From Escherichia phage rolling, in the sequence record NC_073056.1: DNA of 46,017 nt; one strand, 5' to 3'. Positions 1 through 46,017 of the stretch are shown here, one piece after another; the stretch's first letter is position 1, and each line of letters opens with the position of its first letter. The notes beneath the pieces were generated by a model. It searched no databases, was not told the DNA's origin, and worked only from the letters and a program-made list of their open reading frames with translations. The translations under genes were made by a program, and so were the position numbers.

Positions 1-1
1 C

Positions 2-106
2 GCGCCAGCATTCGCAAGAAATGAGATAGAAGGTGTGGCGGATGGGGACCCGATTGATATACCGCAGGGCACGTTCATATCTGTTCGGGTTAATATGCCT
101 GAGTAA
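2..106 (+). CDS. 3' end of an upstream plus-strand ORF (partial; ...VNMPE*)
   Basis: Open frame entering the window and ending at TAA 104-106, followed by a terminator hairpin; read by eye, not in ORF track. Confidence 0.3.
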   Translation, partial: APAFARNEIEGVADGDPIDIPQGTFISVRVNMPE

Positions 107-117
107 AGCATAATGCG

Positions 118-141
118 AAGGGGCCATAAGGCCCCTTTTTT
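118..141 (+). terminator. Intrinsic terminator (AAGGGGCC-ATAA-GGCCCCTT + T-run)
   Basis: Perfect 8-bp GC-rich stem, 4-nt loop, T6 tract on plus strand; lies where rightward and leftward transcription converge. Confidence 0.6.
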
Positions 142-715
142 AGTTTGAGTTTTCCCAGTCCATCTTGCGCCGCACCAGCGGGCTTTCGTAGTAATCCTTG
201 CCTTCCACTTCCACTAAAGGCCAATCATTAACAATGACGTATGGCTCCGCGATATCTTCAATAACGCCGTGCGCGCTATGTTGTCCGAACGATACGCCCA
301 CCAGGATAACACCGGCAACGCGACGGGTCAGATATTCGCGAGCGCAACGTGCCTCAACCAGTCCGCGACGGATGCCGCTGGTGGCCTTAACCTCGTAGGT
401 CCAGACGGCATCAATCATGTGCTCACGGAAGTCGGGGCCGGACTTAACCTTGCGTTTACCGACCATGATAATATCGCCGCGGTCGATAGTATTGGCGCTA
501 AACAGGCCGGTACGCATAAGCAAGCCTTGCGGGATACAACTACGCCCGCCTGCCTGCCCTTCAAGGTACATGCCCGCAAACATCTCGCCCAGCACACCGA
601 CAAGTCGGCTTTGCTTGCACGCGTCAGACTTTAATCGCCACTGGTCAAACTCGACGCTCGCCAACATTGCCGCTATGTGGAATTGTTTACCTGATATTTC
701 GTATTCGCCGTACAT
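140..715 (-). CDS. Hypothetical protein (191 aa), last gene of leftward early operon
   Basis: ORF track; ATG with GAGGG RBS; no family recognised. Confidence 0.7.
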   Translation of the reverse strand: MYGEYEISGKQFHIAAMLASVEFDQWRLKSDACKQSRLVGVLGEMFAGMYLEGQAGGRSCIPQGLLMRTGLFSANTIDRGDIIMVGKRKVKSGPDFREHMIDAVWTYEVKATSGIRRGLVEARCAREYLTRRVAGVILVGVSFGQHSAHGVIEDIAEPYVIVNDWPLVEVEGKDYYESPLVRRKMDWENSN

Positions 716-757
716 TGTGAAGCCCTCATTGCTGCGGGCCGAAGCCCGCTATTAGAA

Positions 758-1276
758 TTATTTAAGTGCGCTAGTCACCAGTGTTTTTTCCATATTGCGG
801 AAGTCTTCCGGCGTCATGAGTATTTTGGACCCATCCTCGCCAGTGAGCACTACCATAGGCTGGACTTCTTGATCTGCCACACCGAAATTGGCGGCTTTAA
901 CGGTCTTGCCAGCAGATGGCAAAGGGTGCCACGTGCCGGTGGAGATAGGCCAACCCTTGAGGCTGTCGAATTGCGCTGCCGTTGTGTCGACCTGAATCTC
1001 GTCATGCACGGTCATGTAAGACTCGCCCAGCAGTGCGGCATACGCCACCAGGTCAACAATATTGTCTTCCTGGTGCTTACGGTGCTGGCGTACCAGCTTC
1101 AGGCAGATCAGGAAGGTCCAGGCTTCTTGCTCGGTCAGGTCGCGACCGGTAAGCGCGTTAAACACGACAGCGATCTGTTTAGCGCTGCGTTCTTCTTTCG
1201 CGTTGTCATAGCCGTTTTCTTTCCCGCGCTGTTCCATAGTGGTGGCGGCGTTCTTGCAGTATTCAAATGCTTTCAT
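758..1276 (-). CDS. Hypothetical protein (172 aa)
   Basis: ORF track; ATG with AAGGA RBS; promoter-like element and 5' hairpin upstream. Confidence 0.75.
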   Translation of the reverse strand: MKAFEYCKNAATTMEQRGKENGYDNAKEERSAKQIAVVFNALTGRDLTEQEAWTFLICLKLVRQHRKHQEDNIVDLVAYAALLGESYMTVHDEIQVDTTAAQFDSLKGWPISTGTWHPLPSAGKTVKAANFGVADQEVQPMVVLTGEDGSKILMTPEDFRNMEKTLVTSALK

Positions 1277-1320
1277 GATGTTTTCCTTTTAGTGGGGGCC
1301 GTATTGCCCCCGACGCGTTA

Positions 1321-1350
1321 ACTATAGTGCAACCAACCTATTGGTTGCAA
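1321..1350 (-). promoter_or_regulatory. Leftward sigma70-like promoter (TTGCAA-N18-TATAGT) with inverted ATTGGTTGCA motif pair in the spacer
   Basis: Minus-strand -35 TTGCAA (1345-1350), -10 TATAGT (1321-1326); inverted repeat TGCAACCAA (1328-1336) / TTGGTTGCA (1341-1349); followed by GGGGGC/GCCCCC hairpin 1294-1311. Confidence 0.5.
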
Positions 1351-1366
1351 GTAAATTTTGCCACGT

Positions 1367-1708
1367 TTATAGAATAAATTTTCGGGACCAGATCGCCTTA
1401 AATTCTGGCGGTGGGGTGTCGTCCAGCATGTGGCGCATGAACAACCGGCCCGTCGGGAATACTTCCAATTGCTTGGCGGTCGTGTCCCAGCATTCGCGCT
1501 GCCGGTTGGTCAGATACGCTATCTTGAAGCCTTGCTCTTCATACATGCGCAGCAGCGGCAGCATATCCATGTTCAGATCTTCGCGGACGTGCGCTTTGTG
1601 CCACTTTGCCCAAAAGGTTGATTTCGTTTTTATCCCCGGCACCAGGTCGGCACGCGCATCGCTTGAGCCGTTAATAACGCCATCCAAATCGCAAATCAGT
1701 AATTTCAT
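1367..1708 (-). CDS. HAD-like hydrolase motif protein (113 aa; LICDLDGV)
   Basis: ORF track; N-terminal DxDGV resembles HAD motif I; short for a full HAD fold; ATGA overlap with upstream gene. Confidence 0.6.
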   Translation of the reverse strand: MKLLICDLDGVINGSSDARADLVPGIKTKSTFWAKWHKAHVREDLNMDMLPLLRMYEEQGFKIAYLTNRQRECWDTTAKQLEVFPTGRLFMRHMLDDTPPPEFKAIWSRKFIL

Positions 1709-1929
1709 TTTAAACTCTCAATAAGGGTGTAACGGGCGCTTCGCGCAGTAAAGGAGTTGCACACGAAATGGCAACGCTGAGTCATGACAAGCCAACCGGT
1801 GAGGTCAAGGCCCAGGATGTATTCGGGGCGAGACGCGCGCACCACACGATTGCGTCGCTGGTCAATACCGTAGTCTTTTTGCATTTGGTCTACTACCGCT
1901 GGGTCGCGGTCAACGATTAAGATATTCAA
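1705..1929 (-). CDS. Hypothetical protein (74 aa)
   Basis: ORF track; non-ATG start preceded by AAGGAG-like RBS; translationally coupled to next gene. Confidence 0.5.
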   Translation of the reverse strand: MNILIVDRDPAVVDQMQKDYGIDQRRNRVVRASRPEYILGLDLTGWLVMTQRCHFVCNSFTARSARYTLIESLK

Positions 1930-2395
1930 GGAGTTCTCCTTCGCTCATTATTTCAATTTGTGCGCTGCTGGTGGGCGGCGCTTCGTCAAATATTATCAAT
2001 TGCTGGCACTTATTATTGCTCGGCCCAACTTCGCCGGTCACAGCATGGATGAATCGCACACGCCAGTCCAGAAGAATTATCATATTGGCAGTCTTCCGGG
2101 CCAGCTTCGCCCACTTCGTCGACGTGTCCTGATTCAGTAGCATGACAGTACGGCGACCGTGCGCAGCGCACTCGACCCACGGCAGCGGATCGGAGTACGG
2201 CGGATTGCACCACTTCCACCCTTTCAACTCTGACCAGTCCGCCTCAAGCGCGCTATGCTCTGCCGTGAAGTAACGCGGCAGCAGGTGATTGGCGTCGCTT
2301 GCCGCCATATCGTAACGGAATCGGTACTTGCGGCGCAGCGGTTTAAATAAAGCTGGCGGCGTGCGCCAGCTATCCTTTTGCTCATTCTTCGTCAT
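1910..2395 (-). CDS. DNA N6-adenine methyltransferase, phage Dam family
   Basis: N-terminal WRTPPALF...FRYDMAAS and catalytic NPPY (WCNPPYS) motifs; start taken at internal ATG (M14 of track ORF 1910..2434). Confidence 0.8.
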   Translation of the reverse strand: MTKNEQKDSWRTPPALFKPLRRKYRFRYDMAASDANHLLPRYFTAEHSALEADWSELKGWKWCNPPYSDPLPWVECAAHGRRTVMLLNQDTSTKWAKLARKTANMIILLDWRVRFIHAVTGEVGPSNNKCQQLIIFDEAPPTSSAQIEIMSEGELLEYLNR

Positions 2396-2834
2396 GGTCG
2401 GGGGATATCGCGTAAAGGGCAATTTTCTTATCACTGTTTAATATGCGTAGTATGCGCTTTGACACCTCGGCGCTAAGCGCATACCGGTGTAATTCTTCGC
2501 GGCCCAGCCACCCTACCGGAACCAGATCTTTCCGGTCGATCTTAGACTGGCGACCTTTGGGGCGCACGTACTCCTCGGCCCGTTTGCAATGCTCACGCAG
2601 CCCGTCGGCAGTGATGCGGTTTAGTGCAACGCTGGTGGTGTATCCGGTGCGCTGCATAATCCCCATCAATTCGAATAGCAGTTCGAAGCGATCCTCTAAC
2701 TCATGGCGCACTTTCTTCTCGCCTTCATATAGCGCCTGGTTGGTGTCTGCCAGCGCGTTCGCGCGTTCGACCTGTTCGCGGGCTTCGAGGCATTGCGCGG
2801 CCCAGTAATTTTTCTCTTCTTGTAAAATTTTCAT
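2382..2834 (-). CDS. Hypothetical protein (150 aa, coiled-coil-like)
   Basis: ORF track 2382..2876; start moved to internal ATG (M15) with GGAG RBS. Confidence 0.65.
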   Translation of the reverse strand: MKILQEEKNYWAAQCLEAREQVERANALADTNQALYEGEKKVRHELEDRFELLFELMGIMQRTGYTTSVALNRITADGLREHCKRAEEYVRPKGRQSKIDRKDLVPVGWLGREELHRYALSAEVSKRILRILNSDKKIALYAISPDHDEE

Positions 2835-2887
2835 CGTGTTGTCTCCAGGTATTAAAAAGGGCGTCCAACCGGACACCCTTAAGATAA

Positions 2888-2914
2888 TGCAACCAATCTA
2901 ATTACGCAACCAAT
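2888..2914 (-). promoter_or_regulatory. Direct pair of GCAACCAAT motifs upstream of gene 2382..2834
   Basis: TGCAACCAAT 2888-2897 and CGCAACCAAT 2905-2914; a GC hairpin (~2856-2877) follows in the 5' leader. Confidence 0.45.
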
Positions 2915-3238
2915 TTATTCATAAAAATTCGGGTCGCGCGCTACATCTACCAGATAAAGGTTGCTCATTCGGTTGCCGTAGTGCCCTGGCGTGCGCTGGC
3001 GACACACAACTGCGAAGCCTGGAGGGATTGTATTGCCGGTTTCGATAATCCACGCCACGCGCGCGCCAGACAGCTTCTTGCCGTTGCATTCGATACGCGT
3101 ACCGCCATCGGCAGTGTTAAGGTTGCCAATCTTGCTGCCGGTGGACTTAAGGCGAATAACGCCGGTCTTGCTGTCGTAGGAGAATAACTGGTTAGTCATT
3201 GCGACCGAGAAGTCGATGGCTTCGAATGTAGTATTCAT
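2915..3238 (-). CDS. HNH-endonuclease-like protein, apparently degenerate (107 aa)
   Basis: SYDSKTG...NGKK...ARVAW...GNTIPPG pattern resembles HNH_3 homing endonucleases, but the expected His (HRxxW) and DH residues are replaced. Confidence 0.5.
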   Translation of the reverse strand: MNTTFEAIDFSVAMTNQLFSYDSKTGVIRLKSTGSKIGNLNTADGGTRIECNGKKLSGARVAWIIETGNTIPPGFAVVCRQRTPGHYGNRMSNLYLVDVARDPNFYE

Positions 3239-3930
3239 TTTAAATTTCCCTCATTGACTGCTATTGCGAAGCCGCGCGGAGTGAGCGACCGTATTAATTT
3301 GGTGCGGGCAGATTTGCCACCGAGGCGACTATACTGCTTCGAGTACCCTTTTTCAACGAATACCGGCTTTTTCTCCGGCATACGAAAGCCGTTGCCGGTC
3401 CATAAACAGGTCAGCTTTGGATATGAATCGCGGTCGTTGATGTATTCTGGGAACAACGGGTGCGCGTCATCCTCCGGCAGATAGCCGCCATACTCCCACG
3501 GGTCAAACGAGTGGTCTGGCTTGCGCCACTGGGTGGACAGCACACTGCGCGGATTCTCAATCATATATGGCACTTCAAAGAAGTCACCCAGGTAAGCGGC
3601 AATCTTCGCGGTGCGCACGGCCTTAAGCTGAAAGGCGGGGTCTTTCGCACGCTTACGCGGGAACGCGGGCGCACCGCTCACCGCCAGATCCGTGCACGGT
3701 GGGAAAGCGTAGATGACGTCTGGCGTACCAAAATCGCCATTCATAGCGCGGTCTACGAAGTCCAGATCGATAAACTCATTGCGATAGCGGATGCCACGCC
3801 CATAGATACGGTAGTCGAGGTAAGACCCGTGATCGGCTTCGGAGTAGTTGAAACAGTAGCATTTATGCCCCATCTCGGCAGCACGCTCTACCATCAAGCC
3901 GCTGCCGTCAAATAATGACCAGATAATCAC
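3235..3930 (-). CDS. Compact DNA (cytosine-5)-methyltransferase-like protein (231 aa)
   Basis: Motif I-like SLFDGSG, motif IV-like FPPCTDLAVSG, motif VI-like MIENPRSV in canonical order; shorter than typical C5-MTases. Confidence 0.55.
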   Translation of the reverse strand: MIIWSLFDGSGLMVERAAEMGHKCYCFNYSEADHGSYLDYRIYGRGIRYRNEFIDLDFVDRAMNGDFGTPDVIYAFPPCTDLAVSGAPAFPRKRAKDPAFQLKAVRTAKIAAYLGDFFEVPYMIENPRSVLSTQWRKPDHSFDPWEYGGYLPEDDAHPLFPEYINDRDSYPKLTCLWTGNGFRMPEKKPVFVEKGYSKQYSRLGGKSARTKLIRSLTPRGFAIAVNEGNLK

Positions 3931-5351
3931 TTGCGCACCTTCTTAGCTTTCATGTATTCCATCAAATCGTCCTGAATATCGCGCTTACCGTCGCGGCGGT
4001 CTGCCACCAGTTCGTCCAGTGTCCCGCGTGCCTGGATAATGTAGACGAATACCGGTCGAGGGTGTCCGGCTTGCATCTGGCGTACCGGCCCGATACGCTC
4101 CACGATCTGCGCAAAGTGCTCATAGTTCCACGTATCCGAGAAGATAGCCAGGTGATGACCGCCGTCCTGCAAGTTGAGGCCGTGACCCGCCGATGCTGGG
4201 TGTGCGAACATGATGGGGATCTCGCCCCTGTTCCACGCTTCCACATCCTTATTGCCCTGCTTGCCTTTACCCATCGCAACGCCGTGGGGAAACTTCTTCT
4301 TCAGACGTGCCAGGTCGTGCTTGTACTGATACGCAACGAGCAACGGCGCGCCGTTCAACTCTTCTACGATACTTTCCAGCGCGTCCAGCTTGGCGTCGTG
4401 AATCTTCACCCACTCGTCGGTCCGTTCGCCGTCCTCGTCTACCTTATACACGGCACCGGAAGCAAGCTGGAGGCACTTGATGGTCTTCGCCGCAGCGTTC
4501 GCCGCTTCCACTGTTCCGCTTTCCAGTTCGGCAAATAGCTCGCTCTCAAACTGGTCGTAAATCTTGCGGGCTTTCTTCGGCAGGTCCACAACAACCGGCG
4601 TGTAGATGGGCTTGTCACATCCGAAGTATTCAGCCGCGTCCACGGTAAGGGATACATCGGACAGGCGTTGTTGGATCTCCTTCTCGGAGTTCTTGAGCGG
4701 GGCGTGCTGCATAGTGAAGCTGCCGGGTTTAACAGGCTTGCTAATAAACCAGCGATCGGTGAATGCTTTATAACTACTACCGAGGCGTTCTCCACCGTCG
4801 ACAAACCACGTCTGCCCCCATAAGTCCTTCAGTCCGTTTGGTGCAGGTGTGCCGGTAAGGTTAATCCAACGATTGACGTGCTTATGTGCGATCGCCGCCA
4901 GTGCGCGTGCGCGCTTACTACCCTGCTTACTTCGGTAGCCTTTCAGCTTAGTGGATTCATCGGCAACAACGACCGTAAAGGGCCACTCGTCGCCGTAATA
5001 CTCGACAAGCCACTCAACCACATCATAGTTAACGCAAACCACGTTAGCGTTGCTCTCAAGCGCTGCAATGCGGTCTTTCTCTGGTCCGGTGCCGTCTACT
5101 ACCAGCAGGGCTGGGAATCTCCATTTTTCTTGTTCCGGGGGCCACGTACCTGACGCAACGCGCAGCGGGGCTAGCACCAGTACGCGGTCTTCCTGGTTGG
5201 ATAGGATGCCAGTCTGGAACATTTTGTTGAGCGCCCACATAGTCGCGCCGGTTTTACCAGACCCCATTGTCGCCCAAATATTACAACGTTCGTGCTTGAG
5301 AATAAACGCGGTTATCAATTTCTGATATTCGCGACGTCGGAAGCGTGCCAT
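3927..5351 (-). CDS. Superfamily 2 (SNF2/DEAD-like) helicase
   Basis: Walker A TMGSGKTG, DExx box VVADEST; start at internal ATG M31 of track ORF 3927..5441. Confidence 0.8.
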   Translation of the reverse strand: MARFRRREYQKLITAFILKHERCNIWATMGSGKTGATMWALNKMFQTGILSNQEDRVLVLAPLRVASGTWPPEQEKWRFPALLVVDGTGPEKDRIAALESNANVVCVNYDVVEWLVEYYGDEWPFTVVVADESTKLKGYRSKQGSKRARALAAIAHKHVNRWINLTGTPAPNGLKDLWGQTWFVDGGERLGSSYKAFTDRWFISKPVKPGSFTMQHAPLKNSEKEIQQRLSDVSLTVDAAEYFGCDKPIYTPVVVDLPKKARKIYDQFESELFAELESGTVEAANAAAKTIKCLQLASGAVYKVDEDGERTDEWVKIHDAKLDALESIVEELNGAPLLVAYQYKHDLARLKKKFPHGVAMGKGKQGNKDVEAWNRGEIPIMFAHPASAGHGLNLQDGGHHLAIFSDTWNYEHFAQIVERIGPVRQMQAGHPRPVFVYIIQARGTLDELVADRRDGKRDIQDDLMEYMKAKKVRK

Positions 5352-5355
5352 ATCT

Positions 5356-5580
5356 TTATTCCGCCTTTTTCCAGACTTCGGTTTCACTGTTCCAATTCCT
5401 CTTTGTGGCGTCGTAGTTGGTGTCGTGTCCGATGTGCACACCGGTCGAGCGGAAGCTTTTAAACTTCTGCCAGCACACCGTCAACGGCAGCGGGTCATTC
5501 ATGCCTGCGATAAACCACACGCGATCACCTGGTTTGCACTCGCCCAGCTTGGTGAGTCGGTAATGTTCTTTCATCGTCAT
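5356..5580 (-). CDS. Hypothetical small protein (about 74 aa)
   Basis: C-terminal part of track ORF 5356..5787 from internal ATG (M70); upstream part overlaps a better Zn-ribbon ORF in another frame; weak RBS. Confidence 0.4.
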   Translation of the reverse strand: MTMKEHYRLTKLGECKPGDRVWFIAGMNDPLPLTVCWQKFKSFRSTGVHIGHDTNYDATKRNWNSETEVWKKAE

Positions 5581-5617
5581 GTATCCCAAAAATGGCGGGA
5601 CAAGCCCGCCGTATTGA

Positions 5618-5791
5618 TTATTCTTGTTCTGCGCGATAGCGGCGCTGCCTTTCACGCTCTTTCTTATTGCGGCACGATTTGCACTCGGCCCGATGACCGT
5701 CTGGACTGCGCGCAGTCTTGCCGGTGTATTTGTGGAACTGGGATAGCGGCTTGATGCATCCGCAATTACTGCAACGTTTTTCTTCAATCAT
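5618..5791 (-). CDS. Zinc-ribbon protein (57 aa; CSNCGC...CKSC)
   Basis: Four Cys in two CxxC pairs; internal ATG (M21) with GAGGA RBS; GCAACCAAT motif at 5848-5856 upstream. Confidence 0.5.
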   Translation of the reverse strand: MIEEKRCSNCGCIKPLSQFHKYTGKTARSPDGHRAECKSCRNKKERERQRRYRAEQE

Positions 5792-5831
5792 TTCTAAAAT
5801 CCTCGATAGTGCTAACCGGCACACTATACCG

Positions 5832-6110
5832 CTACGCGACCAATTCAGCAACCAATAAATTGCAGTCGGCTATGTTGTCTATAACGCGAACGTCAGCACC
5901 GCGGCGGGCCATCCGTTCATGTTCTCGCACCTGGTGCGGCTTCGGTTTTCCGCCGGGGCGCTTCACTTCGACGAATACTACTCTGCCGTTTATGATAATA
6001 ATCAGGTCGGGCGCACCTGCGCGCCCCTCCCATGCCAGTTTGCGGCAGAATCCGCCAACGGCTTTTACCAGCTTCATCAGGTGACTTTGTATCTTGCCTT
6101 CTGGAGTCAT
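5832..6110 (-). CDS. VRR-NUC domain nuclease
   Basis: PD-(D/E)xK-like GAPDLIIIINGRVVFVEVKRPGGKP signature; ATG start; ATGA overlap with next gene. Confidence 0.75.
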   Translation of the reverse strand: MTPEGKIQSHLMKLVKAVGGFCRKLAWEGRAGAPDLIIIINGRVVFVEVKRPGGKPKPHQVREHERMARRGADVRVIDNIADCNLLVAELVA

Positions 6111-6298
6111 TTGGTTTGCAACTCCACGTTACGCAGACGTAGATCTACCGGTATGTCAGATCGACCGGTTAGCGCCAGCGCCAGGTTTTCAGGCGTGACA
6201 AGTGCCGTAATGGTCTTGCCACGTTCCAGTCTAAGGACGATGCGAATCTCGGCATCGTCCGTCGCGCCAGCGCGCATTATGCTCATTTCTGCTTTCAT
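6107..6298 (-). CDS. Hypothetical small protein (63 aa)
   Basis: Track ORF 6107..6343 from internal ATG (M16) with AGGAAG RBS. Confidence 0.45.
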   Translation of the reverse strand: MKAEMSIMRAGATDDAEIRIVLRLERGKTITALVTPENLALALTGRSDIPVDLRLRNVELQTK

Positions 6299-6302
6299 AA
6301 TC

Positions 6303-8594
6303 TTACTTCCTGTACCGGTACATAATGTCGCCTTCGGCGGCAAGTGGGAAACCTTTCGCCCATATAGGCAGGTCGCACATCAGCGCGCAAAGCTCCTCGG
6401 TCGTGTAGTCGTCGGTGTCCGGCACTTCCGTGATCAATTCATCGTGCACTGACAGGACGATTTCATAGCCCGCAGCTTCAACACCAGGCATGGACCATGC
6501 GAGAATATCGCGGCACAACGCCTGTACGATGTTCTCCGTAAGTTTGCCGCCGTAGGTGTACTGGAATCCCCACTGGCGCGTCGTCTGATTCTCGCCCTGG
6601 TATTTGATGCGGGTACTGGTGCGCTTCTTGCCGGTGTCTTCGTCAATTTCAGTCGTGACAGACAGCGCGATGCCGGGGTAGCTCATGATGCGCCCCGACG
6701 GCAACTCAATTTTCAACCACCACCCCGCGGCGTTCGGGTCGTCGCGCTCCTCGTCGAAGGTTGGGTCGTGCTTCGCCTTCGTGCGCACAATCTTGAGCGC
6801 TTTCCTACCGTCCGGGCGAACGTTCGCGCCAGCCCAGTATGCTTTACCCGGATTGCGGATTGCACACAGCACCGCTTCCTCAAGCTCGGCCCAAAAGGCT
6901 ACGGTCTTCGGGTGCGACTCACGCCACATACGTTTGATCGCGTCGCAGGTCAACCACACGTTTTTAGGCAGTATGTAGGTTGGGCGCTCGTCTTTCTTGC
7001 CAGGCTTCGGCGGGCGCTTCGCTTCGTTGATGCGGGCAAACTCATAGCCACGCTTCGCCGCCGCCCAAATGTGATCGGGGAATGTTCCCTTCATTACGTC
7101 AGCCATCGCGTACAGGTCGAGGCCCAGGTTTTTAGCGAACTGCAAGAACGCAGCAACGCCGCCACCATATCCCAGTCCCAATTCACACGCCTTACCAATC
7201 TGGCGTAGGTCTTTGCGGTTGGCCTTGATGTAGTCCGGGTCGAGGCCGAACATCTTACCGGCAGTTTCACAATAGATATCGCGTCCGGCCTTAAACACCA
7301 TTAGCGCGGTTTTCTCGCCCGCGATCCAGGCAAGGCCGCGCCCTTCCACGTTGGAGTAGTCCGCTACGACAAACTTCTTGCCCTTAGCCGGGATAATGCA
7401 CCCGCGAACGGTCGAGGCGGTTAGCTTCGATATGTCATACGCCCAGTGTGCGGTACCGCGTAACAGGGAGTTGATGCCGTTGGTGAGCATATGAGATCGG
7501 ACCCAAAACGAAACGTCGCTCTCACCTTCTCGGCGCTTAATCTTCCCTTCGTGGTCATCACTGTACTCGCCACGTGCCAGGTTTTGAGGCTGAAAGCCTT
7601 TACCGGCCCAGCGTAGTGTGCGCTTTGCCCCACCGTACTGAAGACAACCACGGCGGCGACCATCGGCAGACAGGCCATTTACGAGCGGATTGTATTTAGT
7701 CGATGCCGTTGATGACGCACCGAGGCGCATCTCAATAAGCACTTTGCCCTCGTCGGGGAAGTCTGGATCTTCCAGCAAGTCATTCAGCGTGGATTTCTGC
7801 GCGTTGTGAATTGTGAACGCCGGGGCAATATCACGCAGGATTGGCAGGAAGTCATTGCCAGTCAGCTTACCGCCGAACAGTTCCCAGGCTTCTTCCTTCA
7901 ATTCCTCTTTATGCACCTGCACCGCCTTGATCGCGGCGTTAGCCAGGTCAACGTCCACATAGAAGCCACGGTCGTTAATCAACTGGTCAATAAGCAGGAT
8001 TTCGTCTTCCTTCGGCGTGTTACCCCAGTCCGGTATGCGCCAGTAGACTTCACGCATTGCGATAATATCCAGCGCGGCATAGCGCAGGAATTTAGCCCAT
8101 TCTTCCGGGTGTGTGTCGCGGGTGTAGCGGCGGATTTTGTAGGTCTTAGGGGTAGGCTTACAGAATCGTTTGATCAGCGCCTTGCCAGCCTTATCCTTCG
8201 CGTGCTCTGCGTCAACGCCCAGTACCCGGCATTGCATATCAAGACTACCCGGCAGCGCATGTCGGAAGGCCATAATCATGGTATCTTCGATCTGGCTTAC
8301 CGGCAGGTCAATACCCCACTTTTCACGGATAACCAGGCGGTCAAACAGGAGGCCGTTCGCCATCACTATTTTTGCTTTTTTGCGGGTTACCTGGCGGAGC
8401 GCCTTGCGTAGTTCACGCGGCATCGTGGGAGATTCAGTGGCGTCCCATGTCTGCACGCGGCCCTCGTCTATGGCGTAGGTGCAAATCATAATCTCGGTGG
8501 TGGGGTGTTCCGCGTAGGCATACGCACCTGCTTTCTTCAGGTCCACCCCGCTAAACGTCTCGGTGTCGAGAAATAGGCGTTCGAAGTCTTTCAT
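6303..8594 (-). CDS. DNA polymerase, family A, with 3'-5' exonuclease domain
   Basis: Exo I motif FLDTETFSG; Pol motif A DYSNVEGR, motif B KACELGLGYGG, motif C SVHDELITEV. Confidence 0.95.
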   Translation of the reverse strand: MKDFERLFLDTETFSGVDLKKAGAYAYAEHPTTEIMICTYAIDEGRVQTWDATESPTMPRELRKALRQVTRKKAKIVMANGLLFDRLVIREKWGIDLPVSQIEDTMIMAFRHALPGSLDMQCRVLGVDAEHAKDKAGKALIKRFCKPTPKTYKIRRYTRDTHPEEWAKFLRYAALDIIAMREVYWRIPDWGNTPKEDEILLIDQLINDRGFYVDVDLANAAIKAVQVHKEELKEEAWELFGGKLTGNDFLPILRDIAPAFTIHNAQKSTLNDLLEDPDFPDEGKVLIEMRLGASSTASTKYNPLVNGLSADGRRRGCLQYGGAKRTLRWAGKGFQPQNLARGEYSDDHEGKIKRREGESDVSFWVRSHMLTNGINSLLRGTAHWAYDISKLTASTVRGCIIPAKGKKFVVADYSNVEGRGLAWIAGEKTALMVFKAGRDIYCETAGKMFGLDPDYIKANRKDLRQIGKACELGLGYGGGVAAFLQFAKNLGLDLYAMADVMKGTFPDHIWAAAKRGYEFARINEAKRPPKPGKKDERPTYILPKNVWLTCDAIKRMWRESHPKTVAFWAELEEAVLCAIRNPGKAYWAGANVRPDGRKALKIVRTKAKHDPTFDEERDDPNAAGWWLKIELPSGRIMSYPGIALSVTTEIDEDTGKKRTSTRIKYQGENQTTRQWGFQYTYGGKLTENIVQALCRDILAWSMPGVEAAGYEIVLSVHDELITEVPDTDDYTTEELCALMCDLPIWAKGFPLAAEGDIMYRYRK

Positions 8595-8761
8595 TGCTTT
8601 ATCCTCACTACGGCGTCAGCGCTGCCGATCATGGAGAAGATTCCGTCGGAAAGGGCAATCTCTTCGCCGTTGTTGCGAATCTCGGCAACGGTAAAATACT
8701 CGCCCAGCAATTTGGACCACACACGCATTCCGACTTTTACTTCACTGGCTTTAATACGCAT
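8591..8761 (-). CDS. Hypothetical small protein (about 56 aa), translationally coupled to DNA polymerase
   Basis: Read by eye (below track cutoff): MRIKASEVKVGMRVW...; stop overlaps pol ATG in ATGA; AGGA RBS. Confidence 0.45.
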   Translation of the reverse strand: MRIKASEVKVGMRVWSKLLGEYFTVAEIRNNGEEIALSDGIFSMIGSADAVVRIKQ

Positions 8762-8773
8762 TTTTCATTGTCC

Positions 8774-8801
8774 TAATAAAAAGCCCGCATTAAGCGGGCT
8801 T
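8774..8801 (-). terminator. Intrinsic terminator/attenuator between SSB gene and polymerase
   Basis: Minus-strand hairpin AAGCCCGC/GCGGGCTT followed by U-rich tract. Confidence 0.5.
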
Positions 8802-8819
8802 GAATAGTGGGCTTTGCCC

Positions 8820-9599
8820 TTAACGGCGGCGACGTTTACGTGGTGCTTCGTCTTCGTCGTCTTCGTCCTCATCTTCGTCATCGCGGGACTTACGACGTTT
8901 ACGCGGCTTATCGTCTTCATCGTCGTCATCTTCATCACGGCGGCGCTTAGACTTGCGCGGTTTTTCATCTTCATCATCGTCGTCACGACGTTTTGACTTT
9001 TTGGATTTACGCGGTGCTTCGTCTTCGTCATCATCCAGGTCGTCGTCAGAGCAATATGCACCGCCGCCGCCACCGAAGGAATCCCCATCATCACGGAAGC
9101 GCATACCCAGCAGACCACAGCCTAAGCCTTTGCCGTTGGTATTGTTCCAGGCCCAAATATCTAAGGAAACGTTGCAATAGCAACCGGAATAGATTTCTTT
9201 CCCTTCGATTTCGTCGCCGTCGATGGTCAGACCCTGCTCCGTCTGCTTCTCGCCTTCGGAAGTCTGGATGATCGGCTGTTTGAATGATTTAGCGTTGATA
9301 TACAGCTTACCTTCAAACTCTTCCGTTACTTCTTCACGCTCATCACCATCTCGAACGGCACATTCTTTCGAATCCTGCGCGTAGTGGCGGTCCATCCACT
9401 TATCGGCGTTCTTCTCAGACTTCAGTTTTTCGGTGAGCACTGCGCGTGCCGCCGCTTCCACTTTGTCCACCTGCGGATCTTCTTTATCAAGAATAATCAC
9501 CGCACGATATGCCGGTTTTTGTCCATCCTGTTTAGGGGTATCACGCTCCCAAATTTTCAGGAAGCATACACGTACATTTTTCAGGTTGACTTTAGCCAT
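8820..9599 (-). CDS. SSB-like protein, DUF2815 family, with unusual alternating acidic/basic C-terminal tail
   Basis: N-terminus MAKVNLKNVRVCF...GQKPAYRAVIIL resembles DUF2815 phage SSB; start at internal ATG (M32) with GAGGA RBS; last ~76 aa are D/E blocks alternating with PRKxKxRR blocks. Confidence 0.7.
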   Translation of the reverse strand: MAKVNLKNVRVCFLKIWERDTPKQDGQKPAYRAVIILDKEDPQVDKVEAAARAVLTEKLKSEKNADKWMDRHYAQDSKECAVRDGDEREEVTEEFEGKLYINAKSFKQPIIQTSEGEKQTEQGLTIDGDEIEGKEIYSGCYCNVSLDIWAWNNTNGKGLGCGLLGMRFRDDGDSFGGGGGAYCSDDDLDDDEDEAPRKSKKSKRRDDDDEDEKPRKSKRRRDEDDDDEDDKPRKRRKSRDDEDEDEDDEDEAPRKRRRR

Positions 9600-9654
9600 T
9601 TTCCAATTCCTCATTTCACATGTATCGGGGTTATTAGAAGCCACCCCGTCCGGC

Positions 9655-9678
9655 TTGGTTGCTAATGTACTTGGTTGC
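9655..9678. promoter_or_regulatory. Pair of TTGGTTGC motifs in SSB upstream region
   Basis: TTGGTTGC at 9655-9662 and 9671-9678, between membrane protein gene and SSB gene. Confidence 0.4.
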
Positions 9679-9695
9679 GTTTCCGCGGTCAAGTG

Positions 9696-9929
9696 TTATT
9701 TATCAAAAAGTTTTAAAATCAGGTCGAGATATTTGTGCAGCCACACCAGTGGTGGGCGGTGCACGTTGTTTCCCATCCAGTTCAAACAGGCTTCGTTATA
9801 GCCGTCGTCCCATAAGCGGGATGGGTGGCGAATCATCCAGGCCAGCGCCAGCAGACCGCCGCAGGTATGTACTACGAATCCCAGCGCCGCAAGCGGCAGC
9901 ACCATAATCATTGCCAGAATCTTATTCAT
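9696..9929 (-). CDS. Small membrane protein (77 aa)
   Basis: Internal ATG (M43 of track ORF 9696..10055) 3 nt after upstream stop; hydrophobic ILAMIMVLPLAALGFVV... segment. Confidence 0.5.
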   Translation of the reverse strand: MNKILAMIMVLPLAALGFVVHTCGGLLALAWMIRHPSRLWDDGYNEACLNWMGNNVHRPPLVWLHKYLDLILKLFDK

Positions 9930-11352
9930 CGCCCAAATCCTCGTCGCTTGCTTCTTGCCATTCCGGGCGCGGGTCGTCAACTGGTGCCAGGACCGGTTTC
10001 GCCGGCGCACGCGTGATTTTATCTTGCAGTTTCGCCCACACTTTCGGTTTCTCATCCTTCAGCACCTTCTCGGCATCAGTAGGGCTGATTAATGATTCCT
10101 TGTACATCAGGTCGCGCTTGATCCGGGCCGTTGTGAATACAGCGATAACTTCGCTTTCATCCTTCCACTTACGCGCACCTTCACGACCAGCTACCAGCTT
10201 CAGGCCCAGCGCTTCGCCGTCACCGGCTAACACTGCTTTGAATACGGCAGTCTCGATCGCTTTGATGTGCTGGCGCATGGTTTCCAGGCCGTCGTAAGCC
10301 TTCTTCAGTTCTTCCGTGGTCATAGCACCGGCTGGCGCTTCTTTCTTGCCACGCTTCGCACGTCGGGCAGCTTTCCGGGCTTCGAGGTCCATGTTCTGGT
10401 CGTGGTTTTTGCATTCTTCCTCGGCGGCAATGCTTACATCGTCGCCCAGGTCTTCGTCGGTTGCCGTTGGTGGCGTCATTGTGTCGATGGCGGCTTTAGC
10501 GCGGGAACTACATTGGTCCGCAAATCGACACCACTGACACGCATCGGCGCTCGGACGGAAGTCTGCACGGGTGAGATTCTTCTTACCCTTAGCGAGGGCA
10601 TCCAGGGCGGCTACTGCGCGTTTTGCTGCGTACTTGGCGAAGATTTCCAGTGCTTCCACCGAAATATCCCACTCCGACGCCCCGCCGCAATACGGCTGGA
10701 ATATGACCAGGCGCACGGTTGTTATGTCGTACATCTTTTGCAGCTTGCGCAGCAGTCCGAGCGCATACAGCATAAGCTGTTTGTTCTCTTTCGCCTCGAC
10801 CTTATGGCGCCCGGTCTTCAGGTCGCCCACAATGAGCATGTACGTGCCGTCGGTCTTCTTCATTACCATAACCATATCGGCAGTACCGAAGGTCTTGATC
10901 GCTTCGCCGTCAATCTCGTAGCCTTTGTGCAGGACGCGAGTCAGATCCGCGCGCATCTCAAGCTGTACAAACTCGGCAACTTCAAGCAGCGGTCGCCAGT
11001 GGTCGATGTACGCGTCGCACTGTTTCACCATGTCGTCAGTTACCAGGATGGCGTCCTTAGGTGCTTTAGCTGCCGCTTTAACTGGTCCTTTACCCTGATT
11101 TTCGACGTAGCACCCTTTATATGTCTTCGCCGTGATGTGGTCTTCGCCTGCAATGATGCGGTTTAGTACCACTTCAGATACGGTGTGCATACTCGTACCG
11201 TTGATCGCGGCTTGCCCGGATTCGTTCGGAATACCTTTCTCCACCACCAGGGCGGCGGGACACCCCATCCATTTTTTAGCGCCGGATGGGCCGAGTAATG
11301 AGTGTTCTGTATTACTGCCGGATTGCGTCTTGCGCTTCGCTTTGATAGCCAT
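9922..11352 (-). CDS. PD-(D/E)xK nuclease, DUF2800/Cas4-like (phage exonuclease)
   Basis: N-terminal LLGPSGAKKWMGCP, GDLKTG, C-terminal Cys cluster CQWCRFADQC; conserved neighbour of DUF2815 and pol A. Confidence 0.75.
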   Translation of the reverse strand: MAIKAKRKTQSGSNTEHSLLGPSGAKKWMGCPAALVVEKGIPNESGQAAINGTSMHTVSEVVLNRIIAGEDHITAKTYKGCYVENQGKGPVKAAAKAPKDAILVTDDMVKQCDAYIDHWRPLLEVAEFVQLEMRADLTRVLHKGYEIDGEAIKTFGTADMVMVMKKTDGTYMLIVGDLKTGRHKVEAKENKQLMLYALGLLRKLQKMYDITTVRLVIFQPYCGGASEWDISVEALEIFAKYAAKRAVAALDALAKGKKNLTRADFRPSADACQWCRFADQCSSRAKAAIDTMTPPTATDEDLGDDVSIAAEEECKNHDQNMDLEARKAARRAKRGKKEAPAGAMTTEELKKAYDGLETMRQHIKAIETAVFKAVLAGDGEALGLKLVAGREGARKWKDESEVIAVFTTARIKRDLMYKESLISPTDAEKVLKDEKPKVWAKLQDKITRAPAKPVLAPVDDPRPEWQEASDEDLGDE

Positions 11353-11540
11353 TATTCGACCCTCGTAAATTGAGCAATATAATAATCATGCTTAATTCCT
11401 GCTTTCGCCGCGGCGTTATTCATTGTCGCTGCCAGTTCTTTCGCTTGCATCCAGCAACAATTCCAGTTCTGATTCATAATTATTTCCGGCTGTTCGTCGC
11501 CGGTGTTACGGCAGCGAAATAAAACAAAGAAAATACTCAT
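11352..11540 (-). CDS. Hypothetical small protein (62 aa)
   Basis: Internal ATG (M6 of track ORF 11352..11555); TAATG overlap with upstream gene. Confidence 0.4.
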   Translation of the reverse strand: MSIFFVLFRCRNTGDEQPEIIMNQNWNCCWMQAKELAATMNNAAAKAGIKHDYYIAQFTRVE

Positions 11541-11791
11541 TATGGCGTCTCCCAACGGTCAATAGTTTTTGCTTCAGATCCAACTGCAAAGCGAACATAT
11601 TCATGATTCGAGTCCGCCCATAAATAAAAGTCTGGATTAGCGAAGGTCGTGCGTTTAATTTGTGCCGGTGTTTCCCGCTTCTTACTAATTACGGCAACGC
11701 GCGATTGAAATGGGCCGGTGCGTTCGAATAGCCAATAATAAGGGCGCTGGTCGCGTGAATCCACCGCCTCGATTAGCGTGAAGCGTGCCAT
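11540..11791 (-). CDS. Hypothetical protein (83 aa)
   Basis: ORF track; GAGGA RBS. Confidence 0.6.
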   Translation of the reverse strand: MARFTLIEAVDSRDQRPYYWLFERTGPFQSRVAVISKKRETPAQIKRTTFANPDFYLWADSNHEYVRFAVGSEAKTIDRWETP

Positions 11792-11839
11792 TATCTCGTC
11801 CTCTAAAAATAGGCCCGCAGATTAGCGGGCCGGATAATA

Positions 11840-12358
11840 TTAATCTTCTAATTCGAAATACGTTTCTACGATTTCTTTTAAATCTTTGTGGAAGTCTTCG
11901 ACGTCGTCATCTTCCAGCTTGGCGACGGATTTAATTTCGAACGCTTCCAGCAGATCATCAAATTCGTCGTTTGCGTCGTCGTCATCTCCGCCCGCAATAA
12001 TAGCGGCATACTGTTTGATTTCGTCGCGCATTTCTTTAAGCGGATCGGCATCTTTCTTGCCTTTGCCTTTCGCCGGTGCTTTCTTAGATTTCGCCGGGGC
12101 TTCTTCCTCGTCCGCGTCGTCGTCTTCTTCTACGGCTTCTTTCTTAGCCTTGCCCTTTGCGGGCGCTTTTTTGGTCTTTGCCGGGGCTTCGTCTTCAGCA
12201 TCGTCATCTTCGGCTACTTCTTCTTTCGCCTTGCCCTTTGCCGGGGCTTTCTTCGCTTCCTGTTTACCAACGGCAGCGCCAGCAGTTTCATAATGCTTAG
12301 CGATGGTTTCCAGTGCTACAACGCCGCGAGTGATCAGGTTTACGATTTGCTCAAACAT
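11840..12358 (-). CDS. Charged low-complexity protein with three KKAPAKGKxKK / acidic repeats; first leftward early gene
   Basis: ORF track; ATG with GGAG RBS; repeats EEVAEDDDAEDEAPAKTKKAPAKGKAKK x3. Confidence 0.7.
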   Translation of the reverse strand: MFEQIVNLITRGVVALETIAKHYETAGAAVGKQEAKKAPAKGKAKEEVAEDDDAEDEAPAKTKKAPAKGKAKKEAVEEDDDADEEEAPAKSKKAPAKGKGKKDADPLKEMRDEIKQYAAIIAGGDDDDANDEFDDLLEAFEIKSVAKLEDDDVEDFHKDLKEIVETYFELED

Positions 12359-12419
12359 GGTATATCTCCGATTGGTTAATTTTAAGTGTTCGGTGCGGTA
12401 TGCCCCGTCAACGAGGTGA

Positions 12420-12449
12420 ATAATAGATTGGTTGCATGCGGGGTGTCAA
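12420..12449 (-). promoter_or_regulatory. Leftward early promoter (TTGACA-N18-TATTAT)
   Basis: Minus-strand -35 TTGACA (plus 12444-12449), -10 TATTAT (plus 12420-12425); ATTGGTTGCA motif (12427-12436) fills the spacer. Confidence 0.55.
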
Positions 12450-12460
12450 CAACTAATTTC

Positions 12461-12497
12461 AAAAAAAAAAAAGCGCCGAGGCAAAATGCGACGGCGC
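12461..12497 (-). terminator. Minus-strand intrinsic terminator in divergent control region
   Basis: GCGCCG/CGGCGC stem preceded on plus strand by A12, giving hairpin + U12 on minus-strand RNA. Confidence 0.55.
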
Positions 12498-12568
12498 TAA
12501 CCAATAAGAGACAATGAGACGTGATTATTATTACACGCGTGCGCGCCCGTTTCAATATTCAAAAGGAG

Positions 12569-12597
12569 TTGACACCCTGCAATTTTAGGTGTAGTTT
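12569..12597 (+). promoter_or_regulatory. Rightward promoter (TTGACA-N17-TAGTTT)
   Basis: Consensus -35 TTGACA 12569-12574, -10 TAGTTT 12592-12597, upstream of AGGAG RBS and ATG 12629. Confidence 0.55.
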
Positions 12598-12628
12598 CGT
12601 TGGTCATTAACCAATAGGAGACAGAACA

Positions 12629-12958
12629 ATGCATATCAACGACGCAATCGAAATGTTAACCAATGCTGTTAGCGGTGAGACAAGCCGGTCCTGGGCTTAT
12701 ACCGATGCCGTGGGTGAGGTGCTATTTGAAATCGAACGTCTGCGCAGTGTCGAAAAAGAATTGCGCGCCAAGCTGGAATTGCTAAACGGTACGGCAGCAA
12801 GCAAGTTGCAAAAGCACAACGAAGAAATGGAAGAATACAAAAAGCAGGTTATCCGTTTACGCGACGAGGGCAAGTCCTGGGCGATGATTGCCGAGTTGAC
12901 AGGAATTAATCAGAGCACCGTACGCTCATGGGTACGCAATAATAAAACTTCTAAATAA
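12629..12958 (+). CDS. HTH DNA-binding regulator (109 aa)
   Basis: C-terminal helix-turn-helix SWAMIAELTGINQSTVRSWVRN; ATG with AGGAG RBS. Confidence 0.75.
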   Translation: MHINDAIEMLTNAVSGETSRSWAYTDAVGEVLFEIERLRSVEKELRAKLELLNGTAASKLQKHNEEMEEYKKQVIRLRDEGKSWAMIAELTGINQSTVRSWVRNNKTSK

Positions 12959-12968
12959 GGCAACGGCA

Positions 12969-15230
12969 ATGAGAGATTATTTAATTGAGTTCGGCACCGT
13001 CGGCGGTAAATACGGCAAACGTGTTAAAAACCATTCTATGACTGAAGCCGAGTTTATGGAATACGTCGCTGATACCGTTGAATTATCCAGCGTAACCATT
13101 ACCGGCGACGAGACTAAGAAAGAATACGACGAGGTGAAAGGCAAGGCGGAAGGCATTGTCGCCACCACTAAAGGCCGGGGACGTCGTGCTACGGAAGTGG
13201 GTGTCCGTTCCGTACTGTTCTATGACCTGGACCGCACTGACAACCGTACCCTCGGTCGCGTTAAGCGTGCCTTTCGCAAATCCGGCTTATCCCACGTCTA
13301 CTACTCCACTACAGGCGACCGCCACCCGCTGAAGGGCGGCACACGTTGCGCCCGTTTCCTGGTGCTCACTGATAAACCGGTTGATGTTTCCGATTTAGGC
13401 CGTGCGCAGTTCGCACTATTGAAACACCTGGGGCTGGAAGACGTGCCGTTTGATGATTGCACAAAAAACGTTAACAACCTGCAATTCCTCCCCCATTCCG
13501 GATCTACCGTGTCGTGTCATCCTGGCACGCCAGCCCGTGTCCGTCGTCTGCTTCGCCTGGCTGACAAGCTGGGAGTGGAGAAAGAGGAAGTACGCCGCGA
13601 ACTGACCCAGGGCGACGATGGCGTGGCGGACGGGATTCTGGATTGGTGCTTCCAGGCTGGCTTTGAACCACTGTCATCCGGTCGCGGTTATGAAGTGCCG
13701 TGCCCGAACGAGCACCTGCATAGCGGCGGCGGGTCGACGGCTATCATGGTTAAGGATGGCGAGATCCGTTTCAAGTGTATGCACACCGGAAACGAGTGCT
13801 GTTCCGAACTGAACAGACACCAGCACCTGGCGCTACGTCTTATAGGGATCCCGGACCACCTGAACGTCGAACCGCACAACATGTCACGTAAGCAAATCGC
13901 CGCCATTCTCCCTGGACTGGACGACGAGGAAGTCGAATCGTGCTATGAACATATTGTTGATGCAGTTGGCGACGGCGAAGAATACGGCGTGTGCACCGAT
14001 GCGGATCTGGATAACGAGCCGGTCGCACTCTTCAGTAAGCACGACCCGATCATAGAAGGCCTGGTAAACTTCAAATCGACCTGGTACATGGCTGGCGAGT
14101 CGAACATCGGTAAATCGTTCTACGTGCTGGGGCAAATGGGCGCGGTTGCCGCGGGGATTCCGTTCGGTGGCGCGAAGGTAGTCCAGTCTCATTGCTTCTA
14201 TTTCGACGCGGAAGGTGGTGAAGCCTCCAACCAGCGTAAAGAAGCATTGCAGATTAAATACGAGCACGACCTGGACAAGCTGCACATTATCGATCTGCAA
14301 TCACGCGGCTGGGATATCACCAGCAAATCCGGCTTGCGTGAAGTTATCAGCTTCATCAACCGCACCGCTAACGGCGAGCCGGTTGGCCTGGTGGCGTTCG
14401 ACTCACTCAACCAGACTGTTGCGCTGCGGTCCGCCGATGCAAAACCGTTCGACGAGAATAACGCCAGCGATATGGGTGAAGTGGTCAAAGCGCTGAAGGC
14501 CATTGCGGAAAATACAGGCGGCAGTGCGGGCGTCATCCACCACCCAGCGAAGGGTGCAAACGGCAGCAGATCTCCCCGTGGGTCCGGCGCGCTTCATGGT
14601 GCTGTTGATTCTGCGTTCTTCCTGGAACAGCCGGATGACAACCAGCCAGGCCAACTCAACCTGTATCACGAAAAATCCCGTAACGGGATTAAGCAAGCGC
14701 CGCGTGGCTTCGTCCTGCTCAAATGCAAGGTGAAGGTGGATCTCCGTAAGTCCGAGGCGTTCGAAGCCCACCAGTCCACCAGCACCGGTCCGGACTTCGG
14801 CGATGTGGTTGCCGGTTGGGACGTCAAGCCAATTGCATCCACGCCACGCGACGAGACTCTCTACCTCGTACCGGTCGCCCTGGCACCGTTCGCTATCGAA
14901 CAGGCGAAGGCGGCTGGCAAGGCAGCAGTTAAGGAAGAGAACACCGCCGGTCCGCGCAACGAAAAAGAGAAAGTGCTTTATGCGGCGCTGGAAAAACTGA
15001 TGGAAGATAACCCGGACCATACCGGATTCAGTAAATCGGCAATTGTCCGCCAGGCAGGGCTGGCAAAAGGTGGCACTTCGACGAAGGCAATCGACGATAT
15101 GGTGGAGCGCGGAGTGATAGGTTTTTACACCGATCCGCACACCGGGGCCATCTATGGGTCGTCTAATTTGGTCATAAAAACGAATATACCCATCACGCTT
15201 TCGGCGACCGATGACGACCTGAAAGATTAA
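12969..15230 (+). CDS. Primase-helicase replication initiator (primase-polymerase N-domain, RecA-like ATPase, C-terminal winged-helix-like region)
   Basis: Walker A GESNIGKS, RecA-like AFDSLNQ / VIHHPAKG segments, C-terminal HTH-like tail. Confidence 0.85.
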   Translation: MRDYLIEFGTVGGKYGKRVKNHSMTEAEFMEYVADTVELSSVTITGDETKKEYDEVKGKAEGIVATTKGRGRRATEVGVRSVLFYDLDRTDNRTLGRVKRAFRKSGLSHVYYSTTGDRHPLKGGTRCARFLVLTDKPVDVSDLGRAQFALLKHLGLEDVPFDDCTKNVNNLQFLPHSGSTVSCHPGTPARVRRLLRLADKLGVEKEEVRRELTQGDDGVADGILDWCFQAGFEPLSSGRGYEVPCPNEHLHSGGGSTAIMVKDGEIRFKCMHTGNECCSELNRHQHLALRLIGIPDHLNVEPHNMSRKQIAAILPGLDDEEVESCYEHIVDAVGDGEEYGVCTDADLDNEPVALFSKHDPIIEGLVNFKSTWYMAGESNIGKSFYVLGQMGAVAAGIPFGGAKVVQSHCFYFDAEGGEASNQRKEALQIKYEHDLDKLHIIDLQSRGWDITSKSGLREVISFINRTANGEPVGLVAFDSLNQTVALRSADAKPFDENNASDMGEVVKALKAIAENTGGSAGVIHHPAKGANGSRSPRGSGALHGAVDSAFFLEQPDDNQPGQLNLYHEKSRNGIKQAPRGFVLLKCKVKVDLRKSEAFEAHQSTSTGPDFGDVVAGWDVKPIASTPRDETLYLVPVALAPFAIEQAKAAGKAAVKEENTAGPRNEKEKVLYAALEKLMEDNPDHTGFSKSAIVRQAGLAKGGTSTKAIDDMVERGVIGFYTDPHTGAIYGSSNLVIKTNIPITLSATDDDLKD

Positions 15231-15339
15231 TTTGTGCGCGTATTGGTTGCCGATATGGGAATTCCCATATCGCTAAAAGATTAAATTTTGCGCGCATTGG
15301 TTGCCATTTTGGGTGTTTTTAGCTGGTCGCATTGGTTGC
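15222..15339 (+). repeat. Tandem duplication of primase 3' end with three ATTGGTTGCC motifs and a 22-bp perfect palindrome
   Basis: AAAGATTAA..GCGCG.ATTGGTTGCC at 15222-15251 and 15276-15305 (~27/30 identical); palindrome CGATATGGGAATTCCCATATCG at 15251-15272; third ATTGGTTGC at 15331-15339. Confidence 0.7.
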
Positions 15340-15371
15340 CGTGTAGTGTAAATATAGTGAATAGTTATGCA

Positions 15372-15547
15372 GTTTTATTGCATAAAGTAAGCGGGACAAA
15401 AAGCGGGACAAACATGGGGCGGGACAAAGCGGGACAGCACCCCCTGTCCCGCCCGGATGGCGCGGCTTGCGGAGGAGCGGGACAGGCGGGACAAACCTCA
15501 GTCTTTCAGACTAGACGGGGTCAGTTGGCCCCCCTCGTCTGAGACTG
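15372..15547 (+). repeat. Iteron array 1: GCGGGACA x7 with TGCATAA motifs and conserved ~50-bp imperfect hairpin
   Basis: GCGGGACA at 15391, 15403, 15419, 15429, 15477, 15487 plus inverted TGTCCCGC at 15445; hairpin 15499-15547; AT-rich stretch just upstream. Confidence 0.85.
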
Positions 15548-15701
15548 CATAAAATCCGGGATTGCATAACGCACGGCAGCATGATGTGAATTGCGGTCGT
15601 CGATGAACTAGGCAACCAATGCGTGTTGAATAATGGAGAGTGAAAAATGCAGTTTGCAGTTGCAGCAGATAGCGATCAACTTTTTCATACGCATGATTAA
15701 T

Positions 15702-15742
15702 ATTGGTTGCATTCAGCCTGGCACCCTGCTAGATTGGTTGCA
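15702..15742 (+). promoter_or_regulatory. Promoter-like element with two ATTGGTTGCA motifs upstream of gene 15764
   Basis: ATTGGTTGC 15702-15710 and ATTGGTTGCA 15733-15742; TTGCAT-N17-TAGATT reads as a sigma70-like promoter. Confidence 0.45.
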
Positions 15743-15763
15743 CACCAACAAGAGGATTGAACA

Positions 15764-16090
15764 ATGAGAGCATTAATCTGGAATTACTCACTGGCAATGG
15801 CGAAGGCACAAGAAGCGGCGGAGTTCGCCGGTGAGGGGGCGGAAGCGGTAGAAAGACTATCGGCAGCGTGGTCCGTTGTTCGCGTCACGCAGCAGGCCAT
15901 CGCCTGTATGCTGGAGCGCCGCTTCGACACGATGGAAGAGATCCAGCCGCTGGCTTCTGCCATCCAGGACTACGCGCTTGCATTCGCCCGTGAGCGCCTG
16001 GCCTATCGCCTCGGTATTGGCGAGAAGGCATTGGCAAACGTCGCCCGGATTAAAGCCCAGCGCGAACTATTCGCCAAGCTTGCGAAATAA
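15764..16090 (+). CDS. Hypothetical protein (108 aa)
   Basis: ORF track; ATG with AGAGGA RBS. Confidence 0.7.
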   Translation: MRALIWNYSLAMAKAQEAAEFAGEGAEAVERLSAAWSVVRVTQQAIACMLERRFDTMEEIQPLASAIQDYALAFARERLAYRLGIGEKALANVARIKAQRELFAKLAK

Positions 16091-16099
16091 GGGGTCAAA

Positions 16100-16369
16100 A
16101 TGAGCCGTAGTCGAGCTAAACAGCTTTCTTGGCACATTCCCCTGCATTGCATACGAATATGGGCTAAGAACGCGATTGAGGGCGATTCCGTGTACTGGTG
16201 CTATCGCGATGACGTGAAGCCACTAACGCAGACTCGCTACTTGCACCAGTTCGCAGCACAACATGATTTCTATGTGCGGACTTCCTTGCAACCAATGGGA
16301 ATACGTATTACATTACGCCGGAAGCCCGCCGTTGAGCGGGTAGGCAAACACTGGAGACTGAGCAAATGA
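16100..16369 (+). CDS. Hypothetical protein (89 aa)
   Basis: ORF track; ATG with AAGGGG RBS. Confidence 0.65.
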   Translation: MSRSRAKQLSWHIPLHCIRIWAKNAIEGDSVYWCYRDDVKPLTQTRYLHQFAAQHDFYVRTSLQPMGIRITLRRKPAVERVGKHWRLSK

Positions 16370-17013
16370 AACTGATATTCCGCAATAAACATAATGGGCG
16401 ATTCCTTACCCCGATCGAAGTGCTGCCGAACTATGTGCGCATGTACCATGAGCCGAGCGACCGCGTATTCTGGTACAAGAAATCCGGCCTACATAAACAT
16501 TTGCAGGTTGTGCATCACGACGTGCGGGTCGGGGATGTGCTGCGTGATAGCAACGACGGCAAACTGTTCGTAGCCCAGCGCGTTAGTACTGTCAGCGTTA
16601 AACTGCAAAGCCGCAATACACAGCGCGTCGTACCGCCCGAAGGCTTAATTAACTTCACTCGCGTAGGTCGGAACTATTTGCTTAAGCAGTTCAAGCGCCA
16701 CGACGCCGTGGCGAAAGATATTACCCGTACGGAGCACCCATATACCAAATACGATGCCAGTCAGGCTAACGCGCGCATGAATGCCGCCATGCGCGACCTG
16801 ATTGACAAGCAGTATGCTGTTCGCCAGGCTAACGACGACGCGAAGAGCTACGGCGTTGGATTCATCCGGGTAGAACGAGACGGCAGTATGACGTCCATCG
16901 ACCCGCGCTCGACCCAACTGAAGATAGTCGAAGTGAGCAAATGTTGCCGGGCAGAAGTTGTGCGCGACCCCGGCGGGCAAGCCTTCTGTCGCGAGTGTGC
17001 GGGTGTGATATGA
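16366..17013 (+). CDS. Hypothetical protein (215 aa) with C-terminal Cys-rich zinc-ribbon-like motif
   Basis: ORF track; ATG with GGAG RBS; C-terminus CCRAEV...CRECAG. Confidence 0.7.
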   Translation: MKLIFRNKHNGRFLTPIEVLPNYVRMYHEPSDRVFWYKKSGLHKHLQVVHHDVRVGDVLRDSNDGKLFVAQRVSTVSVKLQSRNTQRVVPPEGLINFTRVGRNYLLKQFKRHDAVAKDITRTEHPYTKYDASQANARMNAAMRDLIDKQYAVRQANDDAKSYGVGFIRVERDGSMTSIDPRSTQLKIVEVSKCCRAEVVRDPGGQAFCRECAGVI

Positions 17014-17150
17014 GCGCAACCATCCGTGATATGCTTATGCACAACCGTTTTGAGATAGGCGGTCGGGTGTTTCGCAATTACTTCGTGGCGCGTGCCTGGG
17101 CGCGCCATATTGGCAAACCAGAGGGGGCAATACGATGCTACACGATTTGA
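17010..17150 (+). CDS. Hypothetical small protein (46 aa)
   Basis: Internal ATG (M24 of track ORF 16941..17150) in ATGA overlap with upstream stop. Confidence 0.4.
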   Translation: MSATIRDMLMHNRFEIGGRVFRNYFVARAWARHIGKPEGAIRCYTI

Positions 17151-17422
17151 TATTTTGGTTTGGTTTGGGGTGTGCGTCACTCTTTGCTATGGTGCTGGCG
17201 CTGTTGATTTGGATCTTTCTGGTATGGCCCGCGGTGGAAGCCGCCAGCATTACCCGGATGACGTTCCAGATATACAAGCGCCGAGGCATAACGGAACACC
17301 CGACCAGGTTGCGCATGTGGTGGCTATGGTATCGGGATATGATAGGGGGCAGGATGTTCGAGGCCGTCCGATCGGAAGGGTGGGAATGGAAAGGCGTCGG
17401 CAAGTGGTCCATTTTCGATTAA
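17135..17422 (+). CDS. Membrane protein (95 aa)
   Basis: ORF track; hydrophobic N-terminus FWFGLGCASLFAMVLALLIWIFLVW. Confidence 0.5.
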   Translation: MLHDLIFWFGLGCASLFAMVLALLIWIFLVWPAVEAASITRMTFQIYKRRGITEHPTRLRMWWLWYRDMIGGRMFEAVRSEGWEWKGVGKWSIFD

Positions 17423-17439
17423 TTATGCAAGCGTGATAT

Positions 17440-17474
17440 AGTCCCAGTGAGCTAAAACTTACTGGGACTTTTTT
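17440..17474 (+). terminator. Intrinsic terminator abutting the holin start codon
   Basis: 9-bp stem AGTCCCAGT/ACTGGGACT, 12-nt loop, T5 tract ending 1 nt before ATG 17475. Confidence 0.55.
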
Positions 17475-17765
17475 ATGGATAAGCTAAACGAGTGGTTATT
17501 CGCCCTCGCGTGTCTGGCGGGTGGCTTTGTTGGCGCCCGCATTCACGGCGAGGCTACGAAAGGGCCGCTAAACTTCGTTTTATATATCGTGGTCGGCTTC
17601 TTGTGCGCCGTGTTTGGGGCACCAGCTATTGCCGAGTGGTTTAATCTAACCGGACCGAGAACTGTCGCCGGTCTTGGCTTCGTAACGGCAATCTTCTGGA
17701 TGCCGGTCGCCGCCAGAATCCGTGAAGCAATCTCCTCGTTCCGTCTGCCGGGGAATGCAAAATGA
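17475..17765 (+). CDS. Putative holin (96 aa, multi-TM)
   Basis: Hydrophobic helices; sits directly upstream of endolysin. Confidence 0.55.
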   Translation: MDKLNEWLFALACLAGGFVGARIHGEATKGPLNFVLYIVVGFLCAVFGAPAIAEWFNLTGPRTVAGLGFVTAIFWMPVAARIREAISSFRLPGNAK

Positions 17766-18001
17766 TTATCGCCATCCTGTTATTAGTGATCGGGGCTTCG
17801 TCGCTGTATAACGTATACGCGCCATCCGTCCAGGATGGCATTTGCGGACGGGTGCTCTACCTGCTTACAGCAATGACCTGTATTATTGGCCTGATGCAAA
17901 CGGGGGGCGTATCGAATACAGTCTGGTCCGTGCTAATCTGGCTATTCGCATTACGCACACTGCGTAATGCTGTTTTAAATGGGGTAAAACATGCGATTTA
18001 G
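17762..18001 (+). CDS. Membrane protein, putative holin/antiholin partner (79 aa)
   Basis: Two or three predicted TM helices; ATG with GGGGA RBS; overlaps flanking genes. Confidence 0.5.
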   Translation: MIIAILLLVIGASSLYNVYAPSVQDGICGRVLYLLTAMTCIIGLMQTGGVSNTVWSVLIWLFALRTLRNAVLNGVKHAI

Positions 18002-18482
18002 TGACAACGGTCTAAGATTTACGGCAGCGTGGGAGTCGTTCAGCCCAGTGCCGTATTTCGCGACTAAGAAGGAGCAGGCCCGCGGCTTGTACACCTGGGG
18101 CTACGGTCATACTGGCACTAATCCGCCACAGAGCATTACCCGCGCGGAAGCGCTGGAGCTACTCAAGCGTGATGTGGCGTATGCCGAGAACTGGGTGAAC
18201 AAGTACGCACACCCGAGCATCAATCAGGCGCAATTCGACGCGCTGGTGGATCTGGTAATCAATGCCGGTCAAGGTCCGATCGTACCGGATAACATTGCCA
18301 ATGACTTCGATGACGCGGTGCGCCTTGGTGATTGGGCCAAAGTCCGTGCTACGCTGCCGCAGTTCCGCAAGCAAGGCGGTGAAGTGCTCAAGGGCCTGGT
18401 ACGTCGTGCAATCGGCAGACAGGCGCTATTCGATGGTAAGCAGTGGGACGTTGCCGAGAAAATCGGTCGTAACGCGGCATAA
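17991..18482 (+). CDS. Endolysin, lysozyme-like (GH24-type)
   Basis: GLYTWGYGHTG and FDALVDLVINAG resemble phage lysozyme motifs; follows holin genes. Confidence 0.8.
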   Translation: MRFSDNGLRFTAAWESFSPVPYFATKKEQARGLYTWGYGHTGTNPPQSITRAEALELLKRDVAYAENWVNKYAHPSINQAQFDALVDLVINAGQGPIVPDNIANDFDDAVRLGDWAKVRATLPQFRKQGGEVLKGLVRRAIGRQALFDGKQWDVAEKIGRNAA

Positions 18483-18498
18483 TAAGAGGAAACACAGT

Positions 18499-18666
18499 AT
18501 GTTAAAAAGTATTCTTGATCATAACGCGAACGCACTTGCCGCACTGGCTAAAACGGAAGACCCAGGCGCGCGCGCCATTATCGCGGACACTATCAGTCAT
18601 GCGGGTGTCTTTGACGCGAAGCTGCCAAGCCCGCCACCGCCGGAAGAACCAGGCCCAGCGGCATAA
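18499..18666 (+). CDS. Hypothetical small protein (55 aa, Pro-rich C-terminus)
   Basis: Internal ATG (M80 of track ORF 18262..18666) with AGAGGA RBS. Confidence 0.45.
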   Translation: MLKSILDHNANALAALAKTEDPGARAIIADTISHAGVFDAKLPSPPPPEEPGPAA

Positions 18667-18671
18667 ACACG

Positions 18672-18697
18672 AAGCCCGGTTAATTCCGGGCTTTTTA
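18672..18697 (+). terminator. Intrinsic terminator
   Basis: AAGCCCGG-TTAATT-CCGGGCTT followed by T5. Confidence 0.65.
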
Positions 18698-18762
18698 TTG
18701 CTTGACTTGCAACCAACATAAGGGCCATACTGCAACCAATCAACGAGAAGGAGTAACACACT

Positions 18763-18843
18763 ATGACACGCAATGATATTTATGTACTGGCAATCTGGTC
18801 CGCCGCCGCATTCATCGGTATGGTTATTTGCGAATTGCTATAG
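18763..18843 (+). CDS. Putative 26-aa hydrophobic peptide
   Basis: ATG with AAGGAG RBS at ideal spacing; MTRNDIYVLAIWSAAAFIGMVICELL; below track cutoff. Confidence 0.3.
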   Translation: MTRNDIYVLAIWSAAAFIGMVICELL

Positions 18844-18904
18844 CCCGCCGCCATAAGGACCGTGGTATATTGTCCCCGGACCCATAATCAGGAAGTAAAT
18901 TAAT

Positions 18905-20047
18905 ATGCACCCTCAAACTAAAATTACCGACGAGCAATTGATCGCTGAATTGCAATCTGGCACTACCTCGAAAGATATTGCGAAGAAATACGGCATTGCA
19001 CTTCGTAATGTCTATATGCGCAAAGCCCGCCTGTCGAAGAAAGGTATTGGACACGGCAACGATGCTGTAATCCGTAAGCGCGTTGCCGATGGCTTCGGCG
19101 TTAAGCGTGTATCCGCCCTGGTGCGTGGCAATGGCGAGGAGGTAATGTCCTGGGTCATCACCGAGCAGGACAAGGAGCGCCAACTCGAAGCAATGCGCGC
19201 CGTTGTCGAGGGCATGAATAGCGAAATCACACCGGCAGCACCAGTGAGCGCTCCGCCAGTCCCGATCCAGGCGCTTGACCTGCTTAACCTGTATACCGTG
19301 TCTGACTTCCACCTGGGAATGTTGGCGTGGGGCGAGGAAACTGGCGAAGACTGGGATATGGCAATCGCCGAAGACCTTTTTTACCGCTGGTTTGTCGAGG
19401 CCTTCGCACGCGCACCGGACGCTGGCACTGCCGTTATCAATATCCTCGGTGATATGGCTCATTTTGATAGCCTTGATGCCGTCACGCCAGCCAGTGGTCA
19501 TGTACTGGATGCCGATACCCGCTACCAGAAGTTGGTCCGCTACATGATTCGCATGGTGCGCAACGTGGTTGAACTGGCGCTGCAAAAACACCATAAGGTC
19601 AAACTGCTAATCGTCCAGGGTAATCATGATGAGTCCGGTATGATTTGGCTGGCTGAGATGTTTAATACCCTGTACGAGAACGAGCCGCGCGTCGATGTGG
19701 ACACGTCCCCGGACGTATACAAAATGGTGCAGCACGGTAAAACAACGCTGTTCTTCCACCACGGACACAAAGCACGCTTTGACGCTATCGAGCCGGTCAT
19801 GATTTCTAAATTCAGACAGGCTTTCGGGTCCAGTGAGTACAGCTACGCGCACGTAGGCCACTTGCACCACCAAAAGATTGTAGAATCCCGCAACATGATT
19901 GTTGAACAGCACCGGACCCTTGCCGCGAAAGATGCATATGCAAGCCGCGGCGGTTGGCTGTCCGGTCGTAGTGCAAACGTCATCACCTATAGCGCCAACT
20001 ACGGCGAAGTAGCGCGCTTAACCATTAGCCCGGAAATGTTGAAATGA
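18905..20047 (+). CDS. HTH domain fused to calcineurin-like metallophosphoesterase
   Basis: N-terminal HTH TSKDIAKKYGIALRNVYMRKARL; phosphoesterase motifs GDMAHFD, QGNHDE, HHGHK, HVGHLHH. Confidence 0.75.
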   Translation: MHPQTKITDEQLIAELQSGTTSKDIAKKYGIALRNVYMRKARLSKKGIGHGNDAVIRKRVADGFGVKRVSALVRGNGEEVMSWVITEQDKERQLEAMRAVVEGMNSEITPAAPVSAPPVPIQALDLLNLYTVSDFHLGMLAWGEETGEDWDMAIAEDLFYRWFVEAFARAPDAGTAVINILGDMAHFDSLDAVTPASGHVLDADTRYQKLVRYMIRMVRNVVELALQKHHKVKLLIVQGNHDESGMIWLAEMFNTLYENEPRVDVDTSPDVYKMVQHGKTTLFFHHGHKARFDAIEPVMISKFRQAFGSSEYSYAHVGHLHHQKIVESRNMIVEQHRTLAAKDAYASRGGWLSGRSANVITYSANYGEVARLTISPEMLK

Positions 20048-20256
20048 TTAGACAAGTATTCATGAGCACGCAGGCCACCCGCCTGAAAGAACTACGCAAA
20101 CAACTCGAAGGCTTGCGCCGATTCGAACGAACGGCAGCGGCAGTCGGTATGTCGATGGATGAGCGAATCGAGATACTGTCGCAAATACGATACACAGAAG
20201 GCGCGATAAGCGAAGTACAAAGCATGTTAACCCGATACTACGGGCGCGCCGTTTAA
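20044..20256 (+). CDS. Hypothetical protein (70 aa)
   Basis: ORF track; ATGA overlap with upstream gene. Confidence 0.55.
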   Translation: MIRQVFMSTQATRLKELRKQLEGLRRFERTAAAVGMSMDERIEILSQIRYTEGAISEVQSMLTRYYGRAV

Positions 20257-20274
20257 ACCCCGCAGCCTGCCGAT

Positions 20275-20303
20275 TTGGTGGGCTTTTTTGTGCCTGTTAT
20301 AAT
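20275..20303 (+). promoter_or_regulatory. Sigma70-like promoter with extended -10 (TTGGTG-N17-TGTTATAAT) upstream of terminase genes
   Basis: Consensus TATAAT at 20298-20303 preceded by TG; weak -35 TTGGTG 20275-20280. Confidence 0.45.
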
Positions 20304-20373
20304 CCCCCTTAGATGGCAGGGCCGTCTCCTATGTTGCCGATGGTCGGCGCATATGCACAAAAGGGCTTATATC

Positions 20374-20925
20374 ATGGCAGAAATCAAAGTTAAGGGCCGA
20401 CGCGCCAAACTGGACGGACGAGTGGCAGTTACCCCGCGCCGTAAACCAGGCGAGCAAACAGAACACACCAATCTTGGACCTGAGATCGAATACGGCAAAC
20501 GTCGTAAAGGCGGCAAATGTGGACGCCCGACCGACTACCGCACCGTATATTGTGACCAGCTTCGCCGCTATTTTGCTGATGCCGTAGCTTGGCAGATCAA
20601 CTACTCCGACAAGGGCGCTGCGCAAGTAATCCCTCACAACAAGATGCCGACTCTCGGTCGCTTTGCCGCGGATATTGGCGTTGGCATCGCTTGCCTGTAC
20701 CGCTGGGCGCGCGCACATGAGGAGTTCGCCGAAGCGATGGCGGACGCTATGGAGTTGCAGAAAACTTTCCTGATGGAAGCTGGCGGCGTGACCATCGCGG
20801 CGGGCTTCGCAACGTTCCTGCTTAAAGCCAACCACGGCATTCGTGACGATGCTCCGCTGGATGACGACGAAGATGATAACGGCGACGTCGTTGTCGAACC
20901 TACCGGCAAAGGCCAGGGTGAGTAA
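20374..20925 (+). CDS. Terminase small subunit
   Basis: Internal ATG (M34) with RBS; HTH-like MPTLGRFAADIGVGIACLYRWARAHEEF; immediately precedes TerL (TAATG overlap). Confidence 0.7.
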   Translation: MAEIKVKGRRAKLDGRVAVTPRRKPGEQTEHTNLGPEIEYGKRRKGGKCGRPTDYRTVYCDQLRRYFADAVAWQINYSDKGAAQVIPHNKMPTLGRFAADIGVGIACLYRWARAHEEFAEAMADAMELQKTFLMEAGGVTIAAGFATFLLKANHGIRDDAPLDDDEDDNGDVVVEPTGKGQGE

Positions 20926-22310
20926 TGCGTAACTATGCGGCAGAACACCGCGCACTCGAACGCTCGATCGCAAAGCGCAACCGACCTCCACGCCCTACGC
21001 GCGTTGCGCAGGCCGTCCGTCTGTATCAGCCTGATTGCCTACCGCACCAGGTGGAACTACTGCGCGACACGAAGACCAAAATCCTCGGCCTTTGCTCCGG
21101 CTTCGGTGGCGGCAAGTCGTGGGTTGCGGCACGTAAGGTCATCCAGCTTCTCACACTTAACCCTGGTCATGATGGCATCGTGACAGAACCGACTATTCCA
21201 CTCCTGGTTAAAATCATGTACCCGGAGCTTGAGAAGGCTTTCGATGAGGCTGGATTCCGGTGGAAGTTCAACAAGCAGGACAAGATTTACAGCGTGCTGG
21301 TGAAAGGCAAGTGGACCCGCGTTATCTGCGAGTCAATGGAGAACTACACCCGCCTTATCGGGGTTAACGCCGCGTGGATTGTTGCCGATGAGTTCGACAC
21401 CACGAAGCAAGACGTCGCAATGGCGGCGTATCACAAATTGCTCGGTCGTCTGCGTGCGGGCCTGGTGCGCCAGTTTGTCATCGTATCCACGCCGGAAGGC
21501 TTCCGGGCGATGTATCAGATTTTCGAAGTGGAGAAGGATAGCCAAAAACGTTTGATCAGGGCAAAGACTACCGACAACCACCACTTACCGGCAGACTTTA
21601 TCGACACGCTGCGAAGCCAGTACCCGGCAAACCTGATTGACGCATACCTGAACGGCCTGTTTGTCAACCTTACGTCTGGCGCGGTCTATAAGATGTTTAA
21701 CCGAGAAGAGAACGCCAGCACCGAGGAAGTGCATCCGGATGATACGCTGATTATCGGTATGGACTTTAACGTCACTAAAATGGCGGCGGTTGTGTACGTC
21801 AGACGGCAGCGCACTATCGAGAACAAGGAGTTCCGCGACGAGATTCACGCAGTGGATGAATTTGTGGACCTGTTTGATACCCCGGCTATGATTGAGGCGA
21901 TCGAGGAGCGCTACCCGGAACATTGTGCTGCCGGTCGGGTCGTCGTTTACCCGGATAGCAGTGGCAAGTCGCGTAAGACTGTTAACGCGTCGTCGTCCGA
22001 TATCGCGCAACTGGAAGACGCTGGCTTTGAGGTGGAGTATGACAGCGTTAACCCGCCCGTGAAAGACAGATTGATCGCGATGAATACGATGATGTGCAAC
22101 TCGAAGGGCGTGCGCCAGTATTTTGTCAACCTGGATAAATGCCCTACACTAGCGAAATGTCTGGAACAGCAGGTTTATGACCTGAAGAAAGGCGAGCCGG
22201 ATAAAACCGCCGGTGTGGACCACATGAACGATGCCGCGGGCTACCCTGTTGCGCACCTGTTCCCAGTGATTCGACCTATCGCCGTTGTTCCATCTGTAGA
22301 CTTCTACTAA
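20925..22310 (+). CDS. Terminase large subunit
   Basis: Walker A LGLCSGFGGGKSW; size and position before portal. Confidence 0.85.
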   Translation: MRNYAAEHRALERSIAKRNRPPRPTRVAQAVRLYQPDCLPHQVELLRDTKTKILGLCSGFGGGKSWVAARKVIQLLTLNPGHDGIVTEPTIPLLVKIMYPELEKAFDEAGFRWKFNKQDKIYSVLVKGKWTRVICESMENYTRLIGVNAAWIVADEFDTTKQDVAMAAYHKLLGRLRAGLVRQFVIVSTPEGFRAMYQIFEVEKDSQKRLIRAKTTDNHHLPADFIDTLRSQYPANLIDAYLNGLFVNLTSGAVYKMFNREENASTEEVHPDDTLIIGMDFNVTKMAAVVYVRRQRTIENKEFRDEIHAVDEFVDLFDTPAMIEAIEERYPEHCAAGRVVVYPDSSGKSRKTVNASSSDIAQLEDAGFEVEYDSVNPPVKDRLIAMNTMMCNSKGVRQYFVNLDKCPTLAKCLEQQVYDLKKGEPDKTAGVDHMNDAAGYPVAHLFPVIRPIAVVPSVDFY

Positions 22311-22320
22311 GGAAACGACC

Positions 22321-23841
22321 ATGACCGTTAACGTTGACAACCAGCACCCACTCTATGCGCGCATCGCGCAGGAGTGGAAAATGATCCGGGATTGCGTAGC
22401 GGGGGAGTGCGCCGTGAAGGCGTGCGGCCCCTTGTACCTGCCACATCCCGCCAGTGGCGATAATACCGACCCGAAAGCACGGGCGCGATATAAGGCGTAT
22501 AAGCAACGCGCTGTATTCCTGAACGCCACCGCACGCACGCTTAATGCGCTGTTAGGCGTCGCCTTCGCTAAGCCGGTAAGTCTGGACCTTTCCGGGGCGA
22601 TGGCTGACCTGATTGATGACGTAGACGGCAGCGGAATGCCACTGCCGCAACTCCTGCGCGGTGCTATGTCGGAAGTGCTGCAATCGGGCCGCGCGGGCTT
22701 TATGGTGGACTACGACCGCCAGGCTAACTTTGATGAACTGGGTAACGTAGTGCCGCAGACCGCCGCCGAGATGGCGACGCACCGCCCGCTTATCCGCCTG
22801 TATACGGCAGAACAGATCATCAACTGGCGGCAGACCCACGGGATTGACACGCTAATCGTGCTGAAGGAAACGGACGAAATCAGCACCGAAGACCCGGACG
22901 ACTTTGCAAACCACGAAGTAACGATCTGGACTGAATTGCGCATGATTAACGGCGCAGCACACGCCCGCCGCTGGTTTTACAACGCAGACACGTCCGAGGT
23001 GCAGATGGATTTGCCGCGTGGCTTCACCCGCACCGAGCTTGTGCCGCTGGTGGATGCTGCCGGTCGAGCGCTTACTCAACTGCCATTTTGCTGGTGCGGT
23101 GCGGTGGACAACAACGCAACGCCTGACGCCGCGCCGCTGGCGGATATTGCATCCATCAACATTAAGCATTACAACGCTGAGGCGGACGTTGCCGAGATCG
23201 CGCACATCGTGGGTCAGCCTACCCTTGTCGCCACGGGCTTGACTCAATCATGGGCCGACAAAAACCTGAAGGGCGGGATTGCTCTCGGCGCGACTAAGGG
23301 TGTTATCCTGGGCCAGAACATGGACGCTAAACTGATTCAGGCCGAGGAGCGCAACTTGTCTGTTGCACTTTGTGAGCGCCGCGAATTGCAGATGGCTAAA
23401 CTGGGCGCGGCCCTGGTTGAGAAGGGGACCGCACCCAAGACGGCAACTGAAGCGGCATACGATGCGCAGACTGACAATAGTATCCTGTCGCTCATTGCAG
23501 GTAACGTTGAGAAGGCTTTCAACCGTGCGCTGCAAATCGTCCAGCTATTCACGGGTGATACCGCGGACCAGCGCGTGACGCTGAACAAGTTCTACACCGA
23601 AATCACGGTTGACGCGCAGCTTATGACCGCAATGATGGCTGGTGTGCAGACCGGTACGGTCCGACTGGCTGACTTCATCAAGTGGATGATGGCGCAGGGC
23701 GTTATCGATGACTCGCAAACCGTCGAGCAGGTGGAAGACGAATTGCGAAATCAGAATCCATTGCCTCAAATGTCCCCTGATGCGGTAGAATCTACCGAAG
23801 AAGACCCGGACAAGGTAGCGGACAATGGCGAGAACAATTAA
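22321..23841 (+). CDS. Portal protein
   Basis: 506 aa ORF directly after TerL with AAGGA RBS; acidic C-terminus; call from synteny. Confidence 0.75.
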   Translation: MTVNVDNQHPLYARIAQEWKMIRDCVAGECAVKACGPLYLPHPASGDNTDPKARARYKAYKQRAVFLNATARTLNALLGVAFAKPVSLDLSGAMADLIDDVDGSGMPLPQLLRGAMSEVLQSGRAGFMVDYDRQANFDELGNVVPQTAAEMATHRPLIRLYTAEQIINWRQTHGIDTLIVLKETDEISTEDPDDFANHEVTIWTELRMINGAAHARRWFYNADTSEVQMDLPRGFTRTELVPLVDAAGRALTQLPFCWCGAVDNNATPDAAPLADIASINIKHYNAEADVAEIAHIVGQPTLVATGLTQSWADKNLKGGIALGATKGVILGQNMDAKLIQAEERNLSVALCERRELQMAKLGAALVEKGTAPKTATEAAYDAQTDNSILSLIAGNVEKAFNRALQIVQLFTGDTADQRVTLNKFYTEITVDAQLMTAMMAGVQTGTVRLADFIKWMMAQGVIDDSQTVEQVEDELRNQNPLPQMSPDAVESTEEDPDKVADNGENN

Positions 23842-24928
23842 TCAACATATGGCGGATCGTATGATTCGCCGTCACATCTTCACCCAGCGCCTGAGCAATG
23901 ATCAGGCGCTGCGGGTGTTGGCTATGTGGGAGAAGTTCCGACCCACGTTACTTGGCAAGCTGACCGAGTTACTTGATGGCAAAAAGTCCATGAATAACAA
24001 GGCACTGACCACACTGTTAACGCAAATAGACAAAACCGTCAAAACGGAACTGCGCACCGAGTTTAAGGCGCTGGCTGAAAGCCTTCAGGAGTTTGCCGAC
24101 ACCGAGGCTGATTATCTTGCCGATACATTAACGGCAGCGATCCAGCCTGCGGTAGCCGTACCGGCTGTTGAGGTTGTTGGCGTAGTGACTGGCGCGCAGA
24201 TTGCAGCCACGGCTATGAAAAACCCGTTCCAGGGAAACACCATGATGCAATGGCCTGATTCACTTTCTGAGTGGATCAGGACGCAGATCGGGAATCAGGT
24301 GCGCGCTGGATTCATCCAGGGCAAGCCGACTATGGAAATTATCGCGGACGTAAAGCGCGCTCTCGGCGGTCGTAGCGCGCAAGCTATCTCAAGTGTTGTT
24401 AAGTCCGCAGTAAACCACTATGCGGCGACCGCCCGCGAGTTATTGGTGAAAGCTAATGACGATATTCTCGAAGGTCGCCAATGGTTGGCTACATTGGATA
24501 CGCACACATCACCAATGTGCCAACTACGCGATCGCCTGTTTTATCCTGTTGACGTCACTCCCGACACCAAAGGAAAGCGCGGCGGGAAAGTGGTGGCTGG
24601 ATCACAATATGGCGCTGGTCCGGGCAAGCTACATTATTGCTGCCGTTCGACGGAGACGTGGAAAGTTAAAGGCATGGAAGATTGGCCCAGTGGTAAGCGT
24701 CCGGCACTGAAGGCTGACGCGGGTCGATTGCTGAGTGAGCAGGTCGACGCTCAGACTGATTTCTTCTCATGGGTGCAGCGCCAGCCGCGCCATATTCTGG
24801 AGGAATTATATGGGGTGCAGCGCGCAGACCAGATTATGCGCGGCGTGAAAGTGCCTAAGATGTTCACCGATACCGGCGAACTAATGACTATTGCACAGCT
24901 TAAAAACCGGGGGTTATGGCGTGATTAA
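23825..24928 (+). CDS. Head morphogenesis protein (Mu F / SPP1 gp7-like)
   Basis: Position after portal; conserved-looking HYAATARELL...WLATLDTHTSPMC segment. Confidence 0.75.
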   Translation: MARTINQHMADRMIRRHIFTQRLSNDQALRVLAMWEKFRPTLLGKLTELLDGKKSMNNKALTTLLTQIDKTVKTELRTEFKALAESLQEFADTEADYLADTLTAAIQPAVAVPAVEVVGVVTGAQIAATAMKNPFQGNTMMQWPDSLSEWIRTQIGNQVRAGFIQGKPTMEIIADVKRALGGRSAQAISSVVKSAVNHYAATARELLVKANDDILEGRQWLATLDTHTSPMCQLRDRLFYPVDVTPDTKGKRGGKVVAGSQYGAGPGKLHYCCRSTETWKVKGMEDWPSGKRPALKADAGRLLSEQVDAQTDFFSWVQRQPRHILEELYGVQRADQIMRGVKVPKMFTDTGELMTIAQLKNRGLWRD

Positions 24929-25229
24929 ATATGCGGCTATTGGACTGGTTATCGGTCTGGCGGTTGGATTCTGGCAGGGTGATTCCTACCGCACTGGCGT
25001 TGTGGCGAAAGCGGCGCAAGAAGCGCAAGCGAAAGCCCAACGGCAGCAAACTAAGGTTGTTGAGGGGTCGGTGAAAGCTGAGCAGGCCCGCGACGTGGAA
25101 TACCGGACTATCACGAAAGAGGTTGTAAAATATGTTACGCGTCCTAACCGTCCTGATTGTAGTTTTGATGCTGAGCGCGTGCGGATCAAGCAAAGCGCCA
25201 TCGACGCCGCTAACCGAGTCGGTCTATAG
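24921..25229 (+). CDS. i-spanin (Rz-like)
   Basis: N-terminal TM AAIGLVIGLAVGFW then Ala/Gln-rich coiled coil; start uncertain (in-frame GTG 24921 or track start 24891); contains overlapping o-spanin. Confidence 0.65.
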   Translation: MIKYAAIGLVIGLAVGFWQGDSYRTGVVAKAAQEAQAKAQRQQTKVVEGSVKAEQARDVEYRTITKEVVKYVTRPNRPDCSFDAERVRIKQSAIDAANRVGL

Positions 25230-25362
25230 ACCGCCTTGCACATTTGAGAATGCCTCGGCAGACCCAGACGAAGACTTGCTTGTTGATGTTAAAAATATGG
25301 AGTGCGGATCTAAGCTGCGGGCGCAAGTGCTGGAGTTGCAGAAAATAATTCTGGGGCCGTGA
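25132..25362 (+). CDS. o-spanin (Rz1-like lipoprotein), overlapping Rz in +1 frame
   Basis: Signal peptide with lipobox LSAC, Pro-rich mature part; ATG with AGAGG RBS. Confidence 0.75.
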   Translation: MLRVLTVLIVVLMLSACGSSKAPSTPLTESVYRPPCTFENASADPDEDLLVDVKNMECGSKLRAQVLELQKIILGP

Positions 25363-25379
25363 TGGCCCCCCTTTTGTTA
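25340..25379 (+). terminator. Terminator hairpin, left copy of a 40-bp direct repeat
   Basis: AGAAAATAATTCTGGGGCCGTGATGGCCCC + T-run; GGGGCC/GGCCCC stem, Rz1 stop codon in the loop. Confidence 0.7.
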
Positions 25380-25380
25380 A

Positions 25381-25893
25381 CTACAAACGCATCGGCATGA
25401 TAACTAAAAAGGAACCTCCTTTGAACAGCACGCGTGTTGCCTTGTCTACTCCCTGAAATTCCAGTTTTAAGCCCTCAAACTTATGGTCGAACAATTTAGC
25501 AATTTTGCAGGCGTCGGACAGGTATGCCCCTTTAAACCCGATAGCCTCCACTTTATTGCTGACGAAAGACGTAACTCTTCTCCAGTCTGGAAATCGTCCG
25601 TCTACAATCTCGATGGGTATGGTAGCTATTAATACGTCTTTACTATCGAAGAACGCGGCGGAGGTGCCGTCTATGTTGCAGTATTCGAATTTAGTAGGTA
25701 AGCGGCCTTTAATTGATACTATTTTACTTTCACCTTCTGGAACAACCGCGGACCCGCAGAACAAACGGTGACCGTCGGTAGCCACGATGAATCCTTTCTC
25801 GTCGAAAAATACACCATTTAGGAAGTATCGGACGTCATTAGTTGCGGCGCACATCGTAGCGGCTTTAATGTCGGCATAGTTAACTTTAATCAT
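25381..25893 (-). CDS. Truncated beta-sliding-clamp (DnaN) homologue (about 170 aa)
   Basis: DVRYFLNGVFF...VATDGHRLF, IVDGRFPDWRRV and C-terminal LVIMPMRL match DnaN domain II/III hallmarks as recalled from E. coli DnaN; start at internal ATG (M27) with GAGGA RBS. Confidence 0.75.
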   Translation of the reverse strand: MIKVNYADIKAATMCAATNDVRYFLNGVFFDEKGFIVATDGHRLFCGSAVVPEGESKIVSIKGRLPTKFEYCNIDGTSAAFFDSKDVLIATIPIEIVDGRFPDWRRVTSFVSNKVEAIGFKGAYLSDACKIAKLFDHKFEGLKLEFQGVDKATRVLFKGGSFLVIMPMRL

Positions 25894-25915
25894 TTTCATT
25901 TCCTCGTGGTTATGT

Positions 25916-25955
25916 AGAAAATAATTCTGGGGCCGTGATGGCCCCTTTTTTGTTA
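25916..25955 (+). terminator. Terminator hairpin, right copy of the 40-bp direct repeat
   Basis: 30/30 identical to 25340-25369 then T6; duplicates the last codons of Rz1 plus the hairpin. Confidence 0.7.
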
Positions 25956-26717
25956 GCGCGGAATACCGCAAATCTCGTTGAGTGTTTTCACGTCCAGCGC
26001 CACCGCCGTGGACTTCGTCTTGTTCTGATATGGAATGAACTGTTCAACTTCAGGCCACGCCTTGATCAGCTTCTTATCGGTATTGTGCATATCCAGCACG
26101 CCGGTAACAGTTAGCTTGAACGCGTCATACTTTGCGCGCAACTCGCGGCGGGCCTTGTCATTTCGGTCCAGGCGCTTGCAGAAATCATGATCGGCCGGGT
26201 AGTCTACGCGTCCGCGCGGGAGATATATCGGCAGCACTTTTCCGTCCTCATCCACTTCGCACACTGACGCGAGCATAATTTCCGCGTACCCCGGTACAAT
26301 ATCGCTAACGTCAGGCGCGAGCGTATTCATATATTTCTCTTCCCAGTATCCGCGATGCCGGCGGTAGCTGTATCCGTCACCGCTCATATACAGGGATCGG
26401 ATGTTACCGCCTGCGTTGATTTCGAAATTGTCGCAGTAAACGCACCCAATACCCTTCTGACGGTCTTTGTTATAGCTATACGTCGCCTTGTCGGTGTAAA
26501 CGCTGACGCCATACATCTGCGACTGGTTATTGCGGATTTCTTCGATATATGCGCGTAGCTCGGCGAACGTGCGAATGCCTTTTGGCATACAGTCCAGCGT
26601 AATTGCGTACGCCAGGTCGCGAGAGTCCATCATGATTGATTTGGCTTCAGTCGCGATTTCGTGGTCGCGCAGGATGTTAGCCAGAATCTGGTTTTTAATG
26701 TCTTTTGTCAGTCGCAT
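25953..26717 (-). CDS. Hypothetical protein (254 aa), moron gene antisense to the late operon
   Basis: Track ORF 25953..26762 from internal ATG (M16) with GAGGA RBS; no family recognised. Confidence 0.65.
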   Translation of the reverse strand: MRLTKDIKNQILANILRDHEIATEAKSIMMDSRDLAYAITLDCMPKGIRTFAELRAYIEEIRNNQSQMYGVSVYTDKATYSYNKDRQKGIGCVYCDNFEINAGGNIRSLYMSGDGYSYRRHRGYWEEKYMNTLAPDVSDIVPGYAEIMLASVCEVDEDGKVLPIYLPRGRVDYPADHDFCKRLDRNDKARRELRAKYDAFKLTVTGVLDMHNTDKKLIKAWPEVEQFIPYQNKTKSTAVALDVKTLNEICGIPR

Positions 26718-26739
26718 TTGTGTTTCCTCATTGTTGGTG

Positions 26740-26811
26740 TGCAACCAATATAGTGCAACCAATACCTGTATTGCAAGCGAATTTTGCGATTATTTTTATC
26801 GCTGATAATAT
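26740..26811. promoter_or_regulatory. Back-to-back divergent promoters (leftward for moron genes, rightward for scaffold/capsid)
   Basis: Leftward: TTGCAA (26771-26776) N18 TATATT (plus 26747-26752), with TGCAACCAAT at 26740-26749 and 26754-26763; rightward: TTGCGA (26784-26789) N16 TAATAT (26806-26811). Confidence 0.5.
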
Positions 26812-26866
26812 TAAAGGCGTGAAGTCGAGCGGGTGGCCCGCTCTGCCACGATCCCAGGGGGATAGC

Positions 26867-27571
26867 ATGGAAATTACTAAAGCAGAATATGACGCGTTGC
26901 CGGAAGGTATGAAGGCGCTTTTTGTTGCCAATGGCGACGGGTATAAATCAACATTTATGTCCGCTGAGGAAGTACAGGCGGAAATCAAGGGTCTGAAAGA
27001 CAACAACGCAAAGCTGGTGAGCGAGAAGAAAGCAGAAGCTGAACGCCGCGCCGAAGCCGAGCGCCTTGCAAAAGAGAAAGAGGAAGCCGCCGCGCGCAAA
27101 AATGGCGACCTCGAAGCGATCGATAAGTCCTGGAAGGATAAGTTTGCAAAACACGAAGCAGACACATCGGGGAAAATCGAATCCTATCGCAAGCAGATCC
27201 ACGACCTCACTGTCGGCAGCGCTGCCAAAGACCTGGCATCGAAGCTGTTTGGTAAGAATGCTGGCATCATGCAACGCCACGTAATGGAGCGCCTCGCGCT
27301 GGAAGACGGCGAAGACGGCAGCTTGAAAGTGCGTGTCTTGCAGGATGGCAAACCGTCCGCGCTTACTATGGACGAGCTTGAAAAAGAGTTTCGTAATAAC
27401 GCTGATTTTGCATCCGTCCTGGCGGGCACGCCAGCAGGTGGCGCACCGAGCAAACCGACACAGGTTATCGAAGATGCGAAGTCTAAAATCACGATGGGCC
27501 ATAGCTTCGGTATCACCGACCTGACAAAACAGGCAGGGGATATCATCGCTAAGATGGGCGACGACGAGTAA
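26867..27571 (+). CDS. Scaffolding protein (putative)
   Basis: Internal ATG (M55) with RBS; Ala/Glu/Lys-rich coiled-coil; immediately upstream of capsid gene. Confidence 0.65.
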   Translation: MEITKAEYDALPEGMKALFVANGDGYKSTFMSAEEVQAEIKGLKDNNAKLVSEKKAEAERRAEAERLAKEKEEAAARKNGDLEAIDKSWKDKFAKHEADTSGKIESYRKQIHDLTVGSAAKDLASKLFGKNAGIMQRHVMERLALEDGEDGSLKVRVLQDGKPSALTMDELEKEFRNNADFASVLAGTPAGGAPSKPTQVIEDAKSKITMGHSFGITDLTKQAGDIIAKMGDDE

Positions 27572-27575
27572 GCAG

Positions 27576-27600
27576 ATCGCCCGCGAAAGCGGGCGATTTT
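27576..27600 (+). terminator. Hairpin / partial terminator between scaffold and capsid genes
   Basis: ATCGCCCGC-GAAA-GCGGGCGAT stem-loop followed by T4. Confidence 0.4.
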
Positions 27601-27668
27601 GCGAGCGCGTAAATCTAAGGTAACATTAACGTCACTGGGCGAATGCTCACAACTCAAAGGATTTCGAT

Positions 27669-28769
27669 ATGTCTTTAACAGTGTTCCAGCGTAAACTCGT
27701 TACCGCGGTTACGCAAATGATTCCCGACAACCTGAACGTGTTCAACGCTGCCGCTAATGGCGCTGTTGTTCTCGGTACAGGTGAAGTGCTGAAGGACGTT
27801 GTAGAAAAAATGTCAGTAGGCTTGATCGCCAACCTCGTTACTGACCGTAACGCATATGCGCCTGTTGGCACACCGGCAACCGCTAAAGTGCTGGCGCGTA
27901 TGCTGACCAACTCGGTTAACCTCTCCGCGAAAGTGGGTCCGGTAGCAATCACTAAGGCTATGATGGCTAAAATCGAAACCAACGTTAACAGCGTTGCGGC
28001 TGAGATTGCGGCACAGGCTACTCAAGCGATTATGCTGCATTACCTGAAAGCTGGTATCGGCGCAAGTAAAGCGGCGATCGAGAGCAACGCAGCGGCAGCA
28101 TACACCCAACCGGCGCGCGTAGATGGCGTTGGCGGTCGTACCTTCCCGACCCTGGCAGACTTCCCGCTGGCGGCTTCTAAGTTCGGCGATCAGGCGTCTT
28201 TGATTAAGTCCTGGTTTATGGATGGCGTTACCTGGGCTAACTTCATTGCCTATCAGGCGCTTCCTTCCGCTGAGCAGGTATTCGCGATCGGCGATCTGCA
28301 AGTAATGGGCGATGGCCTGGGCCGTCGATTCATTATCTCCGATGCCGCTGCCGATGCTATGGGCGCGGGCAAAATGCTGGGTCTGGTCCCTGGCGCGGTT
28401 GCAGTTACCACCAACGGCCTCGATATGCTGGCGCAGGAAAAAGGCGGTAATGAGAACATCGAACGCTGGTGGCAGGGTGAGTTCGACTTCAACGTGGCTG
28501 TTAAAGGCTATCGTCTGAAGGCGTCCGCTCGTACTCCGGTTGAAGGTGTCCGCTCGTTCACACTGGCGGATATCACCACTAAAGACAACTGGGAGCTGGA
28601 TCAGGGCCAGGTAGACAACGCTCCGGCAACCGTCCAGGATGTTGGCGCGGTGGGTGATGGCGATACTAAAGGCCGTCGCAAGACCCAGGCAGCGCAGGCC
28701 GTGCCGACCCGTAACATCAAGGAAACGGCTGGCGTACTGGTTACGCTGACTGCTACCAGCGCGTCGTAA
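27669..28769 (+). CDS. Major capsid protein
   Basis: 366 aa ORF after scaffold with AAGGA RBS, followed by strong terminator; call from synteny and composition. Confidence 0.8.
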   Translation: MSLTVFQRKLVTAVTQMIPDNLNVFNAAANGAVVLGTGEVLKDVVEKMSVGLIANLVTDRNAYAPVGTPATAKVLARMLTNSVNLSAKVGPVAITKAMMAKIETNVNSVAAEIAAQATQAIMLHYLKAGIGASKAAIESNAAAAYTQPARVDGVGGRTFPTLADFPLAASKFGDQASLIKSWFMDGVTWANFIAYQALPSAEQVFAIGDLQVMGDGLGRRFIISDAAADAMGAGKMLGLVPGAVAVTTNGLDMLAQEKGGNENIERWWQGEFDFNVAVKGYRLKASARTPVEGVRSFTLADITTKDNWELDQGQVDNAPATVQDVGAVGDGDTKGRRKTQAAQAVPTRNIKETAGVLVTLTATSAS

Positions 28770-28786
28770 TCGGCGCACATCCCAAA

Positions 28787-28812
28787 GGGGCGGGCTTATG
28801 CCCGCCTTTTTT
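28787..28812 (+). terminator. Intrinsic terminator after capsid gene
   Basis: GGCGGGC-TTAT-GCCCGCC followed by T6. Confidence 0.7.
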
Positions 28813-28827
28813 ATAGGAGCGAATAAA

Positions 28828-29328
28828 ATGTATGGCGACCCGCAAACCTTTACTGATTATGCCGCTGCGCGAGGCGTTGAGATTACGCTGGGCGATGCAA
28901 CGCGACACCTTACCATCGTTAATGACTTCCTTAACGGCATCAACTGGATCGGCGAACAAGCGGACCAGACCGGAATCGACGCATGGCCCCGCATTAACTA
29001 CCCGTCAGACGGTAAGCCGGTGCGGGACACGCTCACTGAAGTTGTGGCGGTAGTGCCTGCCGGGCAGATCGTAGACTTCGCATCAATCCCCGTTGCCGTT
29101 GAGCAAGCCGTTTACCGGCTGGCGCTGTTAGTGGCGGAAGATATTGATATTTCGCCGATCGGCGGTGGAAAGGAGACTATCCGCGAAACGGTTGGACCGA
29201 TCACGATGGAATATGACCCCGCGACGATTGGCGGATACGTGGCGTTCCCGTGGTGGGATGGCTTGCTGGGCTACTGGGTGAACGTAGACGGCAACGCTTC
29301 AGGTAACTTTGACGTATACAGGGGCTAA
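28828..29328 (+). CDS. Head-tail connector / head completion protein (putative)
   Basis: Internal ATG (M11) with AGGAG RBS; position between capsid and tail genes. Confidence 0.55.
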   Translation: MYGDPQTFTDYAAARGVEITLGDATRHLTIVNDFLNGINWIGEQADQTGIDAWPRINYPSDGKPVRDTLTEVVAVVPAGQIVDFASIPVAVEQAVYRLALLVAEDIDISPIGGGKETIRETVGPITMEYDPATIGGYVAFPWWDGLLGYWVNVDGNASGNFDVYRG

Positions 29329-29329
29329 T

Positions 29330-29443
29330 ATGAATCCGGCTGTTATTGCAGCGTTGCTGGCGGCGCTGGCGACGAAAGAGAAAGAGGAAGAACCAGTACC
29401 GCCGGAAACACCGGCGCAGGAGGAAGACGATGGCGGGCTTTGA
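29330..29443 (+). CDS. Putative small acidic protein (37 aa)
   Basis: Read by eye; ATG in TAATATG overlap with upstream stop; overlaps next gene start. Confidence 0.3.
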   Translation: MNPAVIAALLAALATKEKEEEPVPPETPAQEEDDGGL

Positions 29444-29783
29444 CTACGCGGGCTTAAAGCGGAAAGTTAATCCGCTGATTAAAAAATTCGGCACGACAGT
29501 TACCGTGACGCGTCCTGGATCTGTTGACCGCGTTAACGGCGACGAAGTGGTAATCCCGCCGACCTCGTTTGATATTGTCGGACTGCGGGAGGAGTACAAG
29601 CCACGCGAGATCGACGGAACGCGAGTTATTGCCGGTGATGTTAAGTTTTTATGTCAGGCGGCGGAGCAAGTGCAGGTAGGCGATCTTGTTAACCTGAATA
29701 ACACAGATTACCGTGTTATCAATCCTACCCCACTGCAACCGGCGGGCACTACCATGCTGTTTCAATTACAGCTAAGGGGCTAA
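29430..29783 (+). CDS. Head-tail joining protein (putative)
   Basis: Internal ATG (M29) with AGGAGG RBS; 117 aa; synteny. Confidence 0.55.
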   Translation: MAGFDYAGLKRKVNPLIKKFGTTVTVTRPGSVDRVNGDEVVIPPTSFDIVGLREEYKPREIDGTRVIAGDVKFLCQAAEQVQVGDLVNLNNTDYRVINPTPLQPAGTTMLFQLQLRG

Positions 29784-29784
29784 C

Positions 29785-30378
29785 GTGGCTGAGGTCTACT
29801 CGTTCGCCGCTACCATTGCAACATGGGTAGATAAGACGAAGGAGAACAACGACAAGGCGGTGCGGGCGACCGGTATGCAAATACTCGGACGCCTGATTGA
29901 GATCTCCCCGGTGGGCGACCCCCGCCGGTGGAAGATAAACAAGGCGTACGCGATGGCCCGCCAGCACGCGAACAAGGTGAACGCCGCACAGCGCCGCAAG
30001 AATGGCGGCAAACTGAAGCGCGGGCAGAAAAAGCACGCCAGTGTATTGGTATCGTTCAAGACTAAAAACGGCAACGTCACGTTCCGCCAGCGTGGCTGGG
30101 CCGCGAAGAACTACACCGGCGGACGCTTCCGGGGGAACTGGCAGGTGTCTTTCGACCGTCCGGCTGTTGGCGCGGTTGACCGAGTGGATAAGGCCGGAAC
30201 GGCAACATTAGCGGCGGGGCGTGACGTACTGGCGCATTACGATTCTGGCGAATACGGGTCGATCTGGTTTACTAACAACGTGCCGTATGCGCAGCGACTT
30301 GAGTATGGCTGGAGTAAACAAGCGCCCGCGGGGATTGTTCGCGTCGTAGCGGCAGAAATCAATTCTAAGGTGAAATAA
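29785..30378 (+). CDS. Tail completion / neck protein (HK97 gp10-like, putative)
   Basis: ORF track; RBS AAGGGG; position and size. Confidence 0.55.
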   Translation: MAEVYSFAATIATWVDKTKENNDKAVRATGMQILGRLIEISPVGDPRRWKINKAYAMARQHANKVNAAQRRKNGGKLKRGQKKHASVLVSFKTKNGNVTFRQRGWAAKNYTGGRFRGNWQVSFDRPAVGAVDRVDKAGTATLAAGRDVLAHYDSGEYGSIWFTNNVPYAQRLEYGWSKQAPAGIVRVVAAEINSKVK

Positions 30379-30800
30379 TGAGCAATACTCTAATCCGCAA
30401 GGCGCTTAACAGCGTAGTAGAAGAATTATCGGTAAGCCTGAGCACTAACCAGCGCCCGATCCAAGTTAACTGGGAGAACGTGAGGGGCGACCACGCTAAT
30501 GGCAATGGCGTGTACCTGGAGCCGTACTTGCTTCCGGCCCCGACCCAGTTTGTTGGCATTCAGCAGAAGGGCCGGATCTATGCAGGCGTCTATCAGGTTG
30601 CCGTAGTGTTCCCTGCTGGCACTGGCACACAGTACGCGAGCGAACTGGCGGACGCCATCGCGACGTCAGCCAAGTGGCAGGGCGTCAAGATTGCTGGCGC
30701 GGCTTTCCAGCTTCAGGACGCGCCATACACCAGTTCGGTGATTGAAGATGACGACCGCGCCCGCATCGTGGTATCGGTCCTGTATAACTGTTGCGCCTGA
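30378..30800 (+). CDS. Tail terminator protein (putative)
   Basis: ORF track; directly upstream of major tail gene. Confidence 0.55.
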   Translation: MSNTLIRKALNSVVEELSVSLSTNQRPIQVNWENVRGDHANGNGVYLEPYLLPAPTQFVGIQQKGRIYAGVYQVAVVFPAGTGTQYASELADAIATSAKWQGVKIAGAAFQLQDAPYTSSVIEDDDRARIVVSVLYNCCA

Positions 30801-30860
30801 TTTGGCGCAATTCTGCGCGTGCTGTATCATTAAACCGTATATCTAAACAGGAGCTTCATT

Positions 30861-31586
30861 ATGGGTTATCAACTTCCTAACGGGTCCAGCGTCCAGATTG
30901 GGTCCGTATTAGGCGCAGGCATCGCGGTTACGGCAGCTACCAACGCCACCGCGTCAATCTCCGACCTTACCACTGGTTGCGTTATCACCTGCGCGGCATC
31001 TCACGGTCTGGCAGTTGGTGACGTGGTAATGTTCACCAAAACCCCGTGGGTCCGTGCGCTAAACCGCGCGTTTATCGTGGGTAAAGTGGAAACCAACGAC
31101 GTGACGCTGGCGCGCTTCGACACCGAAGACGTCACCAAATATCCCACCGGCGCTTTTGGCGTAGGCACACCGGGCGAAGTGGTGAAGGTGTCGAGCTTTA
31201 TCGACTTCCCGTTTATCACTAACGTTGCCGTGTCGGGTGGCGACCAGCAGACGACTACCTTCCAGCCGTTGCAGGTTAACACCGCGATCAGTCTGAACAC
31301 CACGAAAAACCCGTTGGTCCAGACTTACACCTTCACCCACGACGAAGAAGACCCGATCCGCCCTATCCTGGAAGACCTGGACGATACACAGAAAACCACT
31401 GTTATTAAGTTCACGAACCCAGCGGCAGCAAGCGGAAAAGGTGAAATTCGTATTTACCCGGCTAAGGTATCTTTCCAGAAGATTCCGTCCGCTGAAGTAA
31501 ACAACGTGGAAACGGTACAATCCACTCTGACCATGCAGTCTGATATGGTTATCTACCGTAAGGATCTGGTCGAGGCATTGTCTTGA
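30861..31586 (+). CDS. Major tail (tube) protein
   Basis: ORF track; CAGGAG RBS; followed by terminator and G/GT chaperone genes. Confidence 0.75.
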   Translation: MGYQLPNGSSVQIGSVLGAGIAVTAATNATASISDLTTGCVITCAASHGLAVGDVVMFTKTPWVRALNRAFIVGKVETNDVTLARFDTEDVTKYPTGAFGVGTPGEVVKVSSFIDFPFITNVAVSGGDQQTTTFQPLQVNTAISLNTTKNPLVQTYTFTHDEEDPIRPILEDLDDTQKTTVIKFTNPAAASGKGEIRIYPAKVSFQKIPSAEVNNVETVQSTLTMQSDMVIYRKDLVEALS

Positions 31587-31616
31587 TTTGGTCGCTTAAA
31601 TAGCGAGTGTTAATAT

Positions 31617-31639
31617 GGGGCCTGCACGGCCCCTTTTTT
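31617..31639 (+). terminator. Intrinsic terminator after major tail gene
   Basis: GGGGCC-TGCAC-GGCCCC followed by T6. Confidence 0.7.
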
Positions 31640-31655
31640 ATTGGAGAATATTACA

Positions 31656-32018
31656 ATGGCTAAATCACCACTCTTCACACTTGACCCTAAGCCGACCTTT
31701 AAGCTGCCGATTGAGATCCCGCGCCCTGGTGAGAACGAGCCAGGCAAGATGACCTTTACCGTCCGCCACCGCCCGATCGACGAGTTTTCGCAGACCATGC
31801 AGGACACCGAACGCAAGCTGTCGGAATATAACGACAATGACCCGGACGGCTTTAACGTTATGGTCGAGGCCATCATGCACGTCGCTGAAGGCTGGAATCT
31901 GCCAGACCAATTTAACGCGGAGAACGTCCGCCGCCTGGTAGTCAACTACCCGCGCGCGTTCGGCGTGTTCCACACCTCGTACTATCTCGAACTGATGGGA
32001 TTGCGTGAAAAAAACTGA
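31656..32018 (+). CDS. Tail assembly chaperone (gpG-like)
   Basis: Internal ATG (M6) with GGAG RBS; ends in slippery A_AAA_AAC just before stop. Confidence 0.75.
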   Translation: MAKSPLFTLDPKPTFKLPIEIPRPGENEPGKMTFTVRHRPIDEFSQTMQDTERKLSEYNDNDPDGFNVMVEAIMHVAEGWNLPDQFNAENVRRLVVNYPRAFGVFHTSYYLELMGLREKN

Positions 32019-32332
32019 TTGAGGCGGCGCGACGCTTTTATGGCCCGCCGCCACCCTCCGAAGATTTAGCCGCTAGTTTATGGGGTGCGGCCCCCGAGGA
32101 TGTTTGTCCACCTGTTGCGCTATGGCCCGACAACGCGAAGATAGTCGCCGTATTCACAGATTGCTCTACGCAATGGCGCACCGGATTCGGTGGGGCATAC
32201 GGCATCGACTACGGCGTTCTGGAGTGGCTATTTAAGATGCACGGCATCGAAAACGAGCAACGTGCATTTAAAGATATAAAGCTAATGGAGCGAATCGCGC
32301 TTGATGAAATGGCGCAACAAAACCCCGCATAA
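31656..32332 (+). CDS. Tail assembly chaperone G-T fusion by -1 programmed frameshift (join 31656..32015, 32015..32332)
   Basis: Heptamer A AAA AAC at 32009-32015; the -1 frame is closed just upstream and open for ~105 codons downstream to TAA 32330-32332. Confidence 0.65.
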
Positions 32333-32336
32333 TGAA

Positions 32337-32661
32337 GCGGGACGGATCGGGACGTCCCGATTTGTCCCGTTTTGTCCCGCCCCCAGTAAAACTGCATACC
32401 TACCCACTTTCATTGCATAAACTCAAAGCGGGACAAGCGGGACGCCCCGATCCGTCCCGCCCATTAAATGTGCATACCTATTCAGATCTCGTGCATAAAA
32501 CAAACGGGACAAAAAGCGGGACAAACATGGGGCGGGACAAAGCGGGACAGCACCCCGTCCCCGTCAGTGCTGCCGCGGGTTTTAGCCGATCGGGACAGGC
32601 GGGACAAAGCCCAGTCTTTCAGACTAGACGGGGGTCAGTTGGCCCCCCTCGTCTGAGACTG
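32337..32661 (+). repeat. Iteron array 2: GCGGGACA-type repeats (>=14 copies) with TGCATAA motifs and the same conserved hairpin
   Basis: Copies at 32337, 32347, 32428, 32437, 32516, 32532, 32542, 32599 and inverted copies; palindrome CGGGACGTCCCG 32348-32359; ~52-bp and ~65-bp blocks near-identical to array 1; hairpin 32612-32661. Confidence 0.85.
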
Positions 32662-32730
32662 AATAAGGTTTGTTTGAAATTCGCTGATACAATGTCAATC
32701 GGCAACTGCATAAAAAAAGGGGACTGCATA

Positions 32731-35376
32731 ATGGCAGATCAAGCAGCAGGCATCACGCTAAAGGCGGATGTTGCACAAATCAGAACGGCGAATACGGTGC
32801 TGGACTCATTCGCGCAGAAGTCCGAGAACACCGAAAACAAGGTTAAGAAATTAAACGACACGCTCGGCAACTCGAAAAAGGTGACGAGTGACGCCGCGGG
32901 CGGAATGGAGAAACTTGCGAACGAATCGCAGCGCGCCGCAGATGGCATGACGAAGCAGGAGCGACTTGCCAACCGCTTAGGCATGTCAACCAAAAACCTC
33001 GGCTTTGCCTCACGTAACGCCGCATTTCAGTTACAGGATATTGCGGTCACGCTTGAGATGGGTATGCCGGTGCACCGTGTCATGCTTCAGCAGCTACCGC
33101 AGTTAACTGGGGCATTCGGTGGCCTGGGTAACACGCTGCGTTATGTTGCTGGTTTTCTCGGTCCGGTAGGGATCGGTCTTGCTGCGGTAACGGCGACGTT
33201 AGGCGTAGGCGTGGCGATTACGTCCCGCGCCGAAAACCAGGTAGCGGCGCTGAATAAGACGCTGGCGCTATCAGGTAATATCTCTGGCCTCACCGCTAAC
33301 CAGATCCTGGTGCTGTCGGAGAACGCCGAACGCATGGGCGGGTCATTCAGCAAGACGCGTGACACAATTCAGGCACTGGCGGCAGCAGGTGTGAAAGCGG
33401 GTGCTGACTTCGGCGCACTGGCGAAAGTGGTGAACGACTTCGCGAAGGTGTCTAATCAGCCGATCGCGGACGTGGTGGAGTCCATCTCCAAATTGTCCAA
33501 CGACCCGGTGGGCGGCTTGCGCGCACTGGCGGACAAGTATCACGTCGTTACCGAGGCGCAGATCCAGCAGGTGCAATCCCTGGTGACGACGGGCCGCGAA
33601 ACCGAAGCGGTGGCGTTGGCTAACAAAACAGCCGCGGCGTCGTTCACCAGCATGACCAACGAGATCAAGTCCAACATGGGTACGCTTGAGCGGTCAATGA
33701 ACGTAGTCACATCGGCAGCCAAATCTATGTGGGATGCCATCCTGGATGTGGGCCGCGCGCAGTCCTCGAATGAGTCCGAGATGAAAGCGCGTGAATCCTT
33801 GCAGCGCATGACAACGGCCTACTATGCCGAGATGAAAGCGGTAAACGCTGCCGGTGGGGTAATGACCGAGGCGCAGAAAGCACGAATTAACATGCTTTAT
33901 AGCGAACTGGTCGCCCAGGAGAAAGTAGTAGCGTCACTCACCCTGCGCAACCGTGCTGAGCGTGACAACGCAAGCGCCGCGGACAAATCAGCGAAGGCGA
34001 ACGAGGAGGCCAACCGCACCGCCCGCGACCGCGCCGCGTTCGAGAAGGAATTTGCCACCAACGCGCAGAAGCGCGCCGACGAGATCGCCCGCCTCAATTT
34101 GCTGAATAAGCGCGGTGTGATTAACGAGAAAGAACTAGCCGAGGCGGTGAAGCAGGTCAACGAGCGCTACAAAGACCCCGCACCGAAGAAGGCGGCGGCT
34201 ATTCGCGTGGATGCTGGTGTCAAAATGCTGGAGGTCGCACGGAGCGAACTGGCGCAGCTTAAGGAGTCCGGCAAGCAGATCGAGGCCAATGCGACAACGC
34301 AGACCCGCACGCAGCGCGCACAGGCCGCGTTGAATAAGCTGGTGGCGGATAATGAGCAGATGGTCACAGCAAGCAAGGAGCGCACACTAACGGCAGCAGA
34401 AAAGCAGCAGATGGCGGAGTTCGAGGCGGTTAAAGCAGTACGCGAGCAGATCGTCGAAGAAGCCAAGTTGCTGGACGCGAAAGAGAAGCAGATCAAGGCA
34501 CACGCCCAGGTCGAGGCATTCATCAAGAACCAGAACGCTGAGCTAAGGGCCACCGCTGCGGGCTATGCGCTTTCCACTCGCGAAGCGGCTAACCTGCGCG
34601 AAGAATTACAGCTAATTGACCGCCTTCAGCGTGTCGGCGCTAACGATACTGATATTGACAACGCGGTGTCTAAGCTGCGCGAAGTGCAGGAAGCACAGAC
34701 CGGTGCTAACGCCTCGTTGTGGGATGGCTTCAGCCGCGGGCTTAAGGATAGCGTGGATGAAATGGGTAACGGCTACACGCAGATGACGTCACTCACAAAA
34801 TTCACGTTCGGCGCTATGCAGGACACGATGAACAAGTTTTTCGAGACGGGCAAGCTGAGCGCGAAGGATATGGTTAAGTCCATCCTGAGCGAATTAATCA
34901 AGCTGGCTACCTCGCAGGCGTTCAAATCCGTCGTTAGCGCTTTCGGCGGTGACGGCGGCAAAAACGGATTGTTCGGCGCTATCTTCTCCGGCCTCACTAA
35001 GAACGCAGACGGCGGAGCGTACGCAGGAGGCAACCTCGCGGCCTATTCGGGGCAAGTGGTAAGCCAGCCTACCTTTTTCAGCTATGGCGTCCAGGCGTTC
35101 GCGAAGGGCGCAGGATTGATGGGTGAGGCTGGACCCGAGGCAATCATGCCACTGAAGCGCGGGCCGGATGGGAAACTGGGCGTTGCCGCTGCCGGTGTTG
35201 GTGGGGGTGGGATGATTGTAACGACCAACGTGAACATGGGGACCGGTAAAACGGACACCAGTGTGAGCGGACCGGACCCACGCACCGCGCAGGCGTTCGG
35301 CAAGCAAATCACCGAGTCGGTCAAGGCCGAGATCGTGAAAGCGACGAAACCGGGTGGAGTACTTTACAAACGATGA
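32731..35376 (+). CDS. Tape measure protein
   Basis: 881 aa from internal ATG (M134 of track ORF 32332..35376; upstream part runs through the repeat array); coiled-coil Ala/Gln-rich centre, Gly-rich C-terminus. Confidence 0.85.
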   Translation: MADQAAGITLKADVAQIRTANTVLDSFAQKSENTENKVKKLNDTLGNSKKVTSDAAGGMEKLANESQRAADGMTKQERLANRLGMSTKNLGFASRNAAFQLQDIAVTLEMGMPVHRVMLQQLPQLTGAFGGLGNTLRYVAGFLGPVGIGLAAVTATLGVGVAITSRAENQVAALNKTLALSGNISGLTANQILVLSENAERMGGSFSKTRDTIQALAAAGVKAGADFGALAKVVNDFAKVSNQPIADVVESISKLSNDPVGGLRALADKYHVVTEAQIQQVQSLVTTGRETEAVALANKTAAASFTSMTNEIKSNMGTLERSMNVVTSAAKSMWDAILDVGRAQSSNESEMKARESLQRMTTAYYAEMKAVNAAGGVMTEAQKARINMLYSELVAQEKVVASLTLRNRAERDNASAADKSAKANEEANRTARDRAAFEKEFATNAQKRADEIARLNLLNKRGVINEKELAEAVKQVNERYKDPAPKKAAAIRVDAGVKMLEVARSELAQLKESGKQIEANATTQTRTQRAQAALNKLVADNEQMVTASKERTLTAAEKQQMAEFEAVKAVREQIVEEAKLLDAKEKQIKAHAQVEAFIKNQNAELRATAAGYALSTREAANLREELQLIDRLQRVGANDTDIDNAVSKLREVQEAQTGANASLWDGFSRGLKDSVDEMGNGYTQMTSLTKFTFGAMQDTMNKFFETGKLSAKDMVKSILSELIKLATSQAFKSVVSAFGGDGGKNGLFGAIFSGLTKNADGGAYAGGNLAAYSGQVVSQPTFFSYGVQAFAKGAGLMGEAGPEAIMPLKRGPDGKLGVAAAGVGGGGMIVTTNVNMGTGKTDTSVSGPDPRTAQAFGKQITESVKAEIVKATKPGGVLYKR

Positions 35377-35383
35377 TAAAATG

Positions 35384-35412
35384 GCCCTCACATACAACGT
35401 GGGGGCTTTTTT
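35384..35412 (+). terminator. Intrinsic terminator abutting start of minor tail gene
   Basis: GCCCTCAC-ATACAAC-GTGGGGGC followed by T6, then ATG 35413. Confidence 0.55.
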
Positions 35413-36012
35413 ATGGCGCAAGGTACAATCACACTAACGAACGGAAGTAAGACCGTCACGGGCGCGGGGACGGCGTTCCTGAGCGAGATCGGGAAGGTCC
35501 GCGTATTTGCCCGCATCGACGGCAACGACTACACCGGTAAAATCGCTGCATTCAACTCTGACACCGTCATCACCCTGGTGGATAACTGGGCCGGTCCGAC
35601 AAAAGCCGGTGCAGCCTACGAGCTAATCGAAGCGCACGACCCGCGATCAAACGAATGGCCCTATTACTGGCACATGCAATTGCAGGGCGGCGGCGACGTG
35701 CAATTGGCTTTCCGGTCGGAGGAATTGCAATTCGGTAACGGCTATGGTCAGAACATCGCAGACGGCCCGAACGCCGAGACGAAACAGTTCCCCGTGCAAT
35801 TCATCGGACTGACTACGGACAAGTGGTGTGACCCTAGACTGGTGTACAACTTCCTTCGCGGGCACTTCGTCAAGCCGTTTGTCGTCACCGCGCCGGATGG
35901 CGAAACAGGTTTATTCGTGGTCGAGCGTTCGAGCTTGTCGTACACTGACAACGGACACTACACGGCAACTGTATCAGCCACCCTTAAGACTGCTATTGGA
36001 TTCGTAAGATGA
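35413..36012 (+). CDS. Minor tail protein (gpM-position)
   Basis: ORF track; first gene after tape measure. Confidence 0.65.
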   Translation: MAQGTITLTNGSKTVTGAGTAFLSEIGKVRVFARIDGNDYTGKIAAFNSDTVITLVDNWAGPTKAGAAYELIEAHDPRSNEWPYYWHMQLQGGGDVQLAFRSEELQFGNGYGQNIADGPNAETKQFPVQFIGLTTDKWCDPRLVYNFLRGHFVKPFVVTAPDGETGLFVVERSSLSYTDNGHYTATVSATLKTAIGFVR

Positions 36013-36797
36013 ATAAACTATATCGCGAGGCGACGCGCTTTGACCCATCGGGCCGCGTTCGCCTGATTCACATTGACGCGCAGGACGTGGAGCCGGGCGA
36101 CGGCGCGATCGGCGCGGGCCACCACTATTTTCATTACTGCTTTATTCCGCATACTGCCGAAGATATTGCTGCCGCTGGTGGAGACGAGGACAAGCTGAAG
36201 CCAAAATCTATCTTCTTTGGCGGGCAGGAGTTCGAATTTTGGCCCTTCGATTTGTCCGGCCTCAACTTCTCCACATCAACGGCAGCAGAACCGCAGCTAA
36301 CTATCGTCGATATTGGCGGGATTATTACCCGGCTGTCGCTGAATCACGACCAGCTACTAGGCGCGAAGGTTGAGATCATCGACACGTTCGCGAAGTTCCT
36401 GGACAACGGGCCGGATCCAGACCCGACGCAAAAACGTGTACAGGAGTTTTACATCGACTCCCAGGTGGGCCGAAATCCGGGCAAACAAATCACCTTCGCA
36501 TTATCCTCGCCCGCGGATATGGAGGGGCAAGTAGTCCCGCGCCGCCAAATCATGAATATGTGCGAATGGGCGCTAAATGGGAAGTACGCCAGCGGGGACG
36601 GGTGCACCTGGAACCTTGCACAGCCTGGCATTAAGTATTACGACGAGCGCGGCAATGAAGTCATCGCGATGGATATGGACCGATGCGGCGGATGTTTGTC
36701 AGACTGTTACCTTCGTTTCGGACAAGGGCTTGCGGATCCGAAAGCGGCGGTACTGGACTACGGCGGCTTTCCGGGGTCCAGATTAATTAAGGGGTAG
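36009..36797 (+). CDS. Minor tail protein, gpL-like
   Basis: C-terminal Cys cluster CGGCLSDC as in lambda gpL; synteny. Confidence 0.75.
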   Translation: MNKLYREATRFDPSGRVRLIHIDAQDVEPGDGAIGAGHHYFHYCFIPHTAEDIAAAGGDEDKLKPKSIFFGGQEFEFWPFDLSGLNFSTSTAAEPQLTIVDIGGIITRLSLNHDQLLGAKVEIIDTFAKFLDNGPDPDPTQKRVQEFYIDSQVGRNPGKQITFALSSPADMEGQVVPRRQIMNMCEWALNGKYASGDGCTWNLAQPGIKYYDERGNEVIAMDMDRCGGCLSDCYLRFGQGLADPKAAVLDYGGFPGSRLIKG

Positions 36798-36799
36798 TC

Positions 36800-37540
36800 A
36801 TGTTAACGAAAAAGGTTAAGAGCGATATCGCCGCACACGTTGCGGCATGTATGCCTGAAGAAGCGTGTGGCCTGGTCGTCATGGTGGGCCGCAAACAAGT
36901 ATTCGTCCCATGCATGAACGTGTTCGAAGACCCGACCGGCGCGCGCTCGCGTAAGGACGCGTTTACAATTAGTGATATGGCATGGATGGACGCCGAGGAT
37001 ATAGGCGACGTCGTGCGCGTAGTCCACTCACATCCAGGCCAGCGCGAGCTAACCCCGTCATTGGGCGACGTTAACGGATGCAACGGCAGCGGCATAGTGT
37101 GGACCATTACCAACGAGTACGGCGACTTTATCGAGATCGACCCTGAAGACCCACCACTGGTAGGTCGCCGATTTGTTCTCGGAATTACGGATTGCTATGG
37201 CCTCGTCATGGACTGGCACAAAAAGCAGGGCGTGAATCTGCCTGACTTCCGCGTGCCGTACAACTGGTGGGAGATGGGCGAAAGCCTGTACATGGATAAC
37301 TGGTATGATGCGGGATTCAGGGAGTGCGCGGAGAATACGCCGGGGGCAATGGTCATCATGCAGATTAGCGCACCAGTGCCAAACCATGCTGGGATCTTCC
37401 TTCCGGGCAACCAACTACTACACCATATCTACGGCAGCCTGTCGAGCGTGGTCCCCTTCCGGGCAGGATTTTTCCGCGACAATGTGGTTAAATGGGTACG
37501 TCATAAAGACTTACCTGGGGAAATCACAGAATGGCAATGA
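36800..37540 (+). CDS. Tail assembly protein gpK-like (JAMM/MPN + NlpC/P60-like)
   Basis: JAMM motif HSHPGQRELTPSLGD (HxHx7Sx2D); synteny. Confidence 0.8.
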   Translation: MLTKKVKSDIAAHVAACMPEEACGLVVMVGRKQVFVPCMNVFEDPTGARSRKDAFTISDMAWMDAEDIGDVVRVVHSHPGQRELTPSLGDVNGCNGSGIVWTITNEYGDFIEIDPEDPPLVGRRFVLGITDCYGLVMDWHKKQGVNLPDFRVPYNWWEMGESLYMDNWYDAGFRECAENTPGAMVIMQISAPVPNHAGIFLPGNQLLHHIYGSLSSVVPFRAGFFRDNVVKWVRHKDLPGEITEWQ

Positions 37541-38148
37541 CCACATTTAAATTGTACGGCGTCTTAGGACGTCGTTTTGGTAAAGTGCATAAGCTGGACT
37601 GCTTCACACCTGGCGAGGGTATCACCGGCCTATGCGTGAAGTTGCCAGGCTTACAGGACTTTCTAATGTCGGCCCACCTGGAAAACATGATGTTCAAGGT
37701 GCGCAAGGGTAATCACACAATGACCGGCTACGACGAGTTGGGTGAGTTCCACGGCGACCGCGTAGTTACCATCGCGCCGGTTATGACTGGTGCTAAAAGC
37801 GGACTTGGACAATTGCTGGCTGGCGTAGCTATCGTGGTGGCGTCTTTCTACACTGGCGGGCTTGCCGCTGCCGCTTTCGGTGCTTCCGCGGCGACCGCTG
37901 CCGCTATTGGGACGGCGACGTTTTCTTTTGGTATGTCGCTTGCGCTGGGCGGCGCTATGCAATTGCTGTCACCGCAACCAAAAGGATTGCAGACACGGCA
38001 GGACGTGGATAACAAGGCGTCGTATGCGTTTGGCGGGCCTGTAAACACGACCGCGCAAGGTACGGCACTTGGTGTATTATGGGGCGAGCGTGAGATCGGC
38101 GGCGCTATTATTTCAGCCGGAATTGTAACCGAGGATTTGAACGAATGA
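37531..38148 (+). CDS. Tail assembly protein gpI-like
   Basis: Gly/Ala-rich hydrophobic C-terminus; synteny between K-like and J-like genes. Confidence 0.7.
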   Translation: MAMTTFKLYGVLGRRFGKVHKLDCFTPGEGITGLCVKLPGLQDFLMSAHLENMMFKVRKGNHTMTGYDELGEFHGDRVVTIAPVMTGAKSGLGQLLAGVAIVVASFYTGGLAAAAFGASAATAAAIGTATFSFGMSLALGGAMQLLSPQPKGLQTRQDVDNKASYAFGGPVNTTAQGTALGVLWGEREIGGAIISAGIVTEDLNE

Positions 38149-41100
38149 CGATTGTATACGACGTCACGGGTCATAAAGGCGGAGGTGGCAAACAGCACAC
38201 CCCACAGGAGACGCCTGATAGCCTGCATTCGCTGGCTAAAATCCGCATCTTGCTCGCACTGGGCGAGGGCGAATTTGAAGGCAGTCCCGACCCTAACGAA
38301 TTACGGCAGCGTGTATACCTGGACGGCACACCGATCCAGAACGCCGACCTGTCGGATAACTTCCCCGGCGCGCGCGTGGAGTTCCGCCCCGGCACGCAGC
38401 ACCAGGATGTGATTCACGGTTTTTCAGCGGTGGAAAGCGAGCAAACAGTAGGCGTAAAACTGGAGAACGGCGCGCCGTGGGTGCGCCAGATTTCGGACAC
38501 CAGTTTGGACGCCGTGCGCATTCGAATCGGTATTCCGGCCCTGTACACCAACGAAGATAATGGCGACCTGGTGGGCGGGCGCATCGACTATAAAATCGTT
38601 GTGTATACCGACAATGCTGATCCGCGGGAGTTTACATTCGCTGCCGTTGGTAAAACAATGTCGCTGTATGAGCGAGATCACCGCATCGAATTACCGCCGA
38701 ACGTTAACACCGGCTGGCGCGTGGAGGTGCACCGCACAACGGCTGATTCCACATCGGCAAAAGTGGTCAACGATATCCGGGTACAATCCATTACAGAGAT
38801 TATCGACGCCCGCCTGAGATACCCGCTAACGGCGCTGTTGTTCGTGGAGTTCGACGCTAAGGCGTTCCAGAACATCCCGCGCGTGTCCATCAAGTGCAAA
38901 GGCCGCAAAGTGCTGGTCCCGAACAACTATGACCCGATTAATCATACCTATTCGGGGGACTGGGATGGCACATTTAAACGCGCATGGACGGATAACCCTG
39001 CGTGGCACTGGTACGATATTTGTATTACTGAGCGCTTCGGCCTTGGTCGTCGTGTCAAGCCGCAAATGCTAAACCGCTATGCGCTATACCAGATCGCCCA
39101 GCGCTGCGATCAGAAAGTCAGTGACGGCAACGGCGGACAGGAAATCCGATTTAAGAATGATATGTACATTCAGTCGCAGACCGACGCATGGACCGTGCTG
39201 AAGGATTTAGCGGCAATCTTTGCAGGAATGACCTGGTGGGGCAACCAGATGTTGAATATTGTCAGTGACCAGCCGGTCGCAGCGGTATCGCATACTATCA
39301 CCAACGCCTCGGTCATTGATGGTCGATTCGACTACGCATCGGGAAGCCAGAAAACTCGGTATTCCACGTTCGCGGTAGCATACGGCAACCCGAAGAACCA
39401 CTATGATGACGCCATCGCAACGGGCCAGCGTGTCGAACTGGTGCGCCGCCATAAGATTAACCGCCTTGATATCACGGCGATCGGCTGTACGCGAGAATCT
39501 GAAGCGCAACGCCGCGGTCACTGGGCGCTAATCTCCAACCAGCTTGACCAGCAAGTTAGCTTCAAGGTTGGCATGGAGGGGCTATTCTTTATTCCGGGGA
39601 GCGTAGTCTCGATCGCAGATACTAACATTTCTGGTGGCTTCGAGACACGCGGCGGACGCCTGTTGTCAGATCCGGGCACGCGTGCCGTGCTGAACACGGA
39701 CAGCGAAATCACGTTCCGCCCTGGTGATAAATTCCTGGTGCGCACCGATAGCGGTAATGTGGAGACTCGCGAGATTGCCAGCGTCAACGGCAACCAGGTC
39801 ACGCTAAAAACCGCACTGGACTCCGACCCGATTCCCGATCAGCCGTTTTGCGTGGATGGCGACGATATCCAGTTGCAGAAGTTCCGCATCACCGATCTGG
39901 AATATGACGACGCTACCAGCACTTTTTCGGTGCGCGGGATTGAGTACAACGATAGCAAATATGATGCCGTTGATAATGGCGCGCGTCTTGATCCAGGTAT
40001 CTTCACTCAAGTGCCGGACGGCGTGATGAAGGGGCCAGAATCCGTTACTATCACCCCGTCGCAGATTTCATCGCAAGGCCAGCTAATCACCAACGTAGAT
40101 ATTGTTTTTCCGCCGGTGAAGGATGCCGTTGTGTACGAAATCCAGTGGCGACGTACCAGCTTGCAGAATATGGAAGTACAGTGGGGCAACGACTGGGTTA
40201 ACATCCCCCGCACGGCGTCGAACGGCGCGCACATCCCGAACGTGTTTTCTGGTAACTACCAGGCACGCGTCCGCGCTATCGGTATGGGCGAGATTTCATC
40301 CCCGTGGGTATCATCTGCAATCACGCCGGTAGAGGGTCGTCTTGGCGGGCTTAACGCGCCTATCATCACCAACGCGATTTCGGGTCTTCACCAAATTTTG
40401 TGGAAGTGGAACCACAACAACGCCGCGACGGATATTTCGTATACCGAGCTTGAAGTGCGCAAGCTGGGTGAGACTGAATGGAAATTCTTGACCAACGTCC
40501 CATATCCGGGGTCGGACTATGCGCAAACGTCGCTGGAGTTCGGGATCTACCAGCAGTTGCGCGCACGCGTAGCGGATAAAATCGGCAACCTGTCGGACTG
40601 GTCAGACCCGTTTGACGGTCAGGTGAGTGACAAAGTTGACGAGTACATGCAGGGGCTTGATGACGAGTTCTTGACTTCCGAGGACGGTAAACACTTCCAG
40701 GAAGCAATCGACACCATTCCGCAGGGCATTTATGAGGCCATGCTCACCGACGCGCAGCAGTTGTTTAACGCCCGCTCCGAGTATCAAGGGATTTATGCGG
40801 AAATCAAGGTGGCGTACAACGTTGCGGTGGACGCAAACGAGGCCGTAGCGCAACTGGAAACGCTGATCGGCACACGCCTTGACGATGCGGAAGCGTCAAT
40901 CCACACGTTGCAGACTGCGCAAAGCACGCACGAACAAGCGTTCGCCCAGTATCAACAAACTGTTGCCGCTAAGTTCGGGGAACAGGAAGCTGCCATCCAG
41001 CAGGTACAAACGGCAACGGCAGACGTAGCGGGCGCGCTGGCTGAGTATAAGACCCAGGTAGCGGCACAGTTCGGTCAGCAGTCCACAGCGATCGAGCAGA

Positions 41101-41564
41101 AGATGACGTCTTCGTTTAACCATGCTGGTGGAAGCGCCACATACCGCCTTAAAGCTGGCGTGACGTATAACGGGACTTACTATGATGCCGGTATGCAGCT
41201 TTCCGTTGTGGCGGAAGGCGGCGCGGTTAAATCGCGTATTGCGTTCAAGGCGGACCAGTTCTACATCATGCACCCATCTAATGGGTCGCTTTCGTCCGCG
41301 TTTATCGTTGACGGTGGTCAGGTGTACATCGACACCGCCCGCATCAAGAATGCGTCCATTAACTTTGCGCAGATAACGGACACGTTGCAGTCCAACAACT
41401 ACGACGGCAGTACTCGAGGATGGCGCTTAGGTAAGGATGGAACGTTTATCAACCTGGGGACTGGAAGCGGTGGTGGTACAAAGCAGACCAACACCAACTA
41501 CAGCGTTAAAGACGAGAACGGTGTTTTACGCGTGCAACTTGGCGAGCTTACTGGTCGCTGGTAG
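38145..41564 (+). CDS. Central tail fibre / host specificity protein, gpJ-like
   Basis: 1139 aa, size and position match lambda J. Confidence 0.85.
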   Translation: MTIVYDVTGHKGGGGKQHTPQETPDSLHSLAKIRILLALGEGEFEGSPDPNELRQRVYLDGTPIQNADLSDNFPGARVEFRPGTQHQDVIHGFSAVESEQTVGVKLENGAPWVRQISDTSLDAVRIRIGIPALYTNEDNGDLVGGRIDYKIVVYTDNADPREFTFAAVGKTMSLYERDHRIELPPNVNTGWRVEVHRTTADSTSAKVVNDIRVQSITEIIDARLRYPLTALLFVEFDAKAFQNIPRVSIKCKGRKVLVPNNYDPINHTYSGDWDGTFKRAWTDNPAWHWYDICITERFGLGRRVKPQMLNRYALYQIAQRCDQKVSDGNGGQEIRFKNDMYIQSQTDAWTVLKDLAAIFAGMTWWGNQMLNIVSDQPVAAVSHTITNASVIDGRFDYASGSQKTRYSTFAVAYGNPKNHYDDAIATGQRVELVRRHKINRLDITAIGCTRESEAQRRGHWALISNQLDQQVSFKVGMEGLFFIPGSVVSIADTNISGGFETRGGRLLSDPGTRAVLNTDSEITFRPGDKFLVRTDSGNVETREIASVNGNQVTLKTALDSDPIPDQPFCVDGDDIQLQKFRITDLEYDDATSTFSVRGIEYNDSKYDAVDNGARLDPGIFTQVPDGVMKGPESVTITPSQISSQGQLITNVDIVFPPVKDAVVYEIQWRRTSLQNMEVQWGNDWVNIPRTASNGAHIPNVFSGNYQARVRAIGMGEISSPWVSSAITPVEGRLGGLNAPIITNAISGLHQILWKWNHNNAATDISYTELEVRKLGETEWKFLTNVPYPGSDYAQTSLEFGIYQQLRARVADKIGNLSDWSDPFDGQVSDKVDEYMQGLDDEFLTSEDGKHFQEAIDTIPQGIYEAMLTDAQQLFNARSEYQGIYAEIKVAYNVAVDANEAVAQLETLIGTRLDDAEASIHTLQTAQSTHEQAFAQYQQTVAAKFGEQEAAIQQVQTATADVAGALAEYKTQVAAQFGQQSTAIEQKMTSSFNHAGGSATYRLKAGVTYNGTYYDAGMQLSVVAEGGAVKSRIAFKADQFYIMHPSNGSLSSAFIVDGGQVYIDTARIKNASINFAQITDTLQSNNYDGSTRGWRLGKDGTFINLGTGSGGGTKQTNTNYSVKDENGVLRVQLGELTGRW

Positions 41565-41567
41565 TAT

Positions 41568-41586
41568 GGGGCTTCGGCCCCTTTTT
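41568..41586 (+). terminator. Intrinsic terminator after J-like gene
   Basis: GGGGC-TTCG-GCCCC followed by T5. Confidence 0.65.
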
Positions 41587-41599
41587 AACGAGGTTATTT

Positions 41600-41902
41600 A
41601 TGGCATTCGGTATCGCAACGTGGGACGCGCAAGGACGCCCAAACAACTACGGCATTAAACCGGTAAGCGTGATCGGAAGGATTCATCTTGCGGAAGGACA
41701 AAAATCAGGCGCATGGTCATTCCCTGTGCCGGCGGGGATGAAGGTCGGATACGTGGTCGCACTGGATAAAGGCGCGGTCGGGCCAGGACGCAGAATAACC
41801 GCCAGCGGGAACACTATCACGGTTTCCGCGGCAAGTGAGGTTGGTGGCGGGGTTTACTCCGCATCTGAATGTGACGTTATTGTTTTTGTGGAGCGAGCAT
41901 AA
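41600..41902 (+). CDS. Hypothetical tail-associated protein (100 aa)
   Basis: ORF track; RBS; location in tail-fibre module. Confidence 0.55.
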   Translation: MAFGIATWDAQGRPNNYGIKPVSVIGRIHLAEGQKSGAWSFPVPAGMKVGYVVALDKGAVGPGRRITASGNTITVSAASEVGGGVYSASECDVIVFVERA

Positions 41903-42576
41903 TGGCTAATTACGGCGCGTTGATTGACTTACCAAACGGCAACCCGTTTATCACGCCAGAATCGACGCCGTTTTGTCTATTCCGCCGTGTGGTTGTTGGG
42001 TCTTCGGCTAACGGCACTGCGCAGTCGGCGGCTGCCGATATTAATTTGGGCGGTGACTACCCTGCAATAGCGTTTGTGAAAACTACGAACACCGCCCAGC
42101 CGACCGTCGTAGGGTCTTCTCGCGTTGGTAATGTGGTGAAGGTGAGCGCCAGCAATCCATTTGGGCAAGGATTCACGATGACGGCATACATCTTTGCCAT
42201 ATTCCCACAGACCCTTCCGCGGTGGGGCTTCGCTATTTGGGATAAGACGGGGAGGCTAGTGCTGACGAACGAGAGCCGGGTACTAAGCGATTTAGTTACC
42301 GTCGGATCGCCAGGCGCTAACGGGGGGATTAACATTGACCAGACGCTAAACGGCAGCTACGCCGTCGCTCCGGGCATATTGGGGTCTACGCTGATCCGGT
42401 TTTTTGTGCAGGGCCAGCCGCAGGTAATATCGGTAACGGCGTACACGGGGGCCAGATTTGATGGGTCGCGAACGCGTATATCGGCAGCGTCGTCGGGGAA
42501 CGCCACGGGGGATGTGGTTGGGTATACTAACAACGGCAACGCGATTATGGCGATTAACACTGCCAATTATGATTGA
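41902..42576 (+). CDS. Hypothetical tail-associated protein (224 aa)
   Basis: ORF track; Gly/Ser/Thr-rich. Confidence 0.6.
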   Translation: MANYGALIDLPNGNPFITPESTPFCLFRRVVVGSSANGTAQSAAADINLGGDYPAIAFVKTTNTAQPTVVGSSRVGNVVKVSASNPFGQGFTMTAYIFAIFPQTLPRWGFAIWDKTGRLVLTNESRVLSDLVTVGSPGANGGINIDQTLNGSYAVAPGILGSTLIRFFVQGQPQVISVTAYTGARFDGSRTRISAASSGNATGDVVGYTNNGNAIMAINTANYD

Positions 42577-42579
42577 AGA

Positions 42580-42600
42580 AAGCCCCGAAAGGGGCTTATT
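42580..42600. terminator. Hairpin between convergent genes (putative bidirectional terminator)
   Basis: AAGCCCC-GAAA-GGGGCTT; overlaps the stop of the minus-strand lipoprotein gene. Confidence 0.5.
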
Positions 42601-42814
42601 TGCAGGTTGTGCTTTTGAAATGGCCTACAGACACGTACTGGAAACTAAACGGATAGCCAGCCCGTAACATTTTATGACCGCTAACGTCCGCAACCCCAAA
42701 CACAGGGACTGAGTACTCCATACCACTATTCATGTATGTTGCGTCGCAGATTTTAGACGGCATATTGGCACAACCGGACAAAAGAACCACACAAATCATA
42801 ATTAAAGTTTTCAT
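42596..42814 (-). CDS. Small outer-membrane lipoprotein, Cor/Llp-like putative superinfection-exclusion protein
   Basis: Internal ATG (M22) with AGGAG RBS; signal peptide with lipobox LLSGC; 72 aa; antisense, next to tail fibre genes. Confidence 0.65.
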   Translation of the reverse strand: MKTLIMICVVLLSGCANMPSKICDATYMNSGMEYSVPVFGVADVSGHKMLRAGYPFSFQYVSVGHFKSTTCK

Positions 42815-42894
42815 GGTATCATCTCCTATATTTGGTTGGGTTTTAGTATTGCACCGCTCAACCAAGAATGCAACCAATTTATGAGGATTCAGCT

Positions 42895-44919
42895 ATGGCA
42901 GCGGGTACACTATCCGTAACGAATAACAGCAAGGCGGTAGTCGGTGTCGGCACGACGTTCACCGCGTTTAAAGCTGGCGACTTCTTAACGTTGGTGGTGG
43001 GGCAAGTCCCTTACACTGTTGCTATCGCGTCCGTCGAAAGCGACACCGCGCTTACGCTGGTGCTGCCGTTCGACGGCCCCACGGCAACCGGCCTTGCCTG
43101 GGATGGCGTTGCGCGTGATACCATGTCCCTGGCGACGATGGGCGTAACAGTCCAGGCGCAGAAAGCATTTCGCTTGATGATTGCAGATGAAAACAACTGG
43201 CGTGCCATCTTCGGCGACGCTGAAGAAATCACAGTGACGTTACCAAACGGGCAGGTTATGCAGGGCATGTCATGGGGCTATCTGTCAAGTCTTCTAAAAG
43301 ACGTTGACCCGGTGGAGCTTCAGAATATTGCCAACCAGGCGGTGAGCGCGAAAAACCAGGCTGTAACCGCGAAAAACGATGCTGTGTCTGCCAAGAATGA
43401 TGCGCAGACTGCGAAGACTGCCGCAGAAACAGCGCGCACGCAAGCCCAGTCGGCTAAGACCGCCGCAGAGTCAGCACGTGACGACGCGCAGACGGCTAAG
43501 ACTGCCGCAGAAACAGCACGCACCCAGGCACAGACCGCGAAGACCGCCGCAGAAACCGCCAAGGGTGCGGCGGAAGACGCCCGCGATGAGGCGAAGCAAT
43601 ATGCAGAGCAAGCCGGAGCACCATATAAGCAGGTATTACAACCGCTACCAGACGTGTGGATTCCGTTTAACGATTCGCTGGATATGCTCGCAGGCTTCGC
43701 GCCCGGATACAAGACGGTTACGGTAGCCGACGACGAGGTTACTATGCCGAGCGACAAGGTGGTGTCGCTCAAGCGCGCATCAACGGCAACATATATTAAC
43801 AAGTCCGGCGAGTTTAAAATCGCAGAGATTGACGAGCCGAGATTCGAAAAATACGGCCTGCTCATTGAAGGCCAACGCACTAACCACATCATCAACGGGG
43901 GCGCTCCGGCTGGCTGGGGCCACAGCACATCGGTTGGCGTGGTTACGGGTACAGATGCTTTCGGTTTCTTGTATGGAAAGTTTGGTATCGGCCAGGGCGA
44001 CGTGGGCAGTACGACTGCGCTTAACCTGGCTTCCGTAACATCAGCAAACAGTCTGGATACTTCCGGCGTCGATAAGTATGTAACGGCGTCATGCCGCTTT
44101 CGGTCCGACAAGGATGTACGTCTTCGTGTGCGTTTTGCAGAAGGCGCGGATCAAGGCAGCATGGCTTTCTCTGGCGACGCGTACATTAAATTAAGCGATT
44201 TGTCCGTGTCTAAGACGGGTGTCGCGGCAGACCGCATTACCGTAGAAGTCGAGAAAGACGAAGCCACCGGATGGAATCGTGCGGTGGTAATGCTGCAAGC
44301 TACCACGGCGCTGGTGAACGCGCAGATCCAGATCTCGCCAGTGAGCAGTTATGCTGCCGGTGATTATATCGAACTGGCAACTCCGCAGGTTGAGTTAGGG
44401 ATCGGGGCGTCTTCATATATCATCTCCGGCACATCTCCAACCACACGCGCTAGCGATATGGTGACGGTACCGGCTAACCGCAACCTGTATAACCTGCCGT
44501 TTACGGTGCTTGTAGAAGTTCACAAGAACTGGTCTAAGGCGCCGAACGCAGCGCAGCGTGTATTCGACACCGGCGGTCATCAATCGGGTGCGGCTATTAT
44601 CCTGGGATTCGGGTCTGGCGCTATTGACGGGTATCCGTACTGCGACATCGGCGGTGCTAACAGACGTTTGAATGAAAACGCAGGGCTTAAGCATATGGTT
44701 ATGGGTATGCGTGTGAAAGAAAACCAGGACACTTGCGCGGTGAGTAACGGCATTCTTTCGACCGAATCGAAAACCACATGGACCTACCTGAAAGGGTCTG
44801 CGACGCTGCGAATCGGGGGTCAAACAACGACTGGAGACAGACACCTGTTCGGGCACGTCCGTAACTTCCGTATCTGGCATAATGCGCTGACCGACCTACA
44901 AATGGGGGAATTAGTGTGA
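42895..44919 (+). CDS. Tail fibre protein with internal Ala/Thr/Lys-rich tandem repeats
   Basis: Internal ATG (M10) with GAGGA RBS; repeats AKNDA.. / QTAKTAAETARTQ. Confidence 0.75.
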   Translation: MAAGTLSVTNNSKAVVGVGTTFTAFKAGDFLTLVVGQVPYTVAIASVESDTALTLVLPFDGPTATGLAWDGVARDTMSLATMGVTVQAQKAFRLMIADENNWRAIFGDAEEITVTLPNGQVMQGMSWGYLSSLLKDVDPVELQNIANQAVSAKNQAVTAKNDAVSAKNDAQTAKTAAETARTQAQSAKTAAESARDDAQTAKTAAETARTQAQTAKTAAETAKGAAEDARDEAKQYAEQAGAPYKQVLQPLPDVWIPFNDSLDMLAGFAPGYKTVTVADDEVTMPSDKVVSLKRASTATYINKSGEFKIAEIDEPRFEKYGLLIEGQRTNHIINGGAPAGWGHSTSVGVVTGTDAFGFLYGKFGIGQGDVGSTTALNLASVTSANSLDTSGVDKYVTASCRFRSDKDVRLRVRFAEGADQGSMAFSGDAYIKLSDLSVSKTGVAADRITVEVEKDEATGWNRAVVMLQATTALVNAQIQISPVSSYAAGDYIELATPQVELGIGASSYIISGTSPTTRASDMVTVPANRNLYNLPFTVLVEVHKNWSKAPNAAQRVFDTGGHQSGAAIILGFGSGAIDGYPYCDIGGANRRLNENAGLKHMVMGMRVKENQDTCAVSNGILSTESKTTWTYLKGSATLRIGGQTTTGDRHLFGHVRNFRIWHNALTDLQMGELV

Positions 44920-45173
44920 AAGACTTAACGCTGAAGTTTGAAAGCAAGGCCGCTTTTGCAGCCTTCAAAGCGCAATTGAATTGGGACGAGAACGAGGCGT
45001 TGCAGGATGATATTCTGCTTGATGTCATCGGCAACGTGTATGAGGGTGATGAGGATAATCTCGTTGCCGTTGAGGGGTACTTCGTTAACGTGCGCATTCT
45101 TGACGACGACCACGGCATTAACTTTGAGCAGTATGCCGTTGTGTTAGACTCCCCACTTCGTCAATGGGCTTAA
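44916..45173 (+). CDS. Hypothetical protein (85 aa), possible tail fibre assembly/chaperone
   Basis: ORF track; start overlaps upstream stop (GTGA); acidic. Confidence 0.5.
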   Translation: MKDLTLKFESKAAFAAFKAQLNWDENEALQDDILLDVIGNVYEGDEDNLVAVEGYFVNVRILDDDHGINFEQYAVVLDSPLRQWA

Positions 45174-45184
45174 GAGGGTAAATC

Positions 45185-46017
45185 ATGGTTACTAAAACAA
45201 ACATCCCCGCGGATATTACGGCGCTGCAAAATGCTACTTCATCATTGTCGTCTGACAAGATGGATAAATCCGACAACCTTGCCGGGTTAACTGACTTGTC
45301 CAAGTCGCGGAATAACCTGGGTTTAGGAGCGTTGGCGACTAAAGATTCGGCGGCGCTAAACTCCCCAGATACGACCGGTATTCTGCCCTTAGATAAGGGC
45401 GGTTTAGGCACTGGTACCATCCCTGGCGCACGGGAGACGATGCATATTTATGGTCATGGCGCTACATTCGGGGTCATAAATAATATCCTCACATACTTCA
45501 ACAATGTTGCGGATAACGGCGGACTCTTCTCGTTTCGAGATGGTGCCGTTGACGCCACGAACACCTACAAATTCGGCTCAGCAATACTGTTTCGCACAGC
45601 CGACACCTACGGACTGTTAAGTGTTGACCACAACAGCGGAAACGTTAGAGCATCCGGTGGTATAGTTTCTGGTGGGATCGCGACCTCAGCATACATCAAC
45701 AACATGTGGGGTACGCGTAACACCACCGTAGACAGTAACGGGTTTATTAAAACCGCGTCGCCCATCGTCAAGATCTACAGTGACGGCGTCGCGGAGACTA
45801 ACGACGAGGCAGAAGGCGTTACGGTGACCCGCATATCTGCAGGGGTGTATGTTGTGGAGGGGTGTCTAGGCCTCAACGCGGACCCATCCTGGGGCGGGCC
45901 TGACGGCGGGATTGAGATTCCGACGGACGCTAACAAGCAGCCTCGTTTATGGGTTGATTATAGCGTGCGCGCGGACGGCTCGGTGGAAGTTCGCACATAC
46001 CACCGCACACACCCACA
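45185..46017 (+). CDS. Tail fibre / tailspike protein, N-terminal part (runs off window end)
   Basis: ATG 45185 with RBS; open to 46017; N-terminus ...LSKSRNNLGLGALA resembles tail-fibre N-terminal motifs. Confidence 0.6.
   Translation, partial: MVTKTNIPADITALQNATSSLSSDKMDKSDNLAGLTDLSKSRNNLGLGALATKDSAALNSPDTTGILPLDKGGLGTGTIPGARETMHIYGHGATFGVINNILTYFNNVADNGGLFSFRDGAVDATNTYKFGSAILFRTADTYGLLSVDHNSGNVRASGGIVSGGIATSAYINNMWGTRNTTVDSNGFIKTASPIVKIYSDGVAETNDEAEGVTVTRISAGVYVVEGCLGLNADPSWGGPDGGIEIPTDANKQPRLWVDYSVRADGSVEVRTYHRTHP

Follow-up and report, generated by a model that had tools for sequence, protein, structure and literature searches.

A Cor-family lipoprotein gene, antisense to the tail genes of a lytic Dhillonvirus, and its probable role in superinfection exclusion at FhuA

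Introduction

A short open reading frame lies on the minus strand, against the tail genes of Escherichia phage rolling (NC_073056.1). Is it a gene, and what does its product do? The original prediction, made from the letters of the DNA, proposed a superinfection-exclusion lipoprotein of the Cor/Llp type. We followed up this proposal with family profiles, a structural model, and comparisons with related phages. The window is the whole stretch of DNA that was analysed, with a length of 46,017 nucleotides. The features discussed are collected in Table 1.

According to our analysis, the phage is a lytic Dhillonvirus (an E. coli siphovirus), and the product of the gene is very likely a superinfection-exclusion lipoprotein of the Cor family. 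This protein would block the receptor FhuA in the manner of Llp.

Table 1. Features of the cor region and promoter-associated boxes, in positions of the window.
Feature	Position	Strand	Remarks
cor gene	42596..42814	-	ATG 42814-42812; 72 codons; stop TAA 42598-42596
Parts of the cor product			signal peptide, residues 1-14; lipobox LSGC, codons 42781-42770; mature protein, Cys15-Lys72
Shine-Dalgarno AGGAG	42823..42827	-	8 nt upstream of ATG
Candidate cor promoter	42845..42878	-	in the 80-bp cor-fibre intergenic region
Imperfect inverted repeat TTGGTTGAG ... CCCAACCAA	42832..42865	.	around the -10 element
Probable terminator hairpin AAGCCCC-UUUC-GGGGCUU	42580..42597	.	folding and compensatory changes
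J-like tail tip gene	38145..41564	+	last ~120 codons (from 41208) in the block 100% identical to KarlBarth
PHROG 557 'outer membrane protein', first cassette gene	41600..41902	+	100 aa; E 9.9e-33
PHROG 425 'membrane associated protein', second cassette gene	41902..42576	+	224 aa; E 5.1e-70
Lateral tail fibre gene	42895..44919	+	divergent from cor; real start 42895; tail fibre PHROGs
ATTGGTTGC(A) sites	1329-1348, 2889-2914, 5836-5856, 9654-9678, 12427-12435, 15242-15339		
ATTGGTTGC(A) sites, continued	15612-15620, 15702-15741, 16288-16296, 18709-18740, 26741-26763, 42870-42878		

Results and discussion

The antisense frame is a gene with its own signals

The ORF listing gives a coding span of 42814..42599 on the minus strand. 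It agrees exactly with the 72-aa antisense frame and the coordinates of the original prediction. The product is a prolipoprotein of 72 aa with the sequence MKTLIMICVVLLSGCANMPSKICDATYMNSGMEYSVPVFGVADVSGHKMLRAGYPFSFQYVSVGHFKSTTCK; it begins MKTLIMICVVLLSGCANMPSK and ends TTCK. The lipoprotein signal that had been read in it is also present. It consists of Lys2, the hydrophobic core TLIMICVVLL, and the lipobox L12-S13-G14-C15, which fits the consensus [LVI][ASTVI][GAS]C. Under the Lol sorting rule of E. coli, Asp at position +2 decides the destination of a lipoprotein. Residue +2 of Cor is alanine instead of Asp, so this rule predicts that the mature protein is sorted to the outer membrane.

A longer frame of 93 aa with a TTG start exists on the same strand and lacks a ribosome-binding site. 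The ATG start is used in all eight annotated Dhillonvirus orthologues that we fetched. The prediction that the antisense gene has a ribosome-binding site of its own held, and this element is kept as AGGAG, AGGGG or AGAGG in nine Dhillonviruses. The codons are under purifying selection. More precisely, eight Dhillonvirus orthologues have a mean dN of 0.060 and a dS of 0.71 (dN/dS 0.085).

The candidate promoter begins with a ATTGGTTGCA box (42878-42869), whose TTGCAT (42873-42868) would be the -35 element. It continues with a spacer of 17 nt and an extended -10 element, formed by TG (42853-42852), c and AATACT (42850-42845). Transcription is predicted to start near 42838. This arrangement (ATTGGTTGCAT, 17 nt, AATACT after TGc) is conserved in nine phages. 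Likewise, the DNA alignment of nine Dhillonviruses conserves the box AATTGGTTGCA and the stretch GGTG(C/T)(A/G)ATA(C/T)T. Motifs of the ATTGGTTGCA type had been noticed upstream of the gene. We find one full copy, the box of the promoter, and two partial copies of TTGGTTG (direct at 42865-42859, inverted at 42832-42838). The motifs do exist, but they occur genome-wide and are not specific to cor. The inverted repeat around the -10 element is a possible operator, or might provide extra half-sites of the box. In the nine phages it shows one compensatory double change (Dru_SM5) against three one-sided disruptions.

At the other end of the gene, the final two bases of the cor stop codon (42597-42596) also belong to a hairpin. 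This hairpin makes up almost all of the 19 bp that separate cor from the convergent PHROG 425 gene (stop at 42576). On the cor strand it is followed by UCUUCAAUC, and its U-tract is weak. Folding of the two strands gives -15 and -16.8 kcal/mol, with z values of -3.4 and -2.7. Three phages keep the stem by different double changes (AGGCCCC/GGGGCCT, AAACCCC/GGGGTTT and AATCCCC/GGGGATT). The hairpin is probably a bidirectional terminator.

A strict consensus scan for promoters and terminators called neither the cor promoter nor the cor terminator. The promoter was missed because its -35 element matches the consensus at only three of six positions. We accept both candidates because of their conservation and covariation.

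A short frame, antisense within a late operon and with signals that consensus scans pass over, could be a chance frame that is never expressed. The conservation pattern refutes this reading, whose probability we consider negligible. A dN/dS of 0.085 at a dS of about 0.7 does not agree with it. Nor do the ribosome-binding site and promoter box conserved in nine phages, the terminator stem kept by compensatory changes, and a family of hundreds of members (267 at E <= 0.001). The frame is confirmed as a real gene, cor.

Assignment of the product to the Cor family

Two independent curated models recognize the protein over nearly its full length. PHROG 1119, "Cor superinfection exclusion protein", matches with an E of 9.7e-28 (residues 1-72 on profile positions 1-75 of 78). 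The NCBIfam equivalog NF047972, "phage exclusion lipoprotein Cor", gives 58.8 bits, its cutoff being 31 (residues 2-71 on positions 2-76 of 78). In end-to-end alignments, the protein is 51% identical to T1 Cor and 39-43% identical to the Cor proteins of HK022, phi80, N15 and mEp234. It is clear from these matches that it belongs to the Cor family.

The depth of the family depends on the search used. A single-sequence, word-indexed search returned six close relatives only, and an exhaustive phmmer search returned 13 representatives. The relatives from the profile search, which gave the count of 267, include many from enterobacterial prophages and many named "cor protein" or "phage exclusion lipoprotein Cor". 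One phmmer match, P0016 (1359 aa), was rejected as spurious; on inspection it is a low-complexity protein with Ig-like repeats.

Compared with the characterised Cor proteins, the lipobox Gly-Cys15, Cys23, Cys71 and the motif R51-AGYPF-56 are invariant. The Cor proteins of T1, phi80, HK022, N15 and mEp167 share with the window protein the lipobox, the two mature cysteines and RAGYPF. Across 78 aligned members, C15, C23, C71, G53 and P55 are invariant, and A52, Y54 and F56 are kept in at least 90% of the sequences. The N-terminal linker of the mature protein is three residues shorter in the window Cor than in lambdoid Cor.

The Pfam search found no Cor family model. Its sole match was O_Spanin_T7, on the signal peptide and below threshold (E 0.094, 13 bits against a cutoff of 25). 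Together with matches to Rz-like PHROGs (E 0.13-0.21), this would be the case for a lysis lipoprotein, that is, the outer-membrane subunit of a spanin. These weak matches cover residues 1-21 only, which is the signal peptide, while the full-length match is to Cor. Moreover, the i-spanin/o-spanin pair of the phage lies elsewhere (24921-25359), and no partner i-spanin gene stands beside cor. An o-spanin identity is effectively refuted and extremely improbable.

The exclusion function assigned to the Cor protein of the window is supported by homology. The assignment itself is already known. Dhillonvirus orthologues, with Envy, Gluttony, Lust and Pride among them (KX5343xx accessions), are annotated as "super-infection exclusion protein cor". 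Curated family models exist, and the link of the cassette with FhuA has been published. In KarlBarth (Bas17), a 100% identical protein, bas17_0027, is annotated as "hypothetical protein". Because the family, the position and the FhuA link have been described, the cor gene of the window opens no new question in itself.

Predicted fold and likeness to T5 Llp

We modelled the protein with AlphaFold2. With an alignment of 78 sequences, the model has a mean pLDDT of 84, with values above 90 for residues 21-70, and contains five beta-strands. An earlier run on a shallow alignment (six relatives) gave a pLDDT of 60. The best PDB match of the model is 8A60_B, the Llp of T5 with FhuA, with a probability of 1.00, TM scores of 0.50/0.57, an rmsd of 2.8 A, and 27% identity over 51 columns; the Foldseek E-value is modest (0.03). 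As modelled, the window Cor superposes on Llp as a small beta-sheet fold. In BFVD, the first match is a Dhillonvirus SIE protein, and ranks 2-6 are T5-like lipoproteins or 'receptor-blocking protein' entries. At the sequence level the link between Cor and Llp is marginal. The phmmer E-value is 0.085, and a search with the Cor profile (hmmsearch) reaches 0.0048 over residues 1-45, which include the signal peptide.

Previous works point in the same direction. Llp and Cor are about 20% identical, including the disulphide, and Cor was considered to act probably like Llp (PMC9586334). Predicted Cor structures match Llp and were placed with it in one structural family (bioRxiv 10.64898/2026.03.26.714494). 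An AF3 model docks the Cor of the T1-like phage KanT1 on the periplasmic face of FhuA (PMC13164509).

The likeness extends beyond the fold. The Llp of T5 is a small outer-membrane lipoprotein that targets FhuA, as is predicted for Cor, and its gene, like cor, stands beside the receptor-binding genes. Both proteins have a cysteine shortly after the lipobox. T5 differs from the window in having no PHROG 557/425 partner genes, and its receptor-binding protein is the unrelated pb5. By likeness to T5 Llp, Cor would bind the plug of FhuA. The proposal of a Cor/Llp-like exclusion protein finds support in PHROG 1119, NF047972, the gene cassette described below, and Llp as best PDB match.

The cassette around cor

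The original prediction placed the gene between the J-like and the side-fibre genes. It does border the fibre gene, from which it diverges, but two plus-strand genes separate it from J. The nearer of these, the PHROG 425 gene, is convergent with cor. The resulting order, J, PHROG 557, PHROG 425 and cor, is the same in T1, mEp234, phi80 and N15, where J is likewise followed by the PHROG 557/425 cassette. In the record of HK022, the 1 kb between J and cor is free of annotated genes, and only the order J then cor is visible there. The known Cor proteins are associated with FhuA-dependent phages, an association that the Cor of the window probably shares. The gene of the window is inverted with respect to the tail genes, as in T1, and has a candidate promoter of its own.

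The orientation of cor follows the lifestyle of the phage in this small sample. In the lytic T1 and the Dhillonviruses, it runs against the tail genes, with an upstream region of its own. In the temperate HK022, phi80, N15 and mEp234, it has the orientation of J and follows the cassette.

The structural module has a second antisense 'island', at 25956-26717 on the minus strand. It encodes a 254-aa PHROG 1965 protein of unknown function and is directly preceded by two ATTGGTTGCA boxes (26741 and 26755). With an upstream signal of the same kind as that of cor, this gene is possibly also an early or accessory one.

Receptor and probable exchange of the host-recognition module

The window is a circularly permuted Dhillonvirus genome, 85-92% identical overall to KarlBarth. 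The structural half (20374-45000, the part queried) is closest to vB_EcoS-101114BS4 and WF5505, at about 96%. The region around cor has a different relationship. From the C-terminus of J through cor (41208-43041), the window is 100% identical to KarlBarth. The identity continues at about 99.7% to around 45226, with flanks of about 90%. The block 41208-45226 spans the C-terminus of J, the two cassette genes, cor, the lateral fibre gene and the next small ORF. Such a pattern suggests that the host-recognition module was exchanged recently.

Two further differences from KarlBarth were observed. One is a 21-bp indel at 43333-43353, inside the Ala/Lys/Thr-rich repeats of the lateral fibre (AKNDA... 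/ TAKTAAETARTQAQ). The other is a region of about 1.4 kb (18625-20043) that is absent from KarlBarth and holds a 380-aa ORF (18905-20047, plus strand). By eye, this ORF has an N-terminal stretch like a helix-turn-helix and metallophosphatase-like motifs (GDxxH, GNHD, HHGH). PTXU06 has an ORF of equal length (1143 nt, 'similar to SO1 gp58') at an apparently equivalent position; the two are likened by length and annotated position.

The terminal receptor of KarlBarth (Bas17) is FhuA, by experiment, and the same holds for Bas16 (supplementary table of PMC8594841). JLBYU60 and Teewinot are also FhuA-dependent Dhillonviruses (PMC10373560). Bas16, JLBYU60 and Teewinot all carry cor. In the BASEL collection, a survey of 2026 reported the cor cassette in the FhuA-using phages of the Drexlerviridae and of Dhillonvirus (PMC13164509). 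From KarlBarth we infer that the phage of the window uses FhuA as well, the window genome itself being a different mosaic.

Dhillonviruses with other receptors have a different small lipoprotein in the slot of cor. We compared the window (42770-42934) with the LptD-dependent Oekolampad (L016:5230-5464) and the BtuB-dependent PTXU06 (L017:27150-27360). The 5' end of the fibre gene, the box, the -10 element, the ribosome-binding site and the whole signal peptide (MKTLIMICAVLLSGC) are nearly identical to those of the window. A signal peptide of the form MKTLIMIC(A/V)VLLSGC is thus common to FhuA-, LptD- and BtuB-type Dhillonviruses. Among the three receptor types, the similarity stops right after the lipobox, and the mature exclusion domains differ. 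The end of homology at this point places the recombination junction of the receptor module within the exclusion gene. With hhalign, the Cor profile gave an E of 0.013 (probability 3%) with the mature domain of the BtuB type and 0.21 with that of the LptD type; we claim no homology for either.

The lipoprotein of the LptD type is known as Rtp45-type (RTP, Oekolampad/Bas18; PHROG 4281) and occupies exactly the genomic slot of cor in Dhillonviruses. Its promoter region and ribosome-binding site are like those of cor, and its signal peptide nearly so (MKTLIMICAVLLSGC, against MKTLIMICVVLLSGC in the window). The mature domain, PHROG 4281 in Oekolampad, is unrelated to Cor by the hhalign result above. 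Its target is LptDE and not FhuA (PMC12685063). In Oekolampad, the gene of the receptor-binding protein is on the same antisense strand as the exclusion gene.

The conserved flanks, together with the block identical to KarlBarth, indicate that the receptor-binding genes and the exclusion domain were swapped as one cartridge. The alignments show this pattern of joint exchange between conserved flanks in the phages compared. The BASEL authors report that receptor loci move horizontally, which fits an exchange of cartridges.

The target of Cor could nevertheless be another one. A lipoprotein with the Cor fold might act on a different TonB-dependent transporter, or through outer-membrane proteins in general, without locking FhuA. 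Cor-like proteins occur in BtuB-dependent phages (PMC13164509), so that membership of the family does not fix the target alone. The faint similarity of the BtuB-type Dhillonvirus lipoprotein to the Cor profile goes in the same sense. Earlier work reports that Cor interacts with other outer-membrane proteins and implicates them in Cor exclusion (Arguijo-Hernandez 2018, cited in PMC13164509). The preprint that joins Cor and Llp in one structural family calls the molecular mechanism of Cor unresolved (bioRxiv 10.64898/2026.03.26.714494). Against another target, the window has the complete FhuA-type cassette, and its module is identical to that of the experimentally FhuA-dependent KarlBarth. In addition, the BtuB- and LptD-type Dhillonviruses carry clearly different mature domains in the slot of cor. 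We consider a different target or route improbable, and an Llp-like block of FhuA is the reading that we prefer.

A promoter-associated box across the genome

The motif upstream of cor is over-represented in the genome. The window contains 25 occurrences of TTGGTTG, for an expectation of 6.1 +/- 2.9. The 9-mer ATTGGTTGC has 16 exact copies, against about 0.35 expected. According to a homology-based gene map, 14 of these 16 copies are intergenic. Several form close pairs, and most of them aim at the downstream gene. PTXU06 carries 15 copies of the box and KarlBarth 14, the latter at matching positions with regard to order, strand and spacing. Six of the 16 exact boxes are followed, exactly 17 nt past their TTGCNN part, by a -10-like hexamer (background of 1.3% per position, binomial P of about 4e-8). 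Probably, the ATTGGTTGCA box either serves as the -35 region in a class of phage promoters or is the site of a regulator. Literature searches for TTGGTTGC(A) brought up primers and unrelated text only, and no description of the motif emerged from the literature that was searched.

At 1329-1348, in a region without a homologue in KarlBarth, two boxes form the near-perfect palindrome GCAACCAAT-agg-TTGGTTGC. This pair could be a divergent promoter pair or the binding site of a dimer.

The box, the ribosome-binding site and the signal peptide form a fixed expression 'socket' in front of the swapped exclusion domains, an architecture that is directly visible. A broader reading adds that the box is the site of a phage-encoded factor, either an activator, as with the MotA box of T4, or a repressor, and that it defines a promoter class throughout the Dhillonviruses. 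Taken as a whole, we regard this reading as tentative and rather unlikely; the part concerning a dedicated factor is speculation. If it is true, the ATTGGTTGCA promoter class would drive cor, the PHROG 1965 gene of the antisense island, and several small early genes.

Proposed mechanism and meaning of the finding

The preferred reading gives the following sequence of events. After infection, a sigma-70-type promoter of its own would drive cor, counter to the direction of the tail operon that surrounds it. The 72-aa precursor would be exported, and the mature protein of 58 residues would form a small beta-sheet domain, probably closed by a Cys23-Cys71 disulphide. This domain would bind FhuA, a TonB-dependent transporter, on its periplasmic side and lock it as the Llp of T5 does, in such a way that the surface loops stop accepting phage receptor-binding proteins. 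Further FhuA-dependent phages (the phage itself, T1, T5, phi80 and relatives) would be kept out of the infected cell. Likewise, the progeny would not be wasted on FhuA in the debris of lysis. For the gene of the window, we infer the action on FhuA, the time of expression and the promoter. The inactivation of FhuA by other Cor proteins and the mechanism of Llp are taken from the literature.

Finally, the 'hypothetical protein' bas17_0027 of KarlBarth is confirmed as a Cor lipoprotein that matches the FhuA specificity of its phage. Such assignments could serve to predict cross-exclusion in phage cocktails and to predict receptors from sequence.
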